Shown: positions 1 through 64,000 of the stretch, piece by piece | Layout of the letters: each line of letters opens with the position of its first letter | How positions within the stretch are numbered: the stretch's first letter is position 1 | Origin: Bacteroidota bacterium | Lineage (GTDB): Bacteria; Bacteroidota; Bacteroidia; Bacteroidales; FEN-979 | Direction: 5' to 3' | DNA length: 64,000 nt | Assembly (NCBI GenBank): GCA_026391735.1 | Contig: JAPLDL010000022.1 | Coordinates: 262,825 to 326,824 of the forward strand | Translations under genes and position numbers: made by a program | Notes under the pieces: model-generated | Seen by the model: only the letters and a program-made list of their open reading frames with translations | Database searches by the model: none | Told to the model about the DNA's origin: nothing

Positions 1-95
1 TAAATCATACAATGAACAATTTCTTTGCCTGACTGAGACCACTCAAAATCATGATACTCGCATTTCGGTCCTTGAACATGATTGTGTAAAGAACC

Positions 96-425
96 ATGGA
101 TAAAAAATTAACCTTTAAAATTTGGGTGTTGACCCTGTTTTCCTCCAATACGGCGGTAGCCTGCCGATTGGTACTGGGGGCGATCGGGTTCATCTGGTCC
201 CTGGTATTAATTTCATTGGGACATACGGGATCCACCATCGAATGGGCTATTGGAATATCAGCCGGCTTGATGGGCTTGGAAACCTTCGATTTGTTCAAGA
301 AAACTCCCAATCCCTACCAGGATTATTATAATTATGGATCATATTCCACTAATGCGGGAAGTATTAACCAACCAGGTACTATTTCAAAAGAAGAACCTCC
401 TGCCCATGGACAGGAATTAAAGTGA
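96..425 (+). CDS. Small membrane protein, putative holin
   Basis: 109-aa ORF with hydrophobic helices ([33 protein letters not shown]; [12 protein letters not shown]) and a polar tail. Its stop overlaps the endolysin start by 4 nt. Function is inferred from position only. Confidence 0.4.
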
Positions 426-949
426 GTATGGCTGATGTAAATCTATTAGCGCCAAAAATATTACAGCATGAAGGGGGATTCGTGGATGACCATGCTGATC
501 ATGGAGGAGCAACCAATATGGGAGTTACCCTGGGTATGTGGAAACAGGTAGGTTATGACAAGGATGGAGATGGGGATATCGATGTAGATGACTTAAGGAT
601 GTTGACCCGTACAGATGCCACAATCGTCCTTAAACAATTTTATTGGGACCGGTGGCAGGGAGATCAGATCCTGAGTCAATCGGTCGCGGATATCCTGGTG
701 GATTGGCTCTGGTGTAGCGGAAAATGGGGTATCGTGATCCCTCAAAGAATTCTTGGGGTCCCTCCTGATGGGATAGTAGGCCCCAATACCATGAGTGTAG
801 TAAACTCTCAGGATCCCCGCCAGTTTCATCAAAAGGTGATGGGAGAACGAGTAAAATTTATCCTGGACATCGTTCGTAGGGATCCTAGTCAGGGAAGATT
901 TCAAAAAGGATGGTTAAACCGGTTGAATGATTTTAATTTTTCGATATGA
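422..949 (+). CDS. Endolysin, glycoside hydrolase family 108 N-terminal domain plus PG_binding_3-like C-terminal domain
   Basis: The motif [24 protein letters not shown] matches the GH108 pattern (EGG...D.GG.T..G). The C-terminal WLWCSG...[16 protein letters not shown] resembles the peptidoglycan-binding module. The track start is GTG 422; ATG 428 is an alternative. Confidence 0.85.
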
Positions 950-1455
950 AACAATTAACCTGGGGCTTAATTCTGGTGGTTGTATTATTACTTCTGAGCT
1001 GCAGCACATCCCGCCAGATGCAAAAACAAAGACAGGAGTCCAAAATAGATTGTACTGCAGTGGAAAAGCAGGTCCGGCACAATGATATCGAAACCGATAC
1101 TAAAAGTCAACTTACCTCTACCACTGAAACTACGGAGACTATTGATACGGTAGTAACGGTTGCAGATCCAAAGACCAGACAGTTTCTCCAGGTACCTATC
1201 AGGATGAAACGAGTCATTAAAAGCCAGCAGTATAGTTCTACCCAGAGTGCAACGAGGGATAAAAGCCAATTAACCGATGAAAAGACGATTCATGAGAAAA
1301 AGGCTGTTCTAAATGAGACTAAGGTGGTTAAAACTCAGCGCCCAAATCTTACACTGTATATCGTCATTGCCATATCGGTCCTTATCGTTTTGTTATTTGT
1401 ATTCCTATGGAAACGTAATCTGTTTGCCAGGTTCTTTGATGTGTTCAGGCGCTAA
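946..1455 (+). CDS. Lipoprotein with C-terminal transmembrane helix, candidate unimolecular spanin
   Basis: N-terminal signal with lipobox-like LLSC ([22 protein letters not shown]) and a single C-terminal TM ([19 protein letters not shown]) followed by basic residues. ATGA overlap with the endolysin gene. Confidence 0.45.
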
Positions 1456-1521
1456 AGTCCCTAATACAGGGCGCGGCGCACTGCCTGTGTGGCCGTTTTC
1501 TAAGGACCTATTTACCTGAAG

Positions 1522-1555
1522 ATCCGGATCTGTAAGCCACAGTCCGGATTTTTTA
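1522..1555 (+). terminator. Rho-independent terminator after the lysis cassette
   Basis: atccggatctgt / acagtccggat stem (11 bp with a 1-nt bulge), loop aagcc, then tttttat. Confidence 0.65.
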
Positions 1556-1692
1556 TTTAGCTGAATATCAACAATATGATATAGTTGCATCAAAATACAT
1601 GCAAATAGATTTGGATGTTGATATGGGATTGTCTTACTTTTGTCGTGTTTTCTATGACAAAAATTTAAATAAGGGGTTCTAATCGTTTCTCT

Positions 1693-2175
1693 ATGATCGT
1701 AAAATCGAATCCTATGACCACCCAAACAATTCCAGATACCACAGAACAATGGTTTGATGAATTTATCGCCTTTTTGCGGTCTGATCAAATTCAAATATCT
1801 GCCGGTATTGCTCCAAAGGAGAAATTGGATTTTTATAATGTGATGATGTCAGGGGATTTGAATAAGATTTTATATGCATCTCGGAGTCTTACATCAGTAC
1901 AATTTATAAAAAACATTCTTTATGAATTTTCACAAGAATTAAAGCAGAGGAATTGTAAACCGCTTCAATTGTCTGTTAACTATTCGGATGCCAGAGTCTT
2001 GGTATGGGCCATTGTGAATGATGATGATGAAAACACGGAAGATGATTTATTAATGGCGGAGGCTAAAATTAATGCCAAGTATCATCAGTTTGGATTCCAC
2101 ATTTCTTCAACTATTCTTGAAGCTTCAGATAATTATCCAATTCCACCGCAGTACAGATCTATCCTTCCAAATTAA
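1693..2175 (+). CDS. Hypothetical protein (first gene of the terminator-bracketed pair)
   Basis: 160-aa ORF with an acidic patch NDDDENTEDD. No motif recognised. It sits 7 nt upstream of the next ORF. Confidence 0.5.
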   Translation: MIVKSNPMTTQTIPDTTEQWFDEFIAFLRSDQIQISAGIAPKEKLDFYNVMMSGDLNKILYASRSLTSVQFIKNILYEFSQELKQRNCKPLQLSVNYSDARVLVWAIVNDDDENTEDDLLMAEAKINAKYHQFGFHISSTILEASDNYPIPPQYRSILPN

Positions 2176-2181
2176 TTTTTA

Positions 2182-2664
2182 ATGCCATCACCTGAAGCGC
2201 ACATTAAACAAGTATGCGGAAATTTATCGTTTCTAGGTCATATTAATAAATGTTGCTGTTCATGGGATTGGCAGGTAACTGTTTCATTTTATGCTGCTGT
2301 TCACTTGGTGAATTCACATTTGGCCCAATTTGATCTACATTATAGAACTCATGCGGATGTCACAAATGCTATAAATCCTGAAAATACCTTATCTGTTTCC
2401 AAACTGCCTCAGGAAGTGTATCTTTCATATAAAAAGCTACAAGGACTGTCCAGGAGATCCAGGTATCTTGTTCATGATGATCCTGCAAATCCATCCTCCG
2501 ATTGTTTTTTAACGTATGATAAACATTTTATCAAGGCCGTTAAAAAGCTTGATATTCTACTAGATTACTTTATTACCAGCCAAAATTTTTCAGTCCCAAT
2601 CATTGAAGTTAAATGTATTGGATTGAAATTAGTAGATCTTAAACATCTCAAAGTTATTCTCTAG
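2182..2664 (+). CDS. Hypothetical protein, possible HEPN-like fold
   Basis: 160-aa ORF. The segment SRRSRYLVHDD fits the R-x(4-6)-H HEPN motif. The upstream helix-like segment WQVTVSFYAAVHLVNSHLA is reminiscent of HEPN helix 2. The fold assignment is unverified. Confidence 0.4.
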   Translation: MPSPEAHIKQVCGNLSFLGHINKCCCSWDWQVTVSFYAAVHLVNSHLAQFDLHYRTHADVTNAINPENTLSVSKLPQEVYLSYKKLQGLSRRSRYLVHDDPANPSSDCFLTYDKHFIKAVKKLDILLDYFITSQNFSVPIIEVKCIGLKLVDLKHLKVIL

Positions 2665-2683
2665 ATTTTTTAATTTTCTTTAT

Positions 2684-2719
2684 ATCCGGACCATCAATTT
2701 GATGTATCCGGATTTTTTA
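2684..2719 (+). terminator. Rho-independent terminator after the two-gene insert
   Basis: atccgga...tccggat outer stem with an inner catca/tgatg stem, followed by tttttat. The outer stem and T-tract (tccggattttttat) are the same as in the terminator at 1522-1555. Confidence 0.65.
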
Positions 2720-2759
2720 TGTCCTTTCCTGCCTTTTTTTCCTGCAGTAAACTTGCTGC

Positions 2760-3212
2760 ATGGATGGTAAATTCGATGAAGTTCAGCTTCTATTCATTGA
2801 ACGTTCCCTGGAATTGCACGGGGAAATGATCACGGATCTGCTCAGGGGTCAGATCGAGCAGAAACATTTGATTAAGAACGAAGATCTTCTGGATTCAATC
2901 GATTTCCAAGTGAGCAAATACGGCATTGATCCGGTTCTTCTGATTAGTTTTTTTGCCTATGGCCGCTTCATTGAAATCAATTGGTTTAAACGCTCGCAGA
3001 ATTCCCGCAAACTAATTGCCAATAGCAATCGCCTGCAGTGGAGTATGCGTGAAAACCGCAAAAGGACCAAAAAGAAAGATACCCGTTGGTATGCAAAGAC
3101 GGCCTATGGTTCAATCAATCATCTGATCGCAGTTCTGAGCAATGATTTTTCGGACAGCGAACGGGATTATTTAAAACAATTATTGGAGTTACGCTATGAG
3201 TCTAAAAATTGA
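2760..3212 (+). CDS. Hypothetical phage protein immediately upstream of the tape measure (possible tail assembly chaperone)
   Basis: 150-aa ORF that overlaps the tape measure start by 17 nt. Assignment is by position only. Confidence 0.45.
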   Translation: MDGKFDEVQLLFIERSLELHGEMITDLLRGQIEQKHLIKNEDLLDSIDFQVSKYGIDPVLLISFFAYGRFIEINWFKRSQNSRKLIANSNRLQWSMRENRKRTKKKDTRWYAKTAYGSINHLIAVLSNDFSDSERDYLKQLLELRYESKN

Positions 3213-6200
3213 TCGCCTGCAGCTGGAGATCATTATCAATAATGATCAGGCCCGAACTTCATTGAGAAATCTCAATGATGAAGCTCTCAGTATCCAGAAG
3301 TCCATGAAAAACATGGTCAAGGGAACGGATGAATGGATCCAGGCCACCAAACGACTATCCTCCATCAAGCAGCAAATGGATAGTATCTATGATTCCATAG
3401 GTATTGCGGGATTGTCCATCGCGGAGCTGAAAAAGAAACAGCAGGAATTCAATATGGTTCTTAACCAACTCCCGGCCAATTCACCCCAGTATGCAGCTTA
3501 TAAAAAGAACCTGGATGAGATCAATCTCCGGTTAAAGGAACTCAAAGGCAATGCCCAGGCGGCTATGCCTGCACTGGAAGAAGGGGGTCTGAGCGGTGCC
3601 TTTGCTAAAATATCCGGGTGGGCTCTAAAGATAGGGGCCGCATTTATGGCCTTAAGTGCCATCAAGGATTATTTTAAGGAAGGTATTGAAGCTGCGAAAG
3701 AACTCCAGGATATAGAATCACTATTACTGGAGAATCTTGATGGTCAGAAAGACGCTCAGCAGCAACTGATCGATTTGGCCAAGGAGAAGTCCAAGACTAC
3801 CCTGTATAAACGACAGGAAATCGAGGAAGCGGAGAATTTTCTGGCTATCCAGGCTAGAACGCCGGCTCAGATCAAAAAGACTATTGATGCGGCCATGCAA
3901 CTTTCGGTGGTTACCGGGAAAGATTTGATGGAATCTGTTCGCGATCTGGATGCTACGATGGAAGGAAAACTGGGCCGTGGACTAGGTAAACTGGCCCAGG
4001 AATTTCAAACTCTTTCCAAAGAACAACTCGCCCATGGCGATGTCATCGAATTGGTACGTCGAAAATATGCAGGCCTGGCCGAGGGTGAGATGAACACGAT
4101 CGAAGGGAAGGTGAATCTGCTGGTAAAAGCCTGGAATGGACTACGAAGAACGATCGGAGAAATGGTTCTTGGGCAGGGAAATATGTTTGGCGGGCTCATC
4201 CAGGGAACAACCGATCTTTTGAATTCATTTAAAAAACTTTTTGAGATTCCGGTATCTCAGAAAATTACCGAGGAAAAGGATGCCCTCAACAGCCTGGTGT
4301 TCCAGATTCAGGCCACCAATACCAATCAGACCGAACGTAACCGCCTGATTGAAGAATTGAGGGTTAAATATCCGGAGTTCCTGGGAAATCTTAAAAATGA
4401 AGATGTAACGAATGAGGTATTGGCCAAACATCTCGAGCAGGTGAATTACCAGTACATGGAAAAGATCCGCCTGGCTAAATCCGAAGAGACTTTGACGGCT
4501 ATGGCCGAAAAGGAATCCAAGGCTTCGAAAGAACTTGCCTCCACCGAGCAGGAACGTAACCAGATCCTGGCAAAATCCATGGACCTGTTATATCAGTCCA
4601 ATGCCGCAGAAGCTCGCCTGGTGGAACAGGCTCCGACACTGGATGCCAAGATCGAGCTGGTTAAGAAATATTGGGGCGCCGTGGGCGGTACCGGTGAAGC
4701 CTTTCTTATTGCTGCTGAGAAAGCCCGTCAGGCATCGGGGAAGATGAAACAAACCCAGGCTGATTTCTCCACCGCTTCCGTTAAGATTGCTGAAGATGCC
4801 ATTAATGGATCCTTGAATCTGACCAATAGCCTTGAAAATGTATCGGATCAGATTCTTCGAATTGGAGTTAAAACTCAAGATGAAAATCTTAAGTCAATTA
4901 TTCAAGCTGAAATCCAAGACAGGGCATATTTAGCCAAAATCGCAGATAAAAAGAAAAAAAGTCAAAAAGAAAAGGTGGACTGGACGGCTAAATCAGAAGC
5001 GGAGCTCAATCAGATCATTTCTCGCTCCCGTGAGGAAGGAGCCACCAACATTGACCGTACCCAAGCCCGCTTGGCTCAGGCGGAATTAAAACGCCGGGAT
5101 AAAATAGTAGAAGGAGTTGAGAAATATCAGGACCTGATGCGCGAAGTGACCGAAATGGAGAAAACCAACTTCGCCGATAAGCTATCCCAAACGCAGAAAG
5201 AGATCCAATCGGTCAATGACAAGTATAATACCGAAATCCGAAAGATCGAGGAATACCAGCAACATAATAAAAAGCAGCTTTCTCCCACCCAAAATAAAGA
5301 ACTTGATGATAATGTTGGCAAGCTTAAAATAGCCCGGGATGCCCAGACCAATCAGATTCTCGTTCAGGCTGAGCAGGATTTTGCCGATAAGATCAAACAG
5401 ATCCATGAAGCCCTTCGTGTGGGGCGCTTGTCCATCACCGATCGGGAGCTGTATGAGATCAATAAAAAATACGATGACCTGCAGAAAGAGATCCTCGATG
5501 CGATCCAGTACCGCTACGATCAGGAAGTCAAACAAGCCAATGGAAATGCTGAGCTGATTGCTCAGGCCGAAAAAAATAAAGCCGCAGAACTGATAAAAAT
5601 TCAGGGAGATATGTCCCTTTTGCAGCAGGCCCGGGATCAGGAAACTCAAAAAGCAACCCGGGATGGTCAACTCAAGTTTGATGATGACCTCAAATCCCTG
5701 CGATTAAAAGGCGAACAGGACCTGGCCAAAGGCAAGGAGAAGATCCAGGATGAGGTCAATGCCAAGTATCGTAAACTGCTGGATGAAAATGTCAATGATG
5801 AGCAGCGCACCCAGGAGATCAAGGCGCAAATGACTCAGGAATCCAACGAAAAGATTGAGCAATATCAAACCGAGCATCTGGCAAAAATGATCCAGAAATA
5901 TGCTCAGTACGCCAGTACTATTGTTAGTTCTCTCTCTGCATTGGAACAGGCATTCACGGCAAAAGAGAATGCAGAAGTTAAAAAGAATGAGGATTCCAAT
6001 AACAAGAAGAAAACTTCTTTAAAAGCGCAGTTGGATGCCGGCAAGATTACCCAGAAGAATTATGATGACCAGGTGGCCCAGATGGATACCGAACTGGATA
6101 AGAAAAAAGCCAAGATTGCCCATGATCAGGCGGTACGTCAGAAAGAATTATCCATTGTTCAGGCCATTATCAATACTGCACAGGGAATTACAGCTGCACT

Positions 6201-6741
6201 GACCCTTGAGCCGGCCGGAATGGCTTTAGCCATTATCGTTGGGTTATTGGGCGCGGCACAGATCGCCATGATCGCCTCGACCCCGGTTCCTGAAGCTGCC
6301 GAAGGCCGGTATGATGTCGTTGGGAAGAATTCAGGAAAGAAATATTCCAAAGTACCCTATGCGGGCAATTCACAGACCGGAATCTACGGGCAGCCTACCC
6401 TGATCAATGAGACTGGTGATGAAATTATCATCGATCCCTATACAACCAGGAACCTGCTAATGAATTATCCGGAAATAATTGCCGGAATCAATGCCGCCCG
6501 GGGAGTCCCTACCCGTTCAACGGGATCATATGGGGCGATGTCTTCCAGTCCATCATCGCCTGCAGCTGCATCCTCATCATCCGGAACAGGATCCATGATC
6601 AGTGATTTACATGATAGTATCAAGACCCTTAATGAACGCCTGGCAGGACCGATACAGAGTTATACCATCTGGAGCGAGACCGAGCTGCTAAATAAAAAAT
6701 TGGCATCGATAGAGAAAGATGTTTCAAAATCAGCTGCATGA
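3196..6741 (+). CDS. Tail tape measure protein
   Basis: 1181 aa, dominated by K/E/Q/A-rich coiled-coil-like sequence. Hydrophobic segments occur near residues 140-160 (AFAKISGWALKIGAAFMALSAI) and about 990-1030 (AALTLEPAGMALAIIVGLLGAAQIAMIA). It is the largest ORF of the tail module and lies between a chaperone-like ORF and the tail ORFs. Confidence 0.8.
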   Translation: MSLKIDRLQLEIIINNDQARTSLRNLNDEALSIQKSMKNMVKGTDEWIQATKRLSSIKQQMDSIYDSIGIAGLSIAELKKKQQEFNMVLNQLPANSPQYAAYKKNLDEINLRLKELKGNAQAAMPALEEGGLSGAFAKISGWALKIGAAFMALSAIKDYFKEGIEAAKELQDIESLLLENLDGQKDAQQQLIDLAKEKSKTTLYKRQEIEEAENFLAIQARTPAQIKKTIDAAMQLSVVTGKDLMESVRDLDATMEGKLGRGLGKLAQEFQTLSKEQLAHGDVIELVRRKYAGLAEGEMNTIEGKVNLLVKAWNGLRRTIGEMVLGQGNMFGGLIQGTTDLLNSFKKLFEIPVSQKITEEKDALNSLVFQIQATNTNQTERNRLIEELRVKYPEFLGNLKNEDVTNEVLAKHLEQVNYQYMEKIRLAKSEETLTAMAEKESKASKELASTEQERNQILAKSMDLLYQSNAAEARLVEQAPTLDAKIELVKKYWGAVGGTGEAFLIAAEKARQASGKMKQTQADFSTASVKIAEDAINGSLNLTNSLENVSDQILRIGVKTQDENLKSIIQAEIQDRAYLAKIADKKKKSQKEKVDWTAKSEAELNQIISRSREEGATNIDRTQARLAQAELKRRDKIVEGVEKYQDLMREVTEMEKTNFADKLSQTQKEIQSVNDKYNTEIRKIEEYQQHNKKQLSPTQNKELDDNVGKLKIARDAQTNQILVQAEQDFADKIKQIHEALRVGRLSITDRELYEINKKYDDLQKEILDAIQYRYDQEVKQANGNAELIAQAEKNKAAELIKIQGDMSLLQQARDQETQKATRDGQLKFDDDLKSLRLKGEQDLAKGKEKIQDEVNAKYRKLLDENVNDEQRTQEIKAQMTQESNEKIEQYQTEHLAKMIQKYAQYASTIVSSLSALEQAFTAKENAEVKKNEDSNNKKKTSLKAQLDAGKITQKNYDDQVAQMDTELDKKKAKIAHDQAVRQKELSIVQAIINTAQGITAALTLEPAGMALAIIVGLLGAAQIAMIASTPVPEAAEGRYDVVGKNSGKKYSKVPYAGNSQTGIYGQPTLINETGDEIIIDPYTTRNLLMNYPEIIAGINAARGVPTRSTGSYGAMSSSPSSPAAASSSSGTGSMISDLHDSIKTLNERLAGPIQSYTIWSETELLNKKLASIEKDVSKSAA

Positions 6742-6781
6742 TGTCCTTTAAAAAGTTTTTATGTAAGAATAAGTTTGCCCT

Positions 6782-8440
6782 ATGCATTTCGAAATAGTTC
6801 CACCGACCGTTGTATTTGCCGGTAATCCGATCCGATATCGGATTCACCTGGTGGATGGGGGAGGCCCACCTCCTGGTAAAAGTCTGATCGAAATTGTTTT
6901 CTCAGGCAAGGATACCCATGAGGATCATGCAGTCACTCTGTCTTTTTTGGGTGTTGAACGTACGTTTTCACTTAAAAGTTCTCCGGATGACGCATATTCC
7001 ATTCCCTCTGCAAACTCAGATGAAACAGTAGAAAACTGGGCTTACAGATTTTATACTGAACTTCAAAAAAACGGGGAACTTCTTAAGAATTATCAGATCA
7101 CATTAAGTGATGATAGTCTAACAATTAATCTTAGGGCTTATGAGAATGGATCTTCTTTTGATATGAGTGTTGTTTCCAATACCATAGAAGGGATGACCAT
7201 TAATGCATCCACCGGTGGGAGTGGATCCACTTCATATGATGGGGTAGCCGTGATGGTTCTGGATAAAGATGGCATATTGCTCGGGGAAGACGTCAAGCCG
7301 ATCAACGATACCAATTTCATCGATTATGAGATTTCGGAATATATCAACGCCTTGTTTGCCACCCTTACTCCGCCCAGGTTTATTTTGAGCGATTCCACGC
7401 ATGGCTATATTTATTTATATGTTGACCTGGTAAAGAAATACCGGGTTCTGGCCGGATATCATATTCCGGGCTTGGTTTACGTGAGTTTATACGATAATTA
7501 CCACTGGGCTATTTCCGGAGGATTGTCCCGTGAGGGCCTGATGGTATGGAACCAGGTGAGTGGTGGATTTTGGAATGATTCCAATAATAAAAAACGTTTT
7601 TTGACTTGGGGCCCACTGGTCAAGAAGACCTCACGTACCAATCATGAATCCTTGTATTTCTTTACTCAATATAGTGATGTGACCCGCTATAATGTAAAAG
7701 TAAAGGCTTATCTGGCCGATAAAAGTAGTACCACCTTCGAATTAGTTCACATGACCTATTCAGGACAATATGTGATCTTGGAGATGATGGTGGGTTACGG
7801 ACAAATTAGCATTGAAAGCCATACAGACAATCAGCCGGTCGTAAAATGGGATGTTTGGCTTGAGGATCAATATTCACGTATTCTGAGTGAAGTAAGGACC
7901 TTCCTGGTGGATGAAAAAGTGTATGAATTTCCCCGGGAATTTGTATTCCGTAATTCCTTTGCGGTGTATGATTATATCAGGTTTACCGGTAAAATTGAGA
8001 AGAACCTCGTACATGACAGGGAAACTACCCAGATCGATCGCAATGAAGTGGAAACGTTTTACAACACTCCGGAGTGGCAAACAAAGATTCTCGAGCAGCA
8101 GATCTATAAGGGATCCTCAGGATGGGTATCGCATAAAACCATGGATGTTCTTCGTGATATGATGCTTTCTCCGGAAGTGTATGAAATCGTTAATGAAAAG
8201 CCTCTCAGAATAAGCATTACAACCAAAAAAACGAGCAAATATCTCAAGGATGGTGAATACTTGTATAACCTGGATCTTGAATATCAACATGCTTACCAGG
8301 ATAATTTCTATTCTAATATCGAAGAACATAGTGCTCCTGATCCAATACCAGACCCTGATCCAGATCCCATGTCATGGGATTCTGAAGAAGTAACCTTTGA
8401 TAGTGAAGAAGTAACCTTTGATCAAACTTTAAAATTATGA
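6782..8440 (+). CDS. Phage tail-region structural protein (hypothetical)
   Basis: 552-aa ORF directly after the tape measure. The C-terminus carries a PDPIPDPDPDP tract and a duplicated SEEVTFD. ATGA overlap with the next ORF. Confidence 0.6.
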   Translation: MHFEIVPPTVVFAGNPIRYRIHLVDGGGPPPGKSLIEIVFSGKDTHEDHAVTLSFLGVERTFSLKSSPDDAYSIPSANSDETVENWAYRFYTELQKNGELLKNYQITLSDDSLTINLRAYENGSSFDMSVVSNTIEGMTINASTGGSGSTSYDGVAVMVLDKDGILLGEDVKPINDTNFIDYEISEYINALFATLTPPRFILSDSTHGYIYLYVDLVKKYRVLAGYHIPGLVYVSLYDNYHWAISGGLSREGLMVWNQVSGGFWNDSNNKKRFLTWGPLVKKTSRTNHESLYFFTQYSDVTRYNVKVKAYLADKSSTTFELVHMTYSGQYVILEMMVGYGQISIESHTDNQPVVKWDVWLEDQYSRILSEVRTFLVDEKVYEFPREFVFRNSFAVYDYIRFTGKIEKNLVHDRETTQIDRNEVETFYNTPEWQTKILEQQIYKGSSGWVSHKTMDVLRDMMLSPEVYEIVNEKPLRISITTKKTSKYLKDGEYLYNLDLEYQHAYQDNFYSNIEEHSAPDPIPDPDPDPMSWDSEEVTFDSEEVTFDQTLKL

Positions 8441-9342
8441 GTAAACAAACAATCTATCTTGGGGCGGTAGCCAATGATAAAACCGGAAACAAGCTTCGTG
8501 TAGGCGGGAATATGATCAATAGTAATTTTGATGAATTGTACTCGAGAAATCATGCCTGTTGCGGCAGTAAACAAGAGTTTCGCGACGCAATCATGGAATT
8601 TGCGGTTAAAGAACGGGCCTTGTTGGAGTTCTTTTATGTTTCTAAAATCATTGCAGGGGCCATCTCCCCTTATAATCAATACCTGAGAGTCTATGAAGTT
8701 GATATCAATAAATCGTCGAATTTAACCAGTGTGGGAACTCAGGTATTGAAATTCTATATCCAATCAATTCCATTGAATAGTCCGAAAACAAGTCCTGAAG
8801 TTGTTACCTTAACTGGTGCACTTGCTTCCCCTCCGACTGATTTTTTTGGAGAAATCTGTATTGACTGGAGTAAATTTATCCTGGGACAAACATATACCTG
8901 TGCAAATTGGCTTGAAGGAGGATTATATGTGGTGAATACGATAAAACCAGCATCAGATCCAGGAGGAGATCCCGGGCCAGGATTTGAGTTACCCTATGGA
9001 AGCGGAACCTCCAAATTTAACATCACCGAGGCTGCAGTTATCGATGGCTCATTTAATCTTTACCTGGCCAGTCTTACAATGGGCGAAATTTCACTTGCCT
9101 CAGCGGACGTAATCAAGGGAAAAATTGATTTAAAGAATATTTCCGGCGTGGAGATTACAATCAATTGCATTTTAATCCCACCGGTTGAATCAGGCCCGTC
9201 AACTCCCGCCTTGTTTGATGGATTATATCAGCAAATTACAGTAGCTGATAAAAAGCAGGTTTCGTTTGAATTGTATCATGTTGAGAGTCGTACATACATG
9301 ACGATTGTTTCGGGAGATTATACCGGAGTTGAAGAGAGATAA
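8437..9342 (+). CDS. Phage tail fibre-like structural protein (hypothetical)
   Basis: 301 aa. The N-terminus GAVANDKTGNKLRVGGNMINSNFDELY resembles the ND-TGD-LR...N.NF.ELY motif that I recall at N-termini of many phage fibre or tail proteins. This is unverified. Confidence 0.55.
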   Translation: MSKQTIYLGAVANDKTGNKLRVGGNMINSNFDELYSRNHACCGSKQEFRDAIMEFAVKERALLEFFYVSKIIAGAISPYNQYLRVYEVDINKSSNLTSVGTQVLKFYIQSIPLNSPKTSPEVVTLTGALASPPTDFFGEICIDWSKFILGQTYTCANWLEGGLYVVNTIKPASDPGGDPGPGFELPYGSGTSKFNITEAAVIDGSFNLYLASLTMGEISLASADVIKGKIDLKNISGVEITINCILIPPVESGPSTPALFDGLYQQITVADKKQVSFELYHVESRTYMTIVSGDYTGVEER

Positions 9343-9378
9343 AACAATAATATAATTCACAATTAATACCGTAAAGTT

Positions 9379-9627
9379 ATGTCAGCAATGATTTATGTAT
9401 CCAAGGGCGTTTGTGCCAGGATTGATCCCACCGATGGATCGGTGATCTATCGCGGTTATCCTGCAGCAGGAACCACGTCGGAAGTTGCGCCTTCCTGGGC
9501 AATTTCAAGACAAACAATTGATTCTGTATCCGGAGTCATCTCACAGGAAGAATGGGTCAATGGCCGCCTGGAATGTGCCTATAAATGGTGTTCCCGTGCC
9601 GATTACACGTATTCAATTCCTAAATAA
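9379..9627 (+). CDS. Small hypothetical phage protein
   Basis: 82-aa ORF in the same orientation, tightly spaced before the DGR target gene. Confidence 0.45.
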   Translation: MSAMIYVSKGVCARIDPTDGSVIYRGYPAAGTTSEVAPSWAISRQTIDSVSGVISQEEWVNGRLECAYKWCSRADYTYSIPK

Positions 9628-9636
9628 AACAGAGCG

Positions 9637-11859
9637 ATGAAAACACATTTCGATGTACTTATCGGTGATATGGTGCGCCATGCGCATGATCCCGAAGATA
9701 TCACTGGATTGGCTGATTTGATGAAGGGCTTCCAGGGCGCCATCGATGCTTCAGCCGGAGGATCCGGAAACCCGATATCCCCCCCGGTAATTACCGTTTC
9801 CGGATGGTGGCTGATCACTAAAGGCGGATATATCCTGTTCAATTCCGTGCCCAATCTGTTTGAGGCAGGGGATATGCTGATTTATACGCATTCCAGCGGC
9901 TTATATTCCAGGGTGGATGCAAAGACCAACGATGCCCAGGTGGATATTACCTCGGTATTTACCAAACTGTTGAGTGGTTTGGTTACCCAAAAGGCCGTCA
10001 ATGAGCACCTGGATAAACTGGTGACTACTTCTGCCAGTGCTCCTTCTGTCACAAATGATTCATCCTCTGGCTATTTTGCCGGATCTTTTTGGCTCAGATC
10101 AGCAGGGGAGATTTATCAATGCCTGGATGCTTCGGTTGGCGCAGCGCAGTGGCTATTGGTTGGGACATCCGGTTTGTATAATGACATCGGCACAGCCGGC
10201 GAGATTGGATTTGGCGTTGGCATCTGCGGGCCAGGCAGTTTGCCCACCGGTTTGGTTCCCATCTCAGGTACCTTCGATAAAACCCATGCAAACTATGGGA
10301 ATTACCAGGTTGCGGTGGATGGATCAGAAATGGTCTTTGTCCCGCGTCACTGGATGCGCATCGGAGATAACCGCTCTTCGCTCTATGCTCTGTTTGGATC
10401 CAATGCAGTGGATGTGGCAAAGCTCTCTACGTTTGCCAGCGAAGCTGAAGCTAATGCCTTGGGGTATTTCCTGCCCCGTTGTTTCATTGACGGGGGACAG
10501 GTGCAGCCAGGCTATTTCGTTGACAAGTACAATGGATGGTCACTGACCAACTCAGATGGGGATGTGAACAATCCGCCTACCCGGGGTATTGCATCTAGCA
10601 AGAAGTATGGCAACCCAATGTCTTCGGACTCGGCAGGTCGTCAGACCCCGACCAATCCGACCTATCCCGGGGACTTCTCCAATGCCCGCAGCAATGGACA
10701 ATCTCCGGCTTATTATGCCATCGGGATGTTTGCCTGCGCCAAGAGTCGCGGTAATAATTTCGCCCCTACTTCGCTGTTTATCGAACGGAACCTGTTTTTC
10801 CTGGCCCTGGCCCAGCACGAGGCCTTGTATGCCAAGGTCAACGGCGGGACCATTACCCAGGGACAGGCCCAGAGTATTGCAGCCTGGTACCTGACCAGTG
10901 GCGTTTCGGCTCCCAGGGGAAATAATAATTACGGGGTGGATAATGACGATGCAACCATCTCCTTTGTCAAGCCTACCGATGGTTTCTGGGCAGTGAAATC
11001 ACCTACCGAAGCATGCCAGACAGGTTCTGCCAAGAAAGGTGGCCTGGATGCCATGGAATATTGCACCCATAACGGGCAAAAAAGTGGTGTCCAGGTTAAT
11101 GGAAACCAGTGGTTGTTTACCCAGGGCTTCACGACCATCACCGAAGGTGGACAGAATGCCGTGAGCATTACCCGCGCAGCTGAGTGTGTAGTGACCATTC
11201 CAAATGCCAGTGCCAGTAATGCAAATTATGCCAACGGAAAACGGGTATGGTTTGAAGGAAGTAATACATCGGAATGGAATGGTTTTTTCCAGTACAAGTT
11301 TTATATCATTTCAGACCTCACCGGCAATACCTTTAAGCTAAAGGATAAGAATGGTGCGTATATCAATACATCGGCTCTAAGCGCTGATTTTGATACTGCA
11401 GGAGGAAACTTCACGGTTCGCACCGGAAAGTTCTATGTCCTGAAGGAATCCGTTGCCCTGAAGAACATGCTTGGAGCTGCCGGTACCGGCAATGCCAACA
11501 ACTACTTCGAAAACCCTCAGAATTTCGACGAGGTGGATCCTATTGCCTTTATTGGAGGTTACGTCCAGGTTCTTGGAAATGGCTCAAACAGGGTCTTCTC
11601 AGGTAGCACGGATCGCACTTCTGAGGCCTATAAACTGCGCTCCTGCGGAATTCCGGTTGATGGAAATGCAGTAGGTGGCACTAACCTTATGGGCCAGGAT
11701 TATTTCTTAATATGGCTAGTAAATCAGTGCGTGCCGTTGTCCGGCGGCTATTGGGGCGGCGGTAGTAGTGCCGGCGCGGGCGCGGCCGGTTTCGGCTGTA
11801 GTTCAGGTGGCAACGGCCGTCTCATCTCGGCGCGGTCCTGCCTTTATTTGGTTGGATAG
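9637..11859 (+). CDS. DGR target (variable) protein, probable receptor-binding tail protein
   Basis: 740 aa. The last roughly 40 codons are the VR that aligns to the TR with adenine-only differences. The C-terminal sequence GGYWGGGSSAGAGAAGF...ISARS has the GG.W...AG layout typical of DGR-diversified C-type-lectin-fold ends. Confidence 0.9.
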   Translation: MKTHFDVLIGDMVRHAHDPEDITGLADLMKGFQGAIDASAGGSGNPISPPVITVSGWWLITKGGYILFNSVPNLFEAGDMLIYTHSSGLYSRVDAKTNDAQVDITSVFTKLLSGLVTQKAVNEHLDKLVTTSASAPSVTNDSSSGYFAGSFWLRSAGEIYQCLDASVGAAQWLLVGTSGLYNDIGTAGEIGFGVGICGPGSLPTGLVPISGTFDKTHANYGNYQVAVDGSEMVFVPRHWMRIGDNRSSLYALFGSNAVDVAKLSTFASEAEANALGYFLPRCFIDGGQVQPGYFVDKYNGWSLTNSDGDVNNPPTRGIASSKKYGNPMSSDSAGRQTPTNPTYPGDFSNARSNGQSPAYYAIGMFACAKSRGNNFAPTSLFIERNLFFLALAQHEALYAKVNGGTITQGQAQSIAAWYLTSGVSAPRGNNNYGVDNDDATISFVKPTDGFWAVKSPTEACQTGSAKKGGLDAMEYCTHNGQKSGVQVNGNQWLFTQGFTTITEGGQNAVSITRAAECVVTIPNASASNANYANGKRVWFEGSNTSEWNGFFQYKFYIISDLTGNTFKLKDKNGAYINTSALSADFDTAGGNFTVRTGKFYVLKESVALKNMLGAAGTGNANNYFENPQNFDEVDPIAFIGGYVQVLGNGSNRVFSGSTDRTSEAYKLRSCGIPVDGNAVGGTNLMGQDYFLIWLVNQCVPLSGGYWGGGSSAGAGAAGFGCSSGGNGRLISARSCLYLVG
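11727..11843 (+). repeat. DGR variable repeat (VR)
   Basis: Ungapped alignment to 12322-12438 (offset 595). There are 21 mismatches between 11749 and 11822, and all correspond to adenines in the TR copy. Confidence 0.92.
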
Positions 11860-11961
11860 ATGTAGCAGCAAGCGATAGCGAGCTGCCTGATGATTGACGT
11901 TCTTTGAAAGTTTGAAAAATCTTTTACCTTTGTTCTTGGTCTTGGTAATAAGGCCGGCGCA

Positions 11962-12297
11962 ATGAGTGAAAATTTATTGATCCAAAAGAAGATTGTCGAC
12001 ATGATCAAATACAATCACATCATGTTGCAACAGCTTCCAAAACACGAAAAATTTGTTTTGGGGGAAAGGATCCGCACCCTGGGATATCAACTTCTTGAGT
12101 TGGCCATCGCGGCCAACAAAAAATATATCAAGAAGACGACCTTCTCGGAGTTCGACGTCACTCATGAGTCGCTTCGCCAGCTGATCAACGTAGCTTATGA
12201 GCTGCAGTATATTGATGCAAAAAAGCATCGTGTTGCTCAGCTCCATGTTGATGAAGTAGGACGGCTTCTTGGAGCCTGGATCAAAAGTGAAACATAA
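11962..12297 (+). CDS. avd: Accessory variability determinant (Avd), four-helix-bundle protein
   Basis: 111-aa helical basic protein located between the VR-bearing gene and the TR, the canonical avd position. The N-terminus (IVDMIKYNHIMLQQLPKHEKFVLGERIR) is typical of the Avd / 23S-IVS four-helix-bundle family as I recall it. Confidence 0.75.
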   Translation: MSENLLIQKKIVDMIKYNHIMLQQLPKHEKFVLGERIRTLGYQLLELAIAANKKYIKKTTFSEFDVTHESLRQLINVAYELQYIDAKKHRVAQLHVDEVGRLLGAWIKSET

Positions 12298-12321
12298 TGT
12301 TGAAGGGTGATGCTGGTACTT

Positions 12322-12438
12322 GTGCGTGCCGTTGTCCGGCGGCAATTGGAACAACAATAGTAATGCCGGCGCGGGCGCGGCCAATTTCAACTATAATTCA
12401 GGTAACAACAACCGAAACATCTCGGCGCGGTCCTGACT
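12322..12438 (+). repeat. DGR template repeat (TR)
   Basis: Non-coding copy of the VR that is rich in AAY triplets. In the VR frame it reads VPLSGGNWNNNSNAGAGAANFNYNSGNNNRNISARS. Confidence 0.92.
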
Positions 12439-12602
12439 CTGATTAACATTCGTTCTGGAGCGGTGGTCTTACGGGATCACCGAGTGAACATCAAATCAAA
12501 GGGAGCATTATCCTTGATCCTTCGGGGTCTAAAATTTATCGGGGTGGGGCATTCTGGTACGCTTGAAAAAGCTGAAGGTCTGCCTCACTCTTTTTCTCTT
12601 AG
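12322..12602 (+). ncRNA. DGR RNA (TR plus downstream spacer)
   Basis: The 164-nt gap between the TR and the RT start holds two UNCG-capped hairpins: 12461-12482 (9 bp, loop uacg) and 12516-12529 (5 bp, loop uucg). Its position matches the Sp region of the BPP-1 DGR RNA. Confidence 0.55.
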
Positions 12603-13619
12603 ATGCAAAGACACGGGGATATATATCGAAGATGGTGCACGTATGAGGCGATGCTTGCAGCATGGAAGGAAGTTCGTAAAGATAAAACCTATCATTATTC
12701 GGTTTTAAAGTACGAGCAGAATCTGGCTGTTAATCTTTCTCACCTTCTGGATTCAATCCTTGACGAATCCTACCGGGTAAGACCAACACGCAACTTCATC
12801 ATTTTCGAACCAAAGGAGCGGTTTATCGAAGCTCCTCACCTGGAAGATCGCATTGTGCAGCATGCTATCACCGATGTGATCCGTCCGATGATCGAAGCGC
12901 ATTTCATCGATCAGTCCTACGCCTGCAGAGTCGGCAAAGGAACCCACGCTTCGAATGACCTGGTTAAAAGGTATCTGGCTGAGTATAAGAATGAAGGGTA
13001 TTATCTTCGGATAGATTGCTCAAAGTTCTTTTACTCGATTTCTCATCAGAGGATAGAGCAGAAGCTTCGCCGGATCATCAAATGCGAAAAAACCTTAGAG
13101 TTTCTTAAAATGTTTTATAATAATAGCGAAGGTAAAGGATTACCGCTTGGACAGGTAACAAGCCAATTAGAGGCCAATCTTGCATTAAACGACGTGGATC
13201 ATTTCATCAAGCGTGAGCTCAAGGTAAAACACTATGTGCGTTACATGGATGACATGATCCTTCTGCACTCATCAAAAGAGTTTCTACGGGATGCTTTCAC
13301 CAGGATCAAGGAGAAGATTGCCCAGGAGCATTTGTCAACCAATAATAAAAGCAAGATCGGCAAGATCAGCGAGGGGATTGATTTCGTTGGTTACCGTACC
13401 TGGTACAATCGCAGGGTGATTCGAAAAAAATCACTTTTTCGGATTAAACGAAAGTTAAAGCAGGATGCCAATCTGAACCGGTTGGCTTCTTTCCTGAGTC
13501 ATTCAATGAGAACCGAGAGTCTGGTTTACGTGATCAAGCAAATATTACAGGTGGCCCCTAATCAGCGCCCCTTTATAGAAAAATGGTATCGAAAACATTT
13601 TAAACAAAAAAAGTCATGA
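12603..13619 (+). CDS. DGR reverse transcriptase
   Basis: 338 aa with RT motifs YYLRIDCSKFF (motif A), LPLGQVTSQLEANL (the DGR-type I/LGxxxSQ motif) and VRYMDDMILL (YMDD). It lies immediately downstream of the TR. Confidence 0.92.
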   Translation: MQRHGDIYRRWCTYEAMLAAWKEVRKDKTYHYSVLKYEQNLAVNLSHLLDSILDESYRVRPTRNFIIFEPKERFIEAPHLEDRIVQHAITDVIRPMIEAHFIDQSYACRVGKGTHASNDLVKRYLAEYKNEGYYLRIDCSKFFYSISHQRIEQKLRRIIKCEKTLEFLKMFYNNSEGKGLPLGQVTSQLEANLALNDVDHFIKRELKVKHYVRYMDDMILLHSSKEFLRDAFTRIKEKIAQEHLSTNNKSKIGKISEGIDFVGYRTWYNRRVIRKKSLFRIKRKLKQDANLNRLASFLSHSMRTESLVYVIKQILQVAPNQRPFIEKWYRKHFKQKKS

Positions 13620-14053
13620 AATATTTTATTAGCAAAGTTGTTACAACCTCTGAGGTAACTCTGGGTTTTGTTGCACCTCATCAGCCTTTGGCCGATGGTC
13701 CGCAAATCGTTCATTATGCCTTTGATCGCATTGGCGATGAAGAGCTTCATGGGTTAGATTACCAGGGCGAACTGGATGTCCCCTCCATTTTGGCCCTGCA
13801 GCACCAGGAGTGCCAGGTCGAAGAAGTCACCTTTGCCAGTGTCGAGACACGCCTGAAGGCTTGCCGCTTCTCCCGTGAGATCAATGAAGAGGTGGTCGCT
13901 CAGATCCGCAGCCGGTACTCGATCGATGACGAACTCAAGATTATGAAACAGGATCCCACCAGTGGAGATTATGTGGCCATGATGGCCTGGATCGACAGCT
14001 GCCGCTCGGATGGAAATGCCAAGAAAGTGGCCCTTGGATTACTTCAGGCATAA
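13616..14053 (+). CDS. Hypothetical phage protein
   Basis: 145-aa ORF with an ATGA overlap with the RT gene. The C-terminal RSRYSIDDELKIMKQ...YVAMMAWIDSCRSDGNAKK is faintly reminiscent of XkdW / fibre-assembly-type proteins. This is unverified. Confidence 0.5.
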   Translation: MKYFISKVVTTSEVTLGFVAPHQPLADGPQIVHYAFDRIGDEELHGLDYQGELDVPSILALQHQECQVEEVTFASVETRLKACRFSREINEEVVAQIRSRYSIDDELKIMKQDPTSGDYVAMMAWIDSCRSDGNAKKVALGLLQA

Positions 14054-14056
14054 ACC

Positions 14057-15730
14057 ATGCTTTCATTACGAGTCAATAATTCTGTGTTAGACCTGGGAGA
14101 TACCATCAGTATCTCCTGGGAACTTCGCTCGCCCATGTTTTTTGATGCCGGCAGCCGGAGTTATCCCTTTCAGTTTCCTTCGACCCTGAATAATCGAAAG
14201 ATTCTTGGATTCCGTCACCGAATTGAAGGGACCAACAGTATATGGGATGAATTGCCCTGTGCCATTGCATTCAATAATATTGACTTGTTCCATGGGATTT
14301 TAAGGTTTACCATTGCCAACAAGGATCATTACGAGGCCGTGGTGTACCAGAGGGAAGGGGATCTGAATTACATGGCACAGAAGATGATGCTCAGTGATTT
14401 TAATTACGGAGGGTTTGATTATGGGACCGATGTGCTTGGATTGGGTGTGGCCAATGGAATTTATGCCCAGGATCCATCCCTATGGTATTATCCTAATCAG
14501 AAGATGGCCTGGCCGATGATAGCCAATGAAAATTATTTCGATCCCCCGGTTGAGGATGAAGAGCGTAAATATTATAATTACCGTACGCCTCCGTCTTATC
14601 CTATGCTTCGCCATGTTGATCCAGCCAAACCATATATTAATATTCCCATGGTATTTCTTCGCCATGCTTTTTCTACGGTGATTACCGGATTGGGTTATTC
14701 GCTCAATGACTTACTCTTTACCTCTCATGCCGATTTGAATAAATTGATCATCTATAATTCGCTCTCCAATAATAATCTGTGCCAGGAGTTTTCTTATACG
14801 ATGAAGAATTGTTATCTCAATCTTCATATGCCACGGATCACTGTAGCGGATTTCTTTTGTGATATTGAAAAATATTTTAATGCCAGAATGTTTGTCCAGG
14901 ACCTGGAGAAGTCAATTACCATGGTGCCCTTGGACAAGATCGTGGATGGCATTGGGGATGTGATCAATTTTGACCGGGGATTGATCAGCCGGTCAATTGA
15001 GCTTTTCGATCAGGATCCTATCACTGGATTTCAGTATGCCATGGACCTGGACACGGCGGATTCGCATTTAAAACTCTGGACGGACCAGAGTGAGTATTTC
15101 AATAAATGGATGAAACCACCGGTTGATCTGATCAGTGCGCTTCCCGTTTGGCCTTATTCTATTCCTGGCGATGTTCGTTATGTCGTTGAAAATGGTAAAT
15201 TTTATCGTTTTCTGTTGGATAAAACCTGGTATCAGGATCCGGCGATCGCTGAAGTGGATATTGCACATTATTATTATAAGAAGTATGGTGATGCTATTTC
15301 CATTCCGCTTTCCTCGCTCAAATGTGCATATCCGGCCCTGGGATCGTACGTGATGACTGATTGTGGGAATCAGCAAAAGGATTGGGCGGATATCAAATTT
15401 CGGATCCTGTTCGTGGATCAATTTATTGTTCCTGGATCATCGCCTATAAAATATATTCCCCTGGGAACGGATCATACTTCCAATTTCACCTTATGGATGC
15501 AGGGAACCAATAATATGTTTGACAAGTTTTTTAAGAAAACCTGTGATTTTTATCTTTCAACTAAACCGGTCAAGGTCCAGCGGATCATGACCCTTGAGGA
15601 GATCAAAGGCATTGATTTTACGCGGAAATACATGATGGATTCGGTCAAGTATCTGCTTCGCCGCGTTCAACTTACCTTCAAAAAAGATCGGATTTCCCCT
15701 GCTGTAATGGAATGCCAGACGGTGAATTAA
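14057..15730 (+). CDS. Hypothetical phage structural protein
   Basis: 557-aa ORF, 3 nt after the previous gene. It is the last gene of the + strand late block. Confidence 0.55.
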   Translation: MLSLRVNNSVLDLGDTISISWELRSPMFFDAGSRSYPFQFPSTLNNRKILGFRHRIEGTNSIWDELPCAIAFNNIDLFHGILRFTIANKDHYEAVVYQREGDLNYMAQKMMLSDFNYGGFDYGTDVLGLGVANGIYAQDPSLWYYPNQKMAWPMIANENYFDPPVEDEERKYYNYRTPPSYPMLRHVDPAKPYINIPMVFLRHAFSTVITGLGYSLNDLLFTSHADLNKLIIYNSLSNNNLCQEFSYTMKNCYLNLHMPRITVADFFCDIEKYFNARMFVQDLEKSITMVPLDKIVDGIGDVINFDRGLISRSIELFDQDPITGFQYAMDLDTADSHLKLWTDQSEYFNKWMKPPVDLISALPVWPYSIPGDVRYVVENGKFYRFLLDKTWYQDPAIAEVDIAHYYYKKYGDAISIPLSSLKCAYPALGSYVMTDCGNQQKDWADIKFRILFVDQFIVPGSSPIKYIPLGTDHTSNFTLWMQGTNNMFDKFFKKTCDFYLSTKPVKVQRIMTLEEIKGIDFTRKYMMDSVKYLLRRVQLTFKKDRISPAVMECQTVN

Positions 15731-15773
15731 TCTTCCCGGCAGTTTAACTTATTTTCATTTTCTTATCTTTGCC

Positions 15774-15905
15774 CTGTCGCATACGTTTTTTATTTGTCTT
15801 AACTGAAAGGCTTACCCCGGTAGAGTAAAGGGGGAGCCTTTACATGCGAAAAGGTTAAGGCCAATACGTATGCGACAGCTACCGGGGTTATTTATTAAGC
15901 CTTTT
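15774..15905 (+). other. Interleaved inverted-repeat element (possible structured RNA or protein-binding region)
   Basis: A 13-bp perfect pair (15774-15786 / 15866-15878) is interleaved with a 10-bp pair (15814-15823 / 15879-15888) and an 8-9 bp pair (15806-15814 / 15896-15904). Confidence 0.5.
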
Positions 15906-15909
15906 AGAT

Positions 15910-16158
15910 ATGTCGCAATTATCGTTTGAAGAGATCTTCGCAAAGTTCAAAGAAAATTTTCCGCCTGTTACCTCGCCTGATCAGGCCACCCTGTCGCTAA
16001 CCACCCAGGAAATCTGTGAGATGATCCTTAAACTGGATGAATCGGCTTTGATTCCCCAGGAGGGGATGTTTAGTTTTTTGAAAGCTCAGGGCTATACGTT
16101 TCACCCAAAGGAATACAATGAGACGGTGACGTTTTATTGGCTTGTAAAATCCTTATAA
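15910..16158 (+). CDS. Small hypothetical protein in the integration module
   Basis: 82-aa acidic ORF convergent with the integrase gene, overlapping it by 6 nt. No DNA-binding motif recognised. Confidence 0.4.
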   Translation: MSQLSFEEIFAKFKENFPPVTSPDQATLSLTTQEICEMILKLDESALIPQEGMFSFLKAQGYTFHPKEYNETVTFYWLVKSL

Positions 16159-17271
16159 GCGAGGAAAACTGTTGATAAATTCATCACTTACCGTTCGTCG
16201 GAAGCGCTCCAGATATTTCTGTGTCTCATCCAGGGAGCTGTGGCGGTTCTGCAACTGCAGATCCCGTGTGTTGGCACCCGCTTTCAGCGCCAATCCGTTA
16301 CCGGTATGTTTTAAGGCATAAATTGTCTTGCTTATGCCAAAAGTCTTTGCGAATTCTCTCCACTGTTCAAAAATTCTGTTAGCCGATGCCTCCTTGGGAT
16401 TACGTTTTAAATGATTCCCAAAAACGTAATAATTCATTGGAAAGTGCAGATCAAGTTTCTTTATTGCCTGTTTTAACTGAGGGGGGACGATAATAGTTTC
16501 TGTCTTACGGTTTTTGGTGATCTCTCCTCCCAGAGTAAGCTGATCATCAAGGTATATCAGGTGGCTGACCTTTAGGCGAACAATCTCCTGGGGGCGTATA
16601 AAGCAGGTAAAGACCATCAGGGCGATCACGTAAAGGTCATAATTGTAAGAGGGAAGTTGTTCGGAAATGATTCTGAGTTCTTCTTTGGTCAGTGCATTGA
16701 TGGCTGTTTCTTCGGTAGGAAGTTCCTTTATTAAAGCGAAGGGATTGACCTCAATATATTGACGGGCGATCACGAAATTGAAAAATGTACGCACGGCCTG
16801 CAGTATATTATTATATGTACGGTTGGATCGTTTCTTTTCTCCCAGCACATGATCCATATAGGCTTGGGCATGGGTGTAGGCGAAGGACTCCACCTCGATG
16901 TTTACCAGGTGAGATTTTTCAAGGTAGGCTTTAAAGTGCTTCAGGTATGATTTATAACTACAATAGGACCGATTGCGCAGCGTGGTCTTTTTGATCTTTA
17001 GGAATTCATCGATCGTAAGGACCAGCGGTGAGAGGCTTCGGTTTTTCTGCACAAAGGGGTTGAACCCCTTTCGCAGTTTAAGGTTGATCTCTCTGATCAA
17101 AGCCTTTCCACGTTCGTAGCGCTGGGCTCGGGTAAGAAGTTTTTCAGAGATCCAGATCCGGAATCTTACAAATTTTCCGGTTTCCCCGTCCTTGAAATAA
17201 TAAAAAACGAACCACCTCTGGGTCATATCCCCATCGGCATCGAAGAGTTTTACGGTCTTGAAGTTGCTCAT
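16153..17271 (-). CDS. Tyrosine recombinase / phage integrase
   Basis: 372 aa. The C-terminal catalytic region has LKHTGNGLAL ... NRHSSLDETQKYL, the H-x-x-(R/G) ... H ... Y layout of Bacteroidota-type site-specific integrases. It lies adjacent to a tRNA 3' end. Confidence 0.85.
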   Translation of the reverse strand: MSNFKTVKLFDADGDMTQRWFVFYYFKDGETGKFVRFRIWISEKLLTRAQRYERGKALIREINLKLRKGFNPFVQKNRSLSPLVLTIDEFLKIKKTTLRNRSYCSYKSYLKHFKAYLEKSHLVNIEVESFAYTHAQAYMDHVLGEKKRSNRTYNNILQAVRTFFNFVIARQYIEVNPFALIKELPTEETAINALTKEELRIISEQLPSYNYDLYVIALMVFTCFIRPQEIVRLKVSHLIYLDDQLTLGGEITKNRKTETIIVPPQLKQAIKKLDLHFPMNYYVFGNHLKRNPKEASANRIFEQWREFAKTFGISKTIYALKHTGNGLALKAGANTRDLQLQNRHSSLDETQKYLERFRRTVSDEFINSFPRL

Positions 17272-17402
17272 AGAAGTTGGAATTTTTGCATCAATCCAAC
17301 AAATCCTATGTTTTCGCTGTCAAAACCCTTTGTCTCAGTTTGTCTCAAACCGAACTGGCAAGAGTCGGAAACCCTTGCCAGTACTGAGATGTTTGATTTT
17401 AG

Positions 17403-17474
<72 letters not shown>

Positions 17475-17528
17475 ATATATTTTCGTACCTTTGTCGTTTG
17501 TAACGCGGTATATTGAGGTTTCGCGCTG

Positions 17529-17536
17529 CAAAGATA
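17529..17536 (-). promoter_or_regulatory. Possible Bacteroidota -7 box (TATCTTTG) for the tRNA gene
   Basis: The minus strand reads TATCTTTG (TAnnTTTG consensus) about 55 nt upstream of tRNA position 1. Confidence 0.3.
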
Positions 17537-17574
17537 GGGTTATTTTACGGCATCTCAAAATTTATAGAAAATTT

Positions 17575-18471
17575 ATGGCTCATAAAGCCGGTTATATTAC
17601 AATCCTGGGTTATCCTAATGTCGGGAAATCAACCCTGATGAACGCAGTGGTAGGCGAAAAACTTTCAGGTATTACGCCAAAAGCGCAAACCACCCGGCAC
17701 CGTATTATTGGAATACTGAACGATGAAAATTTCCAAATGGTCTTTTCAGATACTCCAGGCATCCTTACACCCAAATACAAGCTCCACCAGGCAATGGTTT
17801 CTGCCATCAGCTCCTCTTTGTCCGACGCCGACATCATCCTGCTTGTCACAGAACCCGGTCAGAAATTCACCCATGAAGAGATACTGCAAAGAATCACAAC
17901 TTCAGATATTCCTGTTATCGTGCTGATCAATAAAATTGATACCATCGACCAAATTAAACTGGAAAAGGAAGTAGACCATTGGGCTAAACTACTGCCAAAA
18001 GCAGAGATCCTACCTGTTTCAGCGCTTCACCAGTCGAACCTTGACTTGCTGAAGACACGCCTTGTCAAATTGCTGCCACAACATCCGCCCTTTTATGATA
18101 AAGATGAACTCACCGACCGGAATGAACGCTTTTTCGTGTCGGAGATCATACGTGAAAAGATCCTGATGAATTATTCACAGGAAATACCCTATTCGGTCGA
18201 AGTTGCCATAGACTCATTCAAGGTGGATGAAGCGCTTATTCGCATCAGGGCGATAATATTTATTGCAAGGGAATCACAGAAAGCAATCATACTTGGTCAC
18301 CAGGGAAAGTCCATCAAGAAACTGGGTACCGAAGCCCGCCTTTCCATTGAAGAATTCCTTGGGCGGCATGTATTCCTCGAACTGCATGTAAAGGTCTCTA
18401 AGGACTGGAGGGAGGATGAACTGCAGCTGAAAAGATTCGGGTATAATTTGGGTGAGGATAAGGAATTGTGA
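17575..18471 (+). CDS. era: GTPase Era
   Basis: [23 protein letters not shown] (G1), DTPG (G3), NKID (G4) and a C-terminal KH-like region. The start is set at ATG 17575 because the longer track ORF runs through the tRNA gene. Confidence 0.9.
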   Translation: MAHKAGYITILGYPNVGKSTLMNAVVGEKLSGITPKAQTTRHRIIGILNDENFQMVFSDTPGILTPKYKLHQAMVSAISSSLSDADIILLVTEPGQKFTHEEILQRITTSDIPVIVLINKIDTIDQIKLEKEVDHWAKLLPKAEILPVSALHQSNLDLLKTRLVKLLPQHPPFYDKDELTDRNERFFVSEIIREKILMNYSQEIPYSVEVAIDSFKVDEALIRIRAIIFIARESQKAIILGHQGKSIKKLGTEARLSIEEFLGRHVFLELHVKVSKDWREDELQLKRFGYNLGEDKEL

Positions 18472-18530
18472 TGAATAACACCGTTATGATCGTGATGTCG
18501 TTATGATCTTGATGAATAATTAATAAACTT

Positions 18531-19853
18531 ATGTCGAAAATCGTAGCCATCGTTGGCCGCCCGAATGTGGGCAAAAGCACGCTCTTCAACCGCCTCGTGG
18601 GGCAACGTGAAGCCATTGTAGATCCAACCAGCGGGGTGACACGCGACCGGCATTACGGGATGTCTGACTGGAACGGGCACCAGTTTTCGGTTATCGACAC
18701 AGGGGGGTATGTGGATAATTCAGGAGATATCTTCGAATCGGAGATCAAGAAACAGGTTAACCTTGCCATTGACGAAGCCGATGCTATTCTTTTCGTTGTC
18801 GATGCCAGAGAAGGAATAACTATCATGGATGAAGATGTGGCTAATATTCTCCGCCGGTCAGGGAAAAAAGCATTCCTTGTGCCGAACAAGATCGACAGTG
18901 TAAAGCAGGCCAACCTGGTGCATGAATTTTATTCCCTTGGAATTGAAAATATCTTCGGGATTTCTGCGGTAAGCGGAAGCGGAACAGGCGACCTGCTCGA
19001 TGCGGTCACCGCGACTTTCCCTCCTCTTGATGAATCCTCGCCTGAAAGGAATGACGAACTACCAGATATTCCCAGAATTGCTATTGTTGGCCGGCCTAAT
19101 GCCGGGAAATCCTCCCTTATCAACTTTCTCCTCGGGAACGACAGAACAATAGTTACACCACTTCCGGGCACAACCCGCGATTCAATCCACTCAGTGTATA
19201 GTTCGTTCGGACTGAACTTCCTCCTGGTTGACACTGCGGGGATCAGGAAAAAAGGAAAAGTCAAGGAGGACATTGAGTTTTATTCGGTCATGCGCGCCAT
19301 CCGGTCCATTGAACACAGCGATGTATGTATACTCATGGCAGATGCAGAACGGGGGTTTGAAGCCCAGGACCTGAACATCTTTCACATCATCGACAGGAAC
19401 CATAAAGGAGTGGTCATTGTGGTCAATAAATGGGATCTGGTGGAGAAACAGACCAATACCCATAAGGATTTTGAAGAATTTATCAGGGAACAAACTGCTC
19501 CTTTCCGTGATGTACCTATAGTGTTTACCTCTGTAACGGAGAAACAGAGGATACTCAAAGCCATGGAAACTGCAGTGGCGGTATATAAGAACAGGATGCG
19601 TAAGATACCTACCCGGGAGCTGAACGATTTCATCCTTCCCATCATCGAACAAACTCCTCCGCCTGCAGTAAAAGGCAAGTATGTGCGGATCAAATATGTT
19701 ACACAGCTTCCAACTGCCTTCCCTTCGTTCGTCTTTTTCTGCAATCACCCTCAATACTTAAAAGACCCGTACCGGCGTTTTATTGAGAATAAAATCAGGG
19801 AACATTTCGATTTTAGCGGAGCACCCATGGAGATATTTTTCCGTCAGAAATGA
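18531..19853 (+). CDS. der: Ribosome-associated GTPase Der (EngA), tandem GTPase domains
   Basis: Two G domains ([16 protein letters not shown] and [16 protein letters not shown]), each with DTGG/DTAG and NK.D motifs. Confidence 0.92.
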
Positions 19854-20236
19854 TAGAAGGAGTAAGGATAGATAAATGGTTATGGGCTGTAAGACTATTC
19901 AAAACACGCAGCCAGGCAACAGATGCATGTAAATCGGGAAAAATCAGGATTGAAGGGCAAATAGTAAAACCTTCACGGGAAGTGAAACCAGGAGAAGAAG
20001 TAAGTATTTCCCATCGAGCCATAACCAGGACCATTAAAGTCATTGGGCTGATTACAAACCGGGTAGGCGCACCTCTTGTTCCTCAGTTTATGCAGGACCT
20101 CACTCCCGAAGACGAATATGCAAGGATCAGGATGAAGAGGGAGCTTAATTTCGAATACCGTGATCCAGGTGCAGGGAGGCCTACCAAGCGCCAGAGAAGA
20201 GAAATAGAAGTACTTAAGAAATACCTGAAGGAATGA
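19850..20236 (+). CDS. S4-domain RNA-binding protein (Hsp15-like)
   Basis: 128 aa. [37 protein letters not shown] matches the S4/Hsp15 motif. ATGA overlap with der. Confidence 0.75.
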
Positions 20237-21003
20237 GATCAAACCGTCAGGAAGACCTTTTCCATATTGTTTTTAAGGGCAGGAACCAGGAATATGGCGG
20301 ATATATCCTGCGAAAACTGTATCCGAGGAACCTTACGATTTCGCTTATCCTTGGGGTGTTTCTTATCGCAGCCTTAGTGCTGATTCCTTTCATCTATTAC
20401 TATTTCGAACCTATACCTCTGCTTGACGACGATATGATCATGAACGTGGAATATTACAGCGTTCTTCCCCCTCCCGATAACGATCTGAACAAACTGGCCG
20501 GTTCACTCCCCAAACAGCCGGAAGAACAGCAGGCTCCCGTCGTCACCGACTCCGTTGTCGAACAAAAGCTCAAACCTGTTGAAGAACACCCACCGGTTGA
20601 TGAAGAAGCCCCTTCGTCTGATACGGCAGGGAAAGGACCGGGTAATGTTTTGGGAGGCAAAGGGGAAGGTGATGCCAACGGACTGATGACTGTAATTGAT
20701 GTTTATCCCAAATATCCAGGAGGGGATGATGCCAGGCTTTGGTTTCTGAGAAAAAATGTCAGGTATCCCCAAGCCGCCCTCAATGCTTCAATACAGGGAG
20801 TCGTGGTGGTGGTCTTCGTTATCGAAATTGACGGATCCCTTTCACATATTGAAGTATCCAAAGCCATTGGCGGAGGCTGTGATGAAGAAGCAATCAGGGT
20901 AATCAAACTGATGCCGAGATGGGAACCGGCACGCAGGGCCGGCAAGCCTGTGAGGGTAGTGGTGAAATTCCCTATAGTTTTTAACAGAGCTGCGGGCAGA
21001 TGA
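20233..21003 (+). CDS. TonB-family energy transducer
   Basis: N-terminal TM, a Pro/Glu-rich linker, and a C-terminal TonB domain (YPKYPGG...RYPQAALNASIQGVVVVVFVIEIDGS...). Confidence 0.8.
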   Translation: MRSNRQEDLFHIVFKGRNQEYGGYILRKLYPRNLTISLILGVFLIAALVLIPFIYYYFEPIPLLDDDMIMNVEYYSVLPPPDNDLNKLAGSLPKQPEEQQAPVVTDSVVEQKLKPVEEHPPVDEEAPSSDTAGKGPGNVLGGKGEGDANGLMTVIDVYPKYPGGDDARLWFLRKNVRYPQAALNASIQGVVVVVFVIEIDGSLSHIEVSKAIGGGCDEEAIRVIKLMPRWEPARRAGKPVRVVVKFPIVFNRAAGR

Positions 21004-21007
21004 AATT

Positions 21008-21039
21008 AAAAGAGGCCGTCTTTTTGGGACGGCCTCTTT
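21008..21039. terminator. Bidirectional rho-independent terminator
   Basis: aaagaggccgtc / gacggcctcttt 12-bp stem between convergent genes, with A/T tracts built into the stem ends. Confidence 0.7.
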
Positions 21040-21064
21040 CGTTTGAACATTACAAAGTTCCTGG

Positions 21065-21328
21065 TTACTTCTTTTCAGGAGCTTTCGTTTCGGCTGGTTT
21101 TGCAGCAGGTTTTGCTGACTTTTCAGCTGGCTTTGCAGCAGGCTTTACTTCAGCAGGCTTTGCAGACTTTTCAGCAGGCTTTGCAGCGGGCTTGTCGGCT
21201 GTATTTGCAGCAGCAGGTTTTGCAGCTTCTTTCTTTTCAGCAGGTTTCTGTTCTTTAGTCTGGGTCTGTGCAAAGGTTAATCCGGCAAACAGCATAATAG
21301 CTGATACTAAGACAACAACTTTTTTCAT
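21065..21328 (-). CDS. Small secreted Lys/Ala/Pro-rich repeat protein
   Basis: Signal peptide MKKVVVLVSAIMLFAGLTFAQ followed by repeats KPAAKPAEKSAKPA. The start is set at the internal ATG (21328). Confidence 0.6.
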   Translation of the reverse strand: MKKVVVLVSAIMLFAGLTFAQTQTKEQKPAEKKEAAKPAAANTADKPAAKPAEKSAKPAEVKPAAKPAEKSAKPAAKPAETKAPEKK

Positions 21329-21461
21329 GACGATGAGATTTTTATTGTTTGTGAAATTAATTTTTTTTGCGGCACAAAGGTAATTTAAGACCACAACGCG
21401 GAATGAAAAAGACAGATTAAGATTTTATAAAGAAAATCAAAAATGCTATAAAATGGAAAAC

Positions 21462-24128
21462 CTAACTTTTACCTGATAAAACATTAGTCATTACTTCAAG
21501 AATACTTGCCTGGTCGAATGGCTTTGCCAGATAATGTGTACAACCCTGCCCTATAAGCATATCCTTATCACCACTCATAGTATACCCGGTAACAGCAATT
21601 ACCGGGATGTTATCATACCCTTCGATTTTCCTGATCTCTTTCATGGCTTCAATACCGTTAATGCCATAGCCCAGGTTGATATCCATCAGAATAGCAGAGT
21701 ATTTTTTTAATTTTACCATTTCAATGGCAGTTGAACCATCAGGAGCATATTCCAGCCTGCAAACTTTTCTCAGGAAGAACTCAGTAAGTTCCTTGTTCAC
21801 GAGGTTATCTTCTACAAGTAATACCCAGGGCAATTCTGCTTTTATTGATACCCTGGGTTCTGAAACTAGCTGGGAAGATTGTGCGTCTCCGCCGGCTGAA
21901 GAACCATCCTGATTATAAGGAAGCCAGATGAGAAAAGTGGAACCTTTCCCCGGTTTGCTTTCAAGAGTTATTTTCCCATTAAGAAGGTCAATCGTTTTTT
22001 TACAGATCGTAAGACCGATACCCGATCCCTGGTATTGCCTTCCAAATCCTTCGCTTACCTGCCTGAATTCCTGAAAAATGATGTCATGATAGTCTTTATC
22101 AATTCCAATACCTGTATCGGAAACTGAGATGATCAGATAACCCTCCGGGTTCGTTTTCTCTGTTGAAACTTCCACGGTAATACCACCTTTTTCGGTAAAT
22201 TTCACAGCATTATCAATGATCTGCCGAAACAGTTGTTTAAGCAATTGCTCATCGGTAATGACTTTTACTGAAGGATCGGCATTTAAAGTAATACTAAGGT
22301 TCTTTTCATTTGCCTGAGGAGCGAGGGATTTGATAACTGAACTTATGCAATCCCTGAGGGATATGGTCCGTAAGGTCAGTGTGACTTTCCCTGCGACAAG
22401 CTGGGATAAGGTTATCAGTGAGTTAAGGGTCCCCATAAGCCTTCTTCCCGACGAGTGGATGTTCTCGGCCATCATCTCGTGTTCGGTATCCTTCATCTCG
22501 GCTTTAAGTATTTCGGCAAATCCCAGTATCCCGTTCAGGGGCGTTCTGAGTTCGTGGCTAACATTAGCCAAAATAGAGGACTTAAGCCGGTCGGATTCTT
22601 CGGCCTTATCTTTTGCAATGATCAGCTGGGTCTCAAAAGATTTTCTTAACGTAATGTCTTTATCGGCTCCGCGGTATCCAATATATTTACCGTTATTATC
22701 AAAGATGGGAATGCCTGAAGATTCCAGGTAAACGAGATGCCCGTCGCTGTGAATCGCCCGGTTTGTTAAAAAGTTGATCGGTTTGAAGTCGTGAACAAAG
22801 ATCCTGAGCGATTCTTTCACATTTTCAATATCCTCGGGAGGCATGTATACAAAAGGGGACTTGCCAAGGAGGTCTTCGGGACGGTAACCCAGAATGTCAT
22901 ATACTTTAGAACTTAGATATGTGTATCTCCACTGGGGATCAATTTCCCAGATATAATCATTGGTCAGGTCAACAATAGCGCTTAACCGTTCCTCACTTTC
23001 CTTAATCCGGGCATCGGCAAGTTTATTTTTGGTCATATCGCGGAAAATCCCGAATGTACCTGAGAAAGTGCCATTGGCATCATACTGAGGGGTGGCGGTA
23101 ACGATAATCCACCGCCTCTGTCCGTCAAGCCTTAGAACTTCCACCTCGTATATGCTTTTCTGGCCAAGAAGCCGGTTCTGGGTCTGCCGCAGGATCTCGG
23201 TATGAGAAGAGGGATGGATAAAGTTCAGCAGTTTTTGCCCGAGAAGCTGGGTCGAAGAAAGTCCGAATATCTCTGCAGCTGCAGGATTTACATAGGTAAA
23301 ACGTTCATTGAGATCGACCACCCCAATGCCTTCTCCGATGTTCTCAACCAGTTCTTTATAACGCTCCTCACTTTCTTTCAGAGCCTTTTCCTTGTACCTG
23401 ATATCCGATACATCTCTTGCGATCAAAAGGAAATAGTGTTCTCCCTGGATATCAACAACCTGGGCGTTGACCTGCACCGGGACTTCCGCCTTGTCCTTCC
23501 TTCTCCAGCGTGACTCGGTGCGGCTGATCTTACTCCCCGAGCCCATGCCGAGTAACCGTATGGTATTTTCCCATTCCCCTTCATAGAGTATATCTTCGGC
23601 GTTACGGCTGAGTAAATCAGCTTTTGAATACCCAAGCATATCCAGGGTTGCCTGGTTGGCATCGACAATCTTCGCGCTATCCGGATTGATCATCAGGATG
23701 GTCTCCGAAGCAAGGTCAAACAGGATATGATATCGTAATTCCTTATGTTTCAGCAGTCTTTCAAACTTCTCAAGGCGGGCTTCAATAGCTTTTAAGAGTT
23801 CTCCGGGATTGGCGGGTTTTGTAATATAATCATCGGCACCCATCTGCATACCCGCACGGATATCCTGTTTCTCGGTAAGAGATGAAAGAAAAATAAATGG
23901 AATATCAGCAGTGGTAATATCATTCTGAAGGATCCTGTATACTTCATGCCCGTTCATGCCAGGCATCAGTATATCGCAAAGAATAAGATCGGGTGACTTG
24001 ACCTTGGCAAGTGAGACCCCTTCATCTCCATTGGATGCTTTCAATACTTCAAAACCTGATGTTTCCAGGAAATCAGAGGTGGTTTCAAGGATTATCCTGT
24101 CGTCTTCAATGAGAAGTACCTTCTTCAT
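21462..24128 (-). CDS. Hybrid sensor histidine kinase (REC - PAS x3 - HisKA - HATPase - REC)
   Basis: N-terminal receiver (DLILCDILMPGMNG), PAS-like repeats, H-box SHELRTPLNGI, G-boxes (DTGIGI, GSGIGL) and a C-terminal receiver (AILMDINL). Confidence 0.88.
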   Translation of the reverse strand: MKKVLLIEDDRIILETTSDFLETSGFEVLKASNGDEGVSLAKVKSPDLILCDILMPGMNGHEVYRILQNDITTADIPFIFLSSLTEKQDIRAGMQMGADDYITKPANPGELLKAIEARLEKFERLLKHKELRYHILFDLASETILMINPDSAKIVDANQATLDMLGYSKADLLSRNAEDILYEGEWENTIRLLGMGSGSKISRTESRWRRKDKAEVPVQVNAQVVDIQGEHYFLLIARDVSDIRYKEKALKESEERYKELVENIGEGIGVVDLNERFTYVNPAAAEIFGLSSTQLLGQKLLNFIHPSSHTEILRQTQNRLLGQKSIYEVEVLRLDGQRRWIIVTATPQYDANGTFSGTFGIFRDMTKNKLADARIKESEERLSAIVDLTNDYIWEIDPQWRYTYLSSKVYDILGYRPEDLLGKSPFVYMPPEDIENVKESLRIFVHDFKPINFLTNRAIHSDGHLVYLESSGIPIFDNNGKYIGYRGADKDITLRKSFETQLIIAKDKAEESDRLKSSILANVSHELRTPLNGILGFAEILKAEMKDTEHEMMAENIHSSGRRLMGTLNSLITLSQLVAGKVTLTLRTISLRDCISSVIKSLAPQANEKNLSITLNADPSVKVITDEQLLKQLFRQIIDNAVKFTEKGGITVEVSTEKTNPEGYLIISVSDTGIGIDKDYHDIIFQEFRQVSEGFGRQYQGSGIGLTICKKTIDLLNGKITLESKPGKGSTFLIWLPYNQDGSSAGGDAQSSQLVSEPRVSIKAELPWVLLVEDNLVNKELTEFFLRKVCRLEYAPDGSTAIEMVKLKKYSAILMDINLGYGINGIEAMKEIRKIEGYDNIPVIAVTGYTMSGDKDMLIGQGCTHYLAKPFDQASILEVMTNVLSGKS

Positions 24129-24188
24129 TCCACAAATATACTCAGGCTCGTTAAAATAACCAAACTTTTACTTAACTTATCAGTGGGT

Positions 24189-24641
24189 TTACTCCTTGTT
24201 CTTCGAGTCAATAAGTATTGTCACTGGACCGTTGTTCACGAGAGCTACATCCATCATTGCGCCAAATACACCTGTCTTTACCTCTTTCCCGGTTTCTGTG
24301 GCCAGGCAGCCTGTAAACATCTCATACAAAGGAATTGCTTTCCCGGGTTTCGCTGCCCTTATATATGAGGGACGGTTGCCTTTTTTAACGGATGCATGCA
24401 GGGTAAACTGGCTTACCAGAAGAATTTCCCCATTCACTTCAGTTACCGACAGGTTCATCACTCCTTCACGGTCATCAAAGATCCTGAGCCTGGCTATTTT
24501 CTGGCAAAGCCAGATCACATCCTCCCGGGTATCTTCTTCTTCTATACCCAGGAGGATCAGGAGCCCTTGCCCGATGGAGGCTCTTGTCTTGCCATCAATT
24601 TCCACTGAAGCTGATGAAACCCGCTGTATTACAATCCGCAT
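24189..24641 (-). CDS. dtd: D-aminoacyl-tRNA deacylase
   Basis: MRIVIQRVSSASVEIDG...SQFTLHA...G.RPS...A motifs typical of Dtd. The start is set at MRIV. Confidence 0.88.
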   Translation of the reverse strand: MRIVIQRVSSASVEIDGKTRASIGQGLLILLGIEEEDTREDVIWLCQKIARLRIFDDREGVMNLSVTEVNGEILLVSQFTLHASVKKGNRPSYIRAAKPGKAIPLYEMFTGCLATETGKEVKTGVFGAMMDVALVNNGPVTILIDSKNKE

Positions 24642-24709
24642 AGTACACAAAGTTACAAGCTTTTTATATCAATTCGCATTGAAGTATTAGCTTTGCATAA
24701 ATTCTCACG

Positions 24710-25423
24710 ATGACCAAACTAAGTGTAAATATTAACAAAATAGCCACCTTGCGGAATGCCCGGGGTGGCAATCTTCCCGACCTCCTCAGGACTGCGCTGG
24801 ATTGTGAACGTTTCGGGGCGGATGGCATTACGGTTCATCCCCGGCCCGATGAAAGGCATGTCCGCTACCAGGATGTTCTGGACCTTCAACCGGTTCTGAA
24901 GACTGAATTTAATATCGAAGGATATCCTTCCGATAAATTTATGGCTCTTGTGATGCAGGTTAAGCCGGCTCAGGTGACCCTGGTCCCTGATCCACCCGGG
25001 GTCCTTACGTCCAATGCAGGCTGGGATACCGTTAAATATGAACATTTTCTGGCGGATGTCATTTCAGGTTTTAAATCGGCCGGCATCCGGACCTCGGTCT
25101 TTATTGACCCGGATGAAAACCTCATTCTCCGTGCTGCAAAGACAGGGACCGACAGGGTTGAGCTTTACACTGAGGCTTATGCCCGGGAATTTTCCATTGA
25201 TCCCGCGAAAGCTGTTCAGCCTTTTCACAAAGCCGCGCAAACAGCCTTTGATTGCGGTTTGGGGCTTAATGCAGGCCATGATCTTAACCTTATCAATCTA
25301 AACTTTTTTTACAGGCATGTACCGCATCTGCTTGAAGTGTCAATAGGGCATGCACTTATCTGTGATGCACTCTATTACGGATTGGAAAACACAATACAAA
25401 TGTACCTGCGCCTGCTTAAATAA
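24710..25423 (+). CDS. pdxJ: Pyridoxine 5'-phosphate synthase
   Basis: [19 protein letters not shown]..., HPRPDERH and NIEG motifs characteristic of PdxJ. Confidence 0.88.
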
Positions 25424-25432
25424 ACCAACCCG

Positions 25433-26647
25433 ATGTCAAGAAAAATTGCCTTCACAACCTGTTGTTTTTTCCTTGTATTTACAGGCATTTGCGGTAACAA
25501 TAAGGAAGACAAGCTGAAAAAGAAAGCGGCTGAGATCCACCGCTCGGTGTTCACCGTTGATTCCCATACCGACACCCCGATGCACCTGATGACGGGTGAT
25601 TTTGATGTAAACAAGAAGCATGATCCGCTGACTTCCAAAGTCGACTTTCCCCGTATGAAGGAAGGCGGGCTGGACGGAATTTTTTTCGCGGTATTTACTT
25701 CACAGGGAAAACGCGACCAGGAAGCTTATTTTAAGATAAAGAGTGAGGCCCTGGAGATCTTTGATACAATTCATGCCATACTGAACAGGAACCTAGCTGT
25801 GGCAGGACTGGCGTTGGCTCCAAGTGATGCATACCGTTTGAAGAAAGCAGGGAAGATAGCTGTTTTCATTGGTATGGAGAACGCTTATCCGCTTGGGACC
25901 GACCTGTCAATGGTTGAGACGTTTTTTAAGCGGGGCGCCCGGTATATCACCCTCTGCCATACCAAAAACAATGACCTCTGCGATTCTTCAACCGACACCC
26001 TGGCTTTCGGAGGACTCAGCGAGTTTGGGAAAAAGGTAGTGAAGGAAATGAACAGGCTGGGTATGATGATCGATGTTTCTCACATTTCCGATAAATCTTT
26101 TTATGATGTGGTTCACCTTTCCAGCCTGCCAGTTATCGCATCGCATTCCTGTTCCAGGGCGCTTTGCGACAACCCGAGGAATCTCAGCGACCAGATGCTG
26201 ATGGCTTTGGCCGCAAATGGCGGAGTGGTTCAGATGTGTATCCTAAGCGCATATGTGAAACCCGATCCGAACCCGGCCAGGGATTCGGCACATGCAGCTT
26301 TGAGGCGGAAATACCATGATTTTAACAACTTGTCAAAGGATGAGAAGAAAGCTGCACATAAGGACTGGCAGGCCATTGATGATCAATACCCTCCAAAGCT
26401 TGCAACGGTAAGCGATGTAGTTGACCATATCGACCATATGGTAAAAGTAGCCGGCATTGATCATGTGGGGATCGGGACTGATTTTGACGGTGGAGGAGGA
26501 GTGACAGGATGTGATGATGTGAGCAAAATGGGTAATATAACCCTTGAATTGGTGAAACGAGGGTATACAAAAGCCCAGATTAAAAAGATTTGGGGTGGAA
26601 ACCTGATGAGAGTTATGCAACAAAACCTTGACCATGCCGGCAAATAA
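25433..26647 (+). CDS. Membrane dipeptidase (peptidase M19 family)
   Basis: Signal peptide, DSHTDTP, DVSH and GIGTDFDG motifs of renal-dipeptidase-type enzymes. Confidence 0.8.
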   Translation: MSRKIAFTTCCFFLVFTGICGNNKEDKLKKKAAEIHRSVFTVDSHTDTPMHLMTGDFDVNKKHDPLTSKVDFPRMKEGGLDGIFFAVFTSQGKRDQEAYFKIKSEALEIFDTIHAILNRNLAVAGLALAPSDAYRLKKAGKIAVFIGMENAYPLGTDLSMVETFFKRGARYITLCHTKNNDLCDSSTDTLAFGGLSEFGKKVVKEMNRLGMMIDVSHISDKSFYDVVHLSSLPVIASHSCSRALCDNPRNLSDQMLMALAANGGVVQMCILSAYVKPDPNPARDSAHAALRRKYHDFNNLSKDEKKAAHKDWQAIDDQYPPKLATVSDVVDHIDHMVKVAGIDHVGIGTDFDGGGGVTGCDDVSKMGNITLELVKRGYTKAQIKKIWGGNLMRVMQQNLDHAGK

Positions 26648-27578
26648 AACTTCATTCAGAGACGCATTGCAGGAACGCGACCTGAATGCCATCCGCAGTA
26701 TTCCCAAATCAGATCTTCACAATCATTGTATGCTTGGAGGAAAAGCTTCGGTTCTGAACAGGTTTTACGGGGAGAAGCTACAGCCTTTCCGTGCCGATAA
26801 GATGGGGATTGAACCTCTTAACCGCTGGATCGGAGATGTTTACGCTCCTTTTATGAAGAAGGAAGGCGCATTTGAGAAAGCCGTTGAAGCCGCTTTTATC
26901 CAGGCAAAGCAGGACGGGGTAAAGGTGCTTGAGATGAGCATGGACGGATTTTTCGGCAGCCTGTTCAACATTTCGCCCGAAAGGGCCGTCGGGTCACTCA
27001 AGCATTACCATTCCCTAATTGCGCCTGAAATCGATTTCAGACCCGAACTGGGCTTCCCGAAGACCTTGTCGTTAAGGATCATTCTCAAACATCTTGAGCC
27101 CTTTCTGGGTTTTAATTACTTCCGCAGTATTGACCTGTATGATGATGAGAACGCCCAGCCTCTTGAGAATTTCCGTGAGCTCTACCGTTTTGCCAGGAAT
27201 GCAGGCCTTAAGCTTAAGGCCCATGCAGGTGAGTTCGGCGATGCAGACTCTGTTCGCAAAGCAGTGGAGATTCTTGGGCTGGAAGAAGTGCAGCATGGGA
27301 TTGGAGCAGCCGCCTCCCCCGAAGTGATGCGATGGCTTGCAAGCAATTCAATACGACTGAACGTCTGCCCCGAGAGCAATATCAGACTCAAACGGGTGAA
27401 GTCTTATAAGACTCATCCTATAAGGATCCTTTTTGACCATGGGGTCAAGGTAACCGTGAATTCCGATGATGTACTGCTTTTCAGGGCGGGGGTCTCGGAG
27501 CAGTTCCTGAAATTGCACCGCAGCGGCCTTTTCAGCACATCAGAACTTGATACCATACGGCTTAACGGATTGTCATGA
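26628..27578 (+). CDS. Adenosine/adenine deaminase family protein
   Basis: DLHNHCMLGG, KAHAGE and VTVNSDD motifs (metal ligands of the ADA fold). Confidence 0.75.
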   Translation: MTMPANKTSFRDALQERDLNAIRSIPKSDLHNHCMLGGKASVLNRFYGEKLQPFRADKMGIEPLNRWIGDVYAPFMKKEGAFEKAVEAAFIQAKQDGVKVLEMSMDGFFGSLFNISPERAVGSLKHYHSLIAPEIDFRPELGFPKTLSLRIILKHLEPFLGFNYFRSIDLYDDENAQPLENFRELYRFARNAGLKLKAHAGEFGDADSVRKAVEILGLEEVQHGIGAAASPEVMRWLASNSIRLNVCPESNIRLKRVKSYKTHPIRILFDHGVKVTVNSDDVLLFRAGVSEQFLKLHRSGLFSTSELDTIRLNGLS

Positions 27579-27637
27579 ACATCTGTGGCTTCCCGGCAAC
27601 GGATAGGGTATTATTCAAATTTTCAGAGACTTTTCAC

Positions 27638-30600
27638 TCAGATTTTGCGGGATTTTTTTATCTGCCCGAAATATTCAATCGTCTTTCGAAGGGTATTGTG
27701 CTGAAGTGCCAGGTAAAGCAGTAATGACATCAGCCATAATGCCCCGATATTGAACCAGAACGTATCGATAGCAATTGAACCGATGTACTTCTCAGGGGCA
27801 TAAAAATGGGCCCTGCCTGTCCTGGATTCAGGATCCATAAACACCGGATCCTTCTTTCGGATCAGTTTGTCCTTCCCCTGCAGAATTTTATCAGTAGAAG
27901 CCGAATTCAAGACCAGGTCGGCAAGATTCTCATTATAGTATTCCTGTTTGAGGGAATACACTGCCTCCTGTCCGTATGCATTCACAAGTTTTTGATATAT
28001 GGCGTCATGGCAGTTACTGGCCTTGCTGAGCCTTGCCGAGAAAATAACACTCATCGAATCCAGGTAAGATCTGAATTTCATGTTTACTTCATCGGTAAAT
28101 TCTGATGCTGAAAGGTGTTCGACAAGCTTACATTTTCCAAACCCTGCCTCATTTGCCAATCCTGTGATCTCATTTTTTAAAATATGAAAGTTTTGCAAGG
28201 TCTTTTTCTGATCTTTTTGCCGTACAATATTCATCCGTGTTTCATCAAGAATTTCCTGTAGGGCCGGTATGCGCAGAGCGGTTATATATGAATACTTTGA
28301 AATTTCCTTATCGGACTGATAGAATTGTTTTTCGTATTGATTATCCCTGAACTGGACCACAGCCATGGCTTCAAAGCTCCATCGGGAGGCCATTATGTCT
28401 CCAACAAAGGGAACATTGACCCTGGAGCTTATGGAGGGGTTGAGATTGTCGAACGGCACGATGGTACCACTAAGAAGAAGCTGGGGAACCAGGATGAACG
28501 GGATGACAATATAAATGGCTACGATGGAATCCAGTCCTGAAGAGATGTTAAGCCCGGCCATATTTGCAAAGCAGCAGGTGCTGAAAAGGATAAGCCAGTA
28601 AGCGAGGGTCATACCTTTAATGCCGAGGATCCAGTCGCCGATCAGCACATATAACAACGTTTGTATTGCCGAAAGAACGAACAGGAGAATGATCTTGGAA
28701 TTTAGATAGCTGCTGCGGCTCAGGTGGAGGAAAGCTTCACGTTTAAGGATTCTGCGGTCCCTGAAGATCTCTTCGGCACTTACCATCATGCCCAGGAAAA
28801 GGGCAACCACCACACTCATGAACATATAGGCAACAAGGTTCTTGTTCCCTCCGAAGAAGTATCTGTCACTGCTGTAATACCTTGTAAGGAATGCCAGGAG
28901 GGCTGCAAGGAAAGGAGCTTCGAACAGGTTGATGACAAGGTACTGCCGGTTCGTGATCTTGGTCAGCAGGTTCCTGATGCTGAAAATGCCGAACTGCTTC
29001 CAGCGGCCGGGGACTTTGAAAAAATTAAGGGGCAGCTGGCTCTTTTCATCGGAAAGCTTCAGCCTGGGTTGTATTGCAGTCCTGAAATGGGAATACCATT
29101 CCAGCGGTGACACCTTGCGGTTGACGGTTAGTTTCCCGTATTCACTCACTGTTTTTGACTCGGTGATCTGCAGGATAAGTTCGGGGTTTACATACCCGCA
29201 GTTCTGGCATTCGCTTTCGCCCGGGTTGACATAATTGCTCAGGGTTTTAAAGTAGGCGAGAGCATCGATGGGGTTACCGTAGTAAATGGGGTAGCCCCCT
29301 TTATCCATGACCAGAAGGATGTCGAAGAGTTTATAAATATCTGATGAGGGCTGATGTATATTCACCACGACGAGCCGGCCTTTCAGGGTTTGTTCCTTTA
29401 AAAGCAGCATCACAAGCTCTGAATCGGTGGATGAGAGTCCTGAAGTGGGTTCGTCAACAAAAAGCACAGAGGGTTCACGGATCAGTTCCAGGGCAATATT
29501 CAGTCTTTTACGTTGCCCCCCGCTGATGAACTTGTTCAGCGGGTCACCCACTCTGAGGTCCTTGATCCCGATAAGGCCTATATCCTGGAGCACTCTTAAA
29601 ACGGCCTTAATCAGCTGTTTCCTGCTGAAATCCCTGAAACAAAGTTTTGCATTGAAATACAGGTTCTGGAAAACCGTCAGTTCTTCGACCAGGAGATCAT
29701 CCTGGGGAACAAACCCTATAACTCCTTCCAGTTTCTCATTGTCGGCCCCGAGTTTGTAGCCGTTGATAAGGATTTCACCGCTGTTAAGCCCAAGGCTGCC
29801 GTTGAACACATTCAGAAGCGTGGATTTCCCGACGCCGCTTCCGCCCATGATACCGATCAGCTCCCCCGAGCGGGCCGTGAAACTGAACGGATGAATGCCA
29901 TTTGTGCTGTTCCTGAAGCGGTATTCGATCTCTTTTGCAGTGAATTCAATGTGTATGGCTTCATCTCCGTGCAGAAATTTCGAAGCGATATCGGAATAAT
30001 AAACCGGGGTGATTCTGAGGTTGTTGAGAATAGCTCCGTTAGCCAGGAAAAATGAGCGGAAAGGTTGCAGGTTATGGCCGTTGAGGTAGATTGTGTCCTT
30101 GCCCAGGTATCGTGCAAATAAACGGCGTATACTGGGGAAGAACAACACCATGATACATCCGTCGAGATGCTCCCTGAAAATATGTTTTGAATTACTGCTT
30201 TCCTTCTTCCCGTCGATCAGAAGCAGGTCCTGGGACTGTAAATTCCCACCAAAAGGGTCAAGGACAAAGTTCAGGGCGTTGGCGTACTCATTGTCAGGAA
30301 TGCTGAACGCAGATTTCAGCAGGACAGTATAAGTCATCATCAGGCTGTTCCTGTCAAGGCCCTTCCCAGTCTCGTTCCTTGAGATCTCCTCAATAAACTC
30401 GGTAAACTTTATAAAAACGATAAGCCTGTCGAGATAGGGAAGATCCTTCGAGATCTTTTGACAGATCCCTGAAATTTTATGGGAAATATCAGGAAGAGGA
30501 GCATCCGGGGCTTCATCAAGAGGCTGATGAAAAGAAAGTAAAGCGTCAAAAAGCTTTAAATATTCTTCAAGCTCTACAGTGTTCAGCTGATCACGCAGAT

Positions 30601-30703
30601 AGGATTCCAGAATCAGCCTGGAATCCTCAGAAGCCTGCTTCCTGGCTGTTGCTGCAACAGTAGCAAACAGCTGGACCAGGGCCATCAGAATTGGTTCGGT
30701 CAT
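27638..30703 (-). CDS. ABCG-like ABC transporter, fused ATPase-permease with a roughly 270-aa N-terminal extension
   Basis: Walker A GGSGVGKST, signature SGGQRKR, Walker B LFVDEPTSGL, and a C-terminal ABC-2-type multi-TM domain. Confidence 0.85.
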   Translation of the reverse strand: MTEPILMALVQLFATVAATARKQASEDSRLILESYLRDQLNTVELEEYLKLFDALLSFHQPLDEAPDAPLPDISHKISGICQKISKDLPYLDRLIVFIKFTEFIEEISRNETGKGLDRNSLMMTYTVLLKSAFSIPDNEYANALNFVLDPFGGNLQSQDLLLIDGKKESSNSKHIFREHLDGCIMVLFFPSIRRLFARYLGKDTIYLNGHNLQPFRSFFLANGAILNNLRITPVYYSDIASKFLHGDEAIHIEFTAKEIEYRFRNSTNGIHPFSFTARSGELIGIMGGSGVGKSTLLNVFNGSLGLNSGEILINGYKLGADNEKLEGVIGFVPQDDLLVEELTVFQNLYFNAKLCFRDFSRKQLIKAVLRVLQDIGLIGIKDLRVGDPLNKFISGGQRKRLNIALELIREPSVLFVDEPTSGLSSTDSELVMLLLKEQTLKGRLVVVNIHQPSSDIYKLFDILLVMDKGGYPIYYGNPIDALAYFKTLSNYVNPGESECQNCGYVNPELILQITESKTVSEYGKLTVNRKVSPLEWYSHFRTAIQPRLKLSDEKSQLPLNFFKVPGRWKQFGIFSIRNLLTKITNRQYLVINLFEAPFLAALLAFLTRYYSSDRYFFGGNKNLVAYMFMSVVVALFLGMMVSAEEIFRDRRILKREAFLHLSRSSYLNSKIILLFVLSAIQTLLYVLIGDWILGIKGMTLAYWLILFSTCCFANMAGLNISSGLDSIVAIYIVIPFILVPQLLLSGTIVPFDNLNPSISSRVNVPFVGDIMASRWSFEAMAVVQFRDNQYEKQFYQSDKEISKYSYITALRIPALQEILDETRMNIVRQKDQKKTLQNFHILKNEITGLANEAGFGKCKLVEHLSASEFTDEVNMKFRSYLDSMSVIFSARLSKASNCHDAIYQKLVNAYGQEAVYSLKQEYYNENLADLVLNSASTDKILQGKDKLIRKKDPVFMDPESRTGRAHFYAPEKYIGSIAIDTFWFNIGALWLMSLLLYLALQHNTLRKTIEYFGQIKKSRKI

Positions 30704-31548
30704 TTGATGAAGGAGTCTCTGACGCTTTCTGTCAGATCACCGATCTCAGCTGCTTTTTGCTGGGGCAGTTTTTTGTCTGCTTCCAATCCGTAATTGGTGT
30801 AAATGGCTTTTAATTTGATTACCTCGTCACCAATTGGTTTAAGTTCGGAATCCATATTATAGGCTGTGAGGAGGGTGACCAGCTTATCAAGATTATCTTT
30901 CTGCCTGAAAATAACAGTTGAAATAGGCTTGTTATCAGCAGCAACCTGGTTCAGCGATGCGGCAAGATAAAGGGCCTCGACAAAAGTGCCGGTAGCCACC
31001 AGAACAGCGATCTGATTGCGGTTGTTCTTACTGAGGAAGTCATTGGTCTTATTAAAGAGCTTGGTAACCAAATTTACCAGGGAGTCTTTATTGTTGTTGA
31101 ATTTTTTAACCCTGTCGACCAGGCTTGGATCATACACTCCGGCTATGCCGAGATCGTTTGCAAGTTTGCCGGTGCAGGCAATGAATTTATTGGTTTCGTC
31201 AACAAAGTTGTAAGTTGCCGAATAAGCAAGATCGGCACTGTAAACACCAAGGTTCAGGGCCTTTGCCTTTTCGGTGGAATACTTTGTAAGGTTAGCCGGA
31301 GGATTGGTGATTTTAAAGATAAATCCTGCTTTTGCCCTCTGAAGCATCAAGGTAACTTCAAACGGAGTAGGAAACTGGTAAAGCAGATTCTTGTTTTCGG
31401 GTGAGAGTGTTACATCTTTTTTAATTGTGTCAGCAGCTGCCTGATTGGCTTGTTTATCCTGGTTAGCCGGATTGTTGCAGGAAGTCATTGCTAAAGTTGC
31501 GGTGAGAGCCACAAGTAAGCTTGCTAAAATTGTTCTGAATGCTTTCAT
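30700..31548 (-). CDS. Lipoprotein of unknown function, co-transcribed with the ABC transporter
   Basis: Lipoprotein signal LAMTSCNNP. 4-nt overlap with the downstream ABC gene. Confidence 0.6.
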   Translation of the reverse strand: MKAFRTILASLLVALTATLAMTSCNNPANQDKQANQAAADTIKKDVTLSPENKNLLYQFPTPFEVTLMLQRAKAGFIFKITNPPANLTKYSTEKAKALNLGVYSADLAYSATYNFVDETNKFIACTGKLANDLGIAGVYDPSLVDRVKKFNNNKDSLVNLVTKLFNKTNDFLSKNNRNQIAVLVATGTFVEALYLAASLNQVAADNKPISTVIFRQKDNLDKLVTLLTAYNMDSELKPIGDEVIKLKAIYTNYGLEADKKLPQQKAAEIGDLTESVRDSFIK

Positions 31549-31624
31549 ATCTTTAAGGTTTCTGAATGGAATAGCGAATTTACACGATTTTTTTTAATGA
31601 CACAGTCTTGATAAAAAAAAACAT

Positions 31625-32578
31625 TTATACGTTGTGGTCAATGATGATTTTATGGTTTAGTGGATTTTTAGCAGCTTCAAATGCATTAATTATGTCCATG
31701 AACATGAATTTCCCGGAGATCATAGTTGAAGGATCGACAAGTCTTCGTTCAAGCAGGTTAAGCGCCGGGCTGAACAATCCGCATCTTGAACCGATTACAG
31801 TGAATTCGTTGATGACAATACTGTTAAGGTCGGGTTTCGCAGGATCGGCTACCGTTGTTTTCAGAACCAGGGTCCCTTTAGGCCAGAGATGTGACATGGC
31901 CAGGCTGATACCTGCAGGGCTCCCTGTACAATCGATACAAACCTCAGCTTTCTCATGCTGACTGAGCTCCCTGATAGTTCTTGAATTGATCCCGAGCTTG
32001 AATGCAAATGCGGTCTTTTCAGTTACCGCATCAAAGGTTGTATAGTCAAAGCCATGAAGCCTTGCTACCATGGAGACCAGCAAACCAAGTTTGCCTGCCC
32101 CGAAAATGAATACCGATCCCGATGGTTTCATATGCAGCTGCTCGAAGATCTCAACCGCTGCTGCAAGAGGTTCGGTGAATACGGCAAGAGGCAGGGGGAT
32201 TGCATCAGGAACAATATGCAGGTTTTCGGCCGGCAGGGAAATGAAGTCGGCAAAAGCTCCCTGGCGACCCGCAATGCCGATCACGCTCCGATGCTCACAA
32301 TGAGTTCGCCGTCCACTAAGACATAGGTAACATTGTTGGCATGAACAATTTATCTCGCCTACGACCGTCTTACCATACAAAGGGTGAGACTCTGTGATAA
32401 CCCGGCCAACGAACTCATGCCCCAGTACACCTTTAAACCCCATATACCCTTTAATGATCTCGAGGTCAGTATTGCAGATAGCCGAATAAAGAAGTTTAAT
32501 CAAAACCTCGCCTCTTGATGGCTCGGGGACCGGGATATCCTGTAAGGAAAGCCTGTTGTCGAAAAACAATGCCTGCAT
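31625..32578 (-). CDS. Zinc-dependent alcohol/threonine dehydrogenase family (MDR) protein
   Basis: GHEFVGRV, a structural-Zn cysteine cluster CSCQQCYLCLSGRRTHC, and GAGKLG Rossmann motifs. Confidence 0.8.
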   Translation of the reverse strand: MQALFFDNRLSLQDIPVPEPSRGEVLIKLLYSAICNTDLEIIKGYMGFKGVLGHEFVGRVITESHPLYGKTVVGEINCSCQQCYLCLSGRRTHCEHRSVIGIAGRQGAFADFISLPAENLHIVPDAIPLPLAVFTEPLAAAVEIFEQLHMKPSGSVFIFGAGKLGLLVSMVARLHGFDYTTFDAVTEKTAFAFKLGINSRTIRELSQHEKAEVCIDCTGSPAGISLAMSHLWPKGTLVLKTTVADPAKPDLNSIVINEFTVIGSRCGLFSPALNLLERRLVDPSTMISGKFMFMDIINAFEAAKNPLNHKIIIDHNV

Positions 32579-32649
32579 GATGTTTTATTGATTTTGATAA
32601 CGAAAATAAATTAATTTTACATGTAATTAAAGCAAATTTTTAAGGTTCT

Positions 32650-33717
32650 ATGCGAACACCCCCTCTCAGGTTAAGTCTGAGGCCTCTTCCGTTACTTATT
32701 CTTGCATTATTCATTCTTGGTTCCTGCAAGCAAAAAGAGCGGGAGAAGATCAGTGGCCCGGATGTTGTTGCCGGGCAAAGGATTCATGAAGGCCGACTGA
32801 AAAAGGTCACGCTGTATCCTTACTGGGTCACAACCTGCCAGTTTGCAGGCTATTATGTAGGAGTAGAAAAAGGAATCTTCAGAAAACACGGGATAGACCT
32901 GAATATTCTTGAATACAAACCCTTTATTACAACTGATGATATTATCAAACAAGGCCAGGCCGATTTTGCTATTTTATGGCTTGTGAATGCAATTGAGCTT
33001 AGGAGCAAGGGAATAAATATTGTTAACATTGCCCAGTTATCAAAAAAATCTTCGCTGATGCTGGTTGCGAAAAAATCAAGCGGGATCAGGAAAATTGAAG
33101 ACCTTAACGGGAAGCGGGCAGGGATCTGGGATGGATACGAACTTCAGCCAAGAGCATTATTCGCCAAACATCATCTGAATACACAAATCATTCGCATCGG
33201 AAGCACCAATAACCTGTTCTTGCTTGATGGGGTTGATGTTACAAACGCGAACTGGTTCGACGAGTATCATGCAATCATCAACAGCGGGTATGATACAAGT
33301 GAACTCGTCACTTTCTTTTTTGAAAAGTACGGACTTAATTTTCTTGAAGACGGGATCTATTGCCTTGAGGATAAAATAAAAACCGATCCCGCGCTCTGCG
33401 TGGAATTCGTTAAAGCCAGCATTGAATCATGGGTATATGCCCTGAACAATCCTGATACCAGCGTTTCAGTGATCATAAGAACTCTGACCCGGCAGAAAAA
33501 AACGGCTAACAATTCTCATCAGAAATGGATGATAGAGAGGTACAGGGACCTTTATCTGCAAAAGGATAAAGCAAGCCTTAATATTAATCTTGCAGAGTCT
33601 GATTACATATCGAATGCAAAAGTATTACTGGAGAATAAACAGATCAGTTCCATTCCGCCTTTTAAGCAGTTTTTCAGACCGTATACGAATTTGCTTCATC
33701 CTGTAAGTGAAAAATAG
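32650..33717 (+). CDS. Periplasmic substrate-binding-like protein (NMT1/THI5 or NitT/TauT type)
   Basis: Lipoprotein-type signal (LGSCKQ) and a layout typical of ABC substrate-binding proteins (GYYVGVEKGIF...GIDL). 11-nt overlap with the kinase gene. Confidence 0.6.
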   Translation: MRTPPLRLSLRPLPLLILALFILGSCKQKEREKISGPDVVAGQRIHEGRLKKVTLYPYWVTTCQFAGYYVGVEKGIFRKHGIDLNILEYKPFITTDDIIKQGQADFAILWLVNAIELRSKGINIVNIAQLSKKSSLMLVAKKSSGIRKIEDLNGKRAGIWDGYELQPRALFAKHHLNTQIIRIGSTNNLFLLDGVDVTNANWFDEYHAIINSGYDTSELVTFFFEKYGLNFLEDGIYCLEDKIKTDPALCVEFVKASIESWVYALNNPDTSVSVIIRTLTRQKKTANNSHQKWMIERYRDLYLQKDKASLNINLAESDYISNAKVLLENKQISSIPPFKQFFRPYTNLLHPVSEK

Positions 33718-35857
33718 TTCAGCCATGACCCAATCACAACGGAATAATTTCAGGCGAAGCCTTGCATTTAAAATAATCCTCCTGATATTCCTGTCCATCG
33801 CTGCTATTATGGTACTGATTTTTGTGTACGACTATGTTACAACAAGGGCCATTGTTGTGAAAAACCTTAGACTCCAGGCTGATTACATAACAAAAAATAC
33901 AATTTTAAAGATCAATAAAGTACTTTCCAATATTCAGATAATCCCTCAGAATTATGCTCCCCTGATCCTTTCGGAGCTCGGAAATGAGGAGAAGATGAAA
34001 TACCTCCTCAGTCAGATGGTTAAAAGCAATGATGATATTTACGGGGCTGCACTTGCATTCGATTCCAATTATAAAGGCCGGAACGTAAAATATTATTCCT
34101 TCTATTATTACCGCGACAGGCACCGTTTAAAGTTCATGAACCTCGGAAGCGATACTTATAATTATTATACCATGGACTGGTTCCAGATCCCGAAAGAGCT
34201 TGGGAAGGCTCAGTGGAGCGAACCCTACTTTGACCAGGGAGGAGGTGATACCCTGATGTCAACCTATTCCATCCCGCTATATGTCACAGAAAAGGACCGT
34301 AGGAAGTTCATAGGGGTTATAACAGTGGATGTTTCACTGTTACACCTTCAGCAGATCGTTGATTCAATTAAGGTGTATAAGTCGGGATATGGCTATATGA
34401 TCTCCCGTATCGGCACTCTCGTCACCCATCCGCATAAAGAGGAAATTATGAATGAATCCATTTTCAGCCTTGCCGATAACAAAAAATTATCCAAACTCCG
34501 CGAGATCGGTAAAAAAATGATTGCCGGAAAGAGCGGGTTCGAAGAGAATATCTCTTACTATAACCTGCTAAACGGTAAAAAAAGCTGGATTGCATACGCT
34601 CCCGTTCCTGCCAATGGCTGGTCGGTGGTTGTTGTTTTTCCGGTAGATGAATTTATGGCCGATGCCAACAAACTGGTCCGAAATCTTGTTGAAATGGCCG
34701 TTGTCGGTCTTATTTTTATTTTCCTGGTCATATTCTTTATCTCCCGCTCGATCACCGGTTCCCTAAGGCGTCTGACCTCTGCCGCCGAGAAATTTGCCGA
34801 GGGAGACTTTAATGTTGCTCTGCCTCCTAACAGGTCTGAAGATGAGATAGGGCGGCTGAACAATGCGTTCATTTATATGCAGGAAACCCTGGCAAAGACT
34901 ATTCACGACCTGAAAAATACTTCCGATGAACTCCGAAAATCCCATGAACAACTTGAGGAATACAACAGAACCCTGGAGCAGAAAGTTGATGAACGTACAA
35001 CCGAACTGAAAGCCAAGCACCAGGAACTCGATTCAGCATTCAACCGATTAAAAGCAGCTCAGGCACAGCTGGTGCAATCCGAAAAAATGGCCTCCCTGGG
35101 CCAACTTACTGCCGGCATTGCCCATGAGATCAAGAACCCTCTGAATTTCATCAATAATTTTTCGGAGCTTTCTGTCGAACTGGTCCAGGAGATACTGGCC
35201 GAAACCGATAAGCTGACCTCCAGCCTGGGTGAGAAGGAAGCCGGTTATATCAAAGGGATATTGCAGGATATCGAAGGCAATGTTAAAAAGATCCATGACC
35301 ATGGCAAGCGGGCGGATAGCATTATCAGGGGGATGCTGCTCCATTCCCGCGGCAAGTCGGGCGAACGGATGCCGACTGATATCAACGCTCTTCTGGCCGA
35401 ATATGTAAACCTGGGGTACCACGGCATGAGGGCTACCGATTCATCCTTCAATATAAAAATTGAAGACGATTACGACCAGGAGCTGAAACAGATCAATGTT
35501 ATTCCCCAGGACATCAGCAGGGTGTTCCTGAATATGATCAATAATGCCTTTTATTCGACCCACCAGAAAAAGAAGGAACTTAAAGATGCCTATTTCCCGA
35601 TTTTGAAAGTCTCAACCAAAGACCTTGGTGATACTGTCGAGATCAGGATATGGGATAATGGGAAGGGAATGCCTCAAGCCGTCCTTGAGAAAATTTTCAA
35701 TCCTTTCTATACAACAAAACCTGCCGGGTCCGGTACTGGGCTTGGCTTGTCGATCAGCTTCGACATCATCGTACAGGAGCACCAGGGGCAGATCAAGGTT
35801 GATTCAAAAGAAGGTGAATATGCCGAATTCGTGATTACTATCCCGAAAACGGTTTAA
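33707..35857 (+). CDS. Sensor histidine kinase (Cache-like periplasmic domain - HAMP - HisKA - HATPase)
   Basis: Two TM helices flank a roughly 280-aa extracytoplasmic domain. There is a HAMP region, H-box AGIAHEIKNPLNFI, and N/G boxes (NMINNAFY, DNGKGM, GTGLGL). Confidence 0.85.
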   Translation: MKNSSAMTQSQRNNFRRSLAFKIILLIFLSIAAIMVLIFVYDYVTTRAIVVKNLRLQADYITKNTILKINKVLSNIQIIPQNYAPLILSELGNEEKMKYLLSQMVKSNDDIYGAALAFDSNYKGRNVKYYSFYYYRDRHRLKFMNLGSDTYNYYTMDWFQIPKELGKAQWSEPYFDQGGGDTLMSTYSIPLYVTEKDRRKFIGVITVDVSLLHLQQIVDSIKVYKSGYGYMISRIGTLVTHPHKEEIMNESIFSLADNKKLSKLREIGKKMIAGKSGFEENISYYNLLNGKKSWIAYAPVPANGWSVVVVFPVDEFMADANKLVRNLVEMAVVGLIFIFLVIFFISRSITGSLRRLTSAAEKFAEGDFNVALPPNRSEDEIGRLNNAFIYMQETLAKTIHDLKNTSDELRKSHEQLEEYNRTLEQKVDERTTELKAKHQELDSAFNRLKAAQAQLVQSEKMASLGQLTAGIAHEIKNPLNFINNFSELSVELVQEILAETDKLTSSLGEKEAGYIKGILQDIEGNVKKIHDHGKRADSIIRGMLLHSRGKSGERMPTDINALLAEYVNLGYHGMRATDSSFNIKIEDDYDQELKQINVIPQDISRVFLNMINNAFYSTHQKKKELKDAYFPILKVSTKDLGDTVEIRIWDNGKGMPQAVLEKIFNPFYTTKPAGSGTGLGLSISFDIIVQEHQGQIKVDSKEGEYAEFVITIPKTV

Positions 35858-35890
35858 TATACATGTTATCATTACTAAATTGACTTAATT

Positions 35891-37072
35891 ATGAGTGAGG
35901 AACTGTCAAAAAATGTAAAGATTATGGTGGTCGACGATGAAGTCGACCTGGAGCCCCTGGTGAGACAGAAATTCAGAAGACAGATCAGGGATGGAGTATA
36001 TGATTTCGTTTTCGCGCATAACGGGCTGGAGGCGCTTGCCAAGTTGATCGAATTTCCTGAGATCGGGATCATCCTTTCCGATATCAATATGCCGGAGATG
36101 GACGGGCTCACATTGCTGATGAAGCTGAAAGAGCTGAAGAACCCGGGGCTAAAAACGGTGGTAGTTTCGGCTTATGGTGATATGGACAACATACGAACTG
36201 CCATGAACCGCGGTGCTTTCGATTTTCTAACCAAACCCATCAATTTCGAGGATCTTGAGATAACCATCAATAAAACATTGGAAGAGATCCTGCAGATCAG
36301 GAGGGGGTTGGAAGAACATGACCAGCTGATCTCCATACAGCAGGATTTGCAGACTGCAAGGGAGATCCAGCAGGCCATACTTCCCAAGTTTTTCCCACCT
36401 TTTCCCGACCGTAAGGATTTTGACATTTATGCTGCAATGAATGCAGCGAAGGAAGTTGGAGGTGATTTTTTCGATTTTTTCATGATCGACAACGACAGGA
36501 TAGGTTTCGTGATCGGGGATGTATCTGGCAAGGGGGTTCCGGCGGCTATTTTTATGGCCGTGAGCCGAACTATCATCCGTGCCACAGGCCTCAAGGGCAT
36601 GCCCACCGATGAATGCATGAATTATGTGAATAACCTGCTTTGCAGCGAAAGTGTATCGTCCATGTTCGTTACGGTGTTCTATGGCATACTGAATACTGCT
36701 ACCGGGGAACTGGATTATGTAAACGCAGGACATAATCCGCCATATCTCCTGAATGCTTCGGGATTCAAGATCGTGGAACTGACCAAAGGAACGGTGCTCG
36801 GAGGGATAGAACATTTCAATTACCATTCCTTGAAGCTTCAGATGGCGCCGGGCGACATACTGTATCTTTATACCGACGGGGTTACAGAAGCTTTCAACCG
36901 CCAGGGTGAATTATTCGGTGACGACAGGCTCGAAGCCCTGCTTTCGGCCAACCTGGATGCAGATCACAAGCAGATCATAAAAACTGTTTTAACTTCTGTT
37001 GCTGAATATGCTTCAGGAATACCTCCAAGTGATGATATTACCATGATGGCGATCAGGTATTACGGGAGATGA
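35891..37072 (+). CDS. Response regulator fused to a PP2C/SpoIIE-type phosphatase
   Basis: Receiver (VVDDE...LSDINMPEMDG...KP) followed by GGDFFDF...GDVSGKG...YTDGV...DDIT motifs of RsbU/SpoIIE phosphatases. Confidence 0.85.
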   Translation: MSEELSKNVKIMVVDDEVDLEPLVRQKFRRQIRDGVYDFVFAHNGLEALAKLIEFPEIGIILSDINMPEMDGLTLLMKLKELKNPGLKTVVVSAYGDMDNIRTAMNRGAFDFLTKPINFEDLEITINKTLEEILQIRRGLEEHDQLISIQQDLQTAREIQQAILPKFFPPFPDRKDFDIYAAMNAAKEVGGDFFDFFMIDNDRIGFVIGDVSGKGVPAAIFMAVSRTIIRATGLKGMPTDECMNYVNNLLCSESVSSMFVTVFYGILNTATGELDYVNAGHNPPYLLNASGFKIVELTKGTVLGGIEHFNYHSLKLQMAPGDILYLYTDGVTEAFNRQGELFGDDRLEALLSANLDADHKQIIKTVLTSVAEYASGIPPSDDITMMAIRYYGR

Positions 37073-37095
37073 TCACCACCAGGGAGCAGACATAT

Positions 37096-37120
37096 GGCAT
37101 GTATCATGCCTCTTTCTTGT
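37096..37120 (+). terminator. Putative terminator between convergent genes
   Basis: ggcatg tat catgcc hairpin followed by tctttcttgt. Confidence 0.4.
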
Positions 37121-37129
37121 CCCTTTACT

Positions 37130-37636
37130 TCAGAACCTGTAAATGAAAATTGCTTTAGCATCCCCTTCCTTGTAAAAATCAGGGATCTGGGCTTCCAGTT
37201 TGTAACCAAAATTCACGTAAAACCTGCGGGTAGGAGTATATTTTTCCAGGCCGGAAGTTTCGGCTATCACATATTTCCCGCCAAGTTCTTTAATGATCCG
37301 ATGTGTTTCCTCAAGGATGATTTTGCCGATCCCTTGTCCGCGGTAATCATTATGCGTTATAATCCAGTAAAGATCATACCCGGCTTCAGTCCCCATAATA
37401 TGACCGTAACATGTGTAGGATACAGGCTTTCCGTTGATTTCAGCAAAAAGGAATTTATATCCGCAGTGTTCACCCTCCTTCAGTCCATCTTCGACAAGTT
37501 CAAGGGCAACGGGTATTTCAAAGTCATAGAAAAAGCCGGTAGATTCAGCCATTTCCTTCACCGCTTCCAAATCCCCTGGCTCAACATGGCGGCGGTATGT
37601 AATTTGAGGTTTCTCCATAAGTAAGGTATCAGACAT
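37130..37636 (-). CDS. GNAT-family N-acetyltransferase
   Basis: 168 aa with the acetyl-CoA pocket motif RGQGIGKIILEE. Confidence 0.8.
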   Translation of the reverse strand: MSDTLLMEKPQITYRRHVEPGDLEAVKEMAESTGFFYDFEIPVALELVEDGLKEGEHCGYKFLFAEINGKPVSYTCYGHIMGTEAGYDLYWIITHNDYRGQGIGKIILEETHRIIKELGGKYVIAETSGLEKYTPTRRFYVNFGYKLEAQIPDFYKEGDAKAIFIYRF

Positions 37637-37665
37637 ACTGCAAAGTTAGAAATATTTCAGATTGG

Positions 37666-38619
37666 ATGAAACAGGGATCTGTTCAAAACGCCCCCGGGAT
37701 TGCAATTGTGACAATGAATTCGTATTTTTGCATACTACCCCCAACTATACTGATGACAATACAAAAGCTGGCATATGAATTCCGTTTCAAGATAGGTATT
37801 GTTCTTCTTTTCATCCTTCTTGAGAATGTATCATGGATCATAGAACCCGGTTATTTTGGGATGCTGCTTGACAGGCTGATCGACTACTTTTACGACCACG
37901 AAAAAGTCAATTATTTATATCCGCTCTTTGTCTGGATCTTCATTTACATGCTGAACATTGTCGGAGGTACGATGAGCCGCTATCTGAGTGGCCGCATTTA
38001 TTCCAGGATGTTCTCGGATGTCGCTGAGAAGGTGATCATCCTGTCGCGCAAGAAAGGGGACCCTGTATCCAAAACTCTTATCAGGGCGGAACTCACGAAA
38101 GAATATGTGATCTTCTTCAAAGAAAGGTTGCCTGAAATCACCTGGCAATTCTGTGCAACATTCGGGGCGATCATTGCCATGTTTTTCTATGACTGGCGGA
38201 TCGCGGCAGTTTGTCTGGCCGTTGTTGGCCCTTTATTTCTTTTTTCACAGTTTTATAAAAAGAATGTTCTTGCCCTTCAAAGGAACATCCGCGACACACA
38301 GGAGGATCTATACAAAGTTGTGGAATATAAGGGTACAGCTGCTATTCATGAGCTCTACAGGAAAATGGTTGGCCCTCAGTTCAAGATTGCCAGGTGGAAT
38401 TCCATTAATTATTTTGTCCTGAAGGTTATCCTGATGGGGATTTTTATTGTAGTACTTTTTATCTGCGTGGATGTTGACCGGTTCTCAACAGGAAATATTT
38501 ATTCCATAGTAGCCTATTTATGGACCTTTATTGCATCGGCCGAGTATTTGCCTGGTTTGATGGAAAGCTATACCTCAGTAAGGGAACTGGATCACCGGTT
38601 AAAGGAAGAAGTCATCTGA
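37666..38619 (+). CDS. ABC-exporter-type six-TM domain protein without an ATPase domain
   Basis: Type I exporter TMD layout. It ends where an NBD would begin, and the next gene is on the opposite strand. The true start may be ATG 37753 (MTIQKL). Confidence 0.6.
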   Translation: MKQGSVQNAPGIAIVTMNSYFCILPPTILMTIQKLAYEFRFKIGIVLLFILLENVSWIIEPGYFGMLLDRLIDYFYDHEKVNYLYPLFVWIFIYMLNIVGGTMSRYLSGRIYSRMFSDVAEKVIILSRKKGDPVSKTLIRAELTKEYVIFFKERLPEITWQFCATFGAIIAMFFYDWRIAAVCLAVVGPLFLFSQFYKKNVLALQRNIRDTQEDLYKVVEYKGTAAIHELYRKMVGPQFKIARWNSINYFVLKVILMGIFIVVLFICVDVDRFSTGNIYSIVAYLWTFIASAEYLPGLMESYTSVRELDHRLKEEVI

Positions 38620-38663
38620 AAAAAGGTTTACCAGGTTGACGTTAGCAAGCATTGAAGCTATGT

Positions 38664-39644
38664 TTATACCGGGCGACCCAGAGCCTGTTCCACTATTCGC
38701 CTGATCACATCGACATGATTCATTCCTGCCATTTCCGATGCAGCCATAAACCCGCCGGAACCCGATAAACAAGGATTTGCGTTGATGTCAATGACATAAG
38801 GGTTTAAGTTATGGTCTATCCTGAAATCGAGACGAACATATCCTTTTAACCCCAGTTTATTCCAGGTTTTTTCACAGATCTGTTTCATCCTTAATTGTAA
38901 GAAGGTATCAAGATTTTCAACATCAAAGGTTCTCCGGGTGTTCAGGTATTCAAAAGAATCTTCTTTCCATTTTGCCGAATATCCCATTATTTTCGGTTTC
39001 CCTTCAGGAAAGTTAAGAAAATTCATCTCTGCGAATGGCAGAACTTCCGGTCCCTGCTTCCCTCCGATAATTGAAATATTAAATTCCCTGCCTTCAATAA
39101 ATTCCTCAATGAAATAGTAATCGGGGTTCTTTTGAGTAAGGCTCTTTATATACTTTTTATCATTACCCTGGAACACATTTTCCTCATCAAGTCCGAGAGA
39201 ACCCTCTTCCCATATAGGTTTCAGGATATATTTTTTTTCATGATCAAATCTCCTGAGTTCGGTCAGCTCCATCCATGGTGGAGTGGGAATGCCTAAGCGT
39301 TTCATTTCGATCTTTGCTCTTAATTTATTTGCGGCAAAGAAAAGCGGGATCAGGGGTGACCCTGTAAAGGGTATTTCCAGGTAACTGTACACTGCTGCCG
39401 GGAAATACACAAATTCTCCCCGGTTAAGAATGGTTTCAACGAGGTTGAAAATGAAACAGGGTTTTATTCTGCTGATAGTATCGAGAGTTTGTTGGAGGTT
39501 CAGATCAACTTGTGCAGTCTTTACTTTGAAGTTCAGTTGTTCCAAAGCGCTTCTCACAATATCGGCCTGCTCAAGTACATCAAGTTCGTCTTCGGTAGGT
39601 TTTTCCGATAACTTGCCATGTAATATCAATGCAGTTTCTTTCAT
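38664..39644 (-). CDS. ATP-grasp ligase (Ddl/RimK-like)
   Basis: 326 aa with ATP-grasp features (KP..EGS.G, EEFI.GREF, and C-terminal D..I...G..YV.EIN.NP). Confidence 0.7.
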   Translation of the reverse strand: MKETALILHGKLSEKPTEDELDVLEQADIVRSALEQLNFKVKTAQVDLNLQQTLDTISRIKPCFIFNLVETILNRGEFVYFPAAVYSYLEIPFTGSPLIPLFFAANKLRAKIEMKRLGIPTPPWMELTELRRFDHEKKYILKPIWEEGSLGLDEENVFQGNDKKYIKSLTQKNPDYYFIEEFIEGREFNISIIGGKQGPEVLPFAEMNFLNFPEGKPKIMGYSAKWKEDSFEYLNTRRTFDVENLDTFLQLRMKQICEKTWNKLGLKGYVRLDFRIDHNLNPYVIDINANPCLSGSGGFMAASEMAGMNHVDVIRRIVEQALGRPV

Positions 39645-39661
39645 TCAGGAAATTTATGGTA

Positions 39662-40639
39662 TTACAGATTGCTCCTTTTTTGTGCCGATTCCATGATCAT
39701 CCCGATCAGTTGCTGATACTCTATTCCCTGGAGTCTGCAAATAATCGGGAGATCCGAATGAACCGGATTCAGGCCGGCCAGCGGATTAACTTCAATAAAC
39801 CCGGGAACTCCATGCTTATCCAATCGAAGATCGACCCTGCCCCCGTCTCTGCAGTTAAGGACCCTCCATGCCGAAAGGGCAACTTCTTCGCAAGCCCGGG
39901 CCACAGGTTCATCCACGATCCGGTAGGTCACCCTTTCTTCATAAAATGCTTTATTAATGTATGAATAGCCATGTGCTTCGGCCTGTTCAGTAAACAGTAC
40001 CTCCATGGTTCCCAGGCAGCGTGCTTCCTTTCCTGTGCCCACAATAGCAACCGTGAATTCCCTGCCCGGAAGATAGGTCTCAATAATAAGCCCTTGCTTA
40101 TAAACCGGCAATAACTCCATGCAGATCTTCTCCAGTTCAGCCGGGGTATCTACCTTACTTTTCGAATTGATCCCTTTTCCGGTGCCTTCGGCAACAGGTT
40201 TAATAAAAAGAGGGTAGGGGAGAGTAACTGATTTTATCTCTTCGTTATTTGTGACTACAGTAAAAGCAGGAGTAGGAATGCCGCAATCCCTTACCACATT
40301 CTTAGTAAAGCCTTTGTGAAGGGTAAGTGCAAGTATCAGTGTGTCGGAAAAAGTATAAGGAATATTATAAGCATCGAGCAATGCCGGAACCTGGGCTTCG
40401 CGCCCAACGCCGTACAATCCTTCGCAGATATTGAAGACCAAATCCCAGCGATCGCCTTTATCAAGTCTCTGCACGAGCTGTCTCAGATGGCCGATTCGGT
40501 CGGTAGTATAGCCGAGGCCTTGCAATGCACCTTCAATGCCTGCTACCGTTTCTTCTTTATCAAATTCTGCTGTTTCTTCTTCCGAAAAACCTTCTTTCAG
40601 GTAATCTGACCGCAGGTCATAAGTTAGGCCGACTACCAT
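39662..40639 (-). CDS. D-alanine--D-alanine ligase family ATP-grasp protein
   Basis: 325 aa: FNICEGLYG..REAQVPALLD, PLFIKPVAEGTGKGI, ETYLPGREFTV and RVDLRLD..G.P.FIEVNPLAG. Confidence 0.75.
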   Translation of the reverse strand: MVVGLTYDLRSDYLKEGFSEEETAEFDKEETVAGIEGALQGLGYTTDRIGHLRQLVQRLDKGDRWDLVFNICEGLYGVGREAQVPALLDAYNIPYTFSDTLILALTLHKGFTKNVVRDCGIPTPAFTVVTNNEEIKSVTLPYPLFIKPVAEGTGKGINSKSKVDTPAELEKICMELLPVYKQGLIIETYLPGREFTVAIVGTGKEARCLGTMEVLFTEQAEAHGYSYINKAFYEERVTYRIVDEPVARACEEVALSAWRVLNCRDGGRVDLRLDKHGVPGFIEVNPLAGLNPVHSDLPIICRLQGIEYQQLIGMIMESAQKRSNL

Positions 40640-40642
40640 GGG

Positions 40643-41932
40643 CTAGGAAAAATCCGGATATTGAAATTCCCTGTTCTCGAAATTTCTGAGTCTTGCATAG
40701 CCGTCCTCTCCCTTACCCAGATAATAATCGGGGAGAAGAGGGATCTTTCCCCCGCCTCCGGGTGCGTCAACCACATAGGTTGGAACGGCATAGCCGCTGG
40801 TATGGCCCCTGAGACCTTCCATGATCTCCAAACCTTTTTTGATGCTTGTCCTGAAATGGCCTGAGCCGAGGACCGGGTCGCACTGGTAGATATAATAAGG
40901 CTTGACTCTGGCGCGTAGTAAAGCATGCATCAGGTTTTTCATCACTTCAATATCATCGTTGATACCTTTCAGCAGGACCGTCTGGCTTCCAAGAGGAATT
41001 CCTGCATTAGCCAGCTTTTCGCAAGCTTCCCTGACTTCGGGAGTCAGTTCATCGCTATGAGTGAAATGTATGCTCAGGTATAAAGGATGATATTTCTTAA
41101 GCATATTAACCAAGGGGCGGGTGATGCGCTGGGGCATTACCACCGGGACTTTCGTACCTATGCGGATGATCTCCACGTGGGGAATGCTGCGAAGCCGGGA
41201 AAGCAGGTATTCAAGATGCAGGTCGGGCATAGTAAACGGGTCGCCGCCCGAAATCAGGACATCCCTGATCTCTTTATGTTCCTGGATGTAGTTGAGACCA
41301 GCTTCCCAGGCCTTGATACCTACATGGCATTTATCTTTCGCTACCATCCTTGTCCGGGTACAGTATCTGCAATAAGTTGAACAGAATCCCGTGACCAGGA
41401 ACAAAACGCGGTCGGGATAGCGGTGTACAATATTTTCAACAGGGCTGTCATGTTCTTCCGAAAGAGGATCGGCATTTTCGCCCGGGTGCACAATAAATTC
41501 ATCGAACACAGGGACCACGCTCTTACGCAGGGGATGTTCGGGGTTCATCCTGTCGAGCAGGCTGATGTAATACGGGGTTATCCTTAGTGGTAGTGAATGA
41601 TTGTTCCCGTCGGGTTTGACTTCGTTGTCGGATAAATTGATAAATCTTGCCAGTTGCCTGATTGAGCGGGCTGAATTTTTAATCTGCCAGTGCCAGTTAT
41701 TCCAATCCTTAAGCGTTGCCTCAGGAAAAAATTCCTGCATAAAGGCAAGGGAACGGTCAGAGGTCAGGGATTTGTCGCGATCGGTGCGGGATTTCAGGTA
41801 TTCATCCAGGAAGGATGCTTCGTCGATGAAGGATGGTTTACTTGGAGGTTCTTCTTCTTCGGAGAGTTCTGGACGAGGAATGGCCAGCTTCTCGTTCGGT
41901 AATTTTTCCATTGCAGTTTTTTGAATGTTCAA
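40643..41932 (-). CDS. KamA-family radical SAM aminomutase (lysine 2,3-aminomutase-like)
   Basis: CSTYCRYCTR (CxxxCxxC) cluster, RDVLISGGDP, and a downstream HF.H..E layout typical of KamA/AblA/EpmB enzymes. Confidence 0.85.
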   Translation of the reverse strand: MNIQKTAMEKLPNEKLAIPRPELSEEEEPPSKPSFIDEASFLDEYLKSRTDRDKSLTSDRSLAFMQEFFPEATLKDWNNWHWQIKNSARSIRQLARFINLSDNEVKPDGNNHSLPLRITPYYISLLDRMNPEHPLRKSVVPVFDEFIVHPGENADPLSEEHDSPVENIVHRYPDRVLFLVTGFCSTYCRYCTRTRMVAKDKCHVGIKAWEAGLNYIQEHKEIRDVLISGGDPFTMPDLHLEYLLSRLRSIPHVEIIRIGTKVPVVMPQRITRPLVNMLKKYHPLYLSIHFTHSDELTPEVREACEKLANAGIPLGSQTVLLKGINDDIEVMKNLMHALLRARVKPYYIYQCDPVLGSGHFRTSIKKGLEIMEGLRGHTSGYAVPTYVVDAPGGGGKIPLLPDYYLGKGEDGYARLRNFENREFQYPDFS

Positions 41933-42136
41933 TTAGTATTAATTTAATGATGCCCCTTTGAATTAAAGCGGATGAATAAACGTTGAAATTTTAATTTATT
42001 ATGTAAAGAAAAAATAAACATTATCAGTAATTTTTTTTCGCGTACAAAAATACATCGCATATCCCTGGATTTTTATTTATTTTTGAAGAATATCATAAAT
42101 TTTGTTAACAGGAATTTGTTAATAAACTTCCTCTAA

Positions 42137-42907
42137 ATGAAGCTGTTCTGCAGACAGTTTGGAAGCGGTCCACCCATGGTCATCCTTCACGGACTGTTTG
42201 GTATTTCTGACAATTGGGTAAGTATAGCGCGTACACTCGGCGAACAGTATACGGTTTACGTTCCCGATCTTCGCAATCACGGACAGTCACCGCATAGTCC
42301 GGTATTCGACTTTAATGTTCTGGAGGATGACCTGCTCGGGTTGATCGAAGAGTACGGCCTTGAGAATATCATTTTGGCCGGCCATTCTCTCGGCGGGAAG
42401 ACGGCCATGTATTTCGCGCTCCATCATCCGCAGATGATAAAAAAACTGGTGATCGTGGATATCAGCCTGAGGAAGGCCCCGGTAAATACCGAGCATCAGA
42501 TGCTCATTGACGCCATGCTGAATGTTGATTTTTCACGGGTTTCTGCGCGTTCCGATGTGGATCGGCAGTTGCAGGCCACAGTGAAAAGCCAGCGGTTAAG
42601 GCAGTTTCTTCTGAAAAACGTTTACTGGCGTGATGATAAAACCCTTGACTGGAGGCTGAACCTGCATGCGATCAATGAAAATCTCCTGAATATTTTTGAG
42701 GGTGTGGATGTTCCCTTACAGTATTCGGGTCCAGCTTTATTAATACGTGGCGGGCGTTCTGGTTATGTCATGGATGAGGACTTCGTGGACTTGAAAAATA
42801 AATTCCCCGGGTTGGTTGTGAAGACTATTCCGGAGGCCGGACATTGGGTTCACGCAGATTCACCCGGGGAATTCCTGGAAGCCCTAAGGGCTTTTCTTGA
42901 TCAATAG
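42137..42907 (+). CDS. Alpha/beta hydrolase (YbfF-like esterase)
   Basis: HGLFG oxyanion region, nucleophile elbow GHSLGG and a C-terminal GHW.H. Confidence 0.8.
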   Translation: MKLFCRQFGSGPPMVILHGLFGISDNWVSIARTLGEQYTVYVPDLRNHGQSPHSPVFDFNVLEDDLLGLIEEYGLENIILAGHSLGGKTAMYFALHHPQMIKKLVIVDISLRKAPVNTEHQMLIDAMLNVDFSRVSARSDVDRQLQATVKSQRLRQFLLKNVYWRDDKTLDWRLNLHAINENLLNIFEGVDVPLQYSGPALLIRGGRSGYVMDEDFVDLKNKFPGLVVKTIPEAGHWVHADSPGEFLEALRAFLDQ

Positions 42908-43833
42908 CGATTCACTTCAATACTGGAGACAGCAGTCTCAATCGTAATATAGATCTTCTTTTTGCTGCTGTTAAAGTTTGAAGTCTGATACATCCGGTCA
43001 GCTTTTTTATCGAATCCTTTAAAGTTGCGACTGATCAGAAAAGACTCTGAGTTGATCTGGCATCCTGTACCTTCGGGAACTTCAACTTTTATAGATGATG
43101 CTCCTGCGTTCAGCGAGACATGGGTACAGGGGCTTTTATCTCCCAGTTTCATTTTGATGGATGAAGCGCCAGCATCCACCGAAATAGTATCAATGATATA
43201 ATTTGTAAGGTCGAGGTTCATTTCGGCCGCCCCTACGTCGAATATCATTTTCCAGGCAGGCTTTTCATTCAGTTTGATGTCGACTTTATTACTATGGACC
43301 GATCCGCTCACATGTTCTTTTTCCATTGAGAGGTTGATTTTTTTCACGCCAAGCGTATCTTTTGACGTGAGGGAATAGTTGCCGATATCTCCGGTTTTCC
43401 TGAAGCTCATAAAGTCGGAAGTGAGACCTTCTATGGTAAAGGAACCGGCTGCAGCATCAAGGTCCAGGATGCCCCGTTTTGTGAGGGTATCGGTTGGCAC
43501 ACTTAAATTCTGCTCAGAATAATTACCTTTGGAGCTATCATCGTCACTGTTCCAGTCATAGTGATTCTGCCAACCGTTATGAAATCCCCACCAGGGAGTG
43601 TTTTCAGTGAGACGGTTGAAGAAGGTCACCGTAAATGCCAGGATGATTATAACCGAGATTATTTTATACAGGTCTTTGATAGGGAGCACAGCAATACCCC
43701 AGAAAACAAGGATCAGGGGCCAGAGGTTCCAGAGGATGCGCCATCCTGAATTTACGAATCCCAGGTTGCTCAAAAGGATCAGAAGTCCGAGAGAGATCAG
43801 GATTACGGGCCAGAAAACATGTCTGAATTTCAT
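42901..43833 (-). CDS. LiaF/DUF4097-like membrane protein
   Basis: An N-terminal cluster of 3-4 TM helices, then a beta-rich repeated C-terminal domain. It neighbours a PspC-domain gene. Confidence 0.55.
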   Translation of the reverse strand: MKFRHVFWPVILISLGLLILLSNLGFVNSGWRILWNLWPLILVFWGIAVLPIKDLYKIISVIIILAFTVTFFNRLTENTPWWGFHNGWQNHYDWNSDDDSSKGNYSEQNLSVPTDTLTKRGILDLDAAAGSFTIEGLTSDFMSFRKTGDIGNYSLTSKDTLGVKKINLSMEKEHVSGSVHSNKVDIKLNEKPAWKMIFDVGAAEMNLDLTNYIIDTISVDAGASSIKMKLGDKSPCTHVSLNAGASSIKVEVPEGTGCQINSESFLISRNFKGFDKKADRMYQTSNFNSSKKKIYITIETAVSSIEVNRY

Positions 43834-43856
43834 ATGATTTTATTTAAGTGTGAAAC

Positions 43857-44411
43857 TTATTTTTTTCCTGTAAAGGCATTGATCAGGAGTCCGGCTCCGA
43901 TAACCACTAGTAAAATAGGCCAGAGGTCCCCGAAGTCGACATTGGGAACAAGCTGGTTGACCAGGAACAAAGTCCCAAGGGTTATCAGAACCAGTCCGCC
44001 GATAAGGCTTCCTTTGGATTTTTCAGTGGTTGTTTTAAACGGATCAATTCCGGCAGTTTTTTGAGGATCTGCAGTCTGGAACGGATCCTGTTTTGCAAAC
44101 GGGTCCTGTTTTGCAAACGGGTCCTGGGGTTTGAAAGGATCGGCCGGGCCTGATGCACCAGGGCCTGGAGCGGTTCCTGAAGTAGTTCCTGAAGTGGTCC
44201 CCGAATTGAACTGTTCGTATGAGACCGGTTTTTCGGGTGTGACGATCCACAGGATGAAGTAGATTAAAACTCCTCCCCCTCCGGCAAGTGCGAGAACAAC
44301 AAAGGCAAGACGGAGCAGAAGGGGATCCGTGTCGAAATAATCAGCAAGGCCTCCGGCTACGCCCGCTATCTTGCGGTCGATGAGGCTACGGTATAAACGT
44401 TTAGGTTCCAT
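43857..44411 (-). CDS. PspC-domain membrane protein
   Basis: LYRSLIDRKIAGVAGGLADYFDTDPLLLRLAFVVLAL is a PspC domain. The middle carries QDPFAK repeats and there is a C-terminal TM pair. Confidence 0.8.
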   Translation of the reverse strand: MEPKRLYRSLIDRKIAGVAGGLADYFDTDPLLLRLAFVVLALAGGGGVLIYFILWIVTPEKPVSYEQFNSGTTSGTTSGTAPGPGASGPADPFKPQDPFAKQDPFAKQDPFQTADPQKTAGIDPFKTTTEKSKGSLIGGLVLITLGTLFLVNQLVPNVDFGDLWPILLVVIGAGLLINAFTGKK

Positions 44412-44465
44412 TTTTCATTAGGTTTAGATGAAAGCTTAGACGTTAGGGAAAGATTCAGGTTACAC

Positions 44466-45305
44466 TCAGCCGGCCGGCAGGTTTTTTCGGCGGTACATGC
44501 GGGAAGAAAGAAGAACGCTGAGTTCGAATAAGCCGTATAAAGGGAAAAAAACAATAAGCTGGCTGAACATATCCGGACTGGGGGTAATTACGCCGGCCAC
44601 GATGAGTATCACAACCAGTGTATGTTTCCTGTATTTCTTCAGCATTGCGGGTGTTATGATACCCAATTTGGTAAGAAGCAAGATAAGCACGGGAAGTTCA
44701 AATACCACACCCATAAGCAAGGTAAGCAGGGTTATATTGCTGACGTATGATGTAAGCGCAATCTGATTTTTAACTGTTTCGCTCACAGTATATCCTCCCA
44801 GGAAATTTATCATCAGCGGGGCTACGATAAAATAGGAAAAAAGCACGCCCGTGATGAACAGGAAGAAAACCACAAAGACTGTTCCCCGCGATGCACGGAT
44901 CTCTTTATCGGTAAGCCCTGGCTTGATAAACCTCCATAGTTCCCATAATATGTAAGGTAGGGCAAGTACCAGACCGGCAATAAGCGAAATATTCATATGG
45001 GCCAGGAATTGTCCTGCCAGGCTTATGTTGATGAGTTCAAAATGAGAAGGGTCAATGCAGAGGGAGGGCATCGAAATCTTATTCCCTAACATGCATAACA
45101 AACGATAGGTGATAAAATTCTTTGATTTTGGCCCGAGAATGATAGTGTCGAACAGAATGTCCTTGAAGGCAAATGCCACAAGTGATAACAGGAATGCAAC
45201 GAGCAGCGAGCGCCATATAGTGCCCCTGAGCACATCCAGGTGCTCCCAGAAGGACATCTCGTCCCCGTTTTTGTTTTTTTTACTTAATCCGCGGAATCCA
45301 AACAT
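44466..45305 (-). CDS. tatC: Twin-arginine translocase subunit TatC
   Basis: MSFWEHLDVLRGTIWRSL... and six TM helices. The start is uncertain (ATG 45305 or 45257; the track ORF extends to 45359). Confidence 0.85.
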   Translation of the reverse strand: MFGFRGLSKKNKNGDEMSFWEHLDVLRGTIWRSLLVAFLLSLVAFAFKDILFDTIILGPKSKNFITYRLLCMLGNKISMPSLCIDPSHFELINISLAGQFLAHMNISLIAGLVLALPYILWELWRFIKPGLTDKEIRASRGTVFVVFFLFITGVLFSYFIVAPLMINFLGGYTVSETVKNQIALTSYVSNITLLTLLMGVVFELPVLILLLTKLGIITPAMLKKYRKHTLVVILIVAGVITPSPDMFSQLIVFFPLYGLFELSVLLSSRMYRRKNLPAG

Positions 45306-45320
45306 AAGAACGCAAAAGTA

Positions 45321-46616
45321 ATGAAATTTAAAAAATGTCGTGTAAATTTGAATTCTCATTCCACTAATGTGAATTCATTTTTAAAAAGATTTCTTGCATT
45401 TCTACTGTTGCTGATATCCGAAGTCACTGTATCCGCCCAGGATCATTCTCTTGATTACTATATCAACAGGGGTGTTGAGAACAATCCGGTACTGATGGAC
45501 CTTTCCAATCAGATCAGATCGAACCAGTATGACAGTCTGATCACCAGGGCAACATACCTTCCGCAGATCAATTTTAATGCACTGATGATGTATGCGCCGG
45601 TAGTCAATGGCTGGGGATACAGTGATGTGATCACCAACGGACAGCAACTCAGCGGGACTCTGAACGTGAATCAGCAGATATTCAATAAAAAAACAAGGGA
45701 AATCAACTACCAGAAGTTCGGGCTTGAAAACAGAAGCCTTGAAAATTCGCGTAATCTGAGCGTTGGGGAGCTTAAAAAAGCCATCACTGCCCAATACCTG
45801 ACTGCATACTCGGCTATTATGGAAGCACAGTTTCAGCAGGAGATCCTGACGACCCTGAAGGAAGAAGAAAAAGTGCTGAAGATTTGGGTTCAGAAGGGGA
45901 CTTACCGCCAAACCGACTATCTCTCGGTTAAAGTCGAGATCATTCAGCTTGAACGAAATATAAGGAATCTTGAATTTCAGTACAGGAAAGAATTTTCGAA
46001 CCTGAATGTGATCTGCGGTATCTCCGACACTACCCTTTACAGGCTAAGCCTTCCCGCTATTGAAGAGATGTTGAAACGTTCATACGAAAGTTCATTGTTT
46101 TTCAGAAAATTCATGATCGACAGCTTGCAGATCCAGACAGAAAAGCTGCTAATAGACCGTAAATACAAACCAACGGTAAGCTGGTTTTCGGATGGCGGAC
46201 TTGTCAACAACGAACCGGTTTACCTTTATCAGAATTTCGGGATCAGTTTTGGAATGAGCCTGAGCCTTCCGGTTTATGACGGGAACCAGCGAAAACTGAA
46301 TTACAGTAAGCTCAGAGTGAAGGAAGAGACCAGGAAAAATTACCTGGATTTTTTCAGGACACAATATAATGTTCAGCTGAAGCAGTTGAAGGATGAACTG
46401 GATAACGTAAGGTCTCTGGCTGTCGACAATGCGAAGCAGGTTGAAATCGTAAAAATGCTGATAGCGCAGGAGAGAGCTGAACTTAATACAGGGACTCTTA
46501 CCATCACCGATTACATCCTTGCTTTGAAGAACCTGGTTGATGCCACTCATGAGGGGGTGCAGTACCAGATAAGGGCACAATATATTCTAAACGAAATTAA
46601 TTACTGGAAGCAATGA
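45321..46616 (+). CDS. TolC-family outer membrane efflux protein
   Basis: Signal peptide and a two-fold repeat helical/beta layout. It is the first gene of a three-gene efflux operon with overlapping stops and starts. Confidence 0.8.
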   Translation: MKFKKCRVNLNSHSTNVNSFLKRFLAFLLLLISEVTVSAQDHSLDYYINRGVENNPVLMDLSNQIRSNQYDSLITRATYLPQINFNALMMYAPVVNGWGYSDVITNGQQLSGTLNVNQQIFNKKTREINYQKFGLENRSLENSRNLSVGELKKAITAQYLTAYSAIMEAQFQQEILTTLKEEEKVLKIWVQKGTYRQTDYLSVKVEIIQLERNIRNLEFQYRKEFSNLNVICGISDTTLYRLSLPAIEEMLKRSYESSLFFRKFMIDSLQIQTEKLLIDRKYKPTVSWFSDGGLVNNEPVYLYQNFGISFGMSLSLPVYDGNQRKLNYSKLRVKEETRKNYLDFFRTQYNVQLKQLKDELDNVRSLAVDNAKQVEIVKMLIAQERAELNTGTLTITDYILALKNLVDATHEGVQYQIRAQYILNEINYWKQ

Positions 46617-47530
46617 AACAAAGGATATGGATGATATTCCAGGTCGGTCTGTGCTGCCTGGTTTTCCTCTACGCCTGCAGGAATTCGCAGGACACCGGGG
46701 AGAAAGCGGTAAGGGCGGTGGTCCCGGCGACCGTCATCCATGTCAGGACAGGTACAATGGCCGAATATGCAGAATTCCCGGCCACTTCGTCTTTTCTTGA
46801 AAGAGCTGTCATTAAATCACCCATCACCGGGTATGTTGAAACATGTTTTGTGTCGGCAGGCGACCGTGCAAAAAAAAGTGAGATGTTGTTCGAGCTCAGG
46901 ACGAAAGAAGCTACGATATTATACCAGGACAGTGTGCATGCGCTGGGAATCACCGGGCTTATTCAGGTGAGGGCATCGATAGAAGGACTTGTTTCGGTGA
47001 TCAATCATCCGAAAGGAGATTTCGTCCAGGAAGGGGAACCACTGTGCACCCTGGTTCTGCCTCAAAGCCTGGTATTTATCCTGGAACTCCCGTTTGAACA
47101 GAAAAACTTTGTGCGGATAGGTTCTGAATGCATTCTTCTCCTGCCCGACAACGATAAAATAATCGCTTCCATTCATGCTGTTTTACCGGCAATGACGGGG
47201 GCATCGCAAACGGTCAGGGTGATCCTGCAACCAAGAATTCCCAAACCTCTTCCTGAAAACCTGATTGCCAGGGTAAAGATCATCAGGAATTTAAAAAACA
47301 AAGTCCTGATCCTTCCTAAATCTTCGGTACTCAGCGACGAGGTGATGAAGAATTTTTGGGTTATGAAGCTTATCAATGATTCCATAGCGGTGAAAATTCC
47401 TGTTATTCCCGGCATTACAGGGGCCGACAGCGTGGAGATCGTTTCCCCTGTCTTTCTGCCCTCCGAACGTTTCCTTACCAGCGGAAACTACGGATTGGGT
47501 GATACAGCGGTTGTACGGATAATAAAATGA
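46613..47530 (+). CDS. Efflux RND periplasmic adaptor (MFP)
   Basis: Lipoprotein-like signal (LYACRNS) and biotinyl-lipoyl-like and beta-barrel segments. It lies between the TolC and RND pump genes. Confidence 0.8.
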   Translation: MKQRIWMIFQVGLCCLVFLYACRNSQDTGEKAVRAVVPATVIHVRTGTMAEYAEFPATSSFLERAVIKSPITGYVETCFVSAGDRAKKSEMLFELRTKEATILYQDSVHALGITGLIQVRASIEGLVSVINHPKGDFVQEGEPLCTLVLPQSLVFILELPFEQKNFVRIGSECILLLPDNDKIIASIHAVLPAMTGASQTVRVILQPRIPKPLPENLIARVKIIRNLKNKVLILPKSSVLSDEVMKNFWVMKLINDSIAVKIPVIPGITGADSVEIVSPVFLPSERFLTSGNYGLGDTAVVRIIK

Positions 47531-47543
47531 TGCGGGATGCAGG

Positions 47544-50500
47544 ATGCAGGATAAATCGGGAATAATAAACAATCCACGCCAAATGATCAACCAGGGTTTT
47601 TACAGCAGATACACCAAGCCAACGATATTCGTTCTTATGGTGTTGCTTATACTTGGTGGGTTTGCTTACAGTAAAATGGAAACTTTGCTGTTCCCTGATG
47701 TCGTTTTCCCAAAGATCAGGATCATTGCCGATAATGGCGAACAACCTATCGATAAAATGCTGATCACCGTAACTCGACCGCTTGAAATTGCTGTCAAAAG
47801 AGTTAACGGGATAGAAACGGTAAGAAGTTCCACCAACAGAGGAAGCTGCACTATTGAAGCGTATTTTAAATGGAATACCGACATCAATGTGGCGAGAACG
47901 CAGCTTGAGGCCAGGATCAATGAGATCAAGAACATTTTGCCCTCAACAGCTAACCTGGTGATCGAAGCCATGAGCCAGAATATTTACCCGGTGATAGGTT
48001 ATACTCTTGAAAGTGACAAATACGGGCAGGTTGAGATGAAGAATGTAGCGATGTTCTTTGCAAAACCGCGTTTCTCGGAAGTGCAGGGAATTTCCAATGT
48101 ATTTGTGAGGGGAGGGAAGACCAAGGAATTCGTAATCAAGCCCGATCCAATGAAGATGGTTCAGCTTGCAGTAAATCCTCAAACCCTGATCGATGTCATG
48201 GGGAAAACCAACTTCATTGAATCGAACGGCTTGCTGTCAGACTACCGCCGTTTATACCTTTCTGTTACCGACAGCCGGATCAATACCCTGGATGACCTGA
48301 AAAATCTGGTAATCCGCAACGACGGCAACAGGATCATCCGACTGGGGGACCTCGCCCGGGTTGAATTCATGGAGCAGCAGGAATTCATCCGTATCAATGC
48401 CAACGGACGTGAAGCGGTTATCCTTGATATTGTCAAACAAAAAGGGACCAACCTTCTGGATTTCGTAAAAGATATCCAGGTAAAGGCAAGGGAGATCCAG
48501 CAGCAGCTTCCGCCGGGTATGGTATTAAAGACCTACTACAACCAGAGTGTTTTCGTAACGGATTCAATAAACAGTGTCCTCCGGGCAATTTACGAGGGTC
48601 TGATCCTGGCGTTGCTGGTAGTAATCTTGTTCCTTCGATCTTTCAGGGCCAGCCTGAATGTGATCATCATCATTCCCGTTACGCTTACCCTTACATTGAC
48701 AGTCCTTTACCTGAGCGGCATTACGCTGAACATTATGTCGCTTGGAGCCATTGCGGCTTCAATAGGTCTCATCATCGATGATGCCATTGTCGTGATTGAG
48801 CAGATCCACCGGGTTCACGAAGAGAACCCCGATAAAGACAATCAGACCGTGGTACGCGATACGATACGCATGCTTTTCCCGGCAATGGTAGGCTCTTCAT
48901 TAAGCACCATCGTCATTTTCTTTCCTTTTGTGATGATGAGCGGGGTGGCAGGTAGTTTTTTCAGAGAGCTGACCGCAACCATGGAAATCACGCTCGTATG
49001 CAGTTTTTTCACAACCTGGCTGGGATTGCCTGCTTTACACCTTGCTTTGGGATTTAAACACCGGAAAAAAACAACAGCAGAGCCACAAGGTAAATCGGCT
49101 GGTAATAAATCCTTAGGATGGCTTATCTGGTTTTTCGACAAGCCGGCTTTTGCCCTTGGTTTTATTGTGCTTCTTGCCGCAAGCGCTGTTTTGCTCATCC
49201 CAAGGCTGAACACGGGTTTCCTGCCCATTCTGGACGAGGGGACCATTGTATTTGATTATCTGACACCACCCGGAACAGCCCTGGATGCTTCCGATGCCAT
49301 GATGCGACGTGTAGATACACTTATTTTGCACCATAAGGATGTTGCCACTTATATGAGGCGTACCGGAACGAACATGAGTTCAAGCATCAGTATGGCCAGC
49401 GGGGTGATCCCTCCGAATGAAGGTGATTACCTGATCCAGCTGAAACCCGGGATCAACCGTAAGACTGAAGATGTCATTACAGAGCTCAGGCAAAGAGTTT
49501 CGGCACAGGAGCCGGCGCTTACAATAGAGTTCGGACAACGAATTGCCGATCTTCTGGGCGACCTCATCGGCCGTCCGGAACCTATTGAGATCAAGATCTT
49601 CGGCGACGACAGGGCGAATCTCGAATCCCTTGCTGTTCGAACCCAGGAGTTACTCTCAAACGTAAAGGGAGTTGCCGATCTTAAAAACGGTATTGTCGTT
49701 GAAGGGCCATCTATCAGTCTGATACCCGATGAAGCCAGGCTGGCTCAATTTCACCTGAGCGCCGCCGATCTGCAAACACAGCTACAAGCCAATAATGAAG
49801 GGGTGAGAGTAGGGGAAGTCCAGAACGGTGAACAGATGCTGAAAATACTGCTGCGGTTTACCGATTTCAGAGAGAATTTCCTTGACCGTATCATGGATCA
49901 GCCTGTATTTTCTCCCGACGGCTCCTACAGGCCGCTGGCCTATTTTGCCCGGGCTGAATTGTCTAAAGGAACACCCGACATCACCAGGGAAGATCTTAAA
50001 TCGAATATAGTGGTTACTGCAAGGCTTGAGAAGCGTGACCTGGGATCAGCAGTTAAGGAAATTAAAACCATCCTGGAAACAAAACTCATCATGCCTCCGG
50101 GTTATTATATCGTATATGGCGGCACCTATGCTCAGCAGCAGGCATCTTTCAATGAATTGCTGATGATCCTGCTGACTGCCATCGTTCTGGTATTTTCAGT
50201 ACTTCTTTTCCTGTTCAGGGACCTTCGTATTCCCCTGCTGGTGATCTTCATTTCGGTGCTGGGTACGGCAGGTTGCGTTATAGCCTTATATATTACCGGC
50301 ATCCAGCTGAATGTCGGGAGCTACACAGGGATCATCATGATCGTAGGGATCATTGCCGAAAATGCCATATTCACGGTAAACCAGTTTATGTCGACAATGC
50401 AAACCACCGCCGGGGATGTGGACGCTTCCATAAGGTATGCAATATCTCTCCGCATCAGGCCAAAGCTGATGACAGCCATAGGTGCTATTCTTGCGTTAAC

Positions 50501-50660
50501 CCCACTGGCACTGGGTATAGGCGTTGGGGCACAAATGCAACAACCTCTTGCCATAGCAGTGATAGGCGGGTTTATTGTAGCAATGCCCTTGCTGCTGTTC
50601 GTATTCCCAACCCTTATTCGATGGGTCTATTTCAGGCAGGGAAAAGTCAGCCAGGTATAA
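47544..50660 (+). CDS. RND efflux permease (AcrB/CzcA family)
   Basis: 1038 aa, a 12-TM architecture with two large periplasmic loops, and GLIIDDAIVVIE-type TM4 motifs. The start may be at the internal ATG 47583. Confidence 0.9.
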   Translation: MQDKSGIINNPRQMINQGFYSRYTKPTIFVLMVLLILGGFAYSKMETLLFPDVVFPKIRIIADNGEQPIDKMLITVTRPLEIAVKRVNGIETVRSSTNRGSCTIEAYFKWNTDINVARTQLEARINEIKNILPSTANLVIEAMSQNIYPVIGYTLESDKYGQVEMKNVAMFFAKPRFSEVQGISNVFVRGGKTKEFVIKPDPMKMVQLAVNPQTLIDVMGKTNFIESNGLLSDYRRLYLSVTDSRINTLDDLKNLVIRNDGNRIIRLGDLARVEFMEQQEFIRINANGREAVILDIVKQKGTNLLDFVKDIQVKAREIQQQLPPGMVLKTYYNQSVFVTDSINSVLRAIYEGLILALLVVILFLRSFRASLNVIIIIPVTLTLTLTVLYLSGITLNIMSLGAIAASIGLIIDDAIVVIEQIHRVHEENPDKDNQTVVRDTIRMLFPAMVGSSLSTIVIFFPFVMMSGVAGSFFRELTATMEITLVCSFFTTWLGLPALHLALGFKHRKKTTAEPQGKSAGNKSLGWLIWFFDKPAFALGFIVLLAASAVLLIPRLNTGFLPILDEGTIVFDYLTPPGTALDASDAMMRRVDTLILHHKDVATYMRRTGTNMSSSISMASGVIPPNEGDYLIQLKPGINRKTEDVITELRQRVSAQEPALTIEFGQRIADLLGDLIGRPEPIEIKIFGDDRANLESLAVRTQELLSNVKGVADLKNGIVVEGPSISLIPDEARLAQFHLSAADLQTQLQANNEGVRVGEVQNGEQMLKILLRFTDFRENFLDRIMDQPVFSPDGSYRPLAYFARAELSKGTPDITREDLKSNIVVTARLEKRDLGSAVKEIKTILETKLIMPPGYYIVYGGTYAQQQASFNELLMILLTAIVLVFSVLLFLFRDLRIPLLVIFISVLGTAGCVIALYITGIQLNVGSYTGIIMIVGIIAENAIFTVNQFMSTMQTTAGDVDASIRYAISLRIRPKLMTAIGAILALTPLALGIGVGAQMQQPLAIAVIGGFIVAMPLLLFVFPTLIRWVYFRQGKVSQV

Positions 50661-50673
50661 ATTAAATTATCAG

Positions 50674-51093
50674 CTATTCCAGGATTTTTATATCCCAGGT
50701 GACTGGCATGGCCTTTTTCAGGGTTGCCGAAACACCGCAGTACTTATCCTGCGAAAGACTGACTGCTTTCTGCAGTTTTTCCAATGGGAGGTCGGTCCCC
50801 CTGAATTCAAATGTAATATGAATACTGGTATATTGCTTTGGGTGGTCCTCACTCACTACACCTTCAACCACCATATTGAAATAATCCGGAACGACCTGCA
50901 TTTTATTCAGTATGGGAATAATATCCATTCCGGTGCATCCTCCTGCCGCGAGAAGCATCAAGGGTTTCGGCCTGGATCCAAGGTTATGCCCTCCCACATG
51001 CTCGTCGGCATCCATGATGATCTCATGACCCCCGCTCGTTCCTTTAAAGGCCATTCCCTTTTGCCATTCAACAGCTACTTTGTGCACCGACAT
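50674..51093 (-). CDS. OsmC-family peroxiredoxin-like protein
   Basis: 139 aa with OsmC-family length and layout and two Cys (LAAGGCTGMD and QDKYCGVSATL). Confidence 0.8.
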   Translation of the reverse strand: MSVHKVAVEWQKGMAFKGTSGGHEIIMDADEHVGGHNLGSRPKPLMLLAAGGCTGMDIIPILNKMQVVPDYFNMVVEGVVSEDHPKQYTSIHITFEFRGTDLPLEKLQKAVSLSQDKYCGVSATLKKAMPVTWDIKILE

Positions 51094-51095
51094 GT

Positions 51096-51299
51096 CTATT
51101 CCTTTTTCCTTGTGCTGATCTTAAACGGAATATATAAAGGGCAAAACTGGAAAAGGCTGGTGAGGACAAAAACAACGGCCAGAACTAATAAAATTATGCC
51201 TAATACCTGAGGAACTGCTTTTGTAAAAAACAATACTGCAAATAGGATTGCAACCAGTATCCTGATCACCACATCAATGGTTCCCATGTTCTTTTTCAT
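51096..51299 (-). CDS. DUF2892 (YgaP-like) small membrane protein
   Basis: 67 aa: G.IDVVIRILVAILF...LTSLFQFCPLY, typical of DUF2892. Confidence 0.7.
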   Translation of the reverse strand: MKKNMGTIDVVIRILVAILFAVLFFTKAVPQVLGIILLVLAVVFVLTSLFQFCPLYIPFKISTRKKE

Positions 51300-51352
51300 G
51301 ACGTTTCGGTTTTAAATGTTAATATTTATGAATGCAAATATAAATATATTTG

Positions 51353-51376
51353 GTGATAATTAAGCGATTTAAAAAT
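51353..51376 (-). promoter_or_regulatory. Conserved upstream motif, copy 1 (minus strand ATTTTTAAATCGCTTAATTATCAC)
   Basis: Identical at 23 of 24 nt to 60111-60134. It lies 54-77 nt upstream of the DUF2892-OsmC operon start. A TATATTTG -7-like box lies at 51335-51342 on the minus strand. Confidence 0.5.
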
Positions 51377-51386
51377 TTGTAGCCTG

Positions 51387-53501
51387 TTAATGAGAATAAA
51401 TCAAAGAAGCCTGGCGGTAGCCGCTGGAATTCATATACCAGTCGGGATATGAAACTCCGGCGCTCTCGGCCCAGTCATTAAATTTAAGGTAAGCTGCGTT
51501 GACAGCGGTTCTTTCAATAGGATAACTGAATTTGCCACTGATATTTAAAGCCCATGGGAGGTTGTTCGACGTCTTATAATAACGACTCTGAGCCGGAATA
51601 CTATTGTCATCGGCCGTCCCGAAATCAGAACCGTTGACTTTGTCGGTTGGTGGCTGGTCAGGAAGGTGGACTTCCCGGTTACGGTTTCCGTTTGCAATAA
51701 TAAAGGCGTTAAACGGCGGCGTTCCTGCCTGGCTTAAACTTAGCGTTGAGGACAAGGAGATAACCAGGTTCAGAGTATCCGGAGTAACATAAGGAGCCCC
51801 TAATGTCGTGTTGGTGCCCAGGCTGCTACCCGACATAGGCAGGTGATCGAATGCATCGTCAAAAGCCACGACCACAGCTTTAGATTGACCCGACTCTGTA
51901 TTATTCGCAGATAATGTAATATATCCGTGATGTAAACTTAACCCTGTAATATTCGATATTTTATCGGGTGTGTATGGCAGCTGGAATGCAAACCCGTTAT
52001 GATAATTAGCTCCCGAAGCTTCCGGGATGAGTTTGGCATCAACTTCGACGACCTGATTCTGTGCATTGGTGATCTGGTTAAACCGGTAGGAAACTACAAC
52101 ATCATTAAAATCATAATCGCCTTTACCGGGCCATAGGTCTTCAAAAGCAAGAGAACTGTAGCCTGTTTTGGAAGGGGTGAAATTGTTGAAAGCCTTGGTA
52201 GGATCATTGGGATAATCATCAGAAACATCCGGCACCCCGTCATGATCTGAGTCAACAACGGTTGTGGCAAGAAGGGGCATGTTCGTTGTGTTGATCCCCT
52301 GGATTGAAGGGGTGATTGTCAGGTAAAACACATTATCGTTACAATCCAGATCCGATCCCTGGTATTTACCCTGATCCTCGAGGGTAAACAGTATTTGCTG
52401 ACGTGAAGGATCCTTGAATAAAAGAAGGTGCTTGAGCATGAGGGGATCGGTTGTATTGAATGAAGGGATCGAATACCAGATATCGCTGGTGGGACCAACA
52501 TATACGGAGGTACCATTCCAGCCATGGGGGACAGAGGCAAAACCGATAGATTTCCCTGCAGGGAATTTGCCCAGATATATCTTATTGCCAGGATTCAGTC
52601 CGCCCCCGCTTCCCGAATTGCTCACGTTGGGGAAGATGAAGTGAATAGTATCGATAGCTGCTGCTGAAGCAGGAGGTTGATTTGTATTGAAAGTAAAATA
52701 TCCGAGGGCGTCCATCCATCCGGCTCCTTCAGTAATATAGGTAATGTAGACATCACTCACACTCAGGATGTCAATATTGTTCGGGACATTGCTGGCGAAC
52801 CAATCAGGATGGGCAGCGACTTCATTTTTATATTCAGGGAGAGCCGTGTTGATATCATGCATCAGGACCTGGTCCACCGGATCGTTTACCGGCATAAGGT
52901 TGCCAGGTACACCCTGTGAATCACGGGTGCTCATATAAACCCATTTAACTGCATTGGGGCTTTTGATTTCACCTCCGTCATTGAGGGATTTGGTTGGTGC
53001 AGGCTGAGGAGGCTTGCCCCCGAATTGCCCGCTTACCGCATTAGAAATGATCGGTAAATCTTTCTGGCGTATCAGACCAAGGAAATTATTAAATACAGTA
53101 ACCCGGGTCATAGCTGTCGGCAAGGATGCGATGGAATTCCACATCCCGTCAGAACCTGTGATACCACTAACAAGATATATACCTCCGGAATCAGGGTTGG
53201 CGGTATATAATGTAAACCTGACCCCTTCGATAGGGTTATCAAGGTTATCTTTTGCAGAAATAGACACAGTTACATTTCTCGCAGTCGCCCAGTCGAAAGT
53301 TGGTGATACATTCAACTGATCGATGGATTTTCCCGATACGGTCCCGGTGTTCGAGTCCTGTTTACGACATCCTGATAATACCAGAGCGACAGCCAGAATT
53401 ACAATTGCGATTGAAACCGGTTGTAATTTTTTATGTGAAAAGGAAAAAAGTTTCATGGTTTGTTTTTTAACAAAGGTAAGCCCGGGAATACCTGATAGCA
53501 A
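51387..53501 (-). CDS. LruC-domain lipoprotein
   Basis: Lipoprotein signal (LVLSGCRK), a thrombospondin-type Asp-rich repeat DSDHDGVPDVSDDYPNDP, and GDYDFNDVVV, the hallmark of the LruC domain. The true start is probably MKLFSF at 53456. Confidence 0.8.
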   Translation of the reverse strand: MLSGIPGLTFVKKQTMKLFSFSHKKLQPVSIAIVILAVALVLSGCRKQDSNTGTVSGKSIDQLNVSPTFDWATARNVTVSISAKDNLDNPIEGVRFTLYTANPDSGGIYLVSGITGSDGMWNSIASLPTAMTRVTVFNNFLGLIRQKDLPIISNAVSGQFGGKPPQPAPTKSLNDGGEIKSPNAVKWVYMSTRDSQGVPGNLMPVNDPVDQVLMHDINTALPEYKNEVAAHPDWFASNVPNNIDILSVSDVYITYITEGAGWMDALGYFTFNTNQPPASAAAIDTIHFIFPNVSNSGSGGGLNPGNKIYLGKFPAGKSIGFASVPHGWNGTSVYVGPTSDIWYSIPSFNTTDPLMLKHLLLFKDPSRQQILFTLEDQGKYQGSDLDCNDNVFYLTITPSIQGINTTNMPLLATTVVDSDHDGVPDVSDDYPNDPTKAFNNFTPSKTGYSSLAFEDLWPGKGDYDFNDVVVSYRFNQITNAQNQVVEVDAKLIPEASGANYHNGFAFQLPYTPDKISNITGLSLHHGYITLSANNTESGQSKAVVVAFDDAFDHLPMSGSSLGTNTTLGAPYVTPDTLNLVISLSSTLSLSQAGTPPFNAFIIANGNRNREVHLPDQPPTDKVNGSDFGTADDNSIPAQSRYYKTSNNLPWALNISGKFSYPIERTAVNAAYLKFNDWAESAGVSYPDWYMNSSGYRQASLIYSH

Positions 53502-53605
53502 GCTATAATTTGTTTTCGTAGATATAATATAAGTAAAGGTTGAATAATCACGCGATTCAGACTCTTCTGGTTATTGATTTATTTTTTTAAAGAAGAAAAT
53601 TTGAA

Positions 53606-56452
53606 TTGATGGAAATATATTTATTTATGTATATTTACATTCTAAAGTCCCAAAATTGTCAGGTATCAGTTTTCTTAAAGATGGTTCCAGGCAAACTTAA
53701 AGAAACCAGCACGAAAAGCGAACTTATCGCTGCACTCCGGGAGGAGGAGAATGCACATATGCTGGCCCTGCAAAAGTTAAATGAAAGCGAGCAAAGGTTC
53801 TTGTCGATTTTTAAGAATACCGATATCGGATATTTTTTTATTGATAAGGAAGGGATAATCAGGGAAGTCAATCCAACCTGGATCAGGCTTTACAAGTATG
53901 ATTCAGCAGATGAGATCATAGGGCATCACTTTGCGGAAATCCAGAAGCTCGACGACATTGAATTAGCCAGTCAGGTTGTTGCCGGCATTATGCAGGGCGA
54001 TCATCAATATATGAGCGGTGAGTTCAGCAGGCGCTGTATGGATAACAGCATCGGGTATCATTCCTTTTCAGCCCGTCCGGTAAATCGTGGTCAAGAAGTC
54101 ATAGGTATAGAAGGGTTTATCGTAGATACGACCCTGACAAGGCTGCATGAGGAAAATTTCAAAATCCTTTTCAACACCATGTCTCAAGGTGTGGTTTTTC
54201 AGGATGCGGAAGGAAAGATCATTACGGCGAACCCTGCGGCCCAGGAGCTGCTTGGGTTAAGCCTTGATCAGATGCAGGGCCGGTCATCGGCCGACCCAAG
54301 ATGGAGATCCATTCATGAAGATGGCAGTGCATACCCGGGTTCAGAGCATCCTGCCATGATTGCCTTGCAGAGCGGAAAAAAAATCACGAATGTTATCATG
54401 GGAGTATATAATCCGCAGTTACAGACCCATAAATGGCTGCTGATTAACGCAATCCCTCAATTCAGAAGTGAAGAAAATACAGCCAACGGAGTATTTACAA
54501 CTTTTACTGATTTTACAGAAGTAAAATTAGCTGATGAGTCTCTGAGAACCAGCGAAAATAAGCTGATGAACTTATACTCCAATATGAGCGAAGGGGTTGG
54601 ATTACATAAGCTTATATACGGGGAGCAAGGCGAAGCGCTGAATTACAGGATTGAAGGAATCAATCCAAGTTTTGAAAAAATTCTGGGTTTAAAGGAAGAG
54701 GATATTCTCAATAAACTTGCGACAGAGGTATATGGTGTACCTGATCCTCCTTTCCTGATGGAGTATATCGAGGTGGTGAAATCGGGAAAACCAGCTTCTT
54801 TTGAAGTTTATTTTCCCCCTATGGAGAAGCATTTCTCTATTTCTGTGTCGCCATGGGACAACGGTGGATTTGCCACAATTTTTACCGATATCACAGCCAG
54901 AAAGCAGATCGAGTTGAAATTACTGGAGAGCGATACTAAGTTCAGGTCTCTGGCCGAAAATTCTCCTTATGCGATCCTCATCTACCAGAATGACCTTTGG
55001 ATTTATAGTAATCCTGCCGGTGAAAAGATCAGCGGATTTACAGCGGAAGAAATATACAGTCAGAAATTCTGGGAGATCGTGGCACCTGAATACATGGAAA
55101 CTGTAAGGAATATTGGGAGAAGAAGACAGACAGGTGAAAAAGTTACTTCATCCTATGAATTCAGGATCATCACTAAAACCGGTAAGTCAAAGTGGGTATT
55201 TCTTACAGGCAATACAATCACTTTCTCCGGAAGACCTGCAGGTATAATTTCCATTGTGGATATCACTGATCGCAAGCAGATGGAAATTGACCTGAAAATT
55301 GCAGTTGAAAGGGCCCAGGAGTCGGATCGTCTGAAATCAACCTTCCTTGCCAATATGAGCCACGAGATCAGGACCCCCATGAATGCTATCCTGGGATTTT
55401 CTGAATTGATTGGCCAGCCCGATACAAACCATGAGGAACTGGAGAGGTTTGGGGGAATTATAAGGAATGCAGGTAAGCGATTGTTACATATTATTGATGA
55501 CATCATTGACCTTTCGAAACTCGAAGCAAAACAGATAGAAATTGTTAGCGGGCCATGTGATGTATACCATATGCTCACAGCGACTGTGGACTCTTTCAGG
55601 AACATGGATATCCTGAAGAGAAAGAAAGAACTCCAGCTTGTTACTGATATTAAGGATTGCCTCCCTGGTGAGGAAATCACCACCGACCCGATAAGACTTC
55701 AACAGGTGGTAGATAACCTGATCACCAATGCAATTAAATATACGGCTCAGGGAACCATTACTGTTGGGGTTAACAAGATCAGCCTGAGAGGGAAGGGTTT
55801 TCTTGAGTTTTTTGTCAGAGATACAGGGAAAGGCATTCCGGAGGAAAAGCTTCCTATTATTTTTGAGAGGTTCCGACAGGTAGAAGAAAATGAGTATCAC
55901 GAGGGAGCCGGACTGGGGCTGAGCATCTGCAAGTCTTTTATTGAACTGCTGGGTGGCGAAATCCAGGTAGAGTCTGAGGAAGGAAAAGGTAGCCGGTTCA
56001 GTTTTATAATACCTGTTGGTGCGGTTAAAAGCCATGAGCCTTCTGCAGGTTCTGAGACCGGGAAAAAATCATTTGATCTCAGCGGGAGAACAATCATTAT
56101 TGCCGAAGATGAGGATGATTCTTTTAGTTACCTGGAGCAGTTACTGAAAGAAACCAAGGCAAAACTGCTTCGTTCAGTTAATGGCAGGCACCTGATGGAG
56201 ATGTTGGATAAGAATCTGCCTGACTTGCTGATTTTGGATATCAATATGCCCGGGAAGACCGGGTATGAATGTTTAAAGGAAATCCGTGAAAATGGATATC
56301 CCCTGAAAGTCATTGTACAGACTGCTTATGCCATGGCCGATGAAAGGAAGCGTTGTTTTGAAGCAGGTTGCGACAGCTACCTGGCCAAGCCCTTCAATAA
56401 AAAAGCATTATTTGACAGCCTTGCTGAAATATTTAATAATATAGATTTATGA
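53606..56452 (+). CDS. PAS-rich hybrid sensor histidine kinase with a C-terminal receiver
   Basis: Several PAS/PAC-like repeats, H-box SHEIRTPMNAI, G boxes (DTGKGI, GAGLGL) and a receiver (LLILDINMPGKTG). The probable start is ATG 53681 (MVPGKL). Confidence 0.88.
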   Translation: MMEIYLFMYIYILKSQNCQVSVFLKMVPGKLKETSTKSELIAALREEENAHMLALQKLNESEQRFLSIFKNTDIGYFFIDKEGIIREVNPTWIRLYKYDSADEIIGHHFAEIQKLDDIELASQVVAGIMQGDHQYMSGEFSRRCMDNSIGYHSFSARPVNRGQEVIGIEGFIVDTTLTRLHEENFKILFNTMSQGVVFQDAEGKIITANPAAQELLGLSLDQMQGRSSADPRWRSIHEDGSAYPGSEHPAMIALQSGKKITNVIMGVYNPQLQTHKWLLINAIPQFRSEENTANGVFTTFTDFTEVKLADESLRTSENKLMNLYSNMSEGVGLHKLIYGEQGEALNYRIEGINPSFEKILGLKEEDILNKLATEVYGVPDPPFLMEYIEVVKSGKPASFEVYFPPMEKHFSISVSPWDNGGFATIFTDITARKQIELKLLESDTKFRSLAENSPYAILIYQNDLWIYSNPAGEKISGFTAEEIYSQKFWEIVAPEYMETVRNIGRRRQTGEKVTSSYEFRIITKTGKSKWVFLTGNTITFSGRPAGIISIVDITDRKQMEIDLKIAVERAQESDRLKSTFLANMSHEIRTPMNAILGFSELIGQPDTNHEELERFGGIIRNAGKRLLHIIDDIIDLSKLEAKQIEIVSGPCDVYHMLTATVDSFRNMDILKRKKELQLVTDIKDCLPGEEITTDPIRLQQVVDNLITNAIKYTAQGTITVGVNKISLRGKGFLEFFVRDTGKGIPEEKLPIIFERFRQVEENEYHEGAGLGLSICKSFIELLGGEIQVESEEGKGSRFSFIIPVGAVKSHEPSAGSETGKKSFDLSGRTIIIAEDEDDSFSYLEQLLKETKAKLLRSVNGRHLMEMLDKNLPDLLILDINMPGKTGYECLKEIRENGYPLKVIVQTAYAMADERKRCFEAGCDSYLAKPFNKKALFDSLAEIFNNIDL

Positions 56453-57987
56453 ATCATATTGATTTTTCTCTGGTTGACTGGTCAAGAGCCCAGTTTGCTC
56501 TGACTGCTTGTTATCACTGGATTTTTGTTCCCCTTACTCTCGGGTTATCATTCATTATCGCCTTTATGGAGACGATTTATGTAAAGACCGGGGATGAAGA
56601 ATGGAAGCGTCTGACAAAATTCTGGATGACCCTATTCGGGATTAATTTTGCGATTGGAATTGCAACTGGTTTGATACTTGAATTTGAATTCGGAACAAAC
56701 TGGTCGAACTATTCCTGGTTTGTAGGGGATATTTTTGGCGCCCCTTTGGCCATAGAAGGCATCATGGCTTTTTTCATGGAAACCACATTCATTGCCGTGA
56801 TGTTTTTCGGCTGGAACAAGGTGGGCAAGAAATTTCATCTGCTCTCTACCTGGCTTGTTGCCATTGGCAGCAACCTGAGCGCCTTATGGATTCTTGTTGC
56901 CAACGGCTGGATGCAGTTACCCGAAGGTATGAAATTCAACCCTGATACGGCAAGGAATGAGATGGTGGACTTCTGGAAAGTGCTTTTCTCACCTGTTGCC
57001 ATCAATAAATTCCTTCACACGGTATCTGCGGGGTATGTTCTTGCTGCAATTTTTGTCATTGGCGTCAGTTCCTGGTTCCTGCTGAAAAATCGCGATGTTC
57101 TTTATGCCAAGCGAAGCATTATTGTGGCTGCGTGCTTCGGTTTGCTGGCCTCGGTTTTTGTTATGTTCACAGGGGACGGATCGGCACGAGCCGTTGCCCA
57201 TCACCAGCCGATGAAATTCGCAGCGATGGAAAATTTATATATGGGTCAGCAGAATGCTCCTTTGGCGGCTTTTGGCATCCTTAAAGCAGATCCAACTGCA
57301 CCCGGCCATAAAAAAATGGATTTCAAATACCTGGTTGAGATCCCGGATGTATTGTCGTACATGGCTTTCCTTAATCCGAATGCTTATGTGCCTGGCATTT
57401 ATGACCTTGTTCACGGGAACCCGGCTCATGGAATACCCTCTTATAATGAACGGATCGCCAAAGGTGAGACAGCTATCAATTCGCTGGCTGCCTATAAAAG
57501 GGCCAGGCTTGCCGGGAATGACAGCCTCGCAAAAGTTTCATTAGCCACCTTCGAAGCAAACTACAATAATTTCGGATATGGATATTATGCAAACCGGGAT
57601 GTACACGAACTAATCCCGAGCATCCCCACCAGTTTTTATTCATTCCGCATTATGGTCTTCCTTGGACTGCATTTTTTTGCGCTGTTGCTTGTCGTTTTGA
57701 TTTTAACGGTCCGTAACAGAATTGAATCCAAGAAAATAATCCTGTATACCGCCTTATGGACAATCCCGTTAGCTTATATTGCTTCCATGCTCGGCTGGAT
57801 TGTAGCCGAGGTAGGACGTCAGCCCTGGGTCATACAGGATATTCTGCCTACCATTGCAGCCGTATCGCAGCTGAAAGCTTCTTCGGTCCAGCTGACTTTC
57901 TGGCTGTTCGCTGTTTTCTTCACGGCCTTGCTGATTGCCGAGATCGGTATTATGCTGAAACAGATTAAAAAGGGTTTCACAGTTTAA
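56449..57987 (+). CDS. cydA: Cytochrome bd ubiquinol oxidase subunit I
   Basis: The N-terminus LVDWSRAQFALTACYHWIFVPLTLGL, W..NGWMQ.P.G and a long Q-loop. ATGA overlap with the kinase gene. Confidence 0.92.
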   Translation: MNHIDFSLVDWSRAQFALTACYHWIFVPLTLGLSFIIAFMETIYVKTGDEEWKRLTKFWMTLFGINFAIGIATGLILEFEFGTNWSNYSWFVGDIFGAPLAIEGIMAFFMETTFIAVMFFGWNKVGKKFHLLSTWLVAIGSNLSALWILVANGWMQLPEGMKFNPDTARNEMVDFWKVLFSPVAINKFLHTVSAGYVLAAIFVIGVSSWFLLKNRDVLYAKRSIIVAACFGLLASVFVMFTGDGSARAVAHHQPMKFAAMENLYMGQQNAPLAAFGILKADPTAPGHKKMDFKYLVEIPDVLSYMAFLNPNAYVPGIYDLVHGNPAHGIPSYNERIAKGETAINSLAAYKRARLAGNDSLAKVSLATFEANYNNFGYGYYANRDVHELIPSIPTSFYSFRIMVFLGLHFFALLLVVLILTVRNRIESKKIILYTALWTIPLAYIASMLGWIVAEVGRQPWVIQDILPTIAAVSQLKASSVQLTFWLFAVFFTALLIAEIGIMLKQIKKGFTV

Positions 57988-57994
57988 TTTTTTT

Positions 57995-59191
57995 ATGTCA
58001 TTACAAATCCAAGATACCATGTTCGAATCATTATCCCTGTTAAGCCTGCAACAATACTGGTGGCTGATCGTATCCCTTCTGGGCGCCTTGCTGGTATTCC
58101 TTATGTTCGTCCAGGGAGGACAAACACTGATCTATTCGCTCGGAAAATCCGAAGAAGAGCGAAGTCTTCTGGTCAATCTACTCGGCCGGAAATGGGAGCT
58201 TACCTTCACCACACTGGTTACCTTTGGAGGCGCTTTCTTTGCATCCTTCCCCTTATTCTATTCAACCAGTTTTGGAGGAGCCTATTGGGTTTGGATGGCC
58301 ATCCTCATTGCGTTCGTCATCCAGGCGGTTTCCTATGAATACCGCAAAAAGCCCGGAAATTTCCTGGGCCAGAAAACCTTTGAGATATTTCTAGTGCTGA
58401 ACGGGCTTTTAGGAACCCTTCTGTTGGGAACTGCAGTAGCTACTTTCTTCACGGGCTCAGCATTTTCTGTAAATAAGATGAACCTCCTGGACCTTACTTC
58501 AGGAAACATGCCGGTAATTTCCCAATGGAAAGGCCCTGCTCACGGACTTGAAGCCGCGTTGAATCCGGTTAACCTCAGTTTGGGACTTGCTGTCTTCTTT
58601 CTTTCCCGGGTGCTTGCCATCCTTTACTTCATGAACCGGATGGGCCAGGCAGCAATCATGGAACGCTTGAAAAAGCAACTCCTTCATAATGCCATTCCGT
58701 TTCTGGTGTTTTTTCTTGTCTTCGCCGGATGGCTGTTATTGTCAAGTGGTTTCGCAGTGGACCCAAAAACAGGGGTCGTAGGCATGGAACCTTATAAATA
58801 CCTGCATAATCTTATAGCACTGCCCGTCGTTGCAGTTCTTTTTCTGCTTGGAGTCGTTGCAGTTTTACTGGGGATCATCCGTGTGACTTTCTGTTTCGAA
58901 AAATGCCATACCAGGGGGATCTGGGTAAGCGGTATCGGAACTGTCCTCACGGTATGGGCGCTCTTTTTGCTTGCAGGGTTCAACCATACAGCATATTATC
59001 CGTCTACATGGGATCTTCAAAGCTCCCTTACTATTGAGAACAGTTCCTCAAGTCATTACACACTTACAGCTATGAGCTATGTCTCGTTACTGGTGCCTTT
59101 TGTGCTGGCTTATATCTGGTATGTTTGGAGAGCAATGGATAATAAAAAGATCACAACTGAGGAATTGCAATCCGAATCACATGTTTATTAA
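57995..59191 (+). CDS. cydB: Cytochrome bd ubiquinol oxidase subunit II
   Basis: 398-aa polytopic protein immediately after cydA, with CydB-like features (WW.IVSLLGALLVFLMFV.GGQ). Confidence 0.88.
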   Translation: MSLQIQDTMFESLSLLSLQQYWWLIVSLLGALLVFLMFVQGGQTLIYSLGKSEEERSLLVNLLGRKWELTFTTLVTFGGAFFASFPLFYSTSFGGAYWVWMAILIAFVIQAVSYEYRKKPGNFLGQKTFEIFLVLNGLLGTLLLGTAVATFFTGSAFSVNKMNLLDLTSGNMPVISQWKGPAHGLEAALNPVNLSLGLAVFFLSRVLAILYFMNRMGQAAIMERLKKQLLHNAIPFLVFFLVFAGWLLLSSGFAVDPKTGVVGMEPYKYLHNLIALPVVAVLFLLGVVAVLLGIIRVTFCFEKCHTRGIWVSGIGTVLTVWALFLLAGFNHTAYYPSTWDLQSSLTIENSSSSHYTLTAMSYVSLLVPFVLAYIWYVWRAMDNKKITTEELQSESHVY

Positions 59192-59211
59192 ACGATCAAC
59201 CCTGGTCTGAT

Positions 59212-59634
59212 CTATTGCAGTGCTTTCTCGATCTCCACTTTCAATCCCGATCTGAAGCGGTCGGGATTGCTTTGTCCATAATCGAAGGCAAATTTCGTAA
59301 GGTCATTTTTGGTTTCCTTGCCATTCCTTAGTTTCACCACGTATAATGCCTGAGCATTGATTTCAAACCGGGCTACGGTTTTAGCCAGGGATTTGTCATC
59401 GGTATTGATGACCTGGAATTTTATTTTGCCTTCCTTCACTTCTTTGGCAAAACTACCTTGTATGAGTTTGATTAGGTTTTGTTCTATGGACTGGTCTATT
59501 GGGCAGCGTTCTGACGGGTGGAAGTAATATACTTCGGCCAGAGGTTTCCCTTCAAGGGATTTGACCTGTGCAAATCCGTCGAAAAACCCAGTGAATAACA
59601 GAAAAAATGATACGAGCAGCGATGTTTTTATCAT
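59212..59634 (-). CDS. Secreted small protein of unknown function (possibly the ArsF-named family seen next to thioredoxins)
   Basis: Signal peptide and a single Cys in HPSERCPIDQ. It lies 5 nt downstream of the thioredoxin gene. The family name is from memory and unverified. Confidence 0.4.
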   Translation of the reverse strand: MIKTSLLVSFFLLFTGFFDGFAQVKSLEGKPLAEVYYFHPSERCPIDQSIEQNLIKLIQGSFAKEVKEGKIKFQVINTDDKSLAKTVARFEINAQALYVVKLRNGKETKNDLTKFAFDYGQSNPDRFRSGLKVEIEKALQ

Positions 59635-59639
59635 AAAGC

Positions 59640-60065
59640 TTATAAATTGTACCTGCGGTCAAATTCTTTTAATAAATAGTCTCTGGATTTAACCCCGACT
59701 ATCCGTTTAACTTCTTTCCCATTCTGGAATAAGATCATGGTTGGGATGCTTCTGATGCCAAATTTAGCGGCTGTAGCTTTTTGTTCATCCACATTGACTT
59801 TAGCGATGGTCACTTTATCGCCGGTTTCTTCGGCTACTTCATTAAGAACCGGGATCATCATTTTGCAGGGCATGCACCAGGAAGCCCAGAAATCGACCAG
59901 GACAAGTCCCGTTTTGATTTTATTCTGGAAATTCTGGTCAGTCAACTCCTTAACTTTTTCGCTGGATTTCACATCCTTCAGGCTTTTCATTTTTTGCCTG
60001 GCATTAAAGATAAGAATTCCTATAAGAACCACCAGGGCTGCAAGTATACTTATCGTAATCCACAT
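59640..60065 (-). CDS. Membrane-anchored thioredoxin
   Basis: N-terminal TM helix, then the thioredoxin fold with active site WASWCMPCK (WCxPC) and cis-Pro context RSIPTMILF. Confidence 0.88.
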   Translation of the reverse strand: MWITISILAALVVLIGILIFNARQKMKSLKDVKSSEKVKELTDQNFQNKIKTGLVLVDFWASWCMPCKMMIPVLNEVAEETGDKVTIAKVNVDEQKATAAKFGIRSIPTMILFQNGKEVKRIVGVKSRDYLLKEFDRRYNL

Positions 60066-60084
60066 ACATTAAAAATTTATGCAG

Positions 60085-60092
60085 CAAAGGTA
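60085..60092 (-). promoter_or_regulatory. Possible -7 box (TACCTTTG) for the thioredoxin operon
   Basis: The minus strand reads TACCTTTG (TAnnTTTG) 20 nt upstream of the ATG. Confidence 0.3.
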
Positions 60093-60110
60093 AGAATAAA
60101 AATTCAATTA

Positions 60111-60134
60111 GTGATAATTAGGCGATTTAAAAAT
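60111..60134 (-). promoter_or_regulatory. Conserved upstream motif, copy 2 (minus strand ATTTTTAAATCGCCTAATTATCAC)
   Basis: Identical at 23 of 24 nt to 51353-51376. It lies 46-69 nt upstream of the thioredoxin start. Confidence 0.5.
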
Positions 60135-60179
60135 AATACAATCAGGTCTGGATTCCTCAGATGTACCTAAGTTATCAAA

Positions 60180-61676
60180 TTAATGTGAAACAATAATTTT
60201 ACGTACATCAGTTATCCCGTCAACATTCAGGTAACACAGATAAGTTCCGGGAGCGACTCTTGAGGTATAGAACTCGGCTTTATACTCTCCAGCCTGCAAA
60301 ATATTATTTACAAGGGTTGTTATGGTTTTCCCGTTCATATCAAGAATATCGATTTTAACTTTACCTGATGTGCTAATATGGTATGGGATATTGGTCATGA
60401 ATGATGCTGGGTTCGGATAATTCACCAGTAGTTTGTTGTCGGATGGGATATTCCCATTCACCGGTTTAATTCCCAGTGGGTTATAGCCGTGCGGACCGGG
60501 TGCGGCAGGAGTATAGCCATGACAAACGGAGCATGTTTTAAGGGTACCGGCGAAACCCTGGAGGGCTATGTTCTGAACATTATCTTCGGGCCTTTCGGAT
60601 GGCAAAATCGCATGGGGCGAACTATGGCAGCTGCTGCAGAACAATCCGCCATGGCCTTTCGACTGGCGGAACAGTTTGCCCGGTTCTTCTGCATAATTTG
60701 ATCCATGGCAGGAAACCGCTCCGCAGGAAGGTTCCTGAAGCCAGGGATTTCTCCCACTTGCGATGGTATTACCTACATTGGCAACGCTTCCGTGGCAATT
60801 CTGGCATTTGCTGACGGTACCTCCGGCTGCCCCTGCAGAATGCATTGTATCGCGCCAGCATTGTGTGTTGGGCCCTGGATGACACTTATAACAGTCTGCG
60901 ATCGTTCCGGTATTGATAAAGCTTCCATGTTTCTGGTGAATGGCCTGGGAAAAAGGAGGAGTTCCTGCATGGCCTGGTGTGCCCAGTGCATTGTCGGAAT
61001 GGCAGGTAGCGCAAAGGATGGGCTTGTTGGCAATATTGAAACCCGTAACAGATTCATGGGCCTGCAAAATTGCCATCTCGCTGGAATGGCAGCCCGAACT
61101 TACACAACTTATTTCATGAGATATGGGGATGACGCTCTGGGTGGAAGCCAGTTGGGTTCCTGTCGAAGTGTAGGCTTTAATCAGTGTAAGCTGGTAGGGA
61201 GTAGATGTAGTAGGGGTTGCATCAGGAAATGCAGTGATCGGTATCCCCGTGGCATAATGATAATTCATCGTATCGGCATTCAGCATGGTCCCGGTCAGGC
61301 CAAACCCTGCCAGACCCATGTTTGGCGCCAGTGTAACGCCGAAAAGATGCAGGGAATAAGTCCAGAAGTTTGTTTTTCCAACAGAATAGGTATTGCCTGG
61401 TATTTCATAGGTCACATAAATTCCGCTTGAATGAGGCATTATCGTCGGCAGGTTTGAAGCATCTCCTTTCAATATGACGTGAGCTTTCTGATTATTATAC
61501 GGAGGCAGGATACACATATTGGAAAAGTCCAGGTTTGCGCAGTGCATACCCAGGTCGTTCCAGGCAATGACAAGGTACTGATCCGTTTCGGGGTTGGCGG
61601 GTTTCACAGGTCTGAAAGAAACCAGGATCAAAGGAATAACAATTCCGATGATCAGTAATGCGAATAACTTTTTCAT
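60180..61676 (-). CDS. Multihaem c-type cytochrome with a T9SS C-terminal sorting domain
   Basis: Five CxxCH motifs (CATCH, CYKCH, CQNCH, CSSCH, CSVCH) plus two Cx4CH (CVSSGCH, CGAVSCH). There is an N-terminal signal anchor. The last roughly 80 aa (LVNYPNPA...GKVKIDILDMNGKTITTL...GEYKAEF...GTYLCYLNVDG...) match the Por/T9SS CTD pattern. The start is set at MKKLFALL; the track ORF extends to 61703. Confidence 0.8.
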   Translation of the reverse strand: MKKLFALLIIGIVIPLILVSFRPVKPANPETDQYLVIAWNDLGMHCANLDFSNMCILPPYNNQKAHVILKGDASNLPTIMPHSSGIYVTYEIPGNTYSVGKTNFWTYSLHLFGVTLAPNMGLAGFGLTGTMLNADTMNYHYATGIPITAFPDATPTTSTPYQLTLIKAYTSTGTQLASTQSVIPISHEISCVSSGCHSSEMAILQAHESVTGFNIANKPILCATCHSDNALGTPGHAGTPPFSQAIHQKHGSFINTGTIADCYKCHPGPNTQCWRDTMHSAGAAGGTVSKCQNCHGSVANVGNTIASGRNPWLQEPSCGAVSCHGSNYAEEPGKLFRQSKGHGGLFCSSCHSSPHAILPSERPEDNVQNIALQGFAGTLKTCSVCHGYTPAAPGPHGYNPLGIKPVNGNIPSDNKLLVNYPNPASFMTNIPYHISTSGKVKIDILDMNGKTITTLVNNILQAGEYKAEFYTSRVAPGTYLCYLNVDGITDVRKIIVSH

Positions 61677-61699
61677 GTCATGGTGTTTTATGAAATATC

Positions 61700-62965
61700 T
61701 CACTGTTTCCCGAATTTCCCGAGCAAATCCTTTACTGCATCTTTATGCACAAGGAAATCCATCATCTTCAATTTAAGGTAATCTGCGCGGAAGAAATAAT
61801 AACCAAACTCTGGGGCTGCCTCATCATGATTCCTTGAACCTGATCCCGAGTCCTTGATCAGATACCAGCCGGTCCCGTCTTTTTCGTAAAATCCAACCAG
61901 GTGCATCCCGTGGTCATCGGTGGTTGTTCCGTTTGAAAACCTGAACTGACGTGCATTATCATCGATATCTTCTGAAGGGATATCGAAGGTGGGAATAATG
62001 GCCACCTGCGCCTCACGGCTGAATCCTGCTTCGGAGACGTCGCCTCCGATCACCATGGTGTAATGATTTTTAATGGCATTTTTAAGGGCATTCATGAAAT
62101 CTTCCAGGGGCACGTTATAATAATCCCTGCTATGCCACCAGTTATCGGGTACTTCATATTCTACCTTTTCCCAGAAGGGTTTCTGCAGATACGAAAGAAC
62201 ATCGACGTAATCATCCATCTGCAGCTTCAGTACCGACGAAAGGAATTCTTTGGGTGTATAACGTATCCCTTTCCATTCAATGGATTCGGGAGGAATGCCC
62301 ATGTAATGGTTCATAATGCTTTTAACCGTTGATATAACCTGAGCTTCATCCCAGGCGTTGGTATTTTTGACATTATCCATATACTGGCTGAGTTCTTTGA
62401 ACATTTTTGAATGCGAGTAGAACTTACGGCCGGGTTCCATTCCGGAATATGCCTCCCTCGGGACGATGCCGTATTTCTTAAAATCACGGATCACGGCATT
62501 GGCTTCAGAACCTTCCGAAAAAGCAGAATTGCCGCGTTCCGAAACAAAACGCTTGGCCCGTTCCACGTATTCCCAGTATACGGTATACATCTCAGAGAGC
62601 TTGACTTCCTGTTTGGTCAGCCGGTGGACCTCAGATTCGAAAAAAGAGGTCGTTGAAAAACACCAACACGTATTTGTGTTTCCCTGGGATACAGGAGGGA
62701 GGTGCCATTCTTTCTGGTACAGGTTGATTTTGTTAGGCCAGGTCATCCCCGAGAGATCTGCCTGGAATCGTTTTTCTGTTTTAGCGGGCAGAATACTGTC
62801 ATCCACTGCCCGGATATCCTTCATGATGGTATTCTGAAAATAACCAGGTTTCCCTTCCTTCATAATCGCCGGGGTCCTGGGCTGCTGGGCATATGATGCA
62901 GCTGCGATTATAAAAGTTAACGTTGCAAGAATGACTTTTTTCATGAGTAAGAATTTTTTTTGCAA
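61700..62965 (-). CDS. C1-family cysteine peptidase (aminopeptidase C / bleomycin-hydrolase-like)
   Basis: Signal peptide, catalytic Cys context QGNTNTCWCFSTTSFFESE, and a downstream H (DDHGMHLVG) typical of papain-like C1B enzymes. Confidence 0.8.
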   Translation of the reverse strand: MQKKFLLMKKVILATLTFIIAAASYAQQPRTPAIMKEGKPGYFQNTIMKDIRAVDDSILPAKTEKRFQADLSGMTWPNKINLYQKEWHLPPVSQGNTNTCWCFSTTSFFESEVHRLTKQEVKLSEMYTVYWEYVERAKRFVSERGNSAFSEGSEANAVIRDFKKYGIVPREAYSGMEPGRKFYSHSKMFKELSQYMDNVKNTNAWDEAQVISTVKSIMNHYMGIPPESIEWKGIRYTPKEFLSSVLKLQMDDYVDVLSYLQKPFWEKVEYEVPDNWWHSRDYYNVPLEDFMNALKNAIKNHYTMVIGGDVSEAGFSREAQVAIIPTFDIPSEDIDDNARQFRFSNGTTTDDHGMHLVGFYEKDGTGWYLIKDSGSGSRNHDEAAPEFGYYFFRADYLKLKMMDFLVHKDAVKDLLGKFGKQ

Positions 62966-63062
62966 ATTACTGGAAAAATTGGACTAATCCATAGGGTATT
63001 TCCCTTTTGAAGGATCTTATAGATATAAGCACTCAAAAATATTGAATTAAATAACCTCAGCC

Positions 63063-64000
63063 ATGAAGAAAATCAATGAGACCCTGATCCGCTTTGGAAT
63101 CATATTCCTGCTATTTGCCTTAAGCGGTGCAACTTTGGCACAAAGTTCCTTTGTAACTGTTAATGGAATCCTCAAGGATGCCAAGACCGGGGAAAAACTA
63201 AGTTATGCTGCAATCACTGTCCCCAATACGGGTATCGGAACAGTTTCAAACTCCGACGGGGAATTCACTTTAAAAGTAAATTCATCGCTCAATGCCGAAT
63301 TTTTTGAAGTATCTCACCTGGGTTATGCAACAGCAAGGTTTAAAATCAGTGAAGCGGCGGGGCAGGAAAAAACATACTCTATGGATACCCAGCCCATCAA
63401 ATTGCAGGAGATCTCCGTTGTGCCAAAAGATGCCCGTGAAATCGTGGAGGCGGCAATCCAGAGCATTAAAAAGAATTACAGCCAGGTGCCAAACATGATG
63501 AACGCTTTCTACCGTGAATCCATCAGGCAGCGCCGTACCTATCTTTCAATCTCCGAAGCTGTTGTAGATATTTATAAAGCTCCCTATTCAGGTCTTCAAA
63601 ACGACAAGGTGAAAATTTTCAAAGGCCGCAAGGGCTCCAATGTGAAACGGGCCGATACCCTGATGGTTCAGCTTCAGGGTGGTCCGCATGTTTCAATGCT
63701 GCTTGATATTGTCAAAAATACCGACCTTAGTATAGCATTAAATAACCTTGATAATTACAAATTTGAATTCGGGACGATTGTAAATATTGATAATAAGCTG
63801 AACTGGGTAATCAATTTCTCACCCGATGTCGTTAAAGAAGAACCTCTTTATTTTGGAAAGCTTTACATTGAGCAGGACAACATGGCAATTACCCGGGCTG
63901 AATTCAGCCTTGACCTCAGTGATGAAGACAAGGCATCCCGTTTTTTTGTTCAAAGAAAACCTATGAGTTTGGTCTTTACGCCGACTTCGACAGGATACCT
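63063..64000 (+). CDS. Carboxypeptidase-regulatory-like domain protein (3' end outside the window)
   Basis: My own translation from ATG 63063 stays open to the window end. It has a signal peptide, then VNGILKDAKTGEKLSYAAITVPNTGIGTVSNSDGEFTLKV (CarboxypepD_reg-like motif). It is not in the ORF track because there is no stop in the window. Confidence 0.7.
   Translation, partial: MKKINETLIRFGIIFLLFALSGATLAQSSFVTVNGILKDAKTGEKLSYAAITVPNTGIGTVSNSDGEFTLKVNSSLNAEFFEVSHLGYATARFKISEAAGQEKTYSMDTQPIKLQEISVVPKDAREIVEAAIQSIKKNYSQVPNMMNAFYRESIRQRRTYLSISEAVVDIYKAPYSGLQNDKVKIFKGRKGSNVKRADTLMVQLQGGPHVSMLLDIVKNTDLSIALNNLDNYKFEFGTIVNIDNKLNWVINFSPDVVKEEPLYFGKLYIEQDNMAITRAEFSLDLSDEDKASRFFVQRKPMSLVFTPTSTGY

Follow-up and report, generated by a model that had tools for sequence, protein, structure and literature searches.

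A complete, canonical diversity-generating retroelement in the tail module of a Bacteroidetes prophage

Positions 9637-13619 of the window (the whole 64,000-nucleotide stretch of DNA analysed here) are a genuine and complete diversity-generating retroelement (DGR) of the canonical type. The cassette runs in the order target gene with variable region (VR), avd, template repeat (TR) and reverse transcriptase (RT), as the original prediction proposed, and all of its parts were found: adenine-only repeats, Avd, RT, IMH, hairpin and spacer RNA. This is a known system and a textbook example of it; the DGR is not new in kind, though it was previously unannotated here. The best explanation of the locus is very probably a canonical DGR with the gene order of Bordetella phage BPP-1, carried in the prophage tail module of a Bacteroidetes MAG. 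A Bacteroidota source had been predicted for this DNA, and NCBI lists the source MAG as 'Bacteroidetes bacterium', in agreement. The parts of the cassette are as follows.

9637..11859, + strand: DGR target gene, 740 aa (ORF, AF2 model, fold matches)
11727..11840, + strand: VR, encoding residues 698-735, with diversified sites at 11749-11822
11823..11845, + strand: IMH-like 3' end of the VR, with an 18-nt GC-rich core (CATCTCGGCGCGGTCCTG) identical in the TR
11865..11886, + strand: hairpin/cruciform element (covariation in alignment A3)
11962..12297, + strand: avd (accessory variability determinant), 111 aa (Pfam, NCBIfam, PHROG)
12322..12438, + strand: TR, non-coding, with an IMH*-like end GACTCT at 12435-12440
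12439..12602, + strand: structured TR-RT spacer RNA (Sp), Rfam RT-14 type (Rfam match, covariation)
12603..13619, + strand: DGR reverse transcriptase, 338 aa (structure, PHROG and motif evidence)

Pairwise alignment of 11727-11843 with 12322-12438 reproduced the gapless match at an offset of 595, with 22 mismatches over 117 nt, every one opposite a TR adenine. Our count also agrees with the 21 mismatches previously reported as far as the shared TCCTG (11840); the TR base is A in 21/21, and the VR has G (17), T (3) or C (1). These changes affect 21 of the 29 TR adenines, and a search for overlooked mismatches at non-adenine positions found none (0/85), so the adenine-only claim stands. With 29 A in 114 nt, the probability of 21/21 mismatches falling on adenine by chance is ~3e-13. 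The pair is the top direct repeat in a repeat search of the window, and a TR scan that ignored the A positions found no second VR on either strand of the whole window.

The 22nd mismatch, at 11841, lies just past TCCTG, with a VR C opposite a TR A. Fifteen related loci with the same layout show the same two bases at the equivalent site (15/15), and we therefore regard this mismatch as a fixed IMH/IMH* distinction rather than a product of mutagenesis.

The predicted in-frame readings of TR and VR agree with the ORF translation. Up to G12435 (114 nt), the TR contains 29 adenines and, read in the frame of the VR, 12 AAY codons, bearing out its description as AAY-rich. The VR changes alter the first and second bases of AAY codons, with a sole third-position exception at 11820. 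A stop codon cannot be reached by adenine substitution from any of the 17 adenine-containing TR codons, and the possible variants number ~2.9e17 as DNA and ~8.3e15 as protein.

The target is identical to an NCBI MAG entry, 'hypothetical protein NTU51_10650 [Bacteroidetes bacterium]', and has no Pfam match and no sequence match in the PDB. An N-terminal anchor region spans residues 1-180; residues ~181-740 are modelled as a large receptor-binding region of C-type-lectin/FGE-like type, into which a beta-barrel is inserted. The AF2 model has a pLDDT of 79 overall and is high over residues 180-740. The C-type-lectin/FGE-like fold that had been suggested for this protein is supported by structure prediction, the best PDB match being the DGR variable protein of Thermus aquaticus, TaqVP (5vf4, E 6e-10, probability 1.0). 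This match is modest (TM 0.55 on the target, rmsd 14 Å) because of large insertions in the target. The two proteins share 12% sequence identity, and the window protein, at about double the length, carries the N-terminal anchor region and, as an insertion, an E1_FCCH-like beta-barrel; TaqVP is also chromosomal, whereas this target is phage-borne. The DGR would be able to change up to 15 codons, of which 12 are AAY, within the final 43 residues, and the VR-bearing domain most probably serves as the ligand-binding face of a tail fibre or receptor-binding protein.

The surrounding genes are those of a prophage, in keeping with the predicted tail-module setting (tape measure, gp9/10-like gene, integrase, and a tRNA-Met beyond which host genes begin).

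3196..9342, + strand: upstream tail module (PHROG, Pfam)
3196-6741, + strand: tape measure (PHROG match, E 1e-15)
6782-8440, + strand: 552-aa protein in the upstream tail module
8437-9342, + strand: 301-aa protein with a T4 gp9/gp10-like N-terminus (Pfam T4_gp9_10_N)
13616..14053, + strand: 145-aa gene (p145), overlapping the RT stop codon
14057..15730, + strand: 557-aa gene, tentatively baseplate-hub-like
16153..17474, - strand: prophage end, with tyrosine integrase (16153-17271) and tRNA-Met (17402-17474)

The upstream module also has PHROG matches to baseplate/tail fibre connectors, and an endolysin-like gene is among the prophage genes. Beyond tRNA-Met lie era, der, pdxJ and other host genes; the left prophage end is outside the window. 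Structural genes, an integrase and a tRNA-Met beside host genes indicate, on gene content, that the DGR is hosted by an integrated temperate phage. Structural genes had been predicted on both flanks of the cassette. On the upstream side this holds (tape measure, gp9/10-like protein), but on the downstream side the 145-aa and 557-aa genes match no family (Pfam, PHROG). Homologues of p145 directly follow the target homologue in five loci that all lack avd, TR and RT (L007, L008, L019, L020 and L024), and p145 is possibly a fibre-associated or assembly protein. The AF2 model of the 557-aa protein has a pLDDT of only 59, and its top fold matches are all to phage baseplate or hub proteins, though weak (best 3cdd, E 8e-4); we tentatively call it baseplate-hub-like.

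It is synteny and fold resemblance that suggest a tail-fibre role for the target, and host-range switching would be the putative benefit of varying it. A rival reading accepts the DGR but takes its target for an adhesin, on the virion or the cell surface, that binds a non-host ligand, in which case host-range switching would be the wrong benefit. The target belongs to no sequence family that makes it a tail fibre, and in Bacteroides the targets of DGRs also include pilus-related adhesins (bioRxiv 10.1101/2024.11.15.621889). However, the gene sits amid baseplate-like and conserved tail-module genes, after the tape measure and the gp9/10-like protein. Its BFVD fold matches, which include an FGE-like protein, also include annotated tail fibre and tail collar fibre proteins, and the first 120 residues of the target co-vary with the backbone of the phage, as a baseplate anchor should. 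We consider an adhesin for a non-host ligand unlikely and prefer a tail fibre or receptor-binding protein.

The 3' end of the VR has the expected sequence organisation. After the shared IMH core the VR continues CCTTT and the TR ACTCT, and the boundary (G followed by C-CT in the VR, and by A-CT in the TR) is kept in 15/15 related loci. The putative pair, judged from these letters, thus consists of an IMH in the VR and a non-identical IMH* in the TR, both with a GC-rich start. The hairpin begins 6 nt past the stop codon and 21 nt past the end of VR homology. Its outer stem has 5 bp (GCAGC/GCTGC) and its inner stem 2 bp, with tandem purine mismatches between them that are G.A/A.G in most relatives; the loop is a GATA tetraloop of GRNA type. 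In an alignment of 10 loci (A3), 94% of cells are paired and compensatory changes occur in 6/8 pairs, a result matched by 0/500 shuffles. The hairpin is not terminator-like, as no T-run lies 3' of the stem. GRNA-loop hairpins are known from phage DGRs (PMC3240598), and the element at 11865-11886 fits them. Only a minority of DGRs have a GRNA-loop hairpin or inverted repeat that lies 3' of the VR but not of the TR; we find one here, and the TR has no hairpin.

The gap between TR and RT is also structured. TGATT at 12440-12444, directly 3' of the TR, pairs with AATCA at 12494-12498, and this helix is followed by the motif AAGGGAG, whose core AGGGA is invariant in 15/15 loci. Compensatory changes occur in 21/30 predicted pairs of the 15-locus spacer alignment (A4). 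Positions 12447-12590 match the full Rfam model RF02921 (RT-14; 1-144 of 144) on the RT strand with 42.0 bits (E 1.5e-4), below the gathering score of 48.1 bits, and the window spacer is for this reason best called RT-14-like. The homologous spacer of a related locus (L021) scores 56 bits and exceeds the gathering score. RT-14 was not originally tied to DGRs, and the RT motifs other than RT-10 were merely speculated to act in them (PMC5737381, Weinberg et al. 2017). At 164 nt, the spacer is comparable in length to that of BPP-1 (144 nt; PMC6182149).

Comparison with the related loci shows that sequence has passed from TR to VR. The TRs of the window and its relative L002 differ at 12 positions, and each VR carries the base of its own TR at 12/12 of them. 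VR and TR have thus evolved together within each lineage, which requires TR-to-VR transfer later than the split of the two. The C-termini of related targets are hypervariable; in 90%-identity homologue clusters (n=8), 22-70% of the variable sites lie within the last 45 residues, which show 2.4-5.3 alleles/site vs ~2.0 elsewhere. The window target's own protein cluster has one member only, no other database record with the exact Avd or RT sequence was found, and scans of JGI metagenomes and IMG/VR with a VR-variant pattern found only the 84%-identical relative.

Such searches, in which records, JGI metagenomes and IMG/VR gave no population variants of the exact element, are compatible with a DGR that is complete in structure but now silent or decaying, its VR being the frozen product of past homing. 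The VR is also unusually rich in glycine codons, with 17/21 changes being A-to-G, and could be one variant that was selected and then fixed. We nevertheless think a silent element very unlikely; all ORFs are intact with catalytic and signature motifs present, drift after inactivation should have added some non-adenine mismatches (0/85), lineage-specific substitutions in the TR reappear in its own VR, and close relatives are clearly diversifying. Retrohoming may still be active in this genome.

The 111-aa ORF noted between VR and TR is present, and curated cut-offs identify it as Avd (Pfam bAvd, 98.6 bits, cut-off 40; NCBIfam DivGenRetAVD equivalog, 95.8 bits, cut-off 80; PHROG 3206 'Avd protein of DGR', 119 bits). 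Both motifs reported in the downstream ORF were located, LGQVTSQ at residues 182-188 (13146-13166) and YMDD at residues 214-217 (13242-13253). The form [I/V/L]GxxxSQ is the signature of DGR RTs (PMC7826257), and the equivalent of Arg74 of the BPP-1 RT (bRT) is conserved within EPKERF. The best solved-structure match is bRT itself (8ub7_A, 174 bits, E 5e-50), the next being a group II RT (60 bits), and the match to PHROG 'Reverse transcriptase' phrog_1423 scores 331 bits. A grouping with group II, retron or Abi RTs, named in the original prediction as evidence against a DGR, is not borne out by the scores, with bRT far ahead; judged by motifs and match scores, the RT belongs with the DGR RTs. 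NCBIfam matches of the RT include no DGR RT family, and the top one, group_II_RT_mat, is well under its cut-off (129 bits, cut-off 300), but the idea that the RT comes from a group II intron, retron or defence system beside an unrelated 117-nt duplication is already refuted by bRT's lead over group II and retron-type RTs (60 bits or less) and defence RT (DRT) classes (89 bits or less), by LGQVTSQ in place of QGxxxSP, by the adjoining Avd equivalog and by the adenine-only mismatches.

The mechanism we propose for this canonical DGR is modelled on the Bordetella phage system. A transcript running from the end of avd through the TR and spacer would fold, with the spacer pairing with sequence directly 3' of the TR. 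The RT-Avd complex would then prime from the spacer RNA and copy the TR to cDNA, faithfully at C, G and U and promiscuously at A. Three elements would guide this cDNA as it replaces the VR: the GC-rich IMH core common to both repeats, the CCTTT specific to the VR and the GRNA-loop hairpin downstream. The TR, with its ACTCT end and no hairpin, would stay unaltered. We infer these priming and homing steps for the present element by analogy. The outcome would be up to 15 rewritten codons in the C-type-lectin/FGE-like domain, giving ~8e15 proteins and no stops.

The predicted resemblance to the mtd-avd-TR-brt order of BPP-1 was found in the window cassette and extends to many details. Both systems have the VR at the C-terminus of a tail protein (a probable one here), an AAY-rich TR, an identical GC-rich IMH core followed by VR- or TR-specific bases, a GRNA-tetraloop hairpin 3' of the VR, a structured TR-RT spacer of ~150 nt, a small helical Avd, and an RT of ~330 aa with [I/V/L]GxxxSQ and the Arg74 equivalent. 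They differ in that the window target, at 740 aa, has no sequence similarity to Mtd, and its lectin-like fold is much larger, with the inserted beta-barrel, and nearest to TaqVP. The two Avd proteins match weakly in sequence (E 0.9). The hairpin stem here is broken by tandem purine (mostly G.A) mismatches, whereas that of BPP-1 is a continuous 8-bp GC stem, and the spacer is RT-14-like, whereas the spacer motif reported for BPP-1 is RT-10 (PMC5737381).

Closer in host, DGRs are also carried by temperate Bacteroides phages and prophages such as Hankyphage (PMC6199706, whose abstract gives a tail-fibre target for BPP-1 only). They share with this element a DGR-bearing temperate phage of the same phylum. 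However, blastn of the 3,983-nt cassette detected no DNA similarity in 50,697 deposited phage records, and the comparison with Hankyphage is one of published descriptions.

One point against the canonical reading is the A-to-G excess among the VR changes (17/21). The substitutions observed lean towards A-to-G, whereas bRT misincorporates dATP most often.

The original prediction described a gapless repeat at an offset of 595 with 21 adenine-only mismatches, and the alignment of the variable region (VR, 11727-11843) with the non-coding template repeat (TR, 12322-12438) bears this out. Before the shared TCCTG, the TR base is adenine at all 21 mismatches (P ~3e-13, given 29 adenines per 114 nt of TR), and the VR carries G at 17, T at 3 and C at 1 of them. 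No non-adenine mismatch had been missed, as 0 of the 85 non-adenine TR positions are changed in the VR; the predicted coordinates, in-frame translations and motifs all agreed with the ORF translations. Position 11841 adds a 22nd mismatch, with C in the VR against A in the TR; it is the same in all 15 related loci with a DGR layout (the comparative set), indicating a fixed distinction between the repeat ends rather than a product of mutagenesis. When the template, with its adenine positions ignored, was run against the window on both strands, no second VR appeared; since this one pair alone was returned, the window contains a single target. In the VR frame, 17 TR codons contain adenine, 12 of them AAY, and none of the 17 can reach a stop codon by adenine mutation. 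The computed number of possible protein variants is ~8e15.

Features of the DGR and its surroundings
3196-6741: tape measure gene, upstream of the target
8437-9342: 301-aa gene with a T4 gp9/gp10-like N-terminus
9637-11859: target gene, 740 aa, with the VR as its last codons
11865-11886: hairpin, 21 nt past the end of VR homology and 6 nt past the target stop codon
11962-12297: avd, 111 aa (Pfam bAvd, 98.6 bits, cut-off 40)
12603-13619: reverse transcriptase (RT) gene, 338 aa
13616-14053: 145-aa gene, overlapping the RT stop codon
14057-15730: 557-aa gene, conserved, downstream
16153-17271, minus strand: tyrosine integrase gene
17402-17474: tRNA-Met, past the integrase

An endolysin-like gene and a 552-aa gene also lie upstream, while the host genes past tRNA-Met comprise era, der, an S4-domain protein gene, a TonB-domain gene and pdxJ. 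This succession of phage genes, integrase, tRNA-Met and host genes places the element in a prophage integrated beside tRNA-Met; the tail genes, integrase, tRNA-Met and adjoining host genes thus agree with the temperate-phage setting that had been proposed. Structural genes were expected on both sides of the cassette. This is firm only upstream (tape measure and gp9/gp10-like genes); downstream, neither the 145-aa nor the 557-aa protein has a family match in Pfam or PHROG. The AlphaFold2 model of the 557-aa protein is poor (pLDDT 59), and its weak but consistent fold matches to Mu gp44-type baseplate hubs (3cdd, E 8e-4) are only suggestive of a baseplate-hub-like protein. The 301-aa gene has no counterpart in the related contigs L028 and L002, where the 552-aa homologue is followed by an 82-aa gene and then the target; the window phage carries it as an additional baseplate or fibre-connector gene. 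tRNA-Met has its 3' end towards the integrase, the orientation expected of an attachment site. The maximal ORF of the Era GTPase (17308-18471) overlaps tRNA-Met on the opposite strand, and because its Pfam domains start only at residue 97, the true era start is probably downstream of the tRNA.

Besides the Pfam family, Avd matches the NCBIfam equivalog "diversity-generating retroelement protein Avd" (95.8 bits, cut-off 80) and the PHROG "Avd protein of DGR". The best solved structure for the RT is that of Bordetella phage BPP-1 (bRT; 8ub7_A, deposited with Avd), matched over residues 2-286 with 174 bits (E 5e-50). The next-best structures, group II and retron-type RTs, reach at most 60 bits, so the RT does not group with group II, retron or Abi RTs, an outcome that would have spoken against a DGR. 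It carries YMDD, an arginine equivalent to bRT Arg74, and LGQVTSQ, which conforms to the DGR signature [I/V/L]GxxxSQ; in most RTs of retroviruses, non-LTR retrotransposons and group II introns this motif reads QGxxxSP (PMC7826257). Among general models, the PHROG reverse transcriptase family gives the RT 331 bits; in PADLOC its top match is a generic RT model (150 bits), with defence RT (DRT) classes at 89 bits or less. Its NCBIfam matches include no DGR RT family, and the best of them, a group II maturase model (129 bits), is far under the cut-off of 300. The exact Avd and RT sequences occur in no other record in public assemblies, an RT query against GTDB genomes gave no confirmed relative, and the cassette has no blastn match among 50,697 deposited phage records.

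An identical copy of the target protein is recorded at NCBI as a "hypothetical protein" from a MAG named Bacteroidetes bacterium. Its sequence has no match in Pfam, NCBIfam, PADLOC or the PDB, and matches a single PHROG (phrog_20912) of unknown function. An AlphaFold2 model built from 65 homologues (mean pLDDT 79, pTM 0.77) is confident for residues 180-740. The check proposed for a C-type-lectin or FGE-like fold was made on this model, whose best PDB fold match is the Thermus aquaticus DGR variable protein TaqVP (5vf4; E 6e-10, probability 1.0; 535 columns aligned, with a TM-score of 0.55 on the target). In a viral structure library, one of the best-matching proteins has an FGE-like (sulfatase-modifying-factor) domain, and several others carry tail fibre or tail collar fibre annotations, some of these being from crAss-like phages. 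Given the match to TaqVP, the VR residues are probably exposed on the target surface. Weaker local fold matches to E1 FCCH domains, together with the PF16190 annotation of many homologues, point to an inserted beta-barrel. The MAG's "hypothetical protein" thereby becomes a putative hypervariable receptor-binding protein of a prophage.

Tens of thousands of DGRs are known, many in phages of this phylum, and the element in the window does not change our understanding of them. It is a canonical phage DGR in which no known component is missing. Both the observation and its interpretation stand. The DGR is unannotated in its source record; now avd, TR, spacer RNA, RT, IMH and hairpin are placed to the base. 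Phages and prophages of this phylum have well-documented DGRs (PMC6199706, PMC5758913, PMC8144416), and the element hence belongs to a known kind. More useful than this single element is the 15-locus comparative set, which yields covariation-backed structures for a VR-proximal hairpin and a TR-spacer RNA, links the Rfam motif RT-14 to DGRs, and shows the receptor-binding region, avd, TR and RT travelling together.

The cis elements begin at the repeat ends. VR and TR have the same GC-rich sequence, CATCTCGGCGCGGTCCTG, in the 18 nt before the repeat boundary. Past the boundary, the VR reads CCTTT and the TR ACTCT, a pattern kept in 15/15 loci and in agreement with IMH and IMH* as described (PMC5758913). 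In the hairpin downstream of the VR, a stem of 5 bp is separated by tandem purine mismatches, which are G.A/A.G in most relatives, from an inner stem of 2 bp capped by a GATA tetraloop. Its support comes from covariation rather than folding energy: across 10 loci, 94% of cells are paired and 6 of the 8 pairs show compensatory changes, which neither shuffles nor slid registers approach, while whole-segment folding of 11820-11960 gives a z-score of 0. The loops, GATA or GGTA and in one locus (L023) GGCA, all conform to the 5'-GRNA consensus of phage DGR hairpins, which lie 4-34 bp from the VR and are required for target recognition (PMC3240598); the distance in the window falls within this range. 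We rejected an intrinsic terminator since no T-run follows the hairpin. A promoter and terminator scan of 11700-13700 gave nothing exceeding the shuffled background.

The 164-nt gap between TR and RT (12439-12602) matches Rfam RT-14 (RF02921) over its full length at 12447-12590, scoring 42 bits (E 1.5e-4), under the gathering score of 48.1. The homologous gap of the related locus L021 (7022-7157) reaches 56 bits, and L021 is the only relative with RT-14 in a search at the gathering threshold. Five relatives searched whole against Rfam at E <=0.01 gave no match, because the larger search space inflates E-values. In the spacer alignment of the 15 loci, compensatory changes support 21 of the 30 predicted pairs. 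One helix pairs 12440-12444, directly 3' of the TR, with 12494-12498, and is followed by an AAGGGAG motif with an invariant AGGGA core. In BPP-1, the spacer is 144 nt long, folds back onto the end of the TR and supplies the primer for cDNA synthesis at Sp A56 (PMC6182149); the corresponding priming position in the window would, by analogy, be near 12498-12499. Weinberg et al. reported RT-10 in the BPP-1 spacer and merely speculated that other RT motifs belong to DGRs (PMC5737381). In contrast to BPP-1, the window spacer is RT-14-like, and the present loci tie this orphan motif to DGRs.

No variants of this exact element came to light. The protein cluster of the target has one member, and the only other contig with the element (L001, 5.6 kb, from Logan SRR20698651, an independent assembly of the same sample) has an identical target gene and VR, ending inside avd, 225 nt past the target stop codon and upstream of the TR. 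Pattern scans with N at adenine positions found no VR variants in JGI metagenomes, and in IMG/VR only the L004 contig already in the comparative set. Two indirect lines nevertheless argue strongly for activity. Between the window and L002, whose targets are 75% identical, the TR has diverged at 12 positions; in both loci the VR matches its own TR at 12/12, which demonstrates TR-to-VR information flow after the lineages diverged. In addition, in eight homologue clusters at 90% identity, 22-70% of variable positions fall within the last 45 residues, which make up ~6% of the length, and have 2.4-5.3 alleles per site there vs ~2.0 elsewhere; these variable positions are set in a fixed scaffold, W...AG.GA...R...S.R. 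VR/TR mismatches fall wholly or almost wholly on TR adenines in 15/15 DGR-bearing loci (almost in L004, L009, L014 and L018).

The substitutions are skewed towards A-to-G, which accounts for 17/21 VR changes in the window (11749-11822) and 18/19 in L002 (7627-7739), for 53% across the 15 loci, and for ~43% when decoded from protein variants within clusters. The BPP-1 bRT instead misincorporates dATP most often, which would give A-to-T. The A-to-G excess may come from selection on glycine-rich loops, the window VR being unusually rich in glycine codons, or from an RT bias. That RTs of this phage DGR lineage intrinsically favour dCTP misincorporation at template adenines seems to us rather unlikely; if true, this bias would enrich the accessible repertoire in Gly, Asp and Ser codons.

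Finally, the comparative loci show how the module is gained, lost and exchanged. In five IMG/VR contigs (L007, L008, L019, L020 and L024), the 145-aa homologue comes directly after the target homologue, and neither avd nor TR nor RT lies within 4 kb. Gain or loss thus affects the cassette as a whole, and it is the fibre gene, not the DGR, to which the 145-aa gene is linked. L028 shares its backbone with the window at 78-94% identity (tape measure 88%, 557-aa protein 90%, target residues 1-120 83%), whereas the module is more divergent (target residues 181-740 41%, Avd 74%, RT 64%). L004 and L002 show the reverse, with modules 75-90% identical and backbones only 32-60%. These opposite patterns indicate that the receptor-binding region, avd, TR and RT move together between backbones, one recombination junction being inside the fibre gene, after about residue 120-180. 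For the 557-aa protein, homologue identity is 85-90% on contigs with only ~45% identity in the target gene.

Follow-up and report, generated by a model that had tools for sequence, protein, structure and literature searches.

Most of what is known of extracellular electron transfer comes from Shewanella and Geobacter, in which the surface cytochromes are either lipoproteins exported by the type II secretion system, or filaments. MtrC, OmcA, MtrF and UndA of Shewanella are multihaem c-type cytochromes that lie on the outer surface, exported as folded holoproteins by this dedicated system. Their four domains form a staggered cross that carries ten or eleven haems, with beta-rich structure beside a dense bis-His haem domain and a conserved disulfide. 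The type A cargo of the secretion system termed type IX (T9SS) in Bacteroidota, such as the gingipains, the chitinase ChiA and the SprB-type adhesins, has a Sec signal at the N-terminus and a beta-sandwich sorting domain (CTD) at the C-terminus. The known cargo consists of hydrolases, adhesins and proteins that bind haem non-covalently. Our literature search found no paper on the protein presented here, and none in which a c-type cytochrome is T9SS cargo, in agreement with a preliminary description of the locus that knew of no well-characterised example of the class.

The gene that we describe lies in a window of 64,000 nucleotides (the whole stretch of DNA analysed) from an uncultured bacterium of the Bacteroidales, and its features are collected in Table 1. 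It encodes a protein with seven haem c attachment motifs and a T9SS CTD. Like the MtrC family it is predicted from its sequence to combine a beta-rich domain with a dense bis-His haem domain and to contain a conserved disulfide, and we propose that it too is exported as a folded holoprotein to the outer surface. It differs in having seven haems and two domains, in the absence of a lipobox and of adjoining mtrA/mtrB-type porin or periplasmic cytochrome genes, and in carrying a T9SS CTD in place of the type II route. We consider that the protein is best explained as a Sec-exported, Ccm-matured and T9SS-delivered seven-haem electron wire of the cell surface or extracellular space, and give this reading a probability of about 0.58.

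Table 1. Features of the heptahaem cytochrome, its flanking regions and a multihaem cluster elsewhere in the genome. Residues are numbered from the longest open reading frame (507 aa).
Feature	Residues	Position	Strand	Basis or remarks
Heptahaem cytochrome CDS		60180..61676	-	Probable ATG (M10 of longest ORF) to stop 60180-60182
Predicted Sec signal peptide (MKKLFALLIIGIVIPLILVS)		61617..61676	-	Read from sequence; same pattern in homologues
N-terminal beta-sandwich	38-194	61122..61592	-	Conserved WNDLGMHC, LPPYN, GKTNFW; holds H54 and C55
Cys55, covarying pair	55	61539..61541	-	Partner Cys282
Haem domain	195-406	60486..61121	-	Seven haem c attachment motifs in ~210 residues, with His 216, 256, 259, 351, 364, 405
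Haem motif 1, CVSSGCH (Cx4CH)	200-206	61086..61106	-	Plain CxxCH in alignment of distant relatives
Haem motif 2, CATCH	231-235	60999..61013	-	Translation, conservation
Haem motif 3, CYKCH	271-275	60879..60893	-	Translation, conservation
Cys282, covarying pair	282	60858..60860	-	Partner Cys55
Haem motif 4, CQNCH	300-304	60792..60806	-	Translation, conservation
Haem motif 5, CGAVSCH (Cx4CH)	327-333	60705..60725	-	CG--xCH (= CxxCH) in distant relatives
Haem motif 6, CSSCH	356-360	60624..60638	-	Translation, conservation
Haem motif 7, CSVCH	391-395	60519..60533	-	Translation, conservation
Linker, haem domain to CTD	407-428	60420..60485	-	Lowest pLDDT, lowest conservation
T9SS type A C-terminal sorting domain	429-507	60183..60419	-	PF18962, TIGR04183, AF2 pLDDT 80-93, purifying selection
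Downstream thioredoxin operon control region		60085..60134	-	26-nt motif 60109-60134 and TAnnTTTG box 60085-60092
Upstream secreted Peptidase_C1_2 (aminopeptidase C-like) gene		61700..62965	-	46.6 bits; own signal-like N-terminus
Five-gene cluster, same genome		C6:26962-34896		DUF4405-like membrane protein, Fe-S flavoprotein, 20-haem cytochrome, 22-49-haem cytochrome, ~545-aa putative outer-membrane barrel

The five CxxCH and two Cx4CH motifs counted in the preliminary description are all present in the translation of 60180-61703 on the minus strand, at the positions listed in Table 1. All seven are invariant across 205 relatives with identities down to ~35%, which indicates that they are not the product of chance. 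Outside the motifs exactly seven histidines are conserved in the same relatives, at positions 54, 216, 256, 259, 351, 364 and 405, so that conservation provides one potential distal axial ligand for each haem. Every motif ends in histidine and there is no CxxCK. From this we deduce that all seven haems would be bis-His ligated. The match in number between the invariant motifs and the conserved histidines is what would be expected of an all-bis-His electron wire, not of an enzyme.

The haem domain has weak matches to several multihaem families. It scores 23.8 bits against PF14522 (Cytochrome_C7), just under the cut-off of 24.8, and an 82%-identical orthologue reaches 25.9. The scores against PF14537 (c3_2; 19.2 bits, cut-off 25) and TIGR01904 (the CxxxxCH/CxxCH domain; 15.2 bits, cut-off 27) are also below threshold. 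Multihaem Pfam families are matched by every relative tested in two sets of 31 and 71, with PF14522 found in all 71 at E <= 0.001 and in all 31 at E <= 0.01. The protein resembles the TIGR01904 proteins of Geobacter and the class III c7/c3 cytochromes in that Cx4CH and CxxCH spacings are mixed and the haems follow one another at short distances, but these families have no counterpart of its N-terminal domain or its CTD. PF22113, the pentahaem haem-domain family of MtrC and MtrF, is matched by 20 of the 31 relatives (E <= 0.01) and 21 of the 71 (E <= 0.001); the protein itself gives no match to it at E <= 1.

The N-terminal domain matches no Pfam family, yet it is as well conserved as the haem domain. 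Prediction with AF2 depended on the alignment provided. With 22 sequences the model was unusable (pLDDT 55), while an alignment of 104 sequences, built from loci of many phyla, gave a confidently folded core of beta-sandwich and haem domain with a pLDDT of 88.9. The strands of the beta-sandwich are placed at residues 43-193 with pLDDT > 90. The two domains are probably joined by a disulfide between C55 and C282. Both cysteines are present in 197 of the 205 relatives, neither in the other 8, and a single one in none, and it is this joint retention or loss that suggests the bond. Such covariation fits folding outside the cytoplasm. A Foldseek search of solved structures with the predicted core returned nothing at E <= 0.001. 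MtrC ranked first (E = 5.8e-3, TM 0.15) and OmcA third, neither significantly, and sequence and profile searches against solved structures gave matches at the level of the haem motifs only. We therefore do not assign the protein to the MtrC/OmcA family, given the non-significant Foldseek result, the missing PF22113 match, and the seven haems in two domains. Since the predicted core has no solved relative, its structure would be new.

Conservation of the N-terminal domain, and its lack of a known family, raise the alternative of an extracellular or surface enzyme, such as a reductase or peroxidase with a soluble substrate; the haem chain would then supply a substrate site formed by this domain, with its WNDLGMHC and GKTNFW motifs. 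A gene standing alone is typical of enzymes, and there are weak local profile matches to NrfA-type nitrite reductases (E = 0.003). However, those matches reflect the spacing of the haem motifs alone, and Foldseek found no structural match to a multihaem enzyme. The catalytic haems of NrfA, the octahaem reductases and HAO have an unusual or open distal site (CxxCK, Lys/Tyr), whereas here the ligands are all predicted to be histidine; with no CxxCK, and seven histidines for seven haems, no coordination site is obviously open. We regard an enzyme as unlikely.

The context of the gene offers little by way of partners. The longest open reading frame (60180-61703, minus strand) begins with a GTG at 61703, but all the homologues start with MKK aligned with M10 of this frame, so that the ATG at 61676 is probably the true start. 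This leaves a gap of 23 nt between the stop of the peptidase gene and the cytochrome gene. The tight linkage to a secreted C1 peptidase seen previously is thus real as adjacency, but the 4-nt overlap between the two reading frames arises only if the cytochrome starts at the GTG, and is likely an artefact. The two genes are probably co-transcribed here. There is a TAnnTTTG box at 63034-63041, on the side of the peptidase gene, and none was found in the 224 nt before the cytochrome start; the thioredoxin operon downstream has its own control region, which marks the end of the cytochrome transcription unit. The linkage is nevertheless local and probably incidental. By tblastn the peptidase adjoins none of 92 homologous loci, being absent also from the 6 kb of sequence upstream of the 82%-identical orthologue, and in the gene tables of five further homologues the neighbours are unrelated. 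We have accordingly rejected the peptidase as a functional partner. The thioredoxin was similarly rejected as a partner in cytochrome maturation. It is syntenic in the four closest relatives only, it has a TAnnTTTG box of its own, along with a 26-nt motif that recurs at another stress operon, and the charge pattern past its membrane helix suggests a cytoplasmic domain. Among 84 loci no conserved neighbour of the heptahaem gene was found, the biggest non-self cluster comprising 11 loci, and no porin, periplasmic cytochrome or quinol oxidase adjoins it in any of them. The heptahaem gene stands alone.

How general is this protein? The core is present in at least 588 species genomes, and the homologues span FCB phyla and Chloroflexota. 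The best 80 all come from metagenome-derived assemblies, 79 of them labelled as MAGs. The distribution is patchy, with the gene in 3 of 11 species of the genus and in 1 of 400 evenly drawn Bacteroidota genomes, and therefore it is not a core respiratory component. The genome that carries the heptahaem gene described here also contains a conserved five-gene cluster (Table 1), of which the two cytochromes have 20 and 30 haems here. Homologues of its barrel occur in 10 of 13 heptahaem-positive relatives compared with 16 of 48 negative ones, and in 14 of 24 heptahaem-positive FCB genomes compared with 37 of the 400 evenly drawn Bacteroidota genomes. The overall co-occurrence of the heptahaem gene and the barrel cluster has p = 0.006 when phylogeny and lifestyle are ignored, and within the family it is not significant (9/12 versus 14/25, p = 0.23). 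We take the co-occurrence as a lead only. The cluster is a candidate for the route by which electrons reach the heptahaem protein. A more specific proposal is that the FCB group has an extracellular electron-transfer chain of its own, with the T9SS-displayed module as its outermost component and the five-gene cluster as its trans-envelope part; this is conceivable, though we think it doubtful. There is a likeness to the Pcc/Mtr-type conduits and extracellular cytochromes of Geobacter and Ignavibacteria, both in the setting (sediment, sludge and anode communities) and in the occurrence of large multihaem cytochromes and outer-membrane barrels in the same genomes, but the heptahaem gene is part of no such cluster. 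Multihaem cytochromes have been reported in MAGs of Ignavibacteria and Bacteroidota (PMC7399161, PMC11495043), with no mention of a T9SS signal or of the heptahaem family.

A patchy accessory distribution and a standalone gene would also suit a role in the economy of iron or haem, either as an assimilatory ferric reductase of the surface that solubilises Fe(III) for uptake, or as a secreted store of haem or iron. Seven covalent haems would however be a costly means of storing or scavenging iron, and no conserved iron-uptake genes adjoin the gene. Moreover the positive genomes are enriched in clusters of large multihaem cytochromes with a barrel, which are typical of respiratory electron export. 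Such a role seems to us unlikely, to much the same degree as an enzyme.

The assignment of the C-terminal segment to the T9SS, proposed from inspection of the sequence, is borne out by profile searches. Residues 429-505 of 507 score 37.6 bits against PF18962, where the cut-off is 27, and 33 bits against TIGR04183, where it is 23, so that both curated thresholds are exceeded. In the closest orthologues dN for this domain is 0.13-0.22 with dS saturated, indicating that it is under purifying selection. The genome has the core of the secretion system, with two copies of PorU (1291 and 1143 bits), SprA (2610 bits) and GldM (297 bits), and 85 CTD matches in total. Of the two maturation routes that had been considered, CcsBA can be set aside; the genome uses Ccm system I instead, with CcmF (PF01578 and PF16327), CcmB and CcmC present. 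Every computational check suggested in the preliminary description was carried out, and none contradicted its interpretation. At the other end of the protein the preliminary description saw a signal anchor, and we consider a cleavable Sec signal peptide more likely. The segment is hydrophobic, its n-region and h-region look typical, and it contains no cysteine and hence no lipobox; the site of cleavage is non-canonical.

The combination of a CTD with multiple haem motifs proved to be widespread in the databases. Among 71 species representatives the tail is a T9SS CTD (Por_Secre_tail) in 30, FlgD_ig in 21 and a dockerin in 8, and CHU_C tails are also present among the relatives. Thus the type of tail varies by lineage on the same core. 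These tails bear on whether the protein could be a periplasmic electron carrier, whose CTD is vestigial or used occasionally. Haem is loaded onto c-type cytochromes in the periplasm, no gene for an outer-membrane partner adjoins this one, and the T9SS is not known to export holo-cytochromes. Yet the CTD scores above threshold and bears the marks of purifying selection across FCB phyla, and where it is replaced this is by FlgD_ig, dockerin or CHU_C; there would be little reason to expect such tails to persist on a protein confined to the periplasm. A periplasmic carrier is on this evidence quite unlikely, and the protein probably lies on or outside the cell surface.

An extracellular cytochrome filament or matrix like those of OmcS, OmcE and OmcZ, with some of the conserved histidines serving as ligands in an adjacent subunit's haems, is suggested by a size and haem count like those of nanowire subunits and by the tandem double-module relatives P0123 and L036 (10 + 4 motifs each), but it is highly improbable, since PDB searches found no likeness to OmcS, OmcE or OmcZ in sequence or structure and the usual fate of CTD cargo is to be anchored or set free in monomeric form.

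On the electron-wire reading that we prefer, a protein of ~42 kDa (before haem) would be exported by Sec, and the Ccm system would attach seven covalent c-type haems in the periplasm. The T9SS would then recognise the type A CTD and the folded protein would cross the outer membrane, where the PorU sortase may anchor it to the surface, or the protein may be released. In this way the T9SS would play the part that the type II system has for MtrC and OmcA in Shewanella. The product would be a short electron wire of seven bis-His haems together with the beta-sandwich, probably stapled to the haem domain by the disulfide. It could exchange electrons between the cell envelope and acceptors or donors outside the cell, such as Fe(III) or Mn(IV) minerals, humics, shuttles or partner cells.

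If the T9SS does export holo-cytochromes, these would be a new class of cargo for a system known for hydrolases and adhesins, and the SprA translocon would pass a protein with seven haems. The family would also provide a molecular marker of electron exchange with minerals, with humics or between species, for uncultured FCB bacteria that abound in sediments, lakes, digesters and activated sludge. In the homologue search these proteins carried no source name other than 'T9SS type A sorting domain-containing protein' or 'hypothetical protein', and a survey of electroactive potential based on such annotation would probably overlook them. Should the more tentative link to the five-gene cluster also hold, respiratory cytochromes would be reaching the cell surface by a T9SS route that had so far escaped notice, and respiration with minerals, humics or partner cells would occur in many uncultured members of the Bacteroidales, Ignavibacteria, Kapaibacteria, Zixibacteria, Calditrichota and Eisenbacteria. 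A large unstudied family may thus let many bacteria of sediment and sludge pass electrons to their surroundings.

Judged from its sequence, the heptahaem protein is real and strongly conserved, and it bears what looks like a functional T9SS tag; its host has both T9SS and Ccm. Its identity as a cytochrome is almost certain and its export by T9SS very probable, while a role in electron transfer outside the cell is somewhat favoured. The protein would be exported by Sec, loaded with haem by Ccm and translocated as folded holoprotein by T9SS, after which it would be anchored on the surface or released and exchange electrons with extracellular partners. We give this mechanism as a whole a probability of about 0.58.

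The five CxxCH and two Cx4CH motifs of the preliminary description are all read in the translation, with coordinates rechecked, and the C-terminal segment that it took for a T9SS sorting domain (CTD) lies above both curated thresholds, at 37.6 bits for PF18962 (cut-off 27) and 33 bits for TIGR04183 (cut-off 23). The cytochrome Pfam models stay just under threshold (Cytochrome_C7, 23.8 versus 24.8; c3_2, 19.2 versus 25), and because the scores fall under curated cytochrome cut-offs the haem part goes unnamed in annotation. The only names that sources give to family members are 'T9SS type A sorting domain-containing protein' and 'hypothetical protein'. In every homologue the first residue aligns with M10 (MKK...), so ATG 61676 is most likely the real start. 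This places 23 nt between the stop of the upstream C1 peptidase gene and the cytochrome start, and the 4-nt overlap first described is therefore probably a product of choosing the longest reading frame. At the N-terminus, MKKLFALLIIGIVIPLILVS resembles a Sec signal and has no lipobox.

Coordinates of the heptahaem protein, its surroundings and related features of the host genome (plain numbers, window; C numbers, contigs of the genome; aa, longest reading frame)
Feature	Position	Strand	Detail
Heptahaem gene, longest ORF	60180-61703	-	507 aa
Haem motif 1	aa 200-206		CVSSGCH, Cx4CH
Haem motif 2	aa 231-235		CATCH, CxxCH
Haem motif 3	aa 271-275		CYKCH, CxxCH
Haem motif 4	aa 300-304		CQNCH, CxxCH
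Haem motif 5	aa 327-333		CGAVSCH, Cx4CH
Haem motif 6	aa 356-360		CSSCH, CxxCH
Haem motif 7	aa 391-395		CSVCH, CxxCH
Beta-sandwich (core model)	aa 43-193
Haem domain (core model)	aa 195-406		mostly helix and coil
CTD	aa 429-505
C1 peptidase	61700-62965	-	Peptidase_C1_2, 46.6 bits
TAnnTTTG box before C1 peptidase	63034-63041
Thioredoxin	59640-60065	-	N-terminal membrane helix, WCMPC; TIGR01068, 125 bits
ArsF-family protein, after thioredoxin	59212-59634	-	NF040494, 86 bits
TAnnTTTG box of thioredoxin/ArsF pair	60085-60092
26-nt motif	60109-60134	-	upstream of thioredoxin/ArsF operon
26-nt motif, second copy	51351-51376	-	upstream of another minus-strand stress operon
Window in genome	C18:262825-326824
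Two PorU sortases	C11:10410-17124		tandem full-length paralogues, 1291 and 1143 bits
CcmF	C13:82253-84352		matches Cytochrom_C_asm and CcmF_C
CcmB	C21:48290-49003
CcmC	C21:49033-49755
815-aa ORF	C2:15665-18109		8 CxxCH
Five-gene cytochrome cluster	C6:26962-34896

The host is a 2.81-Mb metagenome-assembled genome (MAG) in 25 contigs, about 80% complete. The preliminary description had made its case depend on T9SS core genes and on Ccm or CcsBA maturation genes. Two PorU sortases, SprA (2610 bits), GldM (297 bits) and 85 CTD matches are present, and maturation is represented by Ccm system I (CcmF, CcmB and CcmC), not CcsBA. With CTD, T9SS and Ccm all found, none of the outcomes that it named as refuting came up, and its interpretation as a surface cytochrome has what support sequence analysis can give. 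No other CTD protein of the genome carries multiple haem motifs. The 815-aa reading frame on another contig has a repeat-rich region resembling TPR repeats after its haem motifs, and lacks a CTD.

How general is this architecture? The survey of CTD plus multihaem combinations that had been proposed was made by a word-indexed homologue search, which gave more than 4500 matches; identity among the top 120 is 54-86%, and nearly all of them carry PF18962. An exhaustive HMMER search with the core only (aa 38-425, leaving off signal and CTD) returned 1410 cluster representatives at E <= 0.001, of which 289 reach E <= 1e-30, with the core module at either end of proteins 390 to 1400 aa long. Across 205 cores the seven haem motifs are invariant or nearly so. 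Distant members have an ordinary CxxCH in alignment with each of the two Cx4CH motifs, in support of haem binding there. Further histidines at 54, 216, 256, 259, 351, 364 and 405 are kept in 199-205 of the 205, and therefore provide one candidate distal ligand per haem. From this conservation we would expect all seven haems to be low-spin and bis-His ligated, as in an electron wire and unlike a catalytic site. Cys55, in the N-terminal motif WNDLGMHC, and Cys282, in HPGPNTQC, are both present in 197 cores and both absent from eight, with no core having just one. The likeliest explanation for such joint retention or loss is a disulfide between the N-domain and the haem domain, consistent with folding outside the cytoplasm. 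Tandem double modules with 10 CxxCH and 4 Cx4CH occur in single polypeptides of two relatives (P0123, 900 aa; L036:5899-8640, 914 aa).

AF2 reached a pLDDT of 55 from a shallow alignment. A deeper one of 104 sequences, combining loci of many phyla with the earlier homologue matches, gave a confident core model (pLDDT 88.9, pTM 0.87). No PDB entry matched this model at E <= 0.001 in Foldseek; first in rank was MtrC of Shewanella baltica (E = 5.8e-3, TM 0.15) and third OmcA, the rest being generic beta-sandwiches. A profile search against PDB sequences yielded only local matches of haem spacing (NrfA 0.003, flavocytochrome c3 0.004, MtrF 0.008). Thus the core fold has no detectable solved relative.

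When each species was represented by one genome, relatives were found in at least 588 genomes. The best 80 are all metagenome-derived, 79 having titles labelled MAG or uncultured. They include Bacteroidales (with Prolixibacteraceae-labelled bins), Ignavibacteria, Kapaibacteria and Chlorobiota, together with Zixibacteria, Calditrichota, Eisenbacteria, Gemmatimonadota, Fibrobacter-labelled bins, Chloroflexota/Anaerolineae, Vicinamibacterales and Sumerlaeota. Two T9SS-CTD orthologues, L009 (JBLNAN010000094.1, 70% identity) and L044 (CAZSHX010000044.1, 48%), come from MAGs labelled Syntrophothermus (Firmicutes) and Hyphomicrobiales, respectively, probably through binning or taxonomy errors. Cytochrome_C7 is matched by all 71 full-length representatives, Por_Secre_tail by 30, a C-terminal FlgD_ig by 21 and Dockerin by eight; CHU_C (type B CTD) is also present in the family. 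Seven members labelled Chloroflexota, Chloroflexia or Anaerolineales (P0168, P0179, P0205, P0155, P0195, L081 and L087) have no CTD, and a C-terminal motif like [VI]YLP[LV][VIL][LI][RK] (YLPLVLR-like), possibly a signal for sorting or anchoring that is particular to this lineage, recurs in several Chloroflexota-type members. In different lineages the one core is joined to different tails of extracellular type, and of the indirect evidence for its working outside the cell we take this to be the strongest. Among the closest orthologues the CTD has a dN of 0.13-0.22 despite saturated synonymous sites, and so is under purifying selection. The heptahaem gene is an accessory gene, found in 3 of 11 species of the genus, about 12 of 37 of the family, 1 of 24 elsewhere in the order and 1 of 400 evenly drawn Bacteroidota genomes.

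No conserved neighbour of the gene was found across 84 loci, where the biggest non-self cluster comprised 11 loci, and in the gene tables of five homologues the adjacent genes are unrelated. The tight link to the C1 peptidase holds in part: a TAnnTTTG box precedes the peptidase, the 224 nt upstream of the cytochrome start contain no such box, and the two genes are probably co-transcribed here, but the peptidase adjoins no other family member and was rejected as a family partner. The thioredoxin/ArsF pair downstream keeps its synteny in the four closest relatives only, and we treat it as a separate unit. Upstream of it lies the 26-nt motif ATTTTTAAATCGCCTAATTATCACTA, whose two copies differ by 2 mismatches (0 matches expected by chance), likely a site for a shared, putative regulator. 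Elsewhere in the window (53606-59191, plus strand), a gene for a 948-aa multi-PAS hybrid histidine kinase/response regulator has its stop in overlap with the start of cydA (56449-56452), with cydB next; translation of the sensor kinase thus seems to be coupled to that of cytochrome bd oxidase.

Electron supply is the weak point of reading the protein as a surface wire. A candidate trans-envelope conduit is the five-gene cluster on C6, encoding a DUF4405-like membrane protein, a 4Fe-4S and FAD oxidoreductase, a 20-haem cytochrome, a 30-haem cytochrome (22 to 49 haems in relatives) and a 549-aa protein (about 545 aa for the cluster in general) with a signal peptide, a C-terminal Phe and no family match, a probable outer-membrane barrel. 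Gene order is identical in five relatives (L094-L098), two belonging to other families of the order. Among 61 relatives a barrel homologue is present in 10 of 13 heptahaem-positive and 16 of 48 negative genomes (p = 0.006, ignoring kinship); within the family the counts are 9/12 and 14/25 (p = 0.23, likewise ignoring kinship). It is found in 14 of 24 heptahaem-positive FCB genomes of other lineages, none of six Chloroflexota genomes and 37 of 400 evenly drawn Bacteroidota genomes. This co-occurrence fits a shared electron-export lifestyle and does not prove a shared pathway.

We found no paper joining T9SS, multihaem cytochromes and extracellular electron transfer. Secreted multihaem cytochromes have been predicted in activated-sludge Bacteroidota MAGs, with no T9SS link there (PMC11495043), and multihaem cytochromes with porin-cytochrome clusters described in anode Ignavibacteria, with no secretion signals there (PMC7399161). 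The heptahaem protein would work like MtrC and OmcA, yet it does not qualify as a member of their family. Extracellular multihaem cytochromes are known; what is new here is the core fold and the proposed export route.
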